Below are positions 1 through 64,000 of a stretch of 64,000 bases of DNA, piece after piece. The position numbers and the translations under genes were made by a program. How positions within the stretch are numbered: the stretch's first letter is position 1; each line of letters begins with the position of its first letter. The notes beneath the pieces were generated by a model that saw only the letters and a program-made list of their open reading frames with translations, did not search any database and was not told the DNA's origin. Source of the stretch: Piedraia hortae CBS 480.64 (Eukaryota). The DNA is taken from the NCBI GenBank assembly GCA_010093745.1, contig MU005982.1:124001-188000 (forward strand). Direction: 5' to 3'.

Positions 1-1192
1 GGGCCACGAGCTTCACTGCTATTTCTTCAAAGTCGTCGTTGGGCATTGCGGCCAGAAGTTGCTCCATGACAGGCCTGACCTCTTGCCTGAAAGCCTTCTT
101 CCAGGTTGAATCGCTACCCGTGCCTACCTCGACGTTTCCGCGCTCAATCAACTCTTTTAGGGCGTCCCAGCCGTTGAAATTCGAGAAATTGATACGACCG
201 TTCAATCGGTAACGTAGTCCCATCAGTTCCACGTAGACGGGGTCCGACTGGTGCCGTGGGGTTCGGTGATCGTCGTGGGGACGTGCTGGCTGCTCATTGG
301 CATCATCGGCTCTTGCTGCTGCCATGGGCTGCTGTTGAACAACCCATTCCCGGATGAGAAAGACGAGGATGAAGGCTGTGATAACGACGAGGGAAATTAC
401 AGATCCTTCGAGAATATCGATCAAGAACCGGGACAGTCGGGGAAACGTCTTGAGGTCCAAAGACCATGACGAAAGCAGCGATTCGTGGGCAGCTTCAAAA
501 GGGTTAGACGGCTGAGGATCCAGCACGATACCAGGGAGGCCAACTTGCTTGGTAATGTGCTTCATTATATCAGCCCTGGTGACGTTCCTGGTCCCGTTGA
601 GCTGTTTATAGGTTTCTTGGAGTATGCTTAAGGCTGTGGTTTCGTTTGCCTGGACCGACGTAACGAACGCCTCCATCTCCGGAGACCTAAACTTCCATAA
701 AAAGGCATCTCTTGCCCACCCAGCATCCGCGAACCAAAACATCCACCGCCAAGCCCATCTAACTAGCCACGGCAGCGTCACCAACCAGACGATCCCAACG
801 AGCGTGGCACGACCGGCGTTGGCCAGAGCCCTCAAGCCATGGACACAGGCCTGCTTTACAAACACTCCCCAAGGGAGGCTTTCGGGCATTTGTGCATCAT
901 ACAACTTTGTAAATCGAAAGGGAGTTTTACATAGCTCACAATACTTTTTACTAGAGTGATGGAGCCATTGCAGGAGACAGTCCTGATGCACAAACCTGAT
1001 GCTGCCGCTACACTTGCAAGGATGGAACAGCGGCTCATCCGTTGTGCCTTCCGAGCGACATATGCGGCAGGTTTCGGCCTTTTCGCTGGCGCCAGCCGTG
1101 GAGGACGTTGCCGTTCTTCGGAAGCCCATCGCTGGACCATCAAAGACGTCTTCATGGTCAGAGTCCATGTTGCCTGTCACCGCCTCCTCCAT
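1..1192 (-). CDS. DOA10: ERAD E3 ubiquitin ligase Doa10/Ssm4 (MARCH6 family), 5' portion; runs off window edge
   Basis: Manual translation from ATG 1192: MEEAVTG...ETCRICRSEGTTDEPLFHPCKCSGSIRFVHQDCLLQWLHHSSKKYCELCKTPFRFTKLY (RING-CH), later LIDILEGSVISLVVITAFILVFLIREWVVQQQP. Absent from the ORF track because there is no stop inside the window. Confidence 0.93.
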   Translation of the reverse strand, partial: MEEAVTGNMDSDHEDVFDGPAMGFRRTATSSTAGASEKAETCRICRSEGTTDEPLFHPCKCSGSIRFVHQDCLLQWLHHSSKKYCELCKTPFRFTKLYDAQMPESLPWGVFVKQACVHGLRALANAGRATLVGIVWLVTLPWLVRWAWRWMFWFADAGWARDAFLWKFRSPEMEAFVTSVQANETTALSILQETYKQLNGTRNVTRADIMKHITKQVGLPGIVLDPQPSNPFEAAHESLLSSWSLDLKTFPRLSRFLIDILEGSVISLVVITAFILVFLIREWVVQQQPMAAARADDANEQPARPHDDHRTPRHQSDPVYVELMGLRYRLNGRINFSNFNGWDALKELIERGNVEVGTGSDSTWKKAFRQEVRPVMEQLLAAMPNDDFEEIAVKLVA

Positions 1193-1383
1193 TGCTACCC
1201 AACGTCCACACTGCCCACCTTTGACGACATGACGGACAAACACTCCCGAAAGGGGAAGGTGAAGCGAATGACGTAGCCGCCAAGCCCCTGTAAAAGCCTG
1301 TTTTCTTGACGCCGCGCGCGTGAGCGACACTTTTGCGCGTGTGTTTTGGAGCCGTCAATCCATTCGCGCGCTTTGCATTCAAC

Positions 1384-4300
1384 ATGGCGACGCGAGATGC
1401 CGTCGTGCACGGCTATCCCAACGGCGAGACGTACGACGTCAAGCGCCCACAGACCGCCCGACGGCGACGAACATCACAAAAGACGGGCCTTCGGTGGCTC
1501 GTGGACAAGTGTCTCAAGGTAACGGTGTGGTATTTGCTGTATGTTATCGTCTTTAATTGCCCGTCGACGCCGGCCGAGTTGTCCGAGGAGAGTTCCCGCG
1601 TGTGTCGCCACTATTTCACCGCGAGGGACGCTGTTTGGCCCCACGCGAGGCCCTACTACGACGAATATGCGGCGCCGCACGTGGCCAAAGTGCAGCCGTA
1701 CTGGGATCAGTTCCACCAGAAGGCCTACAAGCCCGGAATGGAGGCTTACGGCAAGTACGGAGCTCCCAGGGTGCAGCAGGCGCGCGCGATTGGACACAGC
1801 CAGTGGAAGAAGACGGTGAAGCCGCAGCTTCTTGTGGCTGGAAATCATGCCAGGAAACAGTTTGACGCCGTGGCCGGTCCCTACGTCAAGAAAGTACAGC
1901 CGTACTACGACTCCGCCGCCACCTCGGCCAAGGACATGTGGGAGTTGGAACTGGAGCCGGCTTACCGACGAACAGCGCCCTATGTCCAGAAGCTCCTCAC
2001 CCACGGCCAGCGGTTTGCCGTTGACACGGCGCTTCCTCAGGCCCAATATGCCGCGTCGGCTGCCTGGAGCCTCTGGGTGCGTCAAGTTTGGCCGAAGCTC
2101 CACGTGCTCTACGGCCAAAACGTGGAGCCGCAACTGGCGCGCATCTCGGAGCGTCTCGGGCGGTACAGAGACGGCAAAGAGATCGAAGCCGAGGTCAAAA
2201 GCAGCCTGTCATCGTCCAGCCGTGCTGCCAAGTCTGATGAACCGGTGCAGGCGGCCACGGACAAGGTCTCGTCCGTCATCTCGTCGGTGCGCTCCGGCGA
2301 TTCGTCGGAGCCTTCGGACGTCGCTGATCGCTTCCGCACCGACCTTCAGAATTGGGAAAACGCCTGCGCTTCGGCCGCCGACGAGGGCGCGGAGCATCTC
2401 AAGGAACACATTGGCGAAATCACAGCGAACATCGTCAATCGCCAGGTCGAAGGCACCGCCAAGGCTTTGATTCAGAAGTTGGAAGCGACAGCCGATGGTG
2501 CCGTCGACAAGGTCAAGGCGCGCATCCTCAAGGTCGTTGGCAGCCTCCCAGACGAGGCGACGTCCGAGGACAGCGAAAAGGCCCACGAACAGGTTGCTGC
2601 AGCCGTTCACAAGGCTGGACAAAGCGTCAAACGGTCTGCCGAGGCGGTGCGGGACTGGAAGATCCAGACCGACGATGAGCTGGGCAGTCTTGTGAAGAGA
2701 GCTCTCGAATCGACATTGGAGACGATCGACAGCATCCGCGACCTGCGCCTTCAGGACATTGGCCGCAAATACTCGGACAAGGGCCTGCCGCACAAGGAAT
2801 GGAGCCACTTCAATTCGCTCAAGAAGACGACGCAGCAATGGCGCAACGACGTAGCCAAGGTCGCGGCCGACGACAACTTCAACATCACCGCTGTCAGGAA
2901 AGCCATTGACGGCGTTGAGGTCGACGCCCTTGCCATTGCAAAGCGGTCGGCGACCGTTCTTGGGCAGCTAAAGGAGATTGGCAAGACCAAAGTAGGCAAC
3001 AAGGACGCGACTGACAACTTTGACTCGCTCGGCGAGCCTCGGCTGAGCCAGGTCGTCGGCGGTGCCAGCGCGGCTGCAGAAAGCGTGTCGTCGGCTGTTC
3101 TTGGATCGACCGATGGCCTGACCGAGACTGTTGCGTCTTCTGCGTCTGCCGTTTCGCAAAGCCTCGGACCCAAAGCTGCGAGCATCTTGGCTGCGAAGAG
3201 GATGCAAAAGGAGGACATGGAGTCTTCGGCCGCTTCTGTCGCTACTGATGTCAGCATGAGCGCCTCGTCTGTTGTGGACAAGGCCGCCGAAGCCACGCCT
3301 GATGGCGACTCTGACTGGGTCGACCATGTTTCCTCAGCTGCTTCGGATGCCTCTGACCGTGCGTCTTCCAAAGTCTTTGGCGGTGCAATGGCCCAAGTTC
3401 TGGTCGAAGCCCGCGAACCCATCCTTGACGATGTGGTGGACGATGACTACTCTTTCTCCGAAAGAGTCCAGTCCATGGTTGATAACGCTTACGATGGCGT
3501 AGCCGAACTCACGCGTGCGGTCGAAGAGGCTCTCTCCTTGAAACAAACATCAACCCAGGGAACTGCAGAGAGCGCCACCAGCGTTGCCAGCGAACGGTAC
3601 GAATCTGCCATGTCTGCTGCCAGCAGCGTTCTCATTGGCACTGCCAAGGAGGAGAAGAGCGGCAGTGCGGCTGCCAGAGCCATTTACACCTCTGCCGTTG
3701 AAGCCGCTTCTCATGCGCTCTACGGAACGCCCGCCACTTCCAACCTTGCTTCTTCCGTCGGTTCGAGTATCGATGGTGCAACCAACGCAGCTGGCTCCTA
3801 CTACAGCTCTGCCCTGGCCCAGGCTTCGTCCCAGTACGACGGTGCCAAGTCTCGCATTTCCGTCCAAGTGTCTGGCGCCCCAGAGCCGATGCACAAGCAG
3901 ATGTATGCATCGGCAGGGTCTGCGTATTCAGATGCCGTGGCAGCCGCCTCTAAGCAATACCAGGGTGTCTTGTCTGCCGCTCCGACCATCTCCAACCCGT
4001 TTGCGTCGACGTCTCAACCGGCGTATGAAAGCATCAACTCGGTCGCCTCGTCGCGTCTGGCAGAAGGGCTTAGCGCCGCGTCTGCGCAGTATGAGAGCGC
4101 CAAGGTTGCTCTTGGTCTTGCTGAGGCTACGCCTGAAGGCTACATGGACTCCGCGCGGGCCAAGTATCTTATGGGACTCGGTCTTGCTCATGATCAGTTA
4201 GTACCTACGCCATGGCTATGTTTTTTAAGGCTGACTCTTTTTAGATATTCCTCCTTCCTTGCGGCCGCCTCCAGCGCTGTTGGTGCAACGCCAACTACTG

Positions 4301-5694
4301 GCCACGAGGTCTACGTGACAGCAGCACAAAAGAGCTACAGCTCGGCCCTTGCTGCTGCATCCAGCAAGATGGATGAGCTGAGGTTTTCTGCGTCGCAATT
4401 CGTTCCCAACGCCATGGGCGGCTCTTCCAAGCCACCATCGCAGGAAGCGCTCGACTCCATCTCTTCCAGCTACAGCTCCGCTGTCTCTGCTGCTTCTTCG
4501 CAGCTTGCCGCTGCGTCTTCTTTGGCTAGTGTCAAGTTGTATGGCACTCCCAAGGGCTTTGGTGATTCTGCATCTTCCATGTACGATGATGCAGCCTCTC
4601 AAGCCAGCTCAGCCATCTACGGCAGCGAAACCCCCTGGACCGAGTCTGTTGCGTCCCAGGCGTCTCAGAACTGGGAGGCTCTCATCTCCAAGGCCAGCGA
4701 GCAAGTGTATGGCCAACCGCCTCCGATGACTGAATCCCTCAGAAGCCAGGCAGGCGTCTACGCCTCTCAAGTGACCGGTGCTGTCACCAGCCACTACGCA
4801 GCCGCCGCTGCCATAGCCGCTGCCCAGTACGAAGCGGTCCAGAAACTCTTCTCAGAGGCCGTCAGCGGCAAAGAACCAGCCTTCACCGAAAGCGTCATGA
4901 AACGCCTCCAAGACGTCTATTATACCGGTGCACCAGCCGTCATGTCCAGCGCATCAAGCTATGCGAGCGAGAAGTCGTCAAGCGTATCCACTTTCGCCAG
5001 CGAAAAGTCCTCGATCGCATCCAGCTATGCCAGCGACAAATACTCAAGCGCGTCAAGCTATGCCGATGAAGTCTACTCCTCCGCCTCCTCCGCCGTCTCA
5101 TCAGTGTTCACCCCTCCCCCCAAAATCTCATCCATCATGTCCGACCTAAGCCAACAACTCGACGACGCCGTCAGTGCAGCCTCCGTCCAAGTCTATGGAA
5201 CGACCAAAGGCACCTTCGAATCCGCAACAGACGCCGCAGCATCAGCATACACCGACGCCGCCTCCCGCGCCAGCGAAGCCATATACGGTACACAGCTCGG
5301 GTACGCTGAAGCGGCGCAGTCGAGCATCGCCAACCTCGGTGCCTCAGCGTCAAAGGCCCTCTCTGAAGCCGTTTACGGGACGGAAACGGGCAATGTAGAG
5401 GCCGCATCCAGCAGCGCGGCGAGTATCTACTCTTCCCTGTCCTCTGCGGCTTCTTCGTCGTCGTCGGCAATCCTCTCCTCGATTACCTCGGCGGTCTACG
5501 GTCAGGAAGAAAAAACCTACATGGAGTCGGTGAACGAGCAAATCCGCGCAGCGATTGATGCGGCGCAGAAGAGGATTGAGGCGTTGGGAGCGGAGGCGGG
5601 GAGTCAGGCAAGTGGTGCCAGTGAAGCTGTTGCTTCGGCGATGAGTTCAATCAGTAGTGTGGCTGTCAAAGCCTCGGGGAAGGATGAACTTTAG
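1384..5694 (+). CDS. Large Ser/Ala-rich ER-type membrane protein (She10/Osw7-like conserved fungal family), C-terminal KDEL
   Basis: Long ORF, likely ATG 1384; N-terminal TM (VTVWYLLYVIVF), helical middle, repeated A-x-YG motifs, ends KDEL; probable in-frame intron 4197-4244 (GTTAGT...CTGAC...TTAG). Confidence 0.75.
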   Translation: MATRDAVVHGYPNGETYDVKRPQTARRRRTSQKTGLRWLVDKCLKVTVWYLLYVIVFNCPSTPAELSEESSRVCRHYFTARDAVWPHARPYYDEYAAPHVAKVQPYWDQFHQKAYKPGMEAYGKYGAPRVQQARAIGHSQWKKTVKPQLLVAGNHARKQFDAVAGPYVKKVQPYYDSAATSAKDMWELELEPAYRRTAPYVQKLLTHGQRFAVDTALPQAQYAASAAWSLWVRQVWPKLHVLYGQNVEPQLARISERLGRYRDGKEIEAEVKSSLSSSSRAAKSDEPVQAATDKVSSVISSVRSGDSSEPSDVADRFRTDLQNWENACASAADEGAEHLKEHIGEITANIVNRQVEGTAKALIQKLEATADGAVDKVKARILKVVGSLPDEATSEDSEKAHEQVAAAVHKAGQSVKRSAEAVRDWKIQTDDELGSLVKRALESTLETIDSIRDLRLQDIGRKYSDKGLPHKEWSHFNSLKKTTQQWRNDVAKVAADDNFNITAVRKAIDGVEVDALAIAKRSATVLGQLKEIGKTKVGNKDATDNFDSLGEPRLSQVVGGASAAAESVSSAVLGSTDGLTETVASSASAVSQSLGPKAASILAAKRMQKEDMESSAASVATDVSMSASSVVDKAAEATPDGDSDWVDHVSSAASDASDRASSKVFGGAMAQVLVEAREPILDDVVDDDYSFSERVQSMVDNAYDGVAELTRAVEEALSLKQTSTQGTAESATSVASERYESAMSAASSVLIGTAKEEKSGSAAARAIYTSAVEAASHALYGTPATSNLASSVGSSIDGATNAAGSYYSSALAQASSQYDGAKSRISVQVSGAPEPMHKQMYASAGSAYSDAVAAASKQYQGVLSAAPTISNPFASTSQPAYESINSVASSRLAEGLSAASAQYESAKVALGLAEATPEGYMDSARAKYLMGLGLAHDQLVPTPWLCFLRLTLFRYSSFLAAASSAVGATPTTGHEVYVTAAQKSYSSALAAASSKMDELRFSASQFVPNAMGGSSKPPSQEALDSISSSYSSAVSAASSQLAAASSLASVKLYGTPKGFGDSASSMYDDAASQASSAIYGSETPWTESVASQASQNWEALISKASEQVYGQPPPMTESLRSQAGVYASQVTGAVTSHYAAAAAIAAAQYEAVQKLFSEAVSGKEPAFTESVMKRLQDVYYTGAPAVMSSASSYASEKSSSVSTFASEKSSIASSYASDKYSSASSYADEVYSSASSAVSSVFTPPPKISSIMSDLSQQLDDAVSAASVQVYGTTKGTFESATDAAASAYTDAASRASEAIYGTQLGYAEAAQSSIANLGASASKALSEAVYGTETGNVEAASSSAASIYSSLSSAASSSSSAILSSITSAVYGQEEKTYMESVNEQIRAAIDAAQKRIEALGAEAGSQASGASEAVASAMSSISSVAVKASGKDEL

Positions 5695-6014
5695 GGATGA
5701 ACTTTAGCGTGTACTTTTTTTCTTTTTTTTTGAAAGGGTGTATTATAATCGAGGGTAGTATATAGTTTGTATGGGTTTACTTTAACTCTGCATTAGTTGA
5801 CTTGAGGGAGTATGAGCAAGGTCAAGCTGAACGGTCGTGGTAGGCTTTATCAGGTTTGAATCAGGGTAGTTGTCAAGATTCATTTCCTCAGATTTTATGT
5901 GATATTCTACATAGGCTGCGCATACATAGGCAATGCGCGTGGTCACGTAATTGGGCTGAGACGGCTGGAAAGTTGCTGGCAGTCTCCTCTCCAGACCAGT
6001 CCATAGAGGACGGG

Positions 6015-6322
6015 TGTCAAAAGGATGTAGCACCCACCATGATTAGAACCATAGATAGAAGTCGAAACTTCTCAGGGTTTTTACTTCTATAGAGGAAGTC
6101 TTCCCTGAGACGGGTCATTGTCTCGTTCATGCTTAAGGGCATGGTTCGCTGACGTTGTCCTGGCAAATGCGGTTAGACTGAGGTAGTGTGGGGGAGATTT
6201 CGAACCTCACCTCATAGATTTAGACATTTACATTTTTCACCTTTTTCAGTAAAAGTTGAGTGAAAAACTTTCGTCGTTGACATCCACTCCGCTCTAGTCC
6301 TCGGAGGTTCACCCCTCCGACA
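6015..6322 (-). mobile_element. Solo LTR, family A
   Basis: TG...CA ends, 5-bp TSD ACGGG (6010-6014/6323-6327); reverse complement of 49420-49726. Confidence 0.9.
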
Positions 6323-6336
6323 ACGGGACTACATGA

Positions 6337-8400
6337 TCATGTGTACATCCGAATCTTTGAATGAAGCTCTAATAGCACTGGCTTCAAACCACATACACCC
6401 ACTTCCTGTCTGCAAACAGACAAACTCCACCATATAAACCTCTTCGTAGCTCCCCGAAAACGTCCCTCGCCTCCTCCATTATCTCCCCAGCCCACTCCAA
6501 AACCGACGAAGTGCCGAACCATGTCCCCCCTCCTCCAGTTATCCCTAACCAACCCCAAACCCGCACCAAACACTCGCACCTCCTCGCGAGTCACCTCCTC
6601 CCTCCTTCATCATATTCCTAGCCCACTCGACAACCAAATCTGCCAAATCCTCCTTGCGATATTTCGACGCCTTTGCAAGGAGGGGTTTTGCCACGAAGTT
6701 TTACCCGAATGTTTTCTGTGCACTGCTTCGTTCCCGGCAGTGCCCTTTAATTTGAATCAAGGGGAGGTGGGGATACAGGCATGACATTCCTCCCTTTCAA
6801 GGTCAGACTTGTTGAGCTCGAATGCCAACTGGTCGTCTAAATTTCCGGCATTGGGGTGTTCGTCGCGCTGGGAGACCGGGGGGGGGGGGGGGGGGTTTTC
6901 TCTTCTTCTGTCCCAGGTGCCCTTGCAGCTTTCTGATGAGGCGGCGGTGGGGCTTCGCTGCCGATGAGAACGACTTGAAAGAGGCGATCGATGTAAACCT
7001 CGCTTGCGAGTGTGTCACCAGGTACTCCTTCCAGGGATTTGGTGTTTTTGGAGTAAATGAGCACGGTGGTGGAGTTGTAGGATTGGCAGACATGTACGGC
7101 CTCGTTGTGGGCAGCGCTCGTGAGACGATATTGGTGCGTGGAAGATGAGACTTCAGGCAGGCTTGTCCCTCTTTCCCGGTAGGACTTGGTAAGAGGGCGG
7201 TCCACTGGTCATCGGCATTCCCGGAGTTGTAACTTTCTGCGCGGCCGGTAGGAGGCAAGTTCCTCCTTGATCTCAGGTACCACTTTGTCTTCCTGATGTG
7301 TTGGCGGCGAAACTCAACCTTCCCGATCAGAGTGACTTGTGAGAGGTCCAGGCTCAGATCTCTTCGAATCTCAAAGTCGTGTTCGGCGAGGCTGCGCCTC
7401 CAAAACCTGGAAGACCTCCTCTTGGCCCTTGACGAGGCACACTTTCTTGAAGGAAGCCGAAAGATACTGCACCACTCCGTTTTATCCATATGTGATCCGC
7501 TTTTACGACCGTGCAATCCGCCGTAGCCGTTTCGTGTACCCACGTGAAGTTGCTGTACGTATGGGACAACCATGGTGCATTGGCCTTTGTCAGGTGATGT
7601 GAGGTGAAGTGCGGGATATCACCCCAGATAGCCTGTCTTGTGAGCCTGATTTGCATCCACCGCCCCACCTCGTCAACTAGCAGTTGGCATGAGACCGACC
7701 CACCAAAGCTTCCTCCATTTTCCAATTGAGCGCTCCTGATTGTCCTTGACATTGTACTGCTTGACCTCTTAACGTCTTTTCCGGATCTTAAGGTCTTCAA
7801 GGGTGGCCGTTGGTGTAGCGATAGGACTCACATGGATGGGAGTGCGCAGCGGCCCGAACTAAGAGGACGAAGCGATAGACAGAACTTGACAAGAGGGACA
7901 GGACAAGTGCAGATGGATATGAGTCATTACCAGTGTCGATATGACAGCGTGAACGACTATCTATTCAAGATGAGGGAACGTTCAAAATGAAAATCCTGCA
8001 CCGGTGGGCCGGTGACGTCACGTCGTACACTAGAAGGGCGCATTTGCCATGTCACATATGACATGACCCTAGGGGAAAAACCTATAGTGCAGCTGGTAGT
8101 GTAGGAGGTATCGCTGACTTGCTATGCAAGTGCCCCGCATACGCGCTAGCGGCGATGCTTGACTCCAATTGGTTCATCAGATTCCTCCTTCATCTTTCCC
8201 GTATTCTTCATTGACACTTCCTCTGCTTGACGTTTCTTGATACTTTTTTCCATCTCCAAAGCGGGGATTCTCCCTCCTTAGGTTTGGCGTTTGCTGGCAT
8301 CCTCTCCTCGACAGCAGCCACCAAGCGTGGTATGTACGGACCATTGTTTCTTCAATGGTTCGGGCGTCAAACGACAAGATTAAGAGGAATTTGAAACGAC
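6337..8400 (-). pseudogene. Probable decayed gene of unknown identity, interrupted by an LTR and a G18 tract
   Basis: Several overlapping minus-strand ORF fragments in different frames continuing on both sides of the 7814-8168 LTR; no recognisable domain. Confidence 0.3.
7814..8168 (-). mobile_element. Solo LTR, family C
   Basis: Reverse complement of 17055-17416 and 38796-39156; TTGG flanks both sides (degenerate TSD). Confidence 0.85.
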
Positions 8401-10591
8401 AAGATCAAGGGCCAAAGTTCAGTGAGACAGGTGTAATGAAAGGGAAAAAAGGGGTGGAAGGCCAAGACCACAAATGCGAAATTACCCCACTGCGGAATTC
8501 GGCCGCAGGGCAAAGTGACGTTATTGGACAACGCCACCCCTGGTTCAACGTAACGCAATGTATGGAAACTGCACTAGCTGACTCCCTCAGAGGGAAGCTT
8601 GAAAGTCCTGTTTGATCCGTGCACATCACAGCGACGTATATAGTACCTATACGATTGAGGGCGAAGGCCCGAAGTGGCGGTTTAGCTGGAAGGGCTGTTC
8701 CAGCATCAATGGGTTTATGGACGGCTGGGATTATACTATCCTCGTTCACGGACGTGCAAGGGAGGGATCAGGTGCTTGTGTGCTTGATGGGGTGAGGTAG
8801 AGGGAACAGCAGGGTAATCGGACGTGCATATCTTCGGGAATTGGCTTCTTGGAAGATAGTTGTTGCGTAGCGTAATCGTTCTGAAGGTTGAGATCTTACG
8901 AAGTTATACTCTCCTCATATTTAACAGCGAGCTTATATACATGTAGCTTCTTTGTTCAGACAGTCTCAAATATCACTCCATTGCCCCACTGTCCTCTTTA
9001 TTATGCTCTTTGAGCATTTTGCTATACAGGATTTTTCTTTTCATAGTCTTTGTTATCATGCCGAGGTATGGCACTGATACTTCTCAACAACATTGGCGAC
9101 TTGCCCTCAAATTGTGCGGGCAAAGTCATTTAGGACCAAGAGTGTTTCAGTTTGGGTGGAGGCGGTAGAACTCAGATCATACGTCATGCCTTTGGTTCCT
9201 ACATTGTCGTTGTCCTTTTCCATCTTCGTCACAATGCTCGAACAACTCCTGTTGTCCTTGGAGCAATCTCTCGGCCCGCCACTGGGCCTTCTCATAAGAG
9301 CATTAACAAGAGGACGTGTGACTCTGGTGATCAGCCATTGACCACGATCGGCAAGACTCGTGACGAGCTTTATCCGGTGGATGAACGCCTTGGTGAGTTA
9401 TCGCCAAGCTCGAATAGCAGCTGCCCTGCACATCATCTATCGGTCAATGCGCTGACTTGGACATTTCTCCCGGATCGCGGTAACTTCGAGTGTTTTTGGC
9501 GACATGGGTCAAAGTCGGGTGTATATCAGGTCTTGTGTGCTCAAGCTGGACCTCTGTGTGCTCTCTGAATGGAAGGATTGTGGGGTATTTGATTCCCAGC
9601 TTTGTGCAGTGGTGATTCAGGGCTGCAATCAACGTAGGTGAGATCAGGATTTGGTGGTGTGCGGATCCGGTAGAGCTTTGTGCTAATTCTACGCGGTGTT
9701 TTTAGGAGAGCCGAGACTCTTAGGAGGGATCAGGGTTGTCGTTTCGGTTCGTCAAGGCTTATGGCTTGAAGAGTCAGGATGCGACCCGTTCGTAGTTTTG
9801 ACTTTCAATTCGTCCTAGTTAGCAGGAGTCAAATAGCGGCTATGTGATGTCAATGTACACGGTGACGAAACTACTGAAGGGACAATCCATCGATATTGTG
9901 TGTTTCTTGACAAAACACTGCCAACACAGCAAGACTTGCCACTGGGCAGAAGATTCCGGGTCGACTTTCCACACTTAGAGTCCATGCGTTGGACAAACTT
10001 TACAACTTGAACTTCAACCCGTTTGGATAATCCTTCTCATAGTATTTGACCTAACGATCCGACTCTAGTCTGTGTAGCTTAAGGCTTATCCTTCTAGTTT
10101 TTTCCTGTGATATTCCCAGACTGAACCACTGTTAGTAACAAGATCAAAATATAGTTAAAAGGAGAGTCATCATTTGCTGAGGTGCCATCTCCCCTCGTTG
10201 CTTTCGTGACCGTAGCAAGCATCGTTAGCTTGTATCTCGTGTGCAAGGGAATCGCTTGGGCTTACCTCCATCGGACACTGACAAATCTCCTGCTCACGTT
10301 GAAAAAACGACAAGATAAAGGCCTGTGCAATCTCAGACTTCTGGTCAGACGAGTCCGAAACAACCTCCGAGGCCCTGTTGCGCATATCTACCGTCCTGTT
10401 TGCTCTAACGCGTTTCTTCTCCCAAACGTCTCACCATGCTCCTTGCAAGCTGCCCCGTAGTAGCAACACCTTGGCGATACCATGGTCTGAAAACATCGAG
10501 GCAGCTTTCATCTGCTATCTACCCGTTACAGGTTATGTCGAATCTCTCCAACAATCTCCACAGCGAAGGCCTTTGCACTTGTCAGCCTGGC

Positions 10592-11616
10592 TCACCATTC
10601 GTCATCGTCTTCGCCATAAGACTCTATTTCCTCGCTACTGGTCTCGCTAGTGCTGTCGTCAGCCGTGCAAATGTCTTCTTCGTCGTCGAAAGGTTCGTCA
10701 AAAATATCTGGCAGATCCCAAATCACGCGAACAACAGCACGGTCGTACGGCTAGACGAGAATTGTCAGCATTGGTATATCATGATAGTGGTCCACATACA
10801 GACTGAGTTTCAATCGCGCGACGGGACGGGTACGCAAGAAATGTCTTCAGGAACCCATCGGTGATTGACTCCTGCCGCGTCAAGTCTTCCGGCTGGTCCC
10901 ATGTTAGCAACACTGTAATTTCAAGGGGTCATCGAAACTCACCATCTGGCGAGTCACCAATTGGAGATTGTCATCCTCACGACCCTAGCATTCATGGTTA
11001 GTCTGTGTCATTTCATGCAAAAGTGTCCGCTGACGCTTACAACCATCATTGGGCCGACAGCCGCATAGATCTCCTGGCTTATATTATCGAGAACAGATAC
11101 AAGCACCTGCGGCAAAATTTGAACCGAAAGCGGCATTCCTGCGCGTGAGGCTGCAGCCACCTCAGCTGCCCTATGGAGGACGGCGGAGTACCAGCATCCC
11201 GTTTCATACTCGTAACGTCCATCCCACGGGTACGTGGGCCGGCGAATATCAACGAGACAGGCCAACATGTTGTTAATGGACGAGTCAATCAAGTTGCAAA
11301 TATCCCTGCAATTTAAGAAGTGGATAAGACGCTGGCCCGGAGATTTGATGGGATTCTTGTCCGATGCTGCAAAGCTCTTGATGCTTACCGCGAACAGCTT
11401 TTCGCGGAAATCGAAATAGGCTTTCGCAACGGTCGGCGGTACCATCATTGACTCAGTACCAATGATGCATTCGACGAAATATCCATATGCTCCCTTCAGC
11501 GCTTGGAGCATGTCCTTGTCCGTCAAGTCTTCCGGCTCCTTGGAAAGAAGCTTGCACAAGTTTTCCACATCCTCATTGACCTGAAGGTCGGGATAACAAG
11601 TAACGCTGTCACTCAT
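10592..11616 (-). CDS. Orphan protein A (4 coding exons, acidic C-terminus), paralog of 13070-14254
   Basis: Exon 1 from ATG 11616 to GTAAGC donor at 11040; then exons GREDDNLQLVTRQM, PEDLTRQ...AIETQS, PYDRAVVRVIWDLPD...EDDDEW*; canonical donors, CTAAC/CTGAC branch points and AG acceptors. 3' end uncertain. Confidence 0.7.
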
Positions 11617-12053
11617 CTTTGCGACAACTAGTCAGAGCGTGATATCAGAAAGATGTGTATGCGAACAGTATAAGAAAGCACTAACGTTGTGCGATGCTTG
11701 GTAGGAGATTGAAGGTAGGAGGAGTGGGGGTGGAAGATCACAGCGGCGCAGGAACGTGACATTGAAGAATGCTACCCAGTAACGCGACGCGCTTGGAAGT
11801 CAAGTTCAATACGCGCTAATCGGTGGACCCGGTCGGCCCGGGTTCGTGCATTAGTCCCAAAGCATGGACTACCTCACACTTGAGGTCTGTATGGAGATAA
11901 ATCACATCATGTATCAACGACAGCGCAACGGGGTGGTTTACACAAGCGCCATTTGGAATCCTCCGTTTTAACCTTGCTAACGACCCAACGCTACTGTCGA
12001 TACTAAAATCCTACTACTCAAAGCCTCAAAAGGGAAAGTCTTCATACGTATCC

Positions 12054-12481
12054 TGTCTTAGGGGTGAACCTCCGAGGACTAAAGCGGAATATAGATCCAA
12101 AACAAATATGTGCACTCAACTCTTAACAAAAGGTGAATGTCGATGTCTATCCCTATGTGAGGTAAGGTTCGAGACCTTTTCCCCACTACCTCAGTCTAAC
12201 CGCATTCGCCAGATCAACGTCAGCGAATCATGTCCTTAAGCATGAACGGGACAATGACCCGTCTCAGGGTAAACTTCCTCTATAGAGGTAAAAACCCTGA
12301 GAAGTTTTGACTTCTATCTACGGTTCTGGTCATGGTGAGTTAAAGGGGACGAACTGATAGTGTGAGTACACTAAGACATAAAAAATTGTATTGTTATATA
12401 TGCTGCATACATGAAAGGACGTTGTTCATGGTAATCATGTGACACATCCTTCAACTTGGTGGGTGCTACATCCTTCCGACA
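12054..12481 (+). mobile_element. Family A LTR carrying a nested family B LTR; adjoining ~100 bp (11950-12053) also seen at ~39560-39665
   Basis: TGTC...GACA ends; similar to 49420-49726 once the insert is removed. Confidence 0.85.
12338..12456 (-). mobile_element. Solo LTR, family B (copia LTR, AGT...ACT ends)
   Basis: TSD TGGTG (12333-12337/12457-12461); similar to 16179-16296 and 18568-18684. Confidence 0.9.
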
Positions 12482-13069
12482 ATTCGGTCCCACATGATCC
12501 CGACACTTGGTCCGTGCGCGCACATGAAAACGACACGGTGGACGCGAACGTATCAGTGTACCGGCTGGGGTTCCCGAGCAGTACAGATTCCACACAGACT
12601 CGGATGGAACGCTGTTATCAGTTCAAGAATAGATGCTTTCAGACTCACAGGCGGAAACCGCCTATCGCCGTGAACATCGCTAGCAAAAGTGCGTGCCCGC
12701 CGAGTCGTGATGCGAGCACAGACGCTTCAATTTGACGTTATTGGGCAAAAGTGTAACAGCATAATTTCGTCATGATCGCCAGGAGAATGTAATGAGATGT
12801 GTCGTTCCAAGAGAGACTGCCTTCCAGGTGGCAATCACAGCCAGTTTTCGTAAAAGCACCGTTAGCGACTGGAATTATCTTGATCCGCCGTGTATGCTCC
12901 GAGGAGCGAAAAGGACGCTGATCGTCTGTGGCAGTGCACCAATTTCGCAACGTTTTCGTGATTTATCGAAAAGGCGACGACCCTACGCGGGATAGAGACT
13001 AAAGATGGTCTACACAGGCGTCACCTGACTATGCTACTGTTCCATGGGGCGACAGGCACTGCTACGCGC

Positions 13070-14254
13070 TTACTCCATCCTCAAATCCGACTTTTCGTTG
13101 CTGGTCATGCCATGTTCATCACCGGACGTCTCATCTCCATTGGTATGGCTTTTGTGATCGCCGGAAACGCCTCCATCGCTGCTGGTGTTTTCCATAGACT
13201 CGATCATGTGTTTCGTTTCCCCATTGTCGTCGGGCGATTCGACGGCCTCACGACGATTGTCCTCGGCGATGGCCTTATTGCGCCCGGCGGGATCGCCCCG
13301 GCTGTCAGGTACATTCCACACGAGGCGGACTATCGAGACGCTGTCCCCGTCCTGAGCCTCGTTCTGCTCGAGCCACGATACGAGGTCGGCCACGCTCTGA
13401 AAACCTGAGATATGGGTCGCCTGGTCGTGCGTGGTCAGCTAAAGCGTTCTCAGGGAGCGGTATGCGTACCGATGAGGCGCCAGGGAGCTTGTGCGACGGA
13501 ACGGCGATGCAAAACTCGATTGACCCGTCCGGACGAACGGTCTTCTCGCCTAACACCTTGCTTTTCTGGATAATTGTCAGTAACGCCATCAACGAAGATA
13601 TGAGCAACTCACCATCTGACGAAGGACGGAGGCTACGTCATCGGTTTCATTGCCCTGATGGTCATTGTTAGCGTGCACTTTGTCCTACAAGGGACGGCCT
13701 GCACATACGATAGCCATCCCGCCCAGGTACCCATTTATCTCCTCGTTCAGATTCCCATACACCGCGAACATCGCCGGTGGGAGGATCTGAACCGAGCCGC
13801 ACTCTGCAGCAATTGATTTCCACTCGGACTCGGCGGCTCTGTTTCGCATTTCCTGGTACCAAGACCCCGGAGCAGATGGGGACCCATCCTCTACGTTCGT
13901 CTGGTTTGCAAGCTGGTGAGCCGCGTCGGCCATCCTGTCAAGGACTCTGATGGCTTCATCGATGTCCTTGCAGATGGCCTTGTAGGCAAGGATGTGGGCG
14001 CGCGGGCCCTTGCGTCCGGTGGGCCATGCTTGGATCTTCTTCTCGAATTGCGTGTAAGACTTGAGGACCTCGGCCGGTAGAGCATGCGGCTCGGTGCCTG
14101 CGAAGTGCTCCAGGCAGAAGACATATGTGTCTTGCAGAAGTCGAACAAGATCTTTGCCCACCATCCCCTTGGGATCCGTCGAAAGCGCCGTTACGAGCTG
14201 GCGCTCCTTCTTGTTCGCGATCAGGCCGGGCATGTGGGCTGCAGGATCATCCAT
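13070..14254 (-). CDS. Orphan protein B (4 coding exons, acidic C-terminus), paralog of 10592-11616
   Basis: Exon 1 14254-13709; introns 13708-13655 (GTATGT..GCTAAC..CAG), 13612-13566 (GTGAGT..ACTGAC..CAG) and a third GTACGC..GCTGAC..CAG link ORFs 13685-14254, 13305-13607 and 13070-13393 in frame. Confidence 0.72.
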
Positions 14255-15304
14255 GACTGCCGCCAGCTGGCAATATCGTATGATTGGGCGTAGGTAGAGA
14301 TCCGCTGCTCACGCGTTGGAAGGGGGTGCGTATGGTGCGAGAGTGTGGTAGGAAGTAGGAGTTTGGTCGGAGTTTGGTCGGAGTTTGCGGGCGATTGGAT
14401 CAGCGCGTAAACGCGTCCTCGAAGCATGGCCCTGACAACACGGAACGCTAGGATGTCAAGTCCACGACGCGCTAACAGGTCAACCCGGCCGGGACGTCTG
14501 CTGCACGCAGGCGCGCAGCACGCGTCACCTACTCTCGGAAGCTTCTACCCCCCGTCGTTAGTGGTGTAAAATCAACAAGATAGAGTACACAAGGATGGAG
14601 TGCCTCGTGTCCTCCGGTTTACGTCCCCGAAAGAGGCTCTTTCTTAAGATGTCGGAGACGTGGAACGAATATAACCTACATAAACACCGGTCTCGAACTT
14701 CTGTGCACTCTATCGAACCCTTTGCTCGAGTGTGCTTGGAATGTCCCTGGCAAATATTCCAGGCGAAGTCTCGCACCCCATGGTGCCTTGCTAAAGCAAG
14801 CCAGAACGACAAACAAAGCTTCAAGGAAACATCGTTCTTGTCTCACGAGGGCGGTCAAGCTGGAATGCTTCAGGGCTGGCACACGCCTATTGGATCTGTG
14901 TAAATCCTTCCTCGTACGTTACTTCTCATACGCCTTTACCTGCATCGAAGCGGGGCCAGCCGTAAGGGTGCTTGTCGCTCTGCGGCCCACAAGCAATGTG
15001 CAACATGTATACCACCGAAGCTACGAGGCTCGACAACTTCCATTATGTGTTCGCACGAATGTTATATATGTGTGCCGATGCCTTCTTATCATAGACGAAT
15101 TTTGTTGCACGTATGGGGGTTGCCACGGTCTCACCAGTGCTCATCTTGCTCTAGACAGGTCTTCTAGTTTTGCGTACCCCTGGAGTGAGAGGGACAATAC
15201 ATGCAAACTTCAGCCACTGGTTGCACAAAAAAAAGCTCACGGACCATCGCATCGAGCATATTGTAGAAACAACGGATCAGCAACACAAGAGAATATAAAA
15301 GCTT

Positions 15305-16175
15305 GTTGGCCTCCCAAGCATGTCAACCAGTCCTTCCCGTCTAGCTTTTGCACAGCGGTGGCCAGCCATCTGTGTGAGCCCAGCGTGAACGCATCCACCC
15401 TGCCCCCACTAAGGCGGGCGGATCTGGAAGCAGGGGCTTGGGCATCGGCTGCCCAAGTTAATTGCGGTAGTTTCGAGCCCGGGTTCGAGAGCTTGTTGCA
15501 ACTAACTCCACAACCCAACCCGATACTAAACCACTTTGATGTTGGGGAGGTGGGATATCATCTTAACCTACTGCGCAAGGCCGAGGGTTAACCGGAAGTT
15601 GCGCCTGCCAGATCGGGGGTTCAGATGGTTTGATGCGGATGAAGTTGACAATGACCATAACGATTGGAAGGGGCATCACGTTTTTACCATCGGTTCGGTG
15701 GCTAGATTAACTACAGTAGCAGTAGCTTGTCCGTAGACCACAATTTGTCTCGCTCTGCTGAAACTTACATCTTCATAGAACGGCATTCTAACTTTTGTAC
15801 TGTCGGAGTAGAGTACTACGATGTCGAACCTGGGACCTTGCCATGTGTCCAACCAAAAGTAAATCTAGTGGTATGGCAAACCAGAGAGCTGCTGGCAAAG
15901 AACAAAAAAAGTGATAATGAAAAAAGGTAGCCCCCCCGAAGACGCTGTTTTTCCATATACCCTGGCGCCGTCCTTTTTCCACAGGTAGTGTGCCTGTGTG
16001 TAGCTCCAGAATGAATCACGAGAAGCGCGGCAAGCACAGAAGGATCAGAAAGCACGGCTTGGGCATCGGTATAATGGTCTTACAGCATTCGTCTCCCCAG
16101 GCACATGAATGAGCAGTGGTCCACCCTACCCCGCCATGCTACTAACCCAACATGATATCAAGAAGTGGGTATTTA
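15305..16175 (-). ncRNA. Putative telomerase-RNA-like gene or pseudogene, copy 1
   Basis: Non-coding, collinear with 48620-49840. Minus-strand H-type pseudoknot with U6 loop (15784-15937) and downstream P5/P6/P6.1-like junction (~15375-15440); G-U wobbles favour the minus strand. No CCCUAA template seen. Confidence 0.55.
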
Positions 16176-16178
16176 ACT

Positions 16179-18684
16179 AGTCAAAGGGGACAAACTGATA
16201 GTGTCAATGCACTAAGACTTGAATATATATGTAGTATATATAGTGCATACAAGAGGGGACATTGTTCATGGTCATCACGTGACATATTCCTCAACTCACC
16301 CCTTGTTGTGTGTGACCTGGAGTGCATTTGCCATGCAAGTGCCAATGATAGCCTGAATGAAGTCAGGGAAACCCTTTGGGCGAAAAGCTGGGAGATTCTA
16401 AGACGCACCGGCAGCCACCCCCTCAATGCGCGGCATCACTCGCCTCACCCTCTTGTCGCGCCATTGTTCCGTCTTCAATCGCTTCGGTGCAGTCTTGGAC
16501 TCCAGCTGCACACCGAAACTTGACGTAATTGAGTGCTTTGGTTAACCCGTCGGCGACTTGCTTGTCGGTTGAGATCCAATCCACCGAATCATCTCCACGA
16601 GCGGACCTTTCACGTACGAAGTGCCACCGTACATCGACATGTCTAGTTCTGCCGTCAGTCGTAGCATCTTCGTTCTGGGAGATCAAGTTTATGGCTGGCT
16701 TATTGTCCTCAAACAGTGTAACCGGCTTGATGTCTCCAGTGTACTTTAGTTCTTCCAGCAAGCGCGCCACTACGATGGCCTCCTTGGCCGCTATGCTGAG
16801 GGTACAGTATTCGGAATTCATAGAGGACAGAGTGACCAGCGGCAGCCGCCCGGATTTTTAGGCGATGGGCCCCCCGGTGAGCATGAACATGTATGCGCTT
16901 GAGAAGCGACGTGTGTTTGCGTCGTCTGCATGTGAAGCATCCGCTTAGCCCTTCAGGCCGAGTTCGCCTGTTCCGTTTCCTCGGAATACAATGCCTTATC
17001 TTTCAGTGCCCTTAAGATATCGTACGATACGCTTGGCTGTGCCGAGGTGTGCGTTGTTGGATTCAAGCATCGCCGCTAGCGCGAATGCAAGGCACTTGCA
17101 TAGCAAGTCAGTGATACCTCCTACACTACCAGCTGCACCCTAGGTTTTTCCCTCACAGAGGTTTTTCCTCAGGGTCATGTCATATGTGACATGGTGAATA
17201 CGCCCCGCTAGTGTACGACGTGACGTCACCGGCCCACCGGTACAGAATTTTCATTCTGAATGTCCCCTTATAAAAATATAGTCATTCACACTACCATGCT
17301 GCAACTGGTATTTTTGACTCATATACATCTACATCTTTCCTGTCCCTGATTCCGTCTATCGCTCTGTCCTCTTCGGGTCGCTGTGCACTCTCACCCACGA
17401 GGTCTAAATCTCTACATGCGTCTTTTGGCTTGTGTACGTACCTCGAAACTTGCAATGTCAGGGCGAGTTTGCGTTGCGAGCCACATTAGCCTACCCAATA
17501 GTGATTGATAACGATGTTTCCAGTTGGCCGGCGGGGTGTAATCCTCGCCAGCTTCTGCTTTTGCTGCCCTCAGCCCTTCCCTTGGGCTGAGCGGTATTCC
17601 AGACTCATCATAATTATCCGTGTGGTATGCGTCAGCTGTCTGTGTCACGAAGGCGACTTGAATCATGTTGACTTGTCGCTTCGTTCGATTGCGCAAGATC
17701 CTGCACCCGAGGTAAAAACTTACGTCTCCAAGGTATTGCAGACGGAACGGAACTACTGACCAAGTAAGTTGGCAGTGTGCTGTTCCTTTTCGACTGTTGA
17801 CGCGGCGATGAGTATATCGTCTACGTATATCACAATTAGCGTGCCCGCACCATTGCATAGCAAACAAGCGTCACTCCATAGAGGTGTGAAATTTATGCTG
17901 CGTAGGAAGTTGGTCAACTCTTGTTGCCAAAGCATGGGTGACTATTTTAGGCCGCATAAGCCTTTTAACAAGAGACTGACCTATATTTTGTCGGACACAA
18001 ACCCATGCGGCTGTTCCACATATATGACGTGGGCTTTAATTCTTGAGTGAAGAAATACCGTCATTACGTCGAACTGGCGGCACTCAAGATCGTATTCGGC
18101 GACGAGAGTAAGCATAGTGCGAATCGACAGAGGCTTGGCCACCGCAGCGTATGTCTCGTTATAATCTATCCCTTCTATTTTTGAGTAGCTTCGTGCTACC
18201 CAACGCGCTTAAAAACGCTCCATATTGCCATCTTCATTTCGCTTTATCTTAAAGGTCGAACGTCCTTTGATAAAATTTGCTCCGATTCTGGCTCTGACTC
18301 GCTTAGCATCAGCTCCGGCTCTAGCTCTGGCTCGCCGAGCTTTTGTATGATGGATTTTCATTTCTTTGTTGAATGATGAAGCACGTTGTTGGATCAAGTG
18401 AGTGTTAATTACGCGTTACGTGACCTTCGTTATTTGGAGGCCTCTTTACCCAACTGATGTTGAATATTCTCATCGTTGCGGAAGACCTCTTCAGAGGAAC
18501 AGCAGTGTAATAGTGTAAGCGAGTGTGCCTCTCAATCACGCTGTGTGCGCTGATCGGGCTAATAACCAGTCAAAGGGGACGAACTGATAGTGTGAGTACA
18601 CTAAGACGTGAATATATATGTATTTATATATTACATACATGAGGGGAAGTTGTTCATGGTCATCACGTGACACATACTTCAACT
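16179..18684 (-). mobile_element. Internally deleted, degenerate Ty1/copia LTR retrotransposon
   Basis: LTRs 16179-16296 and 18568-18684; PBS GGTTATTAGCCC (18556-18567, half-tRNA-iMet type); PPT AAGGGG; RT ...IVIYVDDILIA; RNase H ...RTRHVDVRWHFVRE...QVADGLTKAL; stops and frameshifts; no room for gag/PR/IN. Confidence 0.92.
17055..17416 (+). mobile_element. Solo LTR, family C, nested in the copia pol region
   Basis: TG...CA ends, TSD TGCGT (17050-17054/17417-17421). Confidence 0.92.
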
Positions 18685-18788
18685 GCCGTCCATTCGCGCG
18701 TGGTAGCCAGCGTAGCTATGAATAACTAGCAGGACACGTCGGTGTATCAAATTCCATGAGCACTTAGGCGGTGCGAGTCATCCCTCGC
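18685..18788 (-). mobile_element. Partial family D LTR abutting the copia 5' LTR
   Basis: Matches half of 39326-39557, ends CGTAACA. Confidence 0.75.
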
Positions 18789-19960
18789 ACACACAGCCTC
18801 GTCGTAACAGAGATAATCCAAACAAAAAGCCATTTTCGATGCTCTGCAGAACCCCATGGCCCGTTGAAACTTACAGCTTGGCAATACCTTGGTGCAGAGA
18901 TATAGCTATTGGTGCGTGGCGTTGTTAGGCACGGATGGAAGGCGATAAGATCGAACACAACCTGGTGCGCAAAGTCCATGATTAATGCCTACAGTGTGTT
19001 TGTGGTAAAACGAGGCCCAGCAGCGGTCGTTTAGCCACACTGAGGATCTAAGGGAAGTCATGTCGGGTGATGATTGGTTATTTCACTCTTACAAGCAAAT
19101 TGAGTTAGCAGTCATGTCGGTGATCCAGCAAGGCACCGTCGCCATGACATCCTTTGCAATCAGCGTGGTCTCATACGCGACAGTAGAGCCATAATAATCT
19201 TAGCCCTCTGGTCTACTAGCAGGTTGAAACTTGCGATGTATAGAGATCTTGCAAAATTGCCAATTTCAGGCTGCGAGATGAGGCCGCCTCTCTTGGTAAG
19301 CGCACGACTCCAAAATTTACAAGTATCTGGAACAATATGAAAAAGAACTGCTTGGACAGAATACAAGTGTGCGAAGTCATGCAGATGCTACTTCTTGACC
19401 TCTTGAAGTTTACCTGATTGTTACGACAACGCTCGGGTTAACCCGAGCCGTCGAAGCGCACAGACATGACGCACCCCCGCGCTATATTGAACCTTTCCCT
19501 CCGAGCATCGTAGCAGTGGCGATACTTGGAAATCATTTCCTCATGTGCGCTAGGCTCGGCCCGATGCACCGGTTTCCTCTATCAAAGTTTCCATCGGCGC
19601 GTGCCCACCTGTGTACGTTTGTTGTGATCCGAGGGCAAAACACCGTGGTCTTTGACAATTAACCCTTTCACGAGGGTTGCGGAATCTGGTCAATCAATCA
19701 CATAAGTGGATTGAGTATTTGTCCTTCGAATAAACCCGGGTAAGGGATATGTGAATCCTATACGGCGATTTTCGTTTCACTGTGGCCATTCACTGCCATG
19801 CACAACACTTGTTGCTCTCATTTCACAGCAACTCGTACGATGTGGTCGCCTCCGGTCCTGGAAGTTCCAAATTTGCTCTTCGACTTTCGATCCTACTCCT
19901 CCAACACACCTTTTCGCCAGCCCATCACATATTTCAATCGACAAATCATAGCCTACTGCC

Positions 19961-20527
19961 ATGCCATCCAGGGGGTTGCGTAATTTTCCCGTCCGGTGAG
20001 TTTGACCTGCTGGAGAGGTTGGAACTTAAATACTGACATCTCCAGCCGCTCAGATCGGGCCGGCGTGATTTTTCCTGTGGGACATCTGCACCGCGATCTA
20101 AGAATTACCACATCCTGCCGAATTTACAGGGAAGCGCCAGTGTTTCTGGCCGCCGTGCTGCAAAATCTCCTAGCCGAGTTATTGAACGGCGCTTGTGCCA
20201 ATGCGGCCTTGCGTGGACATTCAAGGATCGAGCCCCAGCATATCATTATGGCTGTGGTCGCCAATGAGGAATTCTGCCAGATTTTCCGCAATGTCACAAT
20301 TCCTGGGGGCGGTGTCTTGCCGGCAGCACAATGTGAGTTTTGCGATTAGCCTCCCTCGTGCAAGCCACTAACGTTATTTAGACGTGATGCCAGATCTTGA
20401 CGAGCAGGACAGCGCCCGGGACGATGTCCCGGCCTCCCCGTCGAAAGATCTAGCGGCTGCCGCAGATGGTCCCGTCGTAGTAAACTGCGGCGGTGGGAAG
20501 AAGGGGGTTGCAGTGAAGAAGCGTTAA
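19961..20527 (+). CDS. Highly divergent histone H2A variant 1 (155 aa, 3 exons)
   Basis: Exons 19961-19995, 20046-20332, 20382-20527; RSDRAGVIFPVG...APVFLAAVLQNLLAELL...RIEPQHI...NVTIPGGGVLP follows the H2A fold; open frame after splicing. Confidence 0.85.
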
Positions 20528-21254
20528 GGTCGCAAGGGGCAATAGATGCCCCGTTGGGCGCTGTCATGGTTGTTTTGCCTCGTTCTGATCAGGTCAACGC
20601 TGATTTCCTTACTGCCCTGTGTTTATCTCACAATCGAGGGTATCAAGTATATCGTGTGACAGGAGCGTAGAGGTGATTTGCACCAACCAAAAGCCGGAGA
20701 CTCTGATTATTTTTCAGCGATGGTGTGTGTTTCAATAACCACGACGGCAAGGCCCGCATGCGCACACAAATCTTGGAAAACGATGATGAACTGTGTTAAC
20801 CAAATACGATCATTGTCATGGTCTAAAGGAAGTATTTAACTCAGTCTGGGTCTTGAGGCGTCCCCGAACACACTATGAAGTGTTATTAAGCCAATTGGCC
20901 CGACTGCTTCCGACCTGCTGTCCCGAGGAACGCGCGAGACTCTTGCTCGGTAAGCTATCGCTGACACCCGTCACATTTATAATTGAGCCCCTCAACGAGC
21001 TATACACTAATGAGGGCTAGAGGTTATATAAGGCTGTTTTGTGTCTATTTTGCTCTTGTCGGAGAGGTTAACGTTCGATGGGTAGTGCAGAAACGTAGAC
21101 TAGTGACAAATGTGTGCACTTGACTCTGACCAAGAGGGTGGATGTAGATATCCTTGACTATGTGAAGTGAGATCGAAGAAATCTTGTTCAAGATGGAAGG
21201 TCCTCCAACATGAGCACTGTGCAGAGGCTACCTGGTCATATTCTGCATGAGGAG

Positions 21255-21648
21255 AGTTACGGTGCACAGACGAAAAGGCTCAATAAGTCTCAACAACGAA
21301 GACAGTCCGAACTGCTATCTACTATGAAGCTAGGGTACTATGAACCAATCCAGAAGCGCCATCCATACGCGCGCGGTAGCAAGCGTAGTGTCATAGATGG
21401 TGCAGAATGGTTTCAGAGAGCCTCTATACTGACTAGAATGTAATGACATGAAGGTTGTCATGAAATTGGTAGCTATGTGGTGCGTGATGCGGCCCGTACC
21501 GCGTAGACCCACCCATGTCCGTTCCGTCTGTACAGAACTCTCCGTAACACGTAGCTATGGATAACCAGAAGATCGCGTCGGTGTATCAGATTCACTGTGC
21601 ACTTAGACGGCGCAAGTCGTCCCGCGCACTCACAGCCTCGCCGTAACA
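21255..21648 (-). mobile_element. Degenerate family D LTR with a nested solo LTR (family F, 21389-21549)
   Basis: Insert has TG...CA ends and TSD CGTAG (21384-21388/21550-21554); the host matches 39326-39557. Confidence 0.82.
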
Positions 21649-22599
21649 TAAGGCGGTTTACTGTCTCACAGCTTAAACGAATTTCTCCACCCTTATTTTG
21701 CCGTAGATAGGTTACGATATGCCCTGCAAAAGTGTTGAAGTGGTGTTGCTCTTCTCCTTCCTCTCGAGTATAGTCGGTGGGTCGGTTCCGGTCGTTCCTC
21801 TAATAAGTGCTTTCTTTGCAGCTAGAAGCGCTTTCTTAAATTTGTCCTCGTTTCCCAGAGTGTGGTGCTTGCCATAAGTCCTTGAAGGATCGTTTTGGGC
21901 GCCTCAGCAGCTGGAATTTGACAGAAAGTTTCTTCAACGAGGCGAGCAATGTTTCGGTTTGTGAGTCACCTATCGTCTGGGTGGGCAAGTGACAAGATGT
22001 AAATGAAAGGGCATCCTCCTCGAGATCGAAAAGATACCAAGAGGTGGGTGGCTCCTATGGTGGCGCAAATCATAGGAACAAGTTTGCCATCTTACTTGAT
22101 CGCAATCTCTGGCGCGACGTTTGGTGATGCCTTGAGGACTGCTACACAACTTTCCTGCTCAAGCTCGGAATTGCATGCATATCTCAACCATGTTCTCAAA
22201 GAGAAAGGGGCTGTTAGTACCAACTGCCCTGATTTTGCTCTCTGCATCTGCAATCTTCATCGTCGGCCTCGAAAGCCGTACACGGGCCGTCTCCGGCAAA
22301 CTGTCAGCGATGCCGAGTGGATCCTCACTCATGGAATGTGTACTTCATGGCTGTCTTTCTTCTGGCCGTACGTGTGTGATCAGTTCGTGGGCTGGCGGCG
22401 CTGAGGACGACCCAAAGGACAAAGCCGATACGCGTAATGAGTGAAGAAGAACCACGAACAGGAAGTGGAACACAGTTAGCTGGTAGGGTCCACCAGGCCA
22501 TAATAATATATTGTCGCTGGTCGCATTGTGATTGGTGGTGTTAATGCTTGTGTCGTGCGGCGGAGATGTTTAAATAGCTTCCAGGAAGTCAATGATTGG

Positions 22600-23500
22600 G
22601 GCAGCATTGGTAGAGTCTAAGGCCGCGATGCCTGATGCCGGTCCGGTGGGTAACCAATTCTGAAGACCTACTGGACCTTTTGCACCTGCTCGATAATCTT
22701 CTTCTCGTTCCAGTGATTGTCAGGACCGAACTCCAAGTAATTAGCGGCTGACCGATCAACCCCGACCTGCTCCAGCTCCGCATCTCTTACGGTGTCCGGC
22801 ACCTTAAGACGACCTCAGGGGGTCAGAAACTCCGATAACATGATGACTCTGCAACCACCATTCGGCATAAATTGCTGCCGGTGACTGTCTTGTATGCGGA
22901 AGACGCACTCATCGTGCATCACAAGAATTATCTGCCGACGGCTATCGATCCATGGCTCGTCGACTATGGAGCCAACGTCATTCCATCTGGCTAAGAATGG
23001 TACCAACTTGTTGAGCTCCGCAACACACCTTTTGCGGTATTTCTTAACACCGACTCGCTCATGGCCATCCAAGTAAATGCTCCTCCGGAATCCATGCCAG
23101 CTGTAGGCCAATTGGCGCAAAAATTTGCCAAGCCGTCTCAATACTGTGTTTTTCCCCTGGAATTTGTTGGAATACCCATCACAGCTTCCATGTTGACCCA
23201 ATAGCCAGCAATGGCTATATTATCTGCACAAAGTCTAGAAATTTCTCTTCGCGGATAAGAACAAGTCTTCGTTCTCAGATAGTGACCACACTTTGGGATG
23301 CACTTCCTGCTGGCTTGGCGATATGACGCTCTTGCTCCTCCATTGTTGGTCCAACGTTTTAGCGACTTCGCGTACTCATCGCTACGATAACGGTTGCGGG
23401 TAGCTTGTAGAGAAATCAGAATGCTGTCTTCATCCAACTGGGACCCTAAGTACCGAAGTATAACCGAATACTTCGTTTGGGTCTAAATAATGGTATTTCA
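22600..23500 (-). mobile_element. Decayed fungal DDE transposase (YxDGHER...HDE...SEFLTP type); boundaries approximate
   Basis: ORF 22815-23201: IYLDGHERVGVKKYR...IILVMHDECVF...VIMLSEFLTP; frameshifted flanks. Confidence 0.7.
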
Positions 23501-24410
23501 GTCTTGCCATTCTGCTGGATCTTGCTATGACTTCAAGATCTTTTCTCTAGCAACGTTCAAAATCAAACCCGATTCTGCACAAATGGCTGCGCCATTCACA
23601 ACTTCGGTTTGTTTCTGGTTGTAATTTGGTGAAAGAATTCAACTATGGGTCGGCGCTTCCTGCTGCAGCTTTCAACATCCACTGACAGAAGGTATGAGCC
23701 TAGGACGGCCTTGGGTCATACATTTTAACTCAAGTTTACGTTAGAAGCCTAAAGTTGAGCTATTCTGGGCTCCCGCCAGCAGATCTTGGAAAGTATTGCG
23801 TCGACACCCTCAAGTCGTTGATTTTAGGTGTTCAGAGTGCTTAGCCACAGTACCAATTTGAAATTTCAGTCGGCGGAAATTTTCCGCGTTTCTCGGGCGC
23901 GTAGAAGCTCTTTGACCTTTCTCTTGAAAGGCCTTTTGCTCTGCTGACGCTCTCTACAACTGGAAGATTACAATGTACGATGAAAAAGCCCTGGATCGAG
24001 GAATGGTCGATATGGTACAAGAATTCGTTTAAAGGTTACCCACTTCAACGAGGAAGCTTCCCTAAAATCACGCAGATATATAAGAGATGAAGGACGCAAC
24101 ATCTGTCGTATTCGATATAACAATTGTGCGGCTCTGATGGCTTAAAGATGAGCTGGCCAGGTTTACACACCCGTGGAAACTCTGAAGTAGATGGAAGAAC
24201 CGCAGTGCACAACGAGAGAGCTCGACACCACAAATATGTCTTGATTACACAAACAGAGCATGACGAACTGAGGCGGCAGCTGTTTGCACAGCCTCACTTG
24301 GCCAGCCGCAAAGTGACGTCATGATAGATGTCAATTCTGTTTAGCGATGTCTAGGGTTAGGTCGTCACCGTACGCGCAGGTCAACGACGGCGGCGCGAGG
24401 CACCAGTCTA

Positions 24411-26663
24411 ATGTCGCTCGTTCTGTCGCGAATTGTACAGGCCCGGGCATGGCACAGCCTGGGTAATGGCGCATTATTTTCGACGAGAATAGGACCGTCA
24501 TCGATCCACCGGGCACCGCTCCGCCCTCCGCTGCTTCGCCCTCGATGCCTACTCCGTCCAACGTCCCGAAGATGGCAATCGATGAAAAAAGATGCAGCAG
24601 AAACAGCGGAGACGGCAGAAACAGTGGAGATGGATGATGCAGACGAAGGGTTCAAGAGGTCGGACAAGGCGGCGGCGGCATCTCAAGTGAATCTATCGGC
24701 ACGGCTATCCAAGGACGGTTTAGGCAGTGACAAGGGGAGCTGGCGGGAAGTACGGCGTCTGCTATGGATCGCACGACCGGAGCTGGGCACACTGAGCTGG
24801 GCATTTGGCTTCCTTTTGATCAGCTCTAGCGTCAGTATGAGCGTGCCGTTCAGCATCGGCAAGATCCTTGACGCAGCGTCCAGCGATTCGGGCACGCTCC
24901 TAGGAATGTCGATGGAACAGTTCTACGTGGCTCTTGCGGCGCTGCTTGCGGTTGGCGCAAGCGCCAACTACGGCCGCATCTACATCCTGCGCATTGTCGG
25001 CGAGCGAATCGTAAGCAAGTTGCGTAGCCAACTTTTCAAGCGGACGGTGGTGCAAAACGCAGAGTTCTTCGATGCGAACCGTGTTGGCGACCTCATCTCG
25101 CGGCTCGGCAGTGACACCATCATCGTCGGCAAGAGCATCACGCAGAACGTGTCGGACGGGCTGCGATCGGGTGTCTCTGCGGGTGCAGGACTGACAATGA
25201 TGGCGTACGTGTCGTGGAAGCTGACGGGCGTGTTGGCTGCTTTCTTCCCGCCCATCGCCATCGGTGCCTTCTTCTATGGCCGCGCAATTCGCAGTCTCAG
25301 CCGGCGCATCCAGCAAAACCTTGGGACGCTCACAAAAATTGCAGAGGAGCGGATTGGCAATGTGCGCACTGCTCAGGCCTTTGCTGGCGAGCTTCAGGAG
25401 GTTCATCGCTACAATGCGCAGGTCAGGCGCATCTTTAGCCTGGGAAAGCGAGAGGCTGGAATAGCCTCCATCTTCTTCTCGGCAAGTGGTTTCATGGGCA
25501 ACATGACGTTCATCGCACTGCTCTACGTGGGCAGCGGCATGGTACGGAGTGGCGCGCTGACCATTGGCGATCTTACATCGTTCCTAATGTACGCTGGATA
25601 CGCCGGATCCAGTTTATTTGGGCTTTCCGCATTCTACTCGGAATTGATGAAAGGCGTTGGGGCCGCATCGCGACTGTTTGAGCTGCAAGATCGATATCCC
25701 GACATCAGTCCGACCCGCGGAGATGCCGTGGCCAGCGCAAGAGGCCCGATTCGCTTCCAAAATGTATCATTTTCCTACCCCACGCGGCCGGCCGTGCGAA
25801 TATTCTCTGACCTCACCTTTGAAATCCCCCAGGGTAGCAATGTAGCCATTGTGGCCCCGTCGGGCGCCGGCAAGAGCACAGTAGCCAGCCTTTTGCTCAA
25901 ATTCTACAAGCCCACGGGCGGCACAATTACAATCAACGGCAAGGACATCCAGACCATGAACGCCAAACAACTTCGAAGGAAGATTGGCTACGTGGGCCAA
26001 GAGCCGGTGCTCTTTTCCGGCACAATCGCCGAGAACATTGCCTATGGCAAGCCGTGGGCTCAGCGAGGCGAGATTGTCCATGCGGCACGGCAGGCCAATT
26101 GCCTCTTCATCAGCGACTTTCCAGACGGCTTAGAGACCTCTGTTGGGTCGCGAGGCACGCAGCTATCTGGTGGGCAAAAGTGAGTTCTCTTTCTGTCATT
26201 GTTACCGCCCCACTAACGTTTGAATAGACAGCGCATAGCGATTGCGAGGGCATTGCTCAAAGACCCAGATATCCTAATCCTAGACGAGGCGACATCAGCG
26301 TTGGATGCCGAGAGCGAGACGCTCGTCAACGCTGCCCTGGGCCGTCTACTTCAGTCTCACAACACCACAATTTCCATTGCACATAGGCTATCGACTATTC
26401 AGCGCAGTGACATCATCATCTGCATTGGGTCTGATGGAACCGTCGCCCAGCAGGGACGGTTCGCTGATCTTATGAGGGACAAGGATGGTGTGTTCAGGAA
26501 ACTCGTCGAGTCCCAGATGCAGATGGCTGGAAACGTGCAGAGACAGGACAAGGTTGACCCTATGCGGAGTGAGAGCACCGATCAGCTTGGCAGAGATGAT
26601 CACGAACGGGAAGAAGAGGTCGAAGAGGAGGTCGCCGAGGAGCAGAGTGAAAGGAGAAAGTAG
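24411..26663 (+). CDS. MDL1: Mitochondrial half-size ABC transporter (Mdl1/Mdl2/ABCB10 family)
   Basis: Arg-rich presequence, TMD, Walker A APSGAGKS, signature LSGGQKQR across intron 26180-26227, Walker B LILDEATSALD. Confidence 0.92.
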
Positions 26664-27485
26664 TGTACAAATTAGGATATCTCATCTCTGATCGATGCAT
26701 CGCGAAGGATTGATTAGGGAGCCACAATTTCGGCCCGCCAGCCGACCATACGTCAAGAGGGCTGATTTGAACGGGAGCTTTGTGGCGACTACCTGCCATC
26801 GTTTGTCAAGGATGTGGCAGCCATCAAGGGTGGTCTGTCTGATCGTTGAGTCATGTGAGCCAACCAATCACGCTAATCGCGGGGCTTTTGAAGATGGGGG
26901 CCGGGAAAGTGCGAACTCGAACAGGCTTAGACAAAGAAGAGTTCTGAGCGGGTTCAAGCTACCGGCTAAAAATACCGATCGCAGCTGTCAGGTGGGCGAC
27001 AACTAGACACAAGGTGACATGCAGTCTGTGCAACAGCAGCTCTCAAGCTACAGTTAACGCAGGTCAGAAACGATGCAGACGCCCGACCGCTGCCCTTACA
27101 TGGGTCTGCCCGTCGCGTGCAGATTCGTTACCGGTCGCGTGGGGAAAGTGTGGAGGTGGCGCAGTCGATTGCGGAGCAACCGCGGTTCCGATGAACCACC
27201 CTTGTCAGTTTGATGGACTGTCTTTGGCAAGGAAAATTTTTCATCAGCGAAGAATGGACCAGTAGGTAGACAATATGAGGAAATTTACTTCATGATAGGT
27301 CCACCAAGTCAGAGATAACGAGATCGCCACTTATCTCGGACGTGACCGCTGGGCAACCAAGTCTCGCTTAACTCCGGCTCTGAAGGCTGAAAGCCTACAA
27401 GCCGCGCAGGCTGTACTTTGGACATCTCCTGACCCCTCATTCCAATACCTCTCACTTTCTCTCCCTCTCTTATATTCTCGTAGGA

Positions 27486-29215
27486 ATGGCCCATCACTAC
27501 GATTCAGAAAAAGGCATGGATGTTGAGCTGCAATATGCTGGCTCTAATCCTGCCAATCATGGAATGTCTCCAACGACTCCCAATGGCAAGAACAGCCAAC
27601 CAGGAGATGAAAATCACAGCCTGCACCGCGGATTAGCGGCGCGACAGGTGTCCATGATTGCAATTGGCGGCGCTATCGGAACGGGCTTGATTATAGGCAC
27701 TGGCTCTTCTCTGGCCAAATCCGGTCCCGGTGCCATGTTGGTGTCGTACTCGATCGTCGGTCTAATAGTCTATGTTGTGATATCGGCCCTCGGTGAGCTC
27801 GCGACTTGGCTTCCTGAGGGCGGATTCGCTGCTTATGCCACTCGCTTTGTTGACCCTGCCCTCGGATTTGCTCTCGGTTACACTTATTGGTTTAAGTACA
27901 TCATCGTCACCCCCAACCAGCTCACTGCCGCTGCTCTAGTGATTCAGTACTGGATGCCACCTGAAAAGGTCAACCCAGGAGTCTTCATCACCATCTTTCT
28001 CATAGCCATCATCGTCATCAACTATCTCGGAATCAAATTCTTTGGGGAGATTGAGTTTGTTATGAGCAGTATCAAGGTGCTCGTTCTCATCGGCCTGATA
28101 ATTCTGTGCATTATCCTCGCTGCTGGTGGCGGCCCCAATCATCAAGCAACTGGCTTCAAATACTGGCATCACCCGGGTGCATTTTCTGAACACATCAAAA
28201 AGGGGGCCGCTGGCAGGTTTTTGGCCATATGGTCGAGCATGGTCTCTGCCGTTTTCGCCTTTTTGGGGACGGAGCTTGTCGGTGTGACCGTGAGCGAGGC
28301 AGAGAATCCAAGGAAGAATGTGAGTTTTTCCCCCTTCAATACATCTTTTACTAAACTGCCCAGATCCCGCGCGCCATCAGATTGACCTTCTGGCGCATCC
28401 TTGTCTTCTACATTTTCCTCATCCTGCTCCTCGGCATGATTGTCCCCTACAACAGCGACAAGCTCATCTTCGCAACGAAGCAAAGCAGCTCTGCAGCCGC
28501 AAGCCCCTTTGTGGTTGCCATCAAAATTGCGGGCATCAAGACCCTCCCAGGCTTCTTCAACGCCTGCATCTTGCTGTTCGTCTTCAGCGCGGCAAATAGC
28601 GATTTGTACATTGCCTCGAGAACACTCCACTCGCTCGCCCAGAAGGACCAAGCCCCGAAGTTCCTCTCCCGCACCGACACGCGTGGCGTGCCATGGCCAG
28701 CGCTCTTCTTCTCCGCCATGTTCTGCTGCCTTGCCTACATGAGCGTGTCGTCCGGGTCCAAGGTCGTCTTTGGCTACTTTGTAAACCTCGTCTCCATCTT
28801 CGGTCTGCTGACCTGGATATCCATCCTAGTCACGCATATACACTTTGTCAAAGCCCGCCGCGTGCAAGGCGTCACCGACAAAGCCTGCCGCTATGTGTCG
28901 CCATTTGGCCGCATTGGCAGCATCATCGCGTTGGCATTTTGCTGTGTCATTGCCTTGACCAAGAACTACGACGTCTTTGTCGGCAAGTTCGATTACAAAA
29001 ATTTCATCACAGGGTATCTTGGCATCCCGCTTTATCTGATAATGATCTTTGGCTGGAAGATTGTCAAGCGCACAAAAGGCGTACCCGCAGCACAGGTCGA
29101 TCTTTTCTCTGGAACGCAGAAGTTTGATGACGAGGAGATTATGTGGAAGGAGCGTGAAGCCGCAGAACCGAAAAGGCATTGGTTGTACAGGTATACGCTG
29201 GGATTGTTGTTTTAG
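27486..29215 (+). CDS. DIP5: APC/YAT amino acid permease, Dip5-like
   Basis: RQVSMIAIGGAIGTGL, FLGTELVGVT..EAENPRKN|IPRAI across intron 28320-28363, many TM helices. Confidence 0.85.
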
Positions 29216-29984
29216 TGGGTTGATTCCAGGGGCGTTAGTAGAAGAAATTTACATGTTTCATGAGTTCTGTAGATGATGACCTCCAGCAGACTATCTGGTT
29301 GAAAGATCAATCAAGCTGTGGCTTTTTATTCGTTGAGTCTTAATAGATACCATTAAACGGGTCCTGTCGAAGGCATCGAGGAAAGTTGAAACGCAAGATG
29401 ACATAATATCTTTCTTCCTCAGGCATACTGTAGCAATTTAGCAATTTTCTTGCACATGATTGGACATCTCATCTAACAACCTTTATGTTAAGGATTCAGA
29501 GCGGTGGGCTCAAGGATCTGTGAGATGTTCGTGCTTCTAGATATATTACACCAAACCCAGGTAGAACGCTTTCCATTGTACACCGATGTGCGCGATGAAA
29601 CCGGCAATTCGCCAAATCAAGCTCTCGAGTAGCCTAAAGAGGAAACCAATAGTGGACTAACGTCCCGATGGCAAAACTCTGCATTTGCCTGCCTACTCTC
29701 TCTCCACTTACTGCGTGCAAATATATCCTTTGCCTGGTTTTGCCGTCCCGCATCTCGGACTTGACTAAACAGTAAAATAGACAGTAAAAGCACATTTGTG
29801 CTTTTGGCTCGTGTTGCGATGTAACTCAGCTGCTTACCTGTACGTCTGTCTGTGGCGAGGCAAAAAAGATCATGGAAGAAGAACAAATGACGATAACTGT
29901 CGAAAATAATTTCAATGGTCGGCTATTTACAACTTGGCTACAAGCTTTGCCCGTTTCACATAAGGGAATGAGGCTGGCAATATG

Positions 29985-31046
29985 TTACTTGCTAGGGGGA
30001 TATGAAGATCCACCCTTGGGCCCCGAGCCTCCATTGGAACCAGAATCGCCGCCCGAGCCGGAGCCGGAGCTGGAGCCGGAGCTGGAGCCGGAGCTGGAGC
30101 CGGAGCTGGAGCCATAGTTGCCCCCAGAGCCAGAACCTGAGCCAGAGCCACCTTTAGAGCCGGAATCACCACCAGAGCTGGAGCCGGAGCCAGAACTGCC
30201 TTCAGAACCAAGGCCTCCTTTGGAGCCCGAATCAACACCAGAGACCGAGCCACCCTTGGAACCCGAGCTGCCGCCCGAGCCTGAACCTGAGCCTGAGTTA
30301 CCCTTCGAGCCCGAGTCGTTCCCCGAGCCAGAGCCTGAGCCTGAACCACCCTTCGAGCCCGAGTCACCACCAGAGCTGGAACCGCCCTTAGAGCCGGAGT
30401 CACCGCCCGAGCCCGCGCCAGAACCGGAGCCGGAGCCAGAGCCAGAGCCACTCTTGGAATCGGACTCGCCTGTAGAGCCGGAGTCACCGCCAGAACCAGA
30501 ACCAGAACCGGTGTCAGAGCCACTGCCTGAGTTAGAGCTAGAGCCAGAACCGTAGGTGCTTCCAGAGCCCGAGCTCGAGCCCGAGCCCGAGCCGCTACCT
30601 TCAGAGCCAGAGCCAGAGCCACCTTTAGTGCCAGAATCACCACCAGAGCCTGAGCCCTTGGACCCAGAACTTCCGCTGGAGCTGGAACTGCCCTTAGACC
30701 CAGACTCCGTTGTGGTAGCCTCGCAAGATGGAATAACTACAGCACCGTAATCACCACTTGTAGTGATGCTCCACTTCTGGCACTTGGAGACGCCGACAGT
30801 AACACTAGTGTAGACGTAAAAAGTGGCGGGAACGGCTGCAGCACTAGCGGCCTCGACCCAATTGGCACATTGTGGGACGGCCTTGTCCGCATCATACGAC
30901 TTGAAAGTCCACTGAGAGCAGTCCTTCTTCCCAGTATTGGTGATGACCTCGCAGTCGGTGGTCTTGTACGAGAGTGGCTCGCCAGTTGGTGCGGCATAGG
31001 CGGCAGCCGCAACAAGGACCATAGTGGTAAGCCGAGAAGAACGCAT
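29985..31046 (-). CDS. Secreted Gly/Ser-rich repeat protein
   Basis: Signal peptide [18 protein letters not shown], Cys-containing N-domain, about 235 aa of [20 protein letters not shown] repeats; TATA-like TATAAAA upstream (~31128-31134). Confidence 0.82.
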
Positions 31047-34000
31047 GATTGATTTTGAGATGTTGTTGATGTTGAGCTTGTGTACGAACAGTGATCGAGA
31101 TGCAGATTGGAGGAGCAATAGCCTGGCCTTTTATAGCCAACTGCAAAGACTGGATTCGTGGAGCTGTCGGAACAACGTGCATCTCGATATGCACTCATTC
31201 AACCAACCTCGGAGTCGACTGTGCCTGTTTCCAAGATTCTGTCCAACCGCCCCCCCCCCTCCCGGCACAGAGCCCGGAACTGACGCGCGTCCAGAAACAA
31301 GTGCGAACTTGAGCGCTCGCAGCTGTGGTGCAGGCTTTGCATAAGCAGCCAACTGTTATAGCGCCGCTTATTCAATCTCATTGGAGACCCAAAGGCGCAG
31401 AGATCTGTCAGGTTTACAGGCGAATGGGTGGTAAAAAATGCCAGATAGCAAAATGATCATGGACTTTTGGCAGATAGTAGAGGTTCAACCATGCCCGTCT
31501 TCTTTCTTACGGCAAGCTACTTCATCGGTCGGAGCTTGTTTCCACCGGCCTCATTCTCTATTTGGAACACCGTGTCGCCTTGGACTTGTCATCATTCAAT
31601 TGTGCCCGAACCGGTTCGCCGAAGGTTACCAGGTGCCATGCATTGCGCAGAATTTCTATGTATTGCTCATGCCGGTGCAAGTTACCAAAGTTCGGACCTG
31701 CGTTACAAGGCAATTCATGGTCTTGCCATGCTCTACGAGAACTGCACGAGGAGAGAAAAGTCTAGAGAATCGGCAACGCTGTGGCCAATGTCGGGTGAGC
31801 GCGTTTCACGTCCTCGTCACGGCTTCCTAAGCCACATGAATGGCTCAATAACCGCGTACTTCCACAAGCCGCGTGTTCTGAAGGGAAAGCCGAGAAGGAA
31901 TGCGTCGTTGTCGTTGTCATCCGCCCCGGCGGCAAGTCCTGCTGGATCCCCGCATTTTAGCCCCACATCGTCCAACCGCTTAGATCTGATTGGCGCTTGG
32001 GTTGGATGGACCGCCAGTTGGACTACGTTGAAGGCTGACCTCATCGTCACGCCGTTTGTTGTATTCTTCAGGAAGTGACTTATTTACGCAGCACAACTGT
32101 CGAACGAACGTTGAGGCAGTCCTTGCTGCTCTTTGTTTTTGCCCTGTTGGGCTATTCGGCTGATCGTCAGAGGAGTTCTTTGTCGGAGCTGAATCGTCTC
32201 GTGCCTGCATGTCGGGAACCTTATAGACATTGGAAGTTCGTCTAATATTGCCACTTTTCGTAAGCTATTGGATCAACCCTTCCGTAATGTGCATGTAGTT
32301 TGTAGCATTCTGCCAAGACGTCGGAGACCTTAGCTCTGTTCGCACTTCGGAATGCTGTTCGGCAAGTGGACTGCTGGACTGTAACTGTCTTCAGCCAATG
32401 CAGCCTCCTTCGGGAGCATGGAGCTGAAGTCAGTGATTTGGGGGAGTGCTATCGCCGCTGGCCTTGGTAATGTGCAAGGATGAAGGACAGGCCGGCCTCA
32501 AGGATCATGTCTGCCAAGTACCAAAGACAGTAGAACACTCAGCAGTGTTCGTTGTGTCTGGGCGGGCTCCTGGCACTCAGCCTCGAGGCTTGATTCGTAC
32601 GTCCTATCGACACCTTCTAGGTCAGAGTCAAGATCTCATCGATCTTCTGATGTACTCTAGCAAATTCTCTGGGCGATTGACTCTTGCCCATTGAAACAAC
32701 CCAAGCTAACCGTCAAGGGCATACCAAGCCTTGAATAAGACTCCGTAACCATTGCTGCTGCCTCAGCGGCAGGTCAGCTCTTGTTTAGCAAAAGGTTGCG
32801 CGGCCAGTTGGCCAAAGTCCGTTCCATTCAGATCACTTCTCGTCACTGCACCGTTGAGTGGCTCGTGTTCCTCATGCACAGACCCAGTGCATTCGCTGTA
32901 TCCTTCATGTGATTGCCCACGCTATATCGTCACGGTCGTCCTCGTCCTCCCAGCATGTGCGTCCTTGGACCATGAATCACCCAGCTACCGGCTGGGCAGT
33001 TGAAATGCATTCAGTGAGCACCATGCGGCAACCTTGCCAGCTGCTCTGATTGAGCTGCTTGCCCTGCTTGAAAAATTTACGGTGAGACCGGCGCTGTGCG
33101 GTGTCTGCTATGTACGCAATCAGTCACCGGGGCGAGTCGCGCCGCGCTGATGACCAAAGCCGACACGGATATCCCACAAGTGTTTACTGCGATCGTGAAA
33201 AGGTCGACGCAGGACTACGTGGCAGAAGCACGCCGGCTAAGCTGACTCTCTTGCACATTGGAACCGGCAGGCAAGATAAGCACTCAAGAAGCCTTAGACC
33301 TCGACAGTGTAGATCACAGGTGAGTTGGGAAGCAAAGATTATGTAGAGGCCTTTAATTGCAGAGGATTTTGCTGGCAAAAACTTGGGTAGCCACAGATTG
33401 TCCAAACCCGTGGCAGCGAGATAGGTTTGAATATTTCCAGAAAATCTCCATGTGTTCAATAAATTCTGGCCCTCTTGTCTTGGAGACATGGCTTTTGTTC
33501 ACATCCGCGTCTGCGCTGCGCTGCAGTTGCGTCGCGTCCCAGAGCTTGAACCAAATTCGCGTGGGATCTGTGGGTTGAGCTTCGTGCGGAAATGCATGCA
33601 ATGAATGGGAGGATGGACATGCGATGAGGGGTCGAGACTGGCTGACGAATGGGTGGTTGCTGTCGGTGGTGGGAGGCCGAGGGCAGATAGCGCTATTGAC
33701 CGAGAGCTCAGCGCAAACGTCAGCAAGACGTTCGCCAGGCTTGTTACAAGCTATTCGATGGCAGCGACAGCTAAGGAGCTTATTAGCATTTTCTGGTGCT
33801 TCCTAACGAGCCCGCTGAACGTTTACCTCCATGCCCGGCTCGCCGACTCACACTTGACCTCGCCACGGGAGGGAGCAGCGCACAGCTCCGCTTCAAAGAA
33901 CCGAGCAACCTCTTGCCAGGGGCAACCATCATCGTAAGCTGTTCAACAGGCGCACACGAGAGACTCCGCCCGCCGTGTCCAACTCTCTTGTGGGAGCAAG

Positions 34001-35948
34001 CCCCCAAGGCCAACGCTAGAACACGCGAGTCATACAAGCCGTGCTAAAACTTGCCAAGAAAATGACGCTTGGGCCAGTGACACTGCCGCAAATTTGCAAC
34101 ACTTTTGCTTTTGCACTTGTGACAAAGCTCACGCGTCCGCCGCATCATGATTTCTTTTCTTCCTCATATGCTCATCCCTCCTATTCAACTCTCTGCAATC
34201 TTGCTCACGACATTAATCATACACATGTTTGGAGATCGTGCACGAGGGCACAGTTCAACGTCCGCCGGCGCCTCGTCTGCGAAAATTTTGCTCAACCGTA
34301 CCAACACGGCTACTTCAAACGCCTTGCTGCGCTATAAATATCACGCACAGTCTTTAATGCTGGAGTTAAGGCTGATTGGAACCAATTCTCGATGAGCTCA
34401 AAATGCTATCTATGCGACCAGTGCCAAGTCTGCTCGCGAGGCCAGCAGCTAGAATTTGAGTATAGTATGTCAAGACGACCCACCGGAACGAGTCAGTGGC
34501 AGCAACACTCTTACCAACTTTCTATGGCCATGAAAGATGCCGGAATCTCTGCGCAGTCGGAAGTTTGTTCTAACTCTGCGGCTCGGAAGATTTGACAGTT
34601 ACACCACAAAACCATTGGCCTGACTGAGATGCAAATGATGTTGTTGTTAGCACCGATGGTCAAACATGACAAATTCAAGAAAAAAACGTCGGAAACAAGA
34701 AAAAATTTCGAGACTCTTGATGGCATGAAGCCTCGTTGCTATGAGCATAAGAACATATACCGCACGAGTTTCCTAAGCATTTCTCCCATGACGAGCTTAC
34801 ACCTGTTAGGTGTGTAAACGATTGTGATGAACGGATAACTGTTGTGGGGGATATGAGGTATCTTGTCTAAACGCCTGACGACCAAAGCGTTAATTTGCCC
34901 GAGCCATCGCGAGAGCTCTTGGGGTTTGCTTTGATGTGTCGAGATGCCTGACGCCTCTTTTGATAAAGGGAAACTGCACGCGTAACCCAGCGCACGCCAG
35001 AGCGGCAAACATCTCGCAGCTGAAGAATTTGATGGGAAGCCGGGTTCGCGCGAAGCCTGTTAGACGAGCCTACCCGAATCATTTCGATCCTGGACCGAAA
35101 GTCGACAAATCTTGTTGGACAACAAAGAACATCTGGTCTTGACTTTAACATCTATCCTGGCCTTGGAGCCAATATCAAGCTCACTTCGTTGTTCGGCATC
35201 GTCGACCATCTGCGGGGCTTGTCTGGCTTGAGATACGCGACTACTCCCATTGAAGGAAAGATCCTTACTGCCCACCATTCATCAGTGCTGGAGACGAGGG
35301 TACAGGATTTGATGGCTTGTTGAGTAATAACCACATACCGCCCTATCTACTGCCCTCTTTTCCCGATTGTAACATGGACTGGACAGTCTGTGAACAAGAT
35401 CAAGCTCAGAAACCTAGCGAACCAATCCAAAGAATATCTTTTGAGGTGATAATTGTTGCACTTTGGTTATCAAACCGCGCAGGAACTGGCATCAGTTCAT
35501 GCGGATAGCCATTGTCTTGGTCAACCAACACCCCACGGGCGCCCAGAAATGAAGAAAATTCCTCAAGAAGACAATTTGTTGCGATGTATTTGCTGCCACT
35601 GGCCGACTAGTCTTGTGCCCATGTTAAGCTTGTCAACAGTTGCCAATTTTGCCACGTCAAACTCTGATTTTTTGACGTCAACGACCTCTTTGGACGCGCC
35701 ACGAAGTGATATCTACTGATACCCCTAACGCAACGGACGTCAGGTTAGTGGTGTTTACTCCTGACCAAAGCTTTCCGGTATACCCCAGCCTGACACACAC
35801 TGATGGCCTAGACCCCAAATTTAGGGGAACACGTTTTCATGTCCGCTCTAAAAGTGTTGCCTCTGTTTCTGGAGTGAAGCTACTAAGGGGAGTTACCAAG
35901 CTGCACTGGAAGTGACCTTTACGCACAACCCAATACGTTGCTCATGTC

Positions 35949-36176
35949 TGTTACGGCGAGGCTGTGCGTGCGCGGGACGACCCGCGCCGCCTAAGCGCAC
36001 AGGGAATTTGATACACCGACGCGCCCTGCTAGTTATTCATAGCTACGCTCGCTAGCACGCACGAATGAACGCCGCTTCTAGATTGGTTTATAATATCCTA
36101 GCTTCCCAGTAGATAGCAGTCTGGATTGTCCTCGTTGTTGGGACTTATTGAACCTTTTCCTCTGAGCACCCTAACA
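35949..36176 (+). mobile_element. Solo LTR, family D
   Basis: TGTTA...TAACA ends, TSD ATGTC (35944-35948/36177-36181). Confidence 0.92.
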
Positions 36177-37424
36177 ATGTCCACTTCAAGCTTCCAATTT
36201 TGTGTGTACATATCCAGGCACCTGCGCACCAAAGGCAAATACTGGTCTCGGAGACATCTTATAATTTCGGGTGGGGAACTCTGCGGACCGGCCAGAGGAC
36301 TATGTACGGTGGCTTGGCGCTACCCGAGCAGGGATGTGCCAGGATGATGTAAGTGGCTGAGCTTGAGCTCGCGACACACTCAATAACGCTAAATGCTCAG
36401 TATTAGTGCAACTATTGGTGTGGTAGAGTCGTGAACCAGGCTGTATATGTTGCAGAGGGAGCGAAGGCGGATGATACCTGTTGGAGACGGATTGTGAATG
36501 TTGAATCAAGCCTTATGATGTGGACCAGTTTATGCTTCGATTCCAAGACACCAGCATCGCACAGCATGAACCATTTGCCTTGAATGCTTACAAAGCGCAC
36601 TCAAATCGTTATGATTGCCTTTCATTTTCTGAAGCTGTGTCAGTAATGGTCCATGAAAAGTTATAACTTGACAATTTACTCTTCCGCTGACCTACCTTCG
36701 CCAACTGCCCCAACTTCGGATGTGGAGGCCAAGTATGGGCTGCCAGAAGGTGGCAATATCATAGAATGCGAGAATGGGCCACCAACCGGGCCGTTTCGGT
36801 CGATCTTCTCGCCGAAATCGTTTTGAACAAGTGCCATTGCCCGGGAAGCAAGTGTGCAACCTTAATTTTATGTAATCATTTGTACTGGGATGTATTAATA
36901 GATGTTTTCAACGTAAATCATTTTTACAACTGCTATAACGCGTGAATCGCGTCTGCGCCCTCTATTCAATCCTCCTCTCATACTCAACGCCAATGTCATT
37001 CATTATCCAATGATGATATGTTCGTCATATCGCGTGAATTTTAGACAACATATGATGATCATATCATTTGGGTGATCATATCTTCGTCATATGTTGAGGA
37101 TATGCTGGAGATATGATGCGGGGTTGGCTGTGTACGCTGATGTCGAAATTTGTTAATTTCGTTCCCCCTTCTGATGTGTGTCTAGACCTTGGGATAAACA
37201 AATTGCAAGATTGTTCAGGGTATATGCGACAAGATTGAGATGATACTTTCATGTAAGAAACAGGCAAAATGTGGTTAAGAGACAGATCCGAATCCCATTA
37301 GGACATTACGTGAGTCTATGTACAGCTGGTGCTGAGATTCAGCTTTTCCCGACTTTGACTGACCAACAACGATTACTTTCTCCATTACCCCAACATGGGG
37401 CTTTTTCAGACTGCGGTACAACTT

Positions 37425-37813
37425 CTAGAGCAAAGCATCCGCAGCGAAGGCACCCGAGGATTGTCCACCCCTGGCGAATGTGACATTACGAACCAGCTCG
37501 CTGAAGTCCACACTGCCCAAGGCCGCAGGAATATGCTGGGTCCTGAGTGTCGAGAATCCACGCAAACTCGCGTTGTTGCGAGCAATCTCCAACACCTCAG
37601 CAACAAGATATTGCAGCACAGCGGCAAGGAACACTGGCGCTGCCCTGTGGATACGGCAGCATGTGACTTTCCTTAAATTGCGCTGCACATGTCCCACTGG
37701 GAAGATAACGCCGGCCCTATCTGAGCGGCTGGAGAAGTCAGTAATTGAGTTTCAACCTCGCCAGCATTGCAAACTCACCGAACGAGAAAGGTACGTGGCT
37801 TACTGGATGGCAT
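37425..37813 (-). CDS. Highly divergent short histone H2A variant 2 (112 aa, 2 exons)
   Basis: Exons 37813-37779 and 37728-37425; MPSSKPRTFLVRRSDRAGVIFPVG...APVFLAAVLQYLVAEVLEIARNNA...RNVTFARGG; same intron position as variant 1. Confidence 0.82.
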
Positions 37814-38159
37814 TGCAGCAGGTTAGAAGTGGTCGGTTGGGGATTCGTGGCGAGCTGGCGAATGTGTAGGTGGAAGTAGGATCGAAGATCGGACAGGAAG
37901 GTCAGAACGGGTTCCAAGTCCATGGAGGCGACCACGTCATACGAGGTGGTGTGGAAAGAGAGCTACGAAGGACGTGCATTGACGTTAGACGGCTGAAGAG
38001 CAACGACCGTTGCCCTGTAGACATTCACAGACCCTGCGCCGGAGGTTTATCCAAAGGAAAAACTACTCCTAATGCCAGAATGTGAATAATTGACCAGGAT
38101 GAGCACCCCCAGTGGTTTTATGAGAAGTCTAGTGAATCGGATTGAGCCTACCACAGACA

Positions 38160-38456
38160 GGGAGCTTTTGCTAGAAGATTTCCCTCAGGGTCATGTCGCA
38201 TGCGACATGGTGAATGCGCCCTGCTACTGTTTGAGGTGAATCATGGAGTAAGACTGCATGCTGACGGTTTCACTGCATGTATGACCATTTGCTTATGGTC
38301 ATACGATTGATGAATCTTCATACCGGGTTACGAGCGGGCCTTCCAGCGTAGGGTATATTCTCTGATGTCCCCTCGTAGATATACATTTCATTCACTCATA
38401 CACACATCTCTACTTTCCATCAATCGTTCTCACTCGCACAAAACATCTCTGTTTCA
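38160..38456 (+). mobile_element. LTR remnant, C-related subfamily
   Basis: Reverse complement of ~50025-50310; 5' part shares CCCTCAGGGTCATGT...GAATGCGCCCTGCTA with family C. Confidence 0.75.
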
Positions 38457-38795
38457 ATGGGTGGGATAGGTTGCTTGCCTGTCTGATAAGTCGTAATGGC
38501 AGTAAAGCCGTGTCCATATTCCTTATCATACGCCTTTTTGACTCATGGAGGCTGGTCCGGTTGGTTTTGAACTGCCGTTGCCCGATGAACGTTAAAACGC
38601 TCGGTATTACATAATTGAGGCCGCCATCCACTTGTAGACACCCGGACATAGCGGATTTTCGATGTAGCAGAAATAGTTCGTGGGTTGCCAACAAAATGGT
38701 TAGATTCCAAACGTACTTTGTCCTTGAGGCTGTCTATTTGGGTTGAGCTTGTAATCAATTTTTCGGAATTTGGACCATTTGCTTTGGGTCGGTTG

Positions 38796-39156
38796 TGTTG
38801 GATTCAAGCATCGCCGCTAGCGCGTATGCGGGGCACTTGCATAGCACGTCAGCGATACCTACACTACCGGCTGCAACCTAGGTTTTCCCCTTTCAAGCAA
38901 GGGATTTTCCCCCAGGGTCATGTTATATGTGACATGGTGAATGCGCCCTGCTAGTGTACGACGTGACGTCACTGGCCCACCGGTGCAGTATTTTTATTCT
39001 GAATGTCCCCTCATTGGGTAGATAGTCATTCACACTGTCATATCGACATTGATATTGACTCATATCCATCTGCATTTGTCTGTCCCAGTTTCCGTCTATC
39101 ACTTCGTCCTTTTCGGGCCGCTGCGCACTCTCACCCACGGGAGTCAAATCGCTACA
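38796..39156 (+). mobile_element. LTR, family C (no TSD)
   Basis: TGTTGG...CTACA, collinear with 17055-17416. Confidence 0.88.
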
Positions 39157-39325
39157 CCGTTCCCCACCTCCTCACATCCCCTTCCGTCCGTACCGTCCGC
39201 ACCGTCCGTCAAAGCACTAGAGAGCGTAGTCACATTATCCTCAGAAAATTTTGTACCGCACGAAGGGGATGCCCTGAAAGATAAAATACCACAAGCACAC
39301 TGGAGTCACAAGGAAGTGTTCTCCA

Positions 39326-39557
39326 TGTTACGGAGCTCAGAGGAAAAGGTTCAATAAGTCCCAACAACGAGGACAATCCAAACTGCTATCTACTGGGATG
39401 CTAGGATACTATAAACCAATCCAGAAGCGCCGTCCATACGCGCGCGGTAGCGAGCGTAGCTATGAACAACTAGCAGGGCGTGTAGGCGTATCAAATTTTC
39501 TGTGCGCTTAGACCGCGCGCGTGTCGTCCCGAGCACACCCACAGCCTCACCGCAACA
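39326..39557 (-). mobile_element. LTR, family D (no TSD)
   Basis: Reverse complement of 55312-55539. Confidence 0.88.
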
Positions 39558-39559
39558 AA

Positions 39560-39765
39560 CATTATTTGAAATTCTTCATTAAAACCTTGCTAACGATCCA
39601 ACGATACTGTCGATACTAAAACTCTACTACTCACAGCCTCAACGGGGAGAGTCTTCATACGTGTCCTCTCTGAGGGGTGAACCTCCGAGAAGTAAAGCGG
39701 AACCTAGATCAAAGGCAAAATGTGTGCACTCAACTCTGATCAAAAGGTGAATGTTGAGTCTATCT
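39560..39765 (+). mobile_element. Family A fragment (flank plus LTR 5' part)
   Basis: Collinear with 11950-12150. Confidence 0.75.
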
Positions 39766-40044
39766 CTAATCGATCACTTGGCAGTAGCTCAAGCAGATAC
39801 TACCATGTAAGCCAATTATGGCATTATGTTCCCGGTAGTAAAGGGGTAGCAGAGACGACTTGTGTTCGGCTACTCTCGCACTGAAGTCAACAAGGTCCTG
39901 GTCGCCATCAACGCGTTCGTAAATGCTACGGATCACCAAACAGTACTGATGCTGGATCGCGAGGCCCGCACAGGATATTAATTGCAAAGAAAAGAACAAA
40001 GAAACAAAAGCAATCAACCTTATATCGTCATTCCGACCACAATC

Positions 40045-43000
40045 TTAAGCCCACATAGCCCTAAACTTAACGTTAAACTCAGCATGAAGCTTCTGAAAAG
40101 CCTTCAGCACATCCTTCAATCCCTCACCAGAGACATTGACACCGCTATCCAGCGCCTCGGCAGTTTCCCTTTCAAGACGCCGTGCATTCTCCGCATGCCA
40201 CTCATCCCTTTTCACGCTCTGCTCTTCCATATCAGCGACAGCCTCCCAGTCCTCAGTGTTCTTCGCTTTGCGCTTAGGCGCTGTCTTCGCTCTATCTGGA
40301 AGTGAGACTGCCGAGTCGGCGACACTCGTAGGGCCCGAGGCTTCGCTCGCTGCTGTTAAGTTTTCATCTGATGCCGCGCTATTTTCCTGAGACTCGTTGT
40401 GGATGTCCATCTCACCCATGACGTCTAGCATGTCCATGTCCGCACTGTCCCTGAGCTTCATAAAGTTTGCAAGACTGGTGATGATGGTGGCCAGGACAAG
40501 GGAATAGTCGTTTAGTAGGAACCAGATGTCGCCAGACCTGATTTTGTTGGCGGATGCGATGGTTCTAACGTCGCCGTGTTTATAGAAGTCGAGGAGGTAT
40601 GCGTTGAGGGGCTTATCAGACTCCCCTGGATAGAGATCTACATGGGGAATGACGGCTTCCTCAAGAAAGACGCCTTTACGTGTGGTGCTGCACAGATCAT
40701 GGATGTTAATGAAGTCATCCCCACGGCCTGAAAGGGAAACAAAAGGTGAGCGAATTTGACTGGGCTGAAGAGAGCCCGCGCCTGTTGTCTTACCGCCCAC
40801 TTTAAGAGAGGAAAGTGGTAGTGTGTCGTCTGGTTCATTAACATGCTGCTGGATAAAGGTCTGAACATAAGTTTCGTAAACGTTCAGCGTCTGCTTGTTG
40901 TGGTTTTTCAATATAGCCGCAGCCTTTTCAGGCATCGGTGGCAAGATAACAATGGATGATGAAGGCTTGATGACTTTAGCCAGATGTTCTTCGCTGGATT
41001 GGCGGCAATAGATACGGCCAAAGAGGTGCGACATGACCAACTGCAGCGTTTCAAGCGTCTGCTTCTCCTGTGAATTGATCTGGGAGCACAATTCGTGGAA
41101 GAAGCCCTCACGCATCAATGCATGGAAGGCAAAGGCTGAGTTTTCTGTAAAGTAGAGATGGCTAACCAGGCCGGCAAAATTTAGCGGGTCGCCTTTAGCG
41201 GAGAGCAAATGTTGGCGGCGAAGGTATTCAATGGAGAAACGCAAGTGATGCATGGTCTGGTCCTTGAATGAGGAGCCACCCATATACAACCTTGGCTGAG
41301 ATAGTAGTGCGTTGATAGTGTTGATCGCATGCCTGGAGCCTTTCGACTCGCTCAGAAGCGCGAACAACCTCAACACAAGTGACGTTGTGATGGGGAAATG
41401 ACCGTTTAGCGACGGCAGTCGGGAGCTGATGAGCCGACACACCTTTTGCTCACTCACACCCTGGAAGACAACATTACCAAGCAGGTCAAAGCCACGACGA
41501 CCGGCACGTCCAGCACACTGGCGGTAGTTTAGCGCAGTGAGGAAAACATTATCTCCTCCGAAAACGACCGTTTTGCAGGGCATATTGATACCCAGAGCCA
41601 GGGTACCGGTAGCGATGACTACCCGAAGGAAGCCCTTTCGGAATAAAATTTCCACGACCTGGCGGTACTTCCGATTCATCCCTGCATGATGGACACCGAC
41701 ACCGCGTTTGATGGACTTTATGAGCCACTCCGGAACGTTACGTTTTCCTAATTGGCCGATGTAGATATCCAACTCGGATCGCTGGACTTTGGTGTAGTCA
41801 GCAAAGTGGTAGCCAGGTTGCGGTTCATTGGGATCGAAGTTGTCCCACTGAGAACTGCCAATGTCTGCCTCATCACGGTCCTGGTCCATTTTTGACATTG
41901 GGTCATTGTCCTGATTTTTGGATTTCTTGCTCGAGATCTTTCTCGACTCATTCTTCTTCTTTAGCTTCTTGTACTCCTCCCAACGTTCCAACGTATTCTG
42001 CCAGGACGGCCCGCTCTTGCGCTGAGTCAATTCGCTATCCTCCAACTGCTGCACAACCTCTTGACAGACCCGTTCACAGCCGCTGCGGTCAAAGTTGAAT
42101 ATGATCGCAGGAAGCGCCTCATGAGCGTACAGTCTGCACAACAAGGGGAGTGTCGTCTTGCTGGTATCCTCAGCGTTGTCTATGACTTGAAGCTGTCCAC
42201 CTTCACCCGAACGGGTCTGCTGCAGCTCTTCACGCTTCGAACGACGGAAACTACCTTCCAGCTCACGCACGACTGCATCATACGGTGATGCCGCATCAGA
42301 CATCCACTTCCCAAGTAGCGTCCTTAGGTCTGCTTCCCACTTTAGGACATCCGCCTTGCGCAAGATGCCGGACGGCAGAGCCTTTTTGGGGCTCAAATTG
42401 TCAGGGACGGTGTAACTGCCCTTCTGGTACTTGTTCATGGCCTTCCACAATTCATAGGAGTCCCTAGGCTCGAGTCCGAAATCATCAGGCATTCCACGTG
42501 GTCGATCGACCAATGCAGCCACAGGATGAATGTGGTCAAATCCGGTGAGACCGTCCAGACCCAACGTGCCAAATGAGGATCTTTCTGGGAGACCTCGGAA
42601 TTCAAATTGCTTGGGGGGGACATAGTTGTACTTGCGCAGGTCCGAATATCGATGGGGATGCTGAACGGTAACCAACTCAACTCCGATGGCGCGTTGTGTA
42701 TCAGTCAACCATTCACCAAACTCGGTAGGATTTCCCACGGTGGCTGACAGAGCAATGATGGGACAAGGTGCCATGAGCAATAATTGTTCCCAGATAACTC
42801 CGTCTACGGTCTGTCCAATGGAATGGACTTCGTCAAAGATGATGCGCTTGATACGAGTCGACCATGAGTTGGCATTGGACGGTGCCAACAACATTATTTG
42901 CAGTACATGCGGTACCGTCACCAGTACTTGGCAGCCCGTTGGGTTGTTGATGCGATAGTCTCGCGTGTGGATACCCCAGACGCTTTTACCGCCGTATTGA

Positions 43001-45561
43001 AACGATTTTGTGTATCGTGCCTGAATCTCAGCAGCGATCTGGTTCACCAGTGCCTTGGTGGGAGCCACATACACAAGTACGCCTTCGTTATCTGCCTCTA
43101 GGACCTTTCTCATGGCATAGAACGAGATGAATGTCTTACCAGCTGATGTGGGCGCAACAACAAAGACGCTTTGGTCGGCATCGATGCAGTCTAGGACCTT
43201 TCTCTGCCATCCATCAGGGTTGAAATCTACTCTCGGATCTGGCTGAGAGTCAAAGCTGCGCTCAAGATAAGGGCCAGCATAGGTCAGTTGAAAGTCGGTA
43301 GAAGGCATTTGAACACCCAACGACTGTACCGAAGTTGGAAGAGGAAATGTAAAGGGCAGTTTTCTCTCAACCTTTGCCTCTGGGATGAAAATGGCCGGCA
43401 GTCCAAGCGTTTTCACCGTCAATTCCACACAGCCAGCGACCGTCTTGGTCAAGCCCTTGCTGGCGGCAACTTCCTGGCACAGCGACCAGACAAGGGCAGC
43501 AACCTCTAGCTTCTGCTGCTTCACTTCCTTCCGACAAACATCAATCCAGTATTTCACGACACAGTTCAGACGATATAGATTGACCTCGGCCTCGACGGCT
43601 TCCCTCATGTCACGCTTCAGGCTGGCTCGGTACTCCTTCGCTTTCTGATAACGTAGCCGGAATTCCTTTATAGCCTCAATGTTCTTGCACACTAAATGCC
43701 ACGCGTTAACGAGTTTGTGATTAGTGGCTTCGTCCTTCTTGGCTTTGTCCGCTGCGATTTTCTCGAGCATCGCTTGCTTCCCAGCATTTTTTTGCGCTGT
43801 TTTGCCGCCTGCTTTTTTCGGCTTCTTCTTGTTTCCGATGTCTGATGCTTCTGAGTCAGCTGGCGATTCAGGCACGCTCTTCTTTCCATCGACCTTGACA
43901 CGTAAAGCGGCGTTAGAAGCACCGACAATGATGGTCTCTGGCTCGAGACTTTTGCCGACGGCATTGGTCAAGCTTGCAGCGTACTTTTGCATGTCAGCCA
44001 TGAACATTTGGTTGCGCTTCGCCGCCCAGAATTCAGCTTTCTTAGACTCCGCAGTTGGAGGTGCCTTCACCACTATTGGCCGTTTGACACTGTGCCAGTG
44101 CGTGAGTTCCCGGAATATGCGATGGGATGTGCCGCTCAGCTTGTCACCCACAGTGTCATCGACGGCCAGATGAATTGACTCTAGGTGCTTGTCAAAGACG
44201 GCATTGGAGAATGGCAGAACCGCAGTATGCTCCTCGTTCTTTGGATCGGAAACTTGCTCGACTTTTGCAGAGGACAGACTTTTTCGTGGTGAAAGCTCAG
44301 TCTTGCACAGAATTTCGACTGCCTCAAGGAGACTGTTCAGGGTTTTTTGAGCCTCTGGGCTGAGATCCACTTCCGTCGTTGCAACAAGCAGAAACAGCCG
44401 GCCATCGACAGCATCTGCTACGTCACACAGTCCATCCCTGTGCCATGCAGAGCTACGAAGGATCGCATCAGCAACTTCTACGAGCCTACGAAGGAATTTG
44501 GTCGCCTCAGGAGCATCAACATTGGGCAACCGACGTGCTGTGAGCGAAAGATGACGGAGCAGCGCCACATGCTTCAGTAGTGCAAAACTCAACTCTTGCA
44601 AGCGCTCAATTGAGATGCTACTGTCGCCATTTCGCAGTATCTGACTGACAGCAAGCACTGCTAACTTCTGCCGCTCCGTCAGATCACTAGACAACGTTAC
44701 AAGTTCAGAAGAAACGTCGGCGGTGTGCAGCTTGCCGGGCGCTTGTAGAGTAGTTACGAATGGAAGGCGGTGCGAAGTTTCCAGGACCATGGTCATGACC
44801 TTGGTATCGACCCAACTCAGTCCATTCACGAGAGCAACATTGTAGCCAGCTTCAGCAAATGATAAGATAGCCTGCCGTAGTCGCACCCGGTGGGAAATTT
44901 CCTTTGCTGATGGTTCATATGCATCATACTTTTGCTTCGAGGTAGCACCGTCATGCATCATGATAAAGTACGGCGCATGCTCAGCAAGATGCTTCCTAAA
45001 CCTCGGCTCATCGTACGTCGTGAACTCGTAGACGTGAACGCCGTAGGTGGAGCTGGGCAGATGGACTCGCAAATGCTGGATGATGGCAGACCTAGCGAAG
45101 AGATATTTGGGCACATCAGCTTCTTCTGCACTGTCTGGTACACAGAGATCTCTGTTGCATTCGAAGAATGCCAAATCAAAGTTACACTTCCGCTTGATGA
45201 GGTTCTGCAGGAAATGCTCGACCAAGTAGACAGCATGCAACAGCTGAAACCCTTGAGAGAAGTCAAGAAGTGGATCTGAGAAGCAACGCAAGAGCATAGA
45301 GTCGCCTTCTATAAGAAAGGCCTCATCTCCGGCATAATCACCAACCAGATCAACCCGCTTGGAGTACAGTTTGCGGTACGCTTTCAGCACTTTTCCATCA
45401 TGGTCAAGGGCTTCCCCATTCTCTTCACCATCGCTTTCCTCGCTGTCTTCGCTTTCGTTGCTTCCGCTTTCGCTGGGTGCATCCCCTTCTGAACTCATCG
45501 TCTCAGGCTCTTCCTCGTCCCAGGTGTCGGCCACCTCCTCCTTCGGCGCCACGGCGCTCAT
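40045..45561 (-). CDS. Ski2-like DExH RNA helicase, DDX60-like
   Basis: 1838-aa intronless ORF; APTSAGKT, DEVH, SAT, HHAGM, TLALGINMP, QCAGRAGRRG; long N-terminal extension. Confidence 0.92.
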   Translation of the reverse strand: MSAVAPKEEVADTWDEEEPETMSSEGDAPSESGSNESEDSEESDGEENGEALDHDGKVLKAYRKLYSKRVDLVGDYAGDEAFLIEGDSMLLRCFSDPLLDFSQGFQLLHAVYLVEHFLQNLIKRKCNFDLAFFECNRDLCVPDSAEEADVPKYLFARSAIIQHLRVHLPSSTYGVHVYEFTTYDEPRFRKHLAEHAPYFIMMHDGATSKQKYDAYEPSAKEISHRVRLRQAILSFAEAGYNVALVNGLSWVDTKVMTMVLETSHRLPFVTTLQAPGKLHTADVSSELVTLSSDLTERQKLAVLAVSQILRNGDSSISIERLQELSFALLKHVALLRHLSLTARRLPNVDAPEATKFLRRLVEVADAILRSSAWHRDGLCDVADAVDGRLFLLVATTEVDLSPEAQKTLNSLLEAVEILCKTELSPRKSLSSAKVEQVSDPKNEEHTAVLPFSNAVFDKHLESIHLAVDDTVGDKLSGTSHRIFRELTHWHSVKRPIVVKAPPTAESKKAEFWAAKRNQMFMADMQKYAASLTNAVGKSLEPETIIVGASNAALRVKVDGKKSVPESPADSEASDIGNKKKPKKAGGKTAQKNAGKQAMLEKIAADKAKKDEATNHKLVNAWHLVCKNIEAIKEFRLRYQKAKEYRASLKRDMREAVEAEVNLYRLNCVVKYWIDVCRKEVKQQKLEVAALVWSLCQEVAASKGLTKTVAGCVELTVKTLGLPAIFIPEAKVERKLPFTFPLPTSVQSLGVQMPSTDFQLTYAGPYLERSFDSQPDPRVDFNPDGWQRKVLDCIDADQSVFVVAPTSAGKTFISFYAMRKVLEADNEGVLVYVAPTKALVNQIAAEIQARYTKSFQYGGKSVWGIHTRDYRINNPTGCQVLVTVPHVLQIMLLAPSNANSWSTRIKRIIFDEVHSIGQTVDGVIWEQLLLMAPCPIIALSATVGNPTEFGEWLTDTQRAIGVELVTVQHPHRYSDLRKYNYVPPKQFEFRGLPERSSFGTLGLDGLTGFDHIHPVAALVDRPRGMPDDFGLEPRDSYELWKAMNKYQKGSYTVPDNLSPKKALPSGILRKADVLKWEADLRTLLGKWMSDAASPYDAVVRELEGSFRRSKREELQQTRSGEGGQLQVIDNAEDTSKTTLPLLCRLYAHEALPAIIFNFDRSGCERVCQEVVQQLEDSELTQRKSGPSWQNTLERWEEYKKLKKKNESRKISSKKSKNQDNDPMSKMDQDRDEADIGSSQWDNFDPNEPQPGYHFADYTKVQRSELDIYIGQLGKRNVPEWLIKSIKRGVGVHHAGMNRKYRQVVEILFRKGFLRVVIATGTLALGINMPCKTVVFGGDNVFLTALNYRQCAGRAGRRGFDLLGNVVFQGVSEQKVCRLISSRLPSLNGHFPITTSLVLRLFALLSESKGSRHAINTINALLSQPRLYMGGSSFKDQTMHHLRFSIEYLRRQHLLSAKGDPLNFAGLVSHLYFTENSAFAFHALMREGFFHELCSQINSQEKQTLETLQLVMSHLFGRIYCRQSSEEHLAKVIKPSSSIVILPPMPEKAAAILKNHNKQTLNVYETYVQTFIQQHVNEPDDTLPLSSLKVGGKTTGAGSLQPSQIRSPFVSLSGRGDDFINIHDLCSTTRKGVFLEEAVIPHVDLYPGESDKPLNAYLLDFYKHGDVRTIASANKIRSGDIWFLLNDYSLVLATIITSLANFMKLRDSADMDMLDVMGEMDIHNESQENSAASDENLTAASEASGPTSVADSAVSLPDRAKTAPKRKAKNTEDWEAVADMEEQSVKRDEWHAENARRLERETAEALDSGVNVSGEGLKDVLKAFQKLHAEFNVKFRAMWA

Positions 45562-45816
45562 AACAGTTTGATTTTGGAGTTTTCGCTCAGAACAGATGGC
45601 ACTTTAATTCTCAAACTACTTTGTTTGCCTGGTGGTTTGACTGGTGTTTAGCAAAGTGACGTTCAAATTCTCCTTGCTTCATTAGGGTTAGGTTTACGTC
45701 ATCAGGGTCTGAACAATTACGTCACTAGGTGTCGATGACTTCATCTCCACCACCACCACCACCATGAGATCATTAAGTCGTTACTTCATTAGAATCGGCC
45801 CTAGGAATTTCAATGT

Positions 45817-46593
45817 TCATGACTCACTGCAGCTTTGCCACCTCCTTCCTCCCGCGCCATTCTCACTGCTGGACGAAAACCAATCATGGCTCGAAACTTC
45901 TGTCTTTACAAGTTTGGACATCAGATGGCTCTCTTGCCCCGATGATTTTCTCTTCTTGGCCAATTCGTGTGGCTTTGCTGCTGTTTTCATGCCATCGCGA
46001 TCACTCTCCTTTGTCGAGGCCATAGTGTCTTTGACCCTACGCTGAAGCTTCCTAGCCTGAGTCAAATCAATGGCCTCGTTTGTGACCCAGTCTGACAGTG
46101 AGGCCTCTTCGTTGCCATCTTCAGTCAATAACAGTCCACATAGCCCAGAAGCATGTCGCCTCAAGTCGTCATTAGGGAACAACTTTCCCAGTTTAGGAAT
46201 GAGGACGTTTGCATCAGCCTCTTCAAACCCAGACTCGGCCATTTTGAGCCCCATTAATGTCCTCAACGTCTCAAGATTCAATTCAACATCTTTATTGGTA
46301 GGCGCTGGAGGCGCTGGGTCATCGGGTCCGAGCCGAAAATTGATAAAGCGATCGATAAACTCATCCTTGTCTTCATAACTTACCCTTCTTCGTCTCTCAA
46401 CTGTCCCATCATCGAGGCTATTCCACCTATGCTTCAAGACCCGCAATCCTTTCGGTCCTTTTGTCTTTCTTTCGAGCTTGTTCGGCATTGCCCGACCCAG
46501 ATAATCCGTGCTAATGTGAGTATGGCTTAAACCCCAGGAATTGTAGATTTCATTGTTGAGGTCATCAAGGAGTCTATCGTAGAATCGATCCAT
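45817..46593 (-). CDS. Hypothetical protein
   Basis: 258-aa ATG-initiated ORF with protein-like charged/helical composition; no recognised domain. Confidence 0.6.
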   Translation of the reverse strand: MDRFYDRLLDDLNNEIYNSWGLSHTHISTDYLGRAMPNKLERKTKGPKGLRVLKHRWNSLDDGTVERRRRVSYEDKDEFIDRFINFRLGPDDPAPPAPTNKDVELNLETLRTLMGLKMAESGFEEADANVLIPKLGKLFPNDDLRRHASGLCGLLLTEDGNEEASLSDWVTNEAIDLTQARKLQRRVKDTMASTKESDRDGMKTAAKPHELAKKRKSSGQESHLMSKLVKTEVSSHDWFSSSSENGAGGRRWQSCSES

Positions 46594-47322
46594 TGTGGAG
46601 AATACAGCTGGTGGCGGGTTATGGTGATGGTTTACTTGCTGGATATTGCTGGCGATGTGTAGGTAGAGGTTTGGGTCAACATCTTACTGTTAAAGAGTCA
46701 ACGACGGCTGAGGGAAGGTGTGCTGCTCAACCAATTCGTCAGCGTGTGAGGTGTCAGCTGATCGCGCATGCCGTCTGGGGCGCTGACTGATGACGTGTCT
46801 ACAGAATATTCTATCGGTGGTGTGGAGAATGTTGAGATGCTTATCAAGCAGCAGCCATCATAGAATCATCCCGAATAGATTGGAGCTATGCAGATGGCTC
46901 TCCTAGAAGCGAAAGTGCATGAACGGGAGACAGCGATATGCTCCAAATCCTACGGTGAAGATTGGTCTAAGCAATAGAATGAGACGCGATACAGAGATGT
47001 TACCCGCCGATGAAACACCGAAGTTCTTTATCGGTCGAAACGCCTCCCCATCCGGAGCTGTCGCGAGTGACGACTGGCAGATAACTATCCTGCGGATCCA
47101 AACATCTTGCATTTTCTAAGGCCCTGATAGCAGTTGTGTTTGATTGTGTGTTTGATTGAATAGACGCCCAAGCTTGTCTGCAATGTCAGCAACACACCAT
47201 TGTCCTTCTCGGCGTCAGTCCAACGCGAAAGATTTGGATTTTGATCAAGAATTTCGCCAAGCTTTTCCCCAGGGCACTCGCAAACAATATCCTCACAAAG
47301 AAGTATCTCGATCGTATCAATT

Positions 47323-47534
47323 TGTTACCGAGCTCAGAGGAAAAGGTTCAATAAGTCCCAACAACGAGGACAATCCAAACTGCTATCTACTGGGAAGCTA
47401 GGATACTATAAACCAATCCAGAAACGCCGTCCATTCGTGCGTGGTAGCGAGCGTAGCTATAAACAACTAGCAGGGTGCGTCGGTGTATCAAATTCCCTGT
47501 GCGCTTCCTGCGCACACACAGCCTCGCCGTAGCA
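47323..47534 (-). mobile_element. LTR, family D (small internal deletion)
   Basis: Collinear with 39326-39557. Confidence 0.85.
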
Positions 47535-47913
47535 ATACTGTCGAACATGTATCGCGGAATTTCGGCAAATTCCAGCCCGTTGCTGGTTTGTCTTAGTCCA
47601 AGTCATCGAGGATATTCAGTGCTCCACAGCACTTCGTCTTGATGGTACATATAGCATCGCATTCTTGATGAAACCATTGGGAAGATAGGTCATGACCAGT
47701 TTCATCCCTTCCGCGTACGTGTTTCTACGGCCCCAACAACCTCCGGCAATGCGGTCTATATTTTTGTGAGTTGGTTGCCTCGCTTCTCCAATAGCAGACC
47801 TCCCTAGAAATCCAAAGGGTTTAGCATCAATGCCGTGCGATACGCGTAAGAGCCACTGAGGCATGCCCTCGGCGGAAACACGCATAATGCTGGCGGTAAT
47901 ATACATCGCAAAT

Positions 47914-48017
47914 AGTTGAGATGGGGAGAAGGCGTATATCCATGGGTGTATTATTAATGATACTATAGAAGTGAATCAAGGTGTCATCAGTCAGGTGTCA
48001 CGTGATACACCTCAACT
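47914..48017 (-). mobile_element. Solo LTR, B-related, AGTTGAG...CTCAACT ends
   Basis: Perfect 7-bp terminal inverted repeat, TSD CAAAT (47909-47913/48018-48022); shares TCACGTGA...TCAACT end with family B. Confidence 0.8.
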
Positions 48018-48619
48018 CAAATCAAGTCCTTCAAAGTGACCCAAGACAACGAACCTGAGATAGTTTTACTATAATATGTGTATATGAGTGCGTGGAGGCA
48101 AGAAACACAGAGCGCGAGAATTTGGACTGTTTGCATTGCTTGATCCGTGCGCACTGTCCGACCGTGCTCATAAAAATTACACATGTAATCACTTGACGGT
48201 CTAGGCAGCCGGAGTTGACCCAGATATTACTCAAGCATTAGCTAAAAACCCTCTCCTGATGTCCAATGTTACAGCCCCAAGAAGGCTATCTCCTGAACAA
48301 GCGTGCCATTGCGGCAATGGCGCAAAGGTAGATTTCCTGTCAAAGGCTCCAGATGCAACAACGAACATGCGATGTACATTTCTCCTGTGGGCTAAGGAGA
48401 TAAAATTCTTTGGGCCAAACACGTACAAGCTTGATGCCACCCTGTCGGCCTTAACGTGCCAGGCACACCTCCAAAACAGATCCGATATTGTAAAGCCGAA
48501 CAATGCGCGGCTCCAGAATTTGCCGTGCCTTCCTCCACATAGAGTAGTGGAATATCAGTAGTATAGGCTGCTTTGACTCACATAAGTCTCAGCCACGGAA
48601 AAAAGAAAAAAGAACTGTT

Positions 48620-49840
48620 AGCTCCTCCAGCATATCATCTAGTCCTTGCCGTCTAGCTTTTACACAGCGGCGGCCAGCCATCTGTGTGAGCCGAGTGTGA
48701 ACGCATTCACTCTACGCCCACCAGCCCGGGCGAATCTGGAAGCTGGGGCTTGGACATCGGTAGTCTAAGTTAATGTTAATTACGGTAGGTTCGAACCAAG
48801 GCTCAAGAGTTTTTTGCAATGAACCCCGCTACTCCACTCCGTTACTAACTCTCTTTGACATTGGGAAGGTGGGGTATTTATATTAACCTTCTGTGCATGG
48901 CCGAGGATTAGCCGAAAGTCGCGCCTGCCGGACTGGTGGTTCAGATGGGATTATACGAGATGGCGTTTGCAATGATCGAATCGATTGGAAGGGGTTGGAT
49001 GTTTTTACGAGTCGTTCGGTGGCTCAATGAATCGCAGTGGCAGCTTGCTTGCAGACGACAAGCTGTCTCGCTCTGCTGAAACCTAAATTGTCATAAGATG
49101 GCATTCTAACTTTTGTACTGTCGGTATAGAGCACTACGATGTTGAAAATGGGATCTTGCCATGTGTCCAGCCACCGCTCTCCTCCAACTGGCACGTCAAA
49201 CAAAAACGAGTGGTAGGACAAATCGGGGAGCTGATGGCAAAGAATACAAAAAGTGACAATGAAAAAAGGTAGCCCCTCCCAAGACGCTGTTTCTCCATCT
49301 CCCCTACCGCCATCCTTTTCCACAAGTAACGTGCCTGTGTGTAGCTTCGTGATGAATTACGAGAAGCGCGACAAAAGCAGAAGGATCAGGAAGCGTAGCT
49401 TGGGCATCGGTCTACTGGTTGTCGGAGGGGTGAACCTCCGAGGACTAGAGCGGAGTGGATGTCAACGACGAAAGTTTTCACTCAACATTTACTGAAAAAA
49501 GGTGAAAATGTAAATGTCTGAATCTATGAGGTGAGGTTCGAAACCTCCCCCACACTACCTCAGTCTAACCGCATTTGCCAGGACAACGTCAGCGAACCAT
49601 GCCCTTAAGCATGAACGAGACAATGACCCGTCTCAGGGAAAACTTCCTCTATAGAGGTAATAACCCTGAGAATTTTCGACTTCTATCTATAGTTCTGGTC
49701 ATAGTGGGTGCCACATCCTTCTGACACTGGTCTTACAGACTTCGAACCCGGGGTCTCCCCCAGGCATTGGAATGGGGAGTAATCCACCCTACCCCGCCAT
49801 GATACTAACCCGTCATGACATCGGGAAGTGGGGGTTTTTA
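48620..49840 (-). ncRNA. Putative telomerase-RNA-like gene or pseudogene, copy 2, disrupted by a solo LTR
   Basis: Collinear with 15305-16175; same pseudoknot strands (~49102-49280) and GUGAA-UGCG-UUCAC hairpin (~48697-48710). Confidence 0.55.
49420..49726 (+). mobile_element. Solo LTR, family A
   Basis: TGTCGGA...TCTGACA, TSD CTGGT (49415-49419/49727-49731); empty site visible in the paralog at ~16068-16085. Confidence 0.93.
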
Positions 49841-49993
49841 AACCAACGCAGGTGCGCTAGGATCAGCCGTGAAATGGCCGGATCATGTGACTTTGTTTTC
49901 AAGGTGCAGATGAACTCAGCAGGGGAAATCAAGCTTGCGCTCAGCACAATGAATGAGACACCACATGTCAGACCAGTTTTGAATTGAAGCATG

Positions 49994-50370
49994 TGTTATA
50001 CTAACTACAACGACGAGCTTCATGACGAAGACAGATAGTATGTATGAGTGAGAACGATGGATGGAAAGTAGAGATGTGTTTTATGAGTGAATACAAGTAT
50101 ATCTTCGAGGGAACATCAGAGAATATATTCTGGGCTGGAAGGCCCGTGCGTAGCCTCGTATGAAGAGTCATCAATTGTATGACCATAAGCAAGTGGTCAT
50201 ACATGCAGTAAGACTGTCAGCATGCAGTCTTACTCCATGACTCACCTCATAACAGTAGCAGGGCGCATTCACCATGTCGCATGCGACATGACCCTGAGGG
50301 AAACCTCTGTGAGGACAAAACCTAGGGTGCAGCTGCTGGTGTAAGAGGTGTCGCGCAGTGGCATCGTACA
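49994..50370 (-). mobile_element. LTR, C-related subfamily
   Basis: TG...CA bounded; reverse complement of 38160-38456. Confidence 0.7.
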
Positions 50371-53017
50371 CTGATAGCAACGAGACTTCATGCCAACACT
50401 TCATGCAACGCATAAGCGATGATAAAACAAAGAAACGCAACCAGAGTAATTTTTTCGTCAGGATCTTTGAAAGACGGGGCTCCAAGGCATACCTGCCCTA
50501 CTGCCTTCTTACTCACCCTCGATCACCAGTTTATGTCGTAATTCTTGTCAAGTACGTAAGTCCATGCAGGGGCGTATCATTGCTATCCACGGTAGAGATT
50601 AGATCCCCAGAGTCATTTTTCGCAAAGTCCGTGCGTTTTTTTTATCACATCCACGTGTTATATGTATCTCTTTCCACCAGCTCTGATGTATTAATGTATC
50701 GATCTGTGGGGACGACAGGCTCGTCGCCTTCTTCAGCAATTCAATTCTCTTCAGTAACTTCATACTGATGCAAATCTTCGGTCATGGGCAATACTCGGTA
50801 ATGGATTCCATGATGCAATTTTGGCGAGTGTAGATGAGTTTGGGGCGCGGTGGATAATCGTTTGCAAGTCGTATTGTATTTTTAGTAATGCTGTTCGCAC
50901 CTTCGTCATGAGATGCGCTTTGTAACTCATCATAGCGCCACTGGTCGACCATGTCATTCGCGCTGCAGATATACGCGCAAGATCTCTGTGCCAAACATTA
51001 GGACTTGATTACACAGCAGAAGTGTAATATTTGCAAATCTACCAGCAGGTCTTTACAATATCTTCCCTGACGCAATCGAAAGTTTCCCCAATGCACATCC
51101 TCTCTTGCACCATTGTCATTGCTCAGGCTTTGTCATGCATATGGACATATCATAGGGACTGTCGAGTTCATCCATGTGGAGGTGGGCAGTCCAGTCGGCA
51201 TAATCACTACTGCCCAAATGGTCCACCGGCAGCCCGCCTGTGTCCTGATGACTCATCAATATATGAGGGCTAGGTCTCTGATTTCCAGACTGGTTGTCTC
51301 GAGAATTTAATCTGTGCGAGAATAAACCTGCTATGCTTAGCCCGCCTATGCAGACGAAACTGGCTTGAACGTTCGTCGAAGTTTAGCAACATTCTCCCTT
51401 AGGCTCTTACCCGCTGAAAGATTTTATAAGACAGATGGCAGCTCTTCCGGCTAAGCATAAACTTAAGACCCCGAATTTGATGGGGATAAAGAGACATGCA
51501 ACGGAATCCATGCAAAGGAGATCAGAACGGCAGGATAGGGTGATGTAAGCAACAGTACGGTGGTTGGCGGTGCTGTACGATGGAAGAAGGTGTTCTTCCC
51601 CAAGGACTCGTAAACACTGTCTGACCCCTGTGATGAGCAGTGTCTATTCCCACGCCACGCATTCAAAGGCTCCACCCGGCCCGACAATAATCATTCCCCT
51701 CATTACCTTTGAGAGACATTGCCTCCCGACCTTGTGCCTGTCTCCTCAGGCATCAATTCGATATTGATCGTTCGAGTCGCTGAGATCAATCTCGTCCTTC
51801 ATATTCAATCTCTTGCGTGCGTTATAATGATTGATCAAGTCCTTGTCTTCCAGCAATCTAAGATTGCGCTATTGCGGATGGAGATTAGTTGTGCAACGTC
51901 AAATTTTGGGTCAACGGTCTTGTACGCTTAGAGAAGCTCCTCCTCACGACCAAATCAGGGGCAGACTCCACAGCAGCTAGGAAGCACCGCCACTGCGTTT
52001 ATGCCCCTAGCGACCCGACAAGAAGTAGCGTGTCTTGCTGACTGGACTCATCGCACTGGTCTCAATATGCACGAAGATGCTCTGGGATTGGCATATATGC
52101 GCATTTGGATCGCTGCACAGAGCATAAAATAGCTAATGACCACGGTCAACGCAACGTTACATGCACAAAATGTGTGGAATGTTTTGAGAAAACTCATCTT
52201 GTGCGTGCTTGATTGCGTTGACAGCCATTTGCGTGTCTATGAACACGCGAGTATGTGTCGTGCGACTACACACCGCCTAGGTCTTCTATCGGGCGTCAGA
52301 TGTCGTCGTGCAGTGTAAGTTTCGTGGAGCTCTTGCCTCATAATTGTATTGTAATGGGATGTAAGCCTAGCGTACCATTACGGTTGCTCCATATGGTATG
52401 TAGCTTACAGGACTGTCCTGAAAAACATAGATTCTGGTGTCATTCGATCAGCTTGATGCAAGGGGCGAGTTTATCCAACCTTGAAAAGCCTTTTGGTTCT
52501 CTGGTGGGCAACTTTTGCGCGTCGGCCAATGTAGATGATGGGCTGATGGGGCTAAGATCCTGGCTAGGGTGTATTCGCATAGCTTCTCGAGATGAGCCAT
52601 TCATCTATTTTGTAGGACGAGAAATATGAGGCATGTGCCTTTGTGGGTAAATGGCGTAATATTGCAGATAAGTTTCGCAAACCACCGATGCTCAAAAAAA
52701 CGCACTTTATCTAGATGATTGCCAAATCGAAGATGTCTCCGTCTTAACAAAGAAAACATCCCTTTCAACGTAGGTAGAGTTCATATCCCATACCCAGGTC
52801 GTAGCAAACCCTCTTTATTCCTCCAAAACTCTCATAAAGCGAGAACGAACCCACAAGATAAAACCGAAAACAGACAGAGTACTCGAATACCACTACAGAA
52901 TCGTGCAATTAATACACACGCTGCCCATAGTCCTTAATTCCCTATCCCTGTTTCTTCGTCATGAAGGCCAGATATTATCCCTGAACCTCAAGAAAAAATC
53001 TGACATCTTGTCTTGGA

Positions 53018-54574
53018 TTAGACGATTTGATACTTGTTGAGGCCAAGCGTGCTAGCAAGCCCAACATTACCGTCGACCAAGTCACTGATCTGCGTACAAG
53101 CAGCTTCAACGATATCGGCTTTGGATAGACGTCCCCAGCGGGGGAGCTGCAGGAGCTGCTGAAGCTCACCGAACATCGTCATTATATTGACACGGCGATG
53201 TTTCTCCGCCGCGATATGCTTCTGACGACGATATTCAGCGCGTGAATTCGGTGACAACGGATGGGCAGCATTGCCATGAGCCTGGGAGCAATGACCATTA
53301 GAGGCCCCGTTGGGATAGTGGCCCCTATTGAAACCGGCAGGTACATTGTGCCCGTTATTGTTTTTGACAATGTACGCAGGCCCAGCCCCAGAGCCGGGGG
53401 TGAGATTGCCGTTGTACTGAACAGGCCCGTTACCCCAGAGACGCTGCAAGGGCCCCGGACCAGCGGGCGTGGGCATCATGCCGCCGCCGGCCGCGATATT
53501 GGGGTTCGTCATCAGATAATTGCCTGTAGGATCGCCGGGACCGTAACCGACATGGGCGCCGTGAGATTGAGCTGTCGTATTGAACAAGTTCGTAAGCTGA
53601 TCACGCTGAGTGTAAGTAGTCTGCTGCGAATTTGGCATGTTGTTGAAGTTGAATTCAGACTGATCAACTGCATCGCTAAATTCGGTGTTGTCGCAGTGAC
53701 GCTGTGAATTACAAGTGACAGCGCGATTGAAGTTGTTTTGGCCTTCACGCTGGTTACCATTTTGGTTATTCACAGCATAGTAGTTGCCGGCTTGGCCAGG
53801 CTGGGTGGGTCCACCATTCAAAGCCGAAATCGTGGCAAAAATTGACCCCGGATCAATATTTTCTTTGTCGGCTTGAATTTCATTGTCATTGCGACCCGGG
53901 TACTTGCCCTCATTAACTTCATGATTTAACACATGGTTGCCCTCATTAAGATAAGCGTCCGGGCGCACGTGATCCATGTCCTGAGTGGAGCCCTCAAGCC
54001 AGGAGTCCTCAAAAACATTGAACTCAGTACCAGCAGTTACACCGGCCAAGAGTCCACCGCTAATGCCCTGAGGCTGGCCTGCATTCGAGTTGCCAACATA
54101 GCCAGTGACATTGACAATCGACCTATAATCCGGCATCTCACCGGCATTTTGGGGGTAAACGGCGGGTACCGAGTCTTGCATATCGCCACTTAAGGCCTTG
54201 AGTTCAGCATCCTTGAAAAAAGTTCCCTTAAGCCCGCCAGGCCCATCATCAATGCCGAGGGCAGGGTCATAAACGTTGACAGAGCCCTGCTGAGGGTTAT
54301 CAAAGGATTCAGCAAAAGCAGCAAAGTCCGGAAAACCAGCCAGGGCGTGGCCCAGAGAGCCATGGGTACCCATGTTAGCCACAGCAGCATAATTGGCCTC
54401 AATAGGGACAATAGGTCCCATGCCAGCATCACCCGGAACCGGGGAGTACAAGCTCACCTTGTTGGCATCGCCAAGCATGGCCTTAAAACAATCGTCGATA
54501 TTAAAACTCAAATCATACTGATGAGTAGGGGTTTTGGGGGGGCTGCCCTCATGGTTGCCTCCAGGTTCATTCAT
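53018..54574 (-). CDS. bHLH transcription factor (C-terminal bHLH, N/G/Q-rich disordered N-terminus)
   Basis: RRQKHIAAEKHRRVNIMTMFGELQQLL...LSKADIVEAACTQI; likely ATG 54574. Confidence 0.8.
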   Translation of the reverse strand: MNEPGGNHEGSPPKTPTHQYDLSFNIDDCFKAMLGDANKVSLYSPVPGDAGMGPIVPIEANYAAVANMGTHGSLGHALAGFPDFAAFAESFDNPQQGSVNVYDPALGIDDGPGGLKGTFFKDAELKALSGDMQDSVPAVYPQNAGEMPDYRSIVNVTGYVGNSNAGQPQGISGGLLAGVTAGTEFNVFEDSWLEGSTQDMDHVRPDAYLNEGNHVLNHEVNEGKYPGRNDNEIQADKENIDPGSIFATISALNGGPTQPGQAGNYYAVNNQNGNQREGQNNFNRAVTCNSQRHCDNTEFSDAVDQSEFNFNNMPNSQQTTYTQRDQLTNLFNTTAQSHGAHVGYGPGDPTGNYLMTNPNIAAGGGMMPTPAGPGPLQRLWGNGPVQYNGNLTPGSGAGPAYIVKNNNGHNVPAGFNRGHYPNGASNGHCSQAHGNAAHPLSPNSRAEYRRQKHIAAEKHRRVNIMTMFGELQQLLQLPRWGRLSKADIVEAACTQISDLVDGNVGLASTLGLNKYQIV

Positions 54575-55311
54575 GATAGCACAAGTCTGCAGTGCTTTAA
54601 AGCTGGAGTCAATGAAGGAGGTTGAAAGAGTGTTTAGTGGATTTTCCGAATTTAGGAGAAGTGTGGTGTGTGGTAAAGGTGCAGAGGGAAGCACATGCAA
54701 TTTTAGATATGTTGACGCAAGTGGAGTTTGTTGACGCGGCGATATGTTGTCGAGACGTTGTCGTCGTTGTTATGATCTAGAACGTGACGTGTTGTTAGCG
54801 GCATTTTTGTGTACGGAAAACCGGACAGCTTTGCTTCTCAAATAGCAGGCACGGTAAAAATCTTGCAACGGCGCCAAGTTGTTATAGTCTTCGTTATGTT
54901 GTATGTGGATCAGAAACGCCTATGATGTGGAACAGAAGGGGTGCGTGAAATTGATTCGACATGTGGAGAGGCATGTGTGTCAAAAGATCTTTCGCTGCTA
55001 TGTACAATCCTTGAATGTACACGTGCAAACAATACTACTGAATACCACTTGAATAATCGTGTAAAAAGATCCATGTGATGCTATGGATGTTGGAAAATTA
55101 TGGAGTTTGCCAAGCAAACAAGCGGGCCGGGCCGAACCGAGTAAGACCCACCCATCTCGCGCTTGTTTGGATGACGTGGTTTGTTTGTTCGTAGGGCATA
55201 AAGGCATGCTTGATCGGTAAACATTTGTTTCTATTAACCACAGCAGCTCCGCGGTCCAAGCCCATCTAAGGAAATCAAAGCTTAGTCATTCGACGCTTGA
55301 ACGTCACGCAT

Positions 55312-55539
55312 TGTTACGGCGAGGCTGTGTGTGCGCGGGACGACCCGCGCCGCCTAAGCGCACGGAGAATTTGATACACCGACGCGCCCTGCTAGTTATT
55401 CATAGCTACGCTCGCTACCACGCGCGAAAGGACAGCGCTTCTGAATTGGTTTATATTACCCTAGCTTCCCAGTAGATAGCAGTTTGGATTGTCCTCGTTG
55501 TTGGGACTTATTGAACCTTTTCCTCTGAGCTCCGTAACA
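55312..55539 (+). mobile_element. Solo LTR, family D
   Basis: TGTTACGG...CCGTAACA, TSD CGCAT (55307-55311/55540-55544). Confidence 0.93.
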
Positions 55540-56433
55540 CGCATGCACAAAACATCGGCATAGAGGACGAACCAAGAATGCAGACGGCATATCAATATAT
55601 TGCTCACGCGCAAAGCCTCTTAACCACAAGTATACTAGCCGACGGAACTAGCGAACGGCTTCCTTTGTCCTTGCCCAAAGAAAATCTGATGAGCAGCGAA
55701 GGTTCGTTGTTGCGTCCACTGTAGATCACGCAGACGCAAGCCCCAGGGTTTAATGTATCGCAATAGTTATCTCTGGAGGCCTGGACCTGTCAGATTCATC
55801 GTTTGACATTTCTCTCCAGCAATCGCGTCTCCACAGCCAAGGGACCCACGGGACTCTCTCAATGGCATCGCGTGCACGTCTCTTCGATGAAGGGCGATGG
55901 TGGGACCACTTACTCTGATTTCTTTCGACGGGGCCCGTAGAGTGATGACAGGCTTACTCATTGCTTGCGTGAGGAGATCATGATAATGGATTGAACGTTG
56001 TTTAATAGTTGGCCAGTCACGTTTCCAATCCGCTCTATACAAGCTTTGATAGGAGGCGTACTTGTCAAGGGTGTTGTGAGTCCCTGTCATTGTCTGGCAA
56101 AGTGGTTTGGCGACAGGACGACTGTTGGACGACGGACGAGGGCATTGAAAACATACAGACTATTGGACTACTGAATTGGTTGACTAAGAATAGAGTCCCT
56201 CAGATCACTGTTATACTTGAGCAGAGCAGATCGTGCGGCGAAAGACCAGCAGGAAGGATCAGCTCTATACCTCACAATTCACCTTCCCAGGCTTAACATG
56301 GAGATGGAGCCAGGAACTACTCATCTCTGAGCCCAAGACTTCAAGAACTCGCTGAACGGAATTGAATGGCAAGTAATGAGTCTATGTACAATAAGTACCA
56401 AGAACAGAAGTCATATACCCGCACACAAGCATA

Positions 56434-57828
56434 TTATAAAATCGGCTGCATCAGCGCGTTAGGATTATCCCTGCAGTTTGCATCCTTTTCGCCCATTATA
56501 TGCTGCGCGGTGATGAGTTTCGACATCAACGGTTCAAGATTGAGACCCAGCTCCATCGGATCAGTCAATGAATTTGTCGATGACAAATGTTGGCATCCAG
56601 AAGTTGAATTACTTCTGGAAGCTAAGGTGGCATTGCGCTCGAAAGCTCCAACGCACCACTTGAACGTTGCAGGAAAATGGACTATCTCAGTAGAGCCGTG
56701 GCCGCCGTTCTTCACAGTATTGAAGGTACCGGTGATGCCGTTTTTACACCAGCTGTTGAACGTCTCGGAGGCATTAGTGTATGGGATGACCTCGTCGTCG
56801 GGCGCGTGATACATGTAGACTGGTGCGGTGGGCATCTCGTCGGCTTTGACGCCCATGATGTTGTCGCCCATAACTTTTGCGATTTCTGGCTGATAAAACA
56901 GGCCTGTTCCAAACTTCTGGAAGTTTGTGCTAAAGATGGATTTCAATTTGAACTTATTGACGTTCTCAAGCGCGCAGTTTCTGCTGACAAACTGCATCGC
57001 TAATTTACCTTCAAATTGGGCGGCATCGTCGAGGATGGGCTCTATTTCCTTGCCATAGGCGCTGGGTCGCGTTAGGCCGAAGAGGGCTGGAGGGAGGAAG
57101 CCGGTCCACGGGGTGTTATCAATGTGCATGGCCGTGCCGGTCAAGTTTGCGGGCGTGCCGCCCATGGCCCAGCCTTTGATGTTGAGCTCGGGTGCGTATT
57201 TGGGCTGCAGGGAGGCTGCCCAGCCAGTGGCGATTGCACCACCAGAGTAACCTGTCGCGACAATGGCAGGGTTCTTGGTCGTGAGTTCCAGGGTAGATCC
57301 ATAGTTGATAACGGCGCGCATGGAGTCCAATACACATGTACCAGCCAGACGTCCGGCGCCAAAAGCTGCATCAGGGCCCTCGTAATCAGGAGACACGACG
57401 ATGAAGCCAGACATAACATAGGCTTGGATCAGGATTGACTCAAGTTCAGTAATCAGGTCGCTGGTTGGCAAGGATCCCAGTTGGTAGGTGTAGCTTGGGT
57501 TGCAGCGCGAGGCCGAGCTGTCGTAAGCCGTCTGAAACGATATGAAGCGATCTGTTTTCGCTTTGGTCAATGGCTTGAGAACAGTCGTCACTGTGGCGAT
57601 CGCTGATCCGTCAATTGCTGTGGTTCTGTAGAGAATCTGGTGACCCTCGACGGCGTTGACGATAAATCCCAGAAACGACGGGATAATGGGGCGGCATTTC
57701 AGGACAGTGCCCGGAGGTTTTGCCTCATATCCGATGGGAGGTGTGTAGAAAGGATCAAAAGCCGGGAATAGAGCACCCAAGGTGAGGCCTAGATTCAAGG
57801 CGAGAAGTGAGATGACGCGCAGCATCAT
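56434..57828 (-). CDS. Secreted lipase, LIP (Candida/Malassezia secretory lipase) family
   Basis: Signal peptide, DPFY.PP, YRTT, PDYEGP, GYSGG nucleophile motif, DEVIP, catalytic His. Confidence 0.92.
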   Translation of the reverse strand: MMLRVISLLALNLGLTLGALFPAFDPFYTPPIGYEAKPPGTVLKCRPIIPSFLGFIVNAVEGHQILYRTTAIDGSAIATVTTVLKPLTKAKTDRFISFQTAYDSSASRCNPSYTYQLGSLPTSDLITELESILIQAYVMSGFIVVSPDYEGPDAAFGAGRLAGTCVLDSMRAVINYGSTLELTTKNPAIVATGYSGGAIATGWAASLQPKYAPELNIKGWAMGGTPANLTGTAMHIDNTPWTGFLPPALFGLTRPSAYGKEIEPILDDAAQFEGKLAMQFVSRNCALENVNKFKLKSIFSTNFQKFGTGLFYQPEIAKVMGDNIMGVKADEMPTAPVYMYHAPDDEVIPYTNASETFNSWCKNGITGTFNTVKNGGHGSTEIVHFPATFKWCVGAFERNATLASRSNSTSGCQHLSSTNSLTDPMELGLNLEPLMSKLITAQHIMGEKDANCRDNPNALMQPIL

Positions 57829-59336
57829 GAAACGACTGGCAATCGCAATAAGTCAAAGCAACGACTTGTTCTTGAAACGAAGGTATCTGTAAAACGAATG
57901 TGTACGAAGCAATCAGCTGGCTTCCGTCTTATCACACAAGGCAGAACATGGTACTAATGGGAAATCGCTAGAGACGGATGGGCAGAGGGCTCCTGAACAG
58001 GAATAGCCATCATCGGAACGGCATGACCAGAGGGCATCCATGGCGGGCGGTTGCAAGTTCCTTCGAGCATGTCCGGGAGCCAAGGCATGGGGCGTCTCGA
58101 GCAATGTGCTTTTCAACAGCGCCGCACACACATCAGGCTATAATTGATCAACGCGCCGGTGTCCTGCTGTTTGTATTGCCAAGATATGGTAATGCCTGAC
58201 CAGCTGTTAACTAGCAGCCATTGATCGTAGTTAGCCGTGCACGGATGAAGGTGCCAAAATAATATTAAGCTCTGCCAAGCAGCCCCTTTGACAAAACGCC
58301 ATATGTAGACACGTCACACCGTTTGAGCAAGGAACCGAGGACCGTTATGGACTTTAGGGCGAATACCTATGATAGGGCAGAACGGGTGAAATAGGCCTGA
58401 TTCTGCATATGAAGTGAACCACGGCACGGCTGTCCGTTTTCTTTGCCATGCCGTATATTTATGGGATTGTAATCATCCGGCAGTTGGTAATGCAGAAAAC
58501 TCTGGCGGGAAAATGGCTGGATAATCCTAGTTAGGTCGGTACACCGGAGGGTCTGCAGGTCAATGTACGCATGATATTGCTGGAAGGTAGAGATGCATCG
58601 GACTATACCTCTATAAGACTCTTGCTGATTCAGAATTGACTACAGACAAACAACCAGGGATCTTTAATATCACCCATTGACGGTCATCGATCTGAGCTCT
58701 CTTCCCTACTAATGAGGAGATATCACGAACACACACTGATTCCACCTTCATCTCTTCCAGGGTGCCCTCAACACGCCCCGCTGAAAATGACCTCTCAAAC
58801 TTGGATACTGGACAGCCTTTTGTTAGGTGAGTCAGTTGGCAGAGGGCAGATAGGTCATGACAATCAAAAGCTGCATCTTCCATCCCCTGTAATATATGGA
58901 TCACAACTCGGTTATGTTTAAGCAGGATAGCTGTCTGTATAATCTAACCAGACACCTCGCAACGAGATAGCGCCCACACTTATCCCGTTCTTCGTCGCCA
59001 GCCCTTTACGAAAATACACGAACGCCGTCCTACATAGCGCTAAACCCAAACCGTCCAGCGAGCCACGCATCCAGGGGCCGATCAGCCATGAGTGTAATAC
59101 CTAAGAATCTCGCTATTATCCAACATTCCACTCACAGATCCAGCCCATTGAAGTGTCGCCGTACATTCCAAAGGAATCCATTGTAGCACAACCCAATGGC
59201 AATCTCGCAGCCCTTTGAACGTTTGCGCCACACGCGCCGGCGCGTGGCCCTCCGCAAGGCTACAGTCTTCATGTCGCCTCCATCCGCCTCACTAAGACCA
59301 TCTACACCGACAAACTCATGACTCTCATAAGACTCA

Positions 59337-61934
59337 ATGCCCCTCCCCTTCAGCGCACTCAGCGCGCTCCTCACGCGCCTCGAAGAGACGCCAGCCGAGA
59401 AATCCAACCAAGTCATTAGCAAGTGGTTCTCAACCCACCGCCAGGAAATCGACTCTCTCAGTGTCTCCAGCGCGGTAGCTTTGCTATCATCCCTTCTCCC
59501 AGAACGACGAAGCGACCGAGTCTACGCGATCCAATCCGCGACGCTCTGTCGGATCCTAGGCCGCGGGCTGAGCCTCTGCACAGCGCAACTAAAGGACCTA
59601 CAAGCTTATAGACTGCCCGGGAGGGGCGACATTGGCGCATGTCTGGAGCGGGTGCTTAGAGCCGGAGGGCCGCCGGCTCTTCCTGTAGTAACCGTCGACG
59701 AAGTCGATCAGGTGCTGAATAAACTCGCAGCGCAGTGTCGCTTTAGTGGGGATAAAGTCCGTCAGGGTGTCGCCATTGGGAAGTCTCATGGCGCTCCCCA
59801 GCGTCTCTCTCTGGAGGAGAAAGACAGAATGATTGGGAACGTATTCAAACGGCTCAGCCCAGGTTGCGCCAAATGGCTTACGCGGCTGATCCTCAAAGAC
59901 CTCTCCTCCGCTGTTATTGACGACAACTTCGTCCTCATAGAATTTCACTTCCTCCTGCCTGATATTCTTCGCTTCCAAAACGACTTCAGCGTCGCGGTAT
60001 CCCTTCTCAAATCCGCCAAGTTACGCGCATATCCCTCCCACGCCGACGCCCAATCACGCGCTCTACATCATCAAACAGCTGCGATGATGCTGGAGCCACG
60101 CGTAGGGTGTAAGGTCGGGCTACCAACGTTTGTCAAAGCGAGGGGAATGGATAGCTGCCTCAAAATCGTAGGCGAGCGGAGTTGGGTGTTGGAGAGAAAG
60201 TATGATGGAGAGTATTGCGAGGTGCATGTCGACCTCTCTGCGTCGGCTTCGCTAGAAGGGTGTATTACCATCTTCTCCAAGAGTGGCAAGGAATCTACTC
60301 AAGATCGTCGCGGCTTGCTACCCTCGCTGATTGCGAGCCTGCGTCTGGGGCAGGAGTGGTGCAAGATTCGCGATCGCGCGATTATGTTGGGGGAGATATT
60401 TGTGTGGTCTACGTTAGGGGGGGTACTAGGGGAGGGTGGGATCATGCCGTTTGATAAGATCAGGAAACATGTTTCGAGGTCGGGGACGATTGTTGGTACT
60501 GAGATGGACTCACCGGTGCATGAGCATGAGCAGTTGGCTATAGTGTTCTTTGATTTATTGCTTCTAGACGATGAGGTTGTGATGGCGAGATCGGTGGAGG
60601 AGAGGCGGGCGATGTTGAGGAAGGTTTATGCGAAGATTCATGGGAGAGTGATGGGTGCAGAGTGGAAAATCGTTGATTTCGCTGCCCCCACGGCGAGAAG
60701 TACGTTGGAAAGGCACTTTGCGGCATCGATCGCACAGCGGTGTGAGGGTTTAGTCTTGAAGCCGTGCGGAGAGCCATACTTTCCGCTTGTTGGCGAGACG
60801 GCGAGGCCTTTTATCAAGGTCAAGAAGGACTACATTGACGGCCTTGGGGATGAGGCTGACTTTGCTGTTATTGGCGGGAGCTACAACCCCCAGCTGGTGC
60901 GGAAAGAGTATGGAAAAGTCCACTGGACGGACTTCCACCTTGGCTGTCTTCTGAACCCAGATGAAGTGCGACGGTTCCAGAAGAGGCCGTCATATAGGCT
61001 AGTTGGCACTCTGTCCGCCGGTCCATGTGTGCCAAAAGCAATTGTCAAGTCGTTAAATGCCCTCGGCCAAGGGGCTGTGGATAACCAGCCCCCCTACGTC
61101 TTTGACATCGAAGGGAGTAAAACTCTCGGCACAAGGTTCAAGAAACCATTCGTTCTAGAAGTCCTTGGCTCAGGCTTCGTGAACCCACCAAACAGTGGAG
61201 GAAGCTATATGCTACGACATCCACGCGCGAGAAGATTACACCACGATCGCCACTGGACAACATGTGTCTCCTTTCAGGAACTACAAACCCAAGCCCAAGT
61301 TGCCCTTGACCGCAAAGATGACGATGCGGATGAGGCAAAAGCATGGTTGAGACGACTCAAGGGAAAGTTCACCCGCCTGCAGGAAAGAGAGTCGCAGCGA
61401 AAGAGGGTACTCTCGCAAGAGACGCCGCCAAAGTCGGACAAGAGGGTTTGTGTCGAGGAAGAGGCAAGGCGAGTAGATATATTTAACAAGAACACTGCCT
61501 CGGCGGTAGTAAAAAGCAGCATCCTGCCATCGTTTACTTCACCAACTACATGCTCAAGAACGTGTCTCTTCGCCGATGCAACGGTGTTTTTAGCACCGTG
61601 TATCGCCACAACACCGTATATTCTTGATGATCTTCTTGGTGCGCACGAGTATAGATTGGCGGTTCACACGCACCCAGAGCTGCTGTTTGAGGAGCAGGGA
61701 AGAAAGGTCATACTGGTTGAGAGTAAGAGGAGGCAGGTTGTTGAGAGGTTGTTGGATAGCTGTGGAAGGATGATGAGGAGCAGGGATGTGGATGAGGGGA
61801 TTGGGGGAGGGGATTGGAGGGTTCTCGAATTGAGCCATTGTGTGCTTTTTGATGAGGGGGGAAAGGACAAGGGGAACTACTTTGTGAACTGGCTCGGGCG
61901 TGATGATTTAATGATGGATGAAACCTGTTTATGA
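59337..61934 (+). CDS. ATP-dependent DNA ligase (ligase IV-related fungal family)
   Basis: ERKYDGEY adenylation motif, FFDLL, EGLVLK, FIKVKKDY, YMLRHPR; N-terminal ligase DNA-binding domain. Confidence 0.88.
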   Translation: MPLPFSALSALLTRLEETPAEKSNQVISKWFSTHRQEIDSLSVSSAVALLSSLLPERRSDRVYAIQSATLCRILGRGLSLCTAQLKDLQAYRLPGRGDIGACLERVLRAGGPPALPVVTVDEVDQVLNKLAAQCRFSGDKVRQGVAIGKSHGAPQRLSLEEKDRMIGNVFKRLSPGCAKWLTRLILKDLSSAVIDDNFVLIEFHFLLPDILRFQNDFSVAVSLLKSAKLRAYPSHADAQSRALHHQTAAMMLEPRVGCKVGLPTFVKARGMDSCLKIVGERSWVLERKYDGEYCEVHVDLSASASLEGCITIFSKSGKESTQDRRGLLPSLIASLRLGQEWCKIRDRAIMLGEIFVWSTLGGVLGEGGIMPFDKIRKHVSRSGTIVGTEMDSPVHEHEQLAIVFFDLLLLDDEVVMARSVEERRAMLRKVYAKIHGRVMGAEWKIVDFAAPTARSTLERHFAASIAQRCEGLVLKPCGEPYFPLVGETARPFIKVKKDYIDGLGDEADFAVIGGSYNPQLVRKEYGKVHWTDFHLGCLLNPDEVRRFQKRPSYRLVGTLSAGPCVPKAIVKSLNALGQGAVDNQPPYVFDIEGSKTLGTRFKKPFVLEVLGSGFVNPPNSGGSYMLRHPRARRLHHDRHWTTCVSFQELQTQAQVALDRKDDDADEAKAWLRRLKGKFTRLQERESQRKRVLSQETPPKSDKRVCVEEEARRVDIFNKNTASAVVKSSILPSFTSPTTCSRTCLFADATVFLAPCIATTPYILDDLLGAHEYRLAVHTHPELLFEEQGRKVILVESKRRQVVERLLDSCGRMMRSRDVDEGIGGGDWRVLELSHCVLFDEGGKDKGNYFVNWLGRDDLMMDETCL

Positions 61935-62318
61935 TATGCTGTGAGAGTAGTAGATTGCAGACTTTGGTAATGTCCATAGACGGCTTTGATCCATGTAGGT
62001 ACACGACTGAGTCACCATGGCCTGCAAACTGTGCAAAACGAGAGTTCACCGGCATTGGGCTGGCCTGGGCAAAGTTTAACGATGCAAAAGCAACCCTGAG
62101 CCGTAAGCAGTCAATCCTGGCAAAAACCAGCCCTAACAACCACGCAACCCAAGTGGAGCGTCATCCATGGCTGATAGCCACGCCCCTGGACTGCAGGCGG
62201 GATCTCCCCGTCGTGCCTGTGATACAGCGTCGATGGGATTATGCGGCTGCAGGGAATCAAACCCTCTTTCTTGGATGCAGGCACTTGATTCGCCTATTGA
62301 TTTACTTTGTTCAATCCA

Positions 62319-64000
62319 TTACGACTGCCGCTTTAAACGCTCATTCAGCCGCCGCTTCCCTCGTCGCGTCTCGAAATGTGAGGGAATGGTGCTTGGCTCT
62401 TGTTCCTGTGACAACATGACCTCACGCAACTTGTTCCTGTATGCGTCCACTTCCGAGAACGTCAGCCGCGGCCGCAAGCCAAGGGGTGGGAAGAAAACCT
62501 ACGGGATCGCTGCAAGAACAGTGTCCGGCCGTTGAAAATCCGTACCTGACCCCAGGATATGCGATAGCCCATCTCGTTTAACGCCATCTCCTCCTGCCTT
62601 CGCCGCTTTGTCATGCGCGGAACCGACACCGCGGTCTGACCCCCGACGGGTAGCATTACCGACACTGTGGTTTGACGCCGAACACAGGGTTTACTTTCAT
62701 CGTCCGCATTCCCAGCTCCAGGGTTGGAAGCCACCTCATCATCGTCATTATCCCAACACTTGGGTCTCCCTGGCGAGTCGGAAGGCGATCGCATCTGGCG
62801 CGGGTAAAATGTGCGCGGGTACACTGAGTTCAGGCGCAGGTGCGAGTCCGGCATGTCGTCCATCTTGACGTTATCCAGCGTGGCCCGCACTCGCACTCGC
62901 ATGTTGCGTTGCAAGTCATCCACGATGATAAACTTGCGCCGCTTCGATGGCGTCAGGTCGCCGAAGAGGAGACGCGCCGTCGCTCGATCCTCCCCAGTCT
63001 CGGCTAGCTCATCGGGCTGGTGGCTCGGTGATTGAGCATCGTTGCCTCCTCTTACCGACGCCGACTCCATTAAGGGCCGCTGGGTGGCCTTTCGCCTTCG
63101 TAACGCCCAAAGATCTTCCCCACAACCCCGCACCCCGCATTCCCCGCAACACGTCTTTATCCCTGCACAGCCTCCCTGTTGACAGCCATCAGCAACCCGG
63201 CACTGGAATCACACCCCTGCTCAAGACATTGACCCTGCTCACTAACATCACGACTTAGATACTGGAACAGACACGACTTTTTAAGATACAGACGAAGCTG
63301 ATAATCTACGTAATAATGCACAGTAAATATACACCAGCCTATGACCGACTATGGGTCAAATACTGCGGCTGCTGGTTCGCGATTGGAGACCAGCCCGGGC
63401 CGATTGACGTTGGTGGAGCTTCGCTCCTCATGGCGGGACTGGGGACAGCCGCCACAGTATATGGCAAATTCTGTGTCTGAGCCATTGCAGCTTGTCTCTG
63501 ATTTAACTTCGCCTGGCGCCGCACTCTCCGGCTGCGCAATCGTGGATCCTGGTTACTGTTACGCCAACTGTCGACGGCCCGCTGAATAAGACCGCGTTTG
63601 TCGCGTAAGTTAGGATTCAGCTTCGCCAGGGCCCAGCCAACCGAATTGCACTCCGTCTCATAGACGCGTCGGTTACCCTTGTAGTGGACCTTGTACGCGC
63701 GCGGGTACACGCAGTTGTTGGATTTGAACTCATGGCTGAGTTCGTCGACGTTGACAGACTCCACATCGCAGCGAATCGTGTACTCGTGCTTGACGCGATC
63801 GCGAGAGTATTCAAACGCGATCCATTGTACGCCATTGTCGTCCTGTCGCACAACAAGAGGAGTGGTTGCGGGGATAGGGCCCGGAGCCGGACCAGATCCA
63901 TGCGCGTTGGACATGGCGCGCTGCAACGGTTTAGCCTCAATGCTCCGGTTCCGGGGACGAGCTTGCCCATTGCCGTCCTGCTGGTGCTGTGATGTCGGCG
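62319..64000 (-). CDS. Conserved Pezizomycotina hypothetical protein with two related domains; probably one spliced gene, start may lie beyond the window
   Basis: WIAFEYSRDRVK..VYPRA..LIQRAVDSWRN (63339-63926) and KFIIVDD..RVRVRATLD..VYPR..FLQRS|LDAYRNK across intron 62502-62450; probable linking intron ~63350-63177. Confidence 0.75.

Follow-up and report, generated by a model that had tools for sequence, protein, structure and literature searches.

The H2A repertoire of fungi is described as having two members, an H2A.X-type H2A and H2A.Z, along with a few rare variants that differ at one site. In other lineages, plant H2A.W, bdelloid H2Abd and the brown-algal H2A.N/O/E keep a largely conserved core, and the nucleosomes of mammalian short H2As are labile and wrap ~120-130 bp. 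The H2A.X type is defined by an SQ(E/D)-hydrophobic motif, and a table in the same review lists 'SPKK-bearing H2As' (PMC3380720, in part). Mammalian short H2As are marked by a truncated C-terminus and docking domain, a tail with arginine for lysine, an altered acidic patch and the loss of minor-groove arginines in L1 and L2 (10.1101/165936, in part). Lineage-specific H2As are reported from algae (PMC12459048) and rotifers (PMC2642717), and a CTG-clade H3 is a further fungal histone variant (PMC6703697), as far as the available parts of these papers go.

The window analysed here is a stretch of 64,000 nucleotides of Piedraia hortae CBS 480.64 (contig MU005982.1, positions 124,001 to 188,000), and the genome assembly searched comprises 16.9 Mb in 132 contigs. 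Gene pairs of H2A with H2B and of H3 with H4, short introns and an H2A that ends in SQEL point to a filamentous ascomycete. The window carries an H2A-variant gene at 19961-20527 (copy A). Two paralogues, overlooked by an earlier sequence-only reading, are present in the genome, one in the same window (B) and one on contig C88 (C). Copy A is a real, intact, lineage-restricted H2A variant that has apparently not been described before. It is organised as follows:

19686-19960, plus strand: upstream region common to copy A and paralogue B, promoter/5′ UTR or merely a duplicated segment
19961-19995, plus strand: exon 1, short arginine-rich, lysine-free N-tail of 12 codons, versus 19 in canonical H2A
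19996-20045, plus strand: intron 1, 50 nt, phase 2, at the same position as in canonical H2A and paralogue B
20046-20332, plus strand: exon 2, with the histone fold of H2A and a docking domain of full length
20333-20381, plus strand: intron 2, 49 nt, phase 1, at the same position as in canonical H2A and retained in paralogue C
20382-20473, plus strand: acidic part of the exon 3 tail, residues 108-138, net charge -6
20474-20527, plus strand: basic tip of exon 3 and stop codon, residues 139-155, net charge +5, with two KK pairs that are homologous in paralogue C

The sequence-only reading had proposed an intact three-exon gene, and all its parts could be located: frame, start, stop (TAA) and four splice sites are intact, and both introns are of the GT..AG type with CTRAC-type branch sites. 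GC3 is 59%. Three upstream ATGs precede the start (19749, 19798 and 19840), the last of which is out of frame and opens a reading frame that overlaps the start of copy A.

The 155-aa product departs from canonical H2A in composition as well as in sequence. Lysine occurs only at residues 129, 147, 148, 153 and 154, in keeping with the claim that the first ~125 residues lack it. Among 148 H2A representatives that are themselves divergent (median five lysines), a single one has such a lysine-free core, and the chance of 128 lysine-free codons at window composition is ~0.01. The 'several' cysteines noted earlier are four (residues 36, 62, 89 and 143), and the short arginine-rich N-tail and the acidic-then-basic tail were likewise recognised correctly. 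Net charge is +2 in the core and +4 in the whole protein, compared with +7 and +13 for canonical H2A. Exon 2 carries two single-codon deletions relative to canonical H2A, one in loop L1 and one at the exon end. The C-tail of 48 residues is unrelated to that of canonical H2A. The positions of K118, K119 and T120 are occupied by D, L and D. A single S-P-x-K motif (SPSK, residues 126-129; 20435-20446), also found in paralogue C, is all that the tail offers in the way of the SPKK motif of plant H2A.W. The canonical copy ends in SQEL, whereas copy A has no SQ(E/D)-hydrophobic motif, as had been stated, and no S/T-Q dipeptide anywhere in the protein. It thus falls outside the H2A.X type.

Despite this divergence, copy A is a histone H2A with a histone fold and a C-terminal docking domain. 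Exon 2 matched PF00125 with 28.5 bits (cut-off 26.4) and the H2A C-terminal family PF16211 (Histone_H2A_C) with 23.1 bits (cut-off 20). At E<=0.001, 206 PDB sequences matched (best E 8e-20), and all 60 of the 60 matches listed were H2A-type. An AlphaFold2 model built on a 54-row alignment showed the H2A helices with a mean pLDDT of 87, and its best Foldseek matches were nucleosomal chains with a TM of ~0.8. Since an alignment of normal H2As biases the model toward the H2A fold, it speaks for compatibility with that fold, not for stability.

The origin of the gene can be read from its introns. A protein search of the genome with exon 2 returned five matches: copy A, paralogues B and C, the canonical H2A (contig C11) and H2A.Z (contig C13). 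The canonical gene has a phase 2 intron in codon 19 and a phase 1 intron in codon 117, and copy A is interrupted at the aligned codons 12 and 108 in identical phases. In H2A.Z, the donors lie after nt 16 (phase 1) and after nt 105 (phase 0), positions that differ from those of copy A. As both intron positions are common with canonical H2A, copy A is a DNA-level duplicate of H2A and not of H2A.Z, and the length of its docking domain is also of the H2A type, not of the shorter H2A.Z type. Against the genome's canonical H2A, identity is 45% over 93 residues; with only three of the six patch residues and D/L for K118/K119, the protein does not have a canonical core, and 24 of its changes sit at columns that are at least 70% conserved.

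A FastTree analysis of 152 cores might suggest otherwise, namely that copy A derives from H2A.Z or belongs to a wider variant clade already described. Copy A and paralogue B paired with a support of 0.99 but attached among long branches with a support of 0.41, close to the H2A.Z clade and at patristic distances of 1.61 from H2A.Z and 1.69 from H2A. This placement looks like long-branch attraction, and the protein tree alone cannot place the family. H2A.Z descent is ruled out by the intron positions, and none of 148 outside proteins was nearer to copy A than to canonical H2A, so that we give this alternative as a whole next to no credence. Of the phylogenetic check suggested with the sequence-only reading, the tree part gave only the low-support placement and the introns assigned the gene to H2A; the check for grouping with a described variant clade found none among the proteins compared.

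Outside this genome, no orthologue was found. A word-index search gave four candidates, of which the two matches were copy A and paralogue B themselves on the same contig. In a search for longer proteins, 8000 candidates were scored and the 30 matches were generic H2A, macroH2A and doublets; the one basidiomycete match inspected was a canonical-type H2A. HMMER returned 2845 matches at E<=0.001, and among the best 150 of these none was family-specific. These 150 include 148 outside proteins with a full core, the best of them 52% identical to copy A; ten matches were looked up and the organisms named among them were tick, fish, pseudoscorpion and two plants. A metagenome scan produced 407 pattern matches, none confirmed. 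The collections searched contain no raw eukaryotic genomes, and an orthologue that a sister species carries without annotation could have escaped. In a feature search of the ESM Atlas, a cluster named H2A.P came second with a score of 0.89, which we treat as a lead only. The literature searched, including the available parts of the reviews PMC9145779, PMC3380720 and PMC8015243, held no comparably divergent fungal H2A, though HistoneDB, supplements and subscription papers may list one. With canonical-H2A introns and no outside orthologue found, the earlier suggestion of an independent origin in the fungal lineage is upheld.

A DNA search of the genome likewise found copies A, B and C and nothing further of the family. 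The paralogues are laid out as follows:

37425-37813 (window), minus strand: paralogue B, with exon 1 at 37813-37779, intron at 37778-37729 and exon 2 at 37728-37425
37814-38097 (window), minus strand: region upstream of paralogue B, homologous to 19686-19960
~26.9-27.6 kb (contig C88), minus strand: paralogue C, frameshifted by 2-nt and 13-nt deletions, its 5′ third unalignable

Paralogue B, 17 kb from copy A, is an open frame of 112 aa with 60% identity to copy A in the core. Intron 1 is intact, but intron 2 and the tail are missing and the protein stops after the docking-domain glycines; R29, R77, P80, R81, D90 and E91 are also absent. It is either a nearer analogue of a short H2A than copy A is, or a decaying copy. 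Paralogue C still has E56 and D90. Besides the second half of exon 2 it retains the tail, intron 2 and a 3′ flank of ~160 nt, and these last three are 68-80% identical to those of copy A. By blastn, copy A and paralogue B are 71% identical over 19686-20298 versus 38097-37479. The shared segment consists of the gene plus 275 nt, and no similarity was found past either end. In the upstream part, the clustering of matches was not above chance (p 0.29), and conserved promoter blocks were not significant.

The core of this family has evolved under purifying selection. Core dN/dS was 0.39 between A and B (88 codons; LRT versus 1, p 0.0009), 0.40 between A and C (68 codons, p 0.005) and 0.37 between B and C (61 codons, p 0.019), and the NG86 estimate for A-B was 0.33 (bootstrap 0.18-0.55). 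In the A-B alignment, 9 frameshift-length gaps fall in 271 upstream columns and none in 300 coding bases (p 0.001, a result that depends on the settings of the aligner), and relative to paralogue B and canonical H2A the indels of copy A are in-frame only. We simulated an unselected copy (1500 runs) at a divergence of 0.17, half the A-B non-coding distance: frame and splice sites were kept in 3.4% of runs without indels and in at most 0.3% with indels. Changes that A and B have in common are scarcer at conserved H2A columns (4/39) than at variable ones (17/49, p 0.011). Taken together, the dN/dS, gap, simulation and column evidence indicates that the family was once protein-coding and constrained as an H2A, and the notion of an evolved variant gains support at the level of the family.

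Whether copy A itself is still constrained is a separate matter. It could be a decaying duplicate, a once-selected variant lately released or silent, with its odd residues partly due to degeneration; we consider this a real possibility, if well short of an even chance. Its siblings are truncated (B) or frameshifted (C), and it is surrounded by interspersed repeats and lies apart from the H2A-H2B pair. Four set-ups of branch models did not assign purifying selection to its branch (p 1.0, 0.28, 0.70 and 0.18), leaving its own dN/dS indistinguishable from 1, with a dS on that branch that ranged from 0.07 to 0.81 across models. Changes private to copy A, among them Y57N and E64N, are as frequent at conserved as at variable columns (3/39 and 4/49), and those private to paralogue B number 4/39 and 3/49, all small numbers. 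Non-coding parts equal or exceed the core exon in conservation: A-B identity is 72% upstream (199/277 columns), 84% in intron 1 (interior 22/29), 68% in exon 2 and 24/37 at four-fold sites, and A-C identity is 80% in intron 2 (39/49), 76% in exon 3 and 61% in exon 2. Against this yardstick the constraint on codon positions 1 and 2 (71% and 81%) looks weak. In the simulation, a neutral copy survived intact in 30-66% of cases at a divergence of 0.02 and in 4-35% at 0.05. However, survival fell to at most 13% at a divergence of 0.1, and in copy A the frame is unbroken, the two introns and the full tail are present and indels are in-frame only. Copy A also keeps R42, R77, E61, E91, E92 and the docking-domain motif, several of which are lost in B.

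The surroundings of the gene raise a further explanation, that the family consists of transposon-carried, RIP-mutated copies like the hAT-captured H3 of Dothideomycetes. The DNA is repeat-rich and the H3 case provides a precedent, in which hAT transduplication gave extra histone copies in repeat-rich DNA (PMC6710886, in part). The H3 copies number tens to hundreds and mostly carry RIP stops, whereas the copy A family has three members without RIP bias; the word 'H2A' does not occur in the text of that paper. Two of the three frames are open with a dN/dS of 0.4, 8 of 56 context-scored A-B transitions fall at CpA and there is no CpA-to-TpA bias, RIP indices are like the window average, GC3 is 59%, and the shared segment does not extend beyond the gene and its 275 nt. 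The lack of a RIP signature argues against transposon capture as described for H3. Three copies, no CpA bias and open frames largely refute this origin, and we judge it very improbable.

Several features of the neighbourhood were recorded on the way. Between 6000 and 56000 the window contains several interspersed-repeat families of 100-800 nt with 71-95% identity (for example 21256-21388 and four other copies), and three repeat pairs that were scored showed no RIP-type CpA bias. Within 2-3 kb of copy A lie decayed frames at 16423-17870 and 22815-23219 (both minus strand), which by eye resemble Copia-type reverse transcriptase/RNase H and a DDE transposase; ten nearby frames gave no Pfam transposase match at E<=0.01. 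Two orphan frames of ~200 aa each, 11008-11631 and 13685-14308 (both minus strand), are faintly alike in layout, have no Pfam match and are possibly a divergent gene pair. At 53018-54769 (minus strand), a long low-complexity frame ends in a bHLH domain (PF00010, E 7e-9).

The canonical H2A is arranged head-to-head with H2B, while copy A is solitary. One H2B gene was found in the genome, and genome profile searches showed no divergent H2B or H4 partner. A histone-fold match to PF15511 (CENP-T_C, above cut-off) at C9:122211-122315, absent from the PF00125 search, is probably of the CENP-T/TAF type. The H3 of both H3-H4 pairs (contigs C66 and C101) has Met for Ala at position 29, adjoining K27/S28.

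To describe the core we number residues as in human H2A, a register we take as given; it puts the acidic residues of the canonical copy exactly on the published patch positions. The acidic patch comprises E56, E61, E64, D90, E91 and E92 (six residues, as defined in the available parts of PMC10878826 and PMC9396995). The principal substitutions of copy A all lie in exon 2:

20083-20085, plus strand: R29H
20161-20163, plus strand: E56Q
20185-20187, plus strand: E64N
20236-20238, plus strand: R81Q
20257-20259, plus strand: R88V
20263-20265, plus strand: D90N

The changes at the acidic patch that had been reported, including LEY to LQN, are all present as E56Q, E64N and D90N; since E61, E91 and E92 are retained, the patch loses only three of its six residues. 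R29H, E56Q and R81Q, which sit at columns conserved to at least 96%, occur in copy A and paralogue B alike and are assigned to the stem of the family. Further core changes are Y57N, L65G, G67C, K74G and K75H, of which L65G and G67C are absent or almost so among 148 divergent H2As. Asn at position 57 also occurs in the best PDB match, 7d69 chain C, presumably the H2A of the Giardia nucleosome, so that Y57N alone does not disqualify copy A. Retained are R17, R20, R32, R35, R42, R77, the three patch residues E61, E91 and E92, and a docking domain of full length.

Published work on these positions gives an idea of what the changes may do. R81A/R88A lowers the salt stability of nucleosomes from 800 to 568 mM (PMC5643395), R29Q/F removes a DNA contact and is common to short H2As and cancer mutants (oncohistones) (PMC7817690), and remodelers and the H4 tail dock on the patch (PMC9396995), each as given in the part of the source available. 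The substitutions at R81/R88, R29 and the patch bear out, as a prediction, the earlier proposal of a possibly nucleosome-destabilising variant. With its minor-groove arginines and docking-domain length retained, copy A should still assemble.

We therefore propose a scheme that starts from what the analysis showed, namely the structure, origin and fold of the gene, its substitutions and the selection on the family, and in which expression, H2B binding, incorporation, destabilisation and any role of copy A are inferred. The family goes back to a DNA-level copy of canonical H2A that was made in this fungal lineage with both introns, and it diverged under relaxed but real purifying selection. It would be turning over by birth and death, with A intact, B truncated but open and C frameshifted. 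Copy A would be spliced and translated at a low level or in a single stage, and its protein would pair with the genome's single H2B and displace canonical H2A in some nucleosomes. The loss of R29, K74/K75, R81 and R88, with the lower core charge, is predicted to weaken contacts with DNA and H3-H4, and the loss of E56, E64 and D90 to weaken the patch for remodelers and H4-tail compaction. Without core lysines, K119, T120 and SQ, the variant would not take up the usual H2A marks, namely acetylation, ubiquitylation and those of Bub1 and of DNA damage. The basic tip may stand in for the lost N-tail as a nuclear signal or a linker-DNA contact. The expected outcome is an open, labile, modification-inert chromatin, convergent on that of mammalian short H2As but long-tailed.

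The same residues could be read in favour of a functional decoy outside the nucleosome, a titrating or dominant-negative histone-fold protein with H2B, importins or a chaperone of the Nap1/FACT type as its partner. Its acidic tail would mimic DNA or a chaperone, with the basic tip as nuclear signal. Neither of the H3-H4-facing arginines R81 and R88 remains, and the core is constrained and nearly neutral; the long acidic stretch followed by a basic tip is homologous in paralogue C. On the other hand, the DNA-contacting R17, R20, R32, R35, R42 and R77 and the docking-domain strand, for which a free decoy has no need, are kept, and constraint on the tail is not significant (dN/dS 0.69, indistinguishable from 1). 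We consider the decoy unlikely.

Our preferred reading, to which we assign a probability of about 50%, is that the copy A family represents lineage-specific, nucleosome-loosening H2A variants in birth-and-death turnover. A bolder form of it is tentative and, on balance, doubtful: the fungus may have independently evolved an expressed nucleosome-destabilising system, composed of the full-length, lysine-free, patch-eroded copy A and the truncated, short-H2A-like B, that opens or strips chromatin at one particular stage, for instance during sexual development or the formation of spores. Such a system would be convergent with the short H2As of the mammalian germline and with the oncohistone sites R29, E56 and R81/R88, in a genome whose main H3 has a rare change beside K27. 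If the preferred reading is true, a selected fungal family has arrived at the short-H2A combination of an Arg-for-Lys tail, an eroded patch and the loss of R29, but it retains the docking domain and has gained a long tail. It would then be a natural experiment that separates patch, DNA-contact and docking changes and is testable in yeast or in vitro. If copy A is instead a decaying duplicate, it is a curiosity. The three copies capture the birth and death of a histone variant within one genome.

Among fungal histones, several cases invite comparison. The genome's own H2A, as the canonical ascomycete form, shares with copy A both intron positions and phases, the fold and the length of the docking domain, and differs in being paired with H2B, in its SQEL end, its lysine-rich N-tail, its six patch residues and its higher net charge (+13). 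Candida albicans also has a lineage-restricted H2A paralogue, one without the S/T120-121 Bub1 site (PMC6613695, in part); there a single phosphorylation site is lost, whereas copy A is ~55% diverged with both core and tail remodelled. H4E, an ascomycete H4 variant, is likewise a divergent fungal core histone of unknown function (PMC10878826, in part), but it is old and occurs across Pezizomycotina, while copy A is an H2A found in one genome only. Beyond fungi, plant H2A.W, bdelloid H2Abd and brown-algal H2A.N/O/E resemble copy A as lineage-specific H2As with a novel C-tail.

The mammalian short H2As (H2A.B, H2A.L, H2A.P and H2A.Q), to which the sequence-only reading had likened the gene, share with copy A an N-tail with arginine for lysine, the absence of K119, an altered patch (in part, for copy A) and a changed R29, and with its family a fast evolution and gene turnover (10.1101/165936 and PMC7817690, as far as available). 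The likeness holds for lysine loss, patch erosion and the loss of R29. It does not hold for truncation of the docking domain and C-terminus or for loss of the minor-groove arginines: in copy A the docking domain is untruncated, the C-tail long, and R42/R77 and E61/E91/E92 are kept. There is no shared descent either: by its introns, copy A derives from the H2A of this fungal genome, outside the eutherian, X-linked, testis-expressed clade. Paralogue B is truncated and carries more of the short-H2A marks than copy A. Copy A is thus not a short H2A, though it is predicted to work like one.
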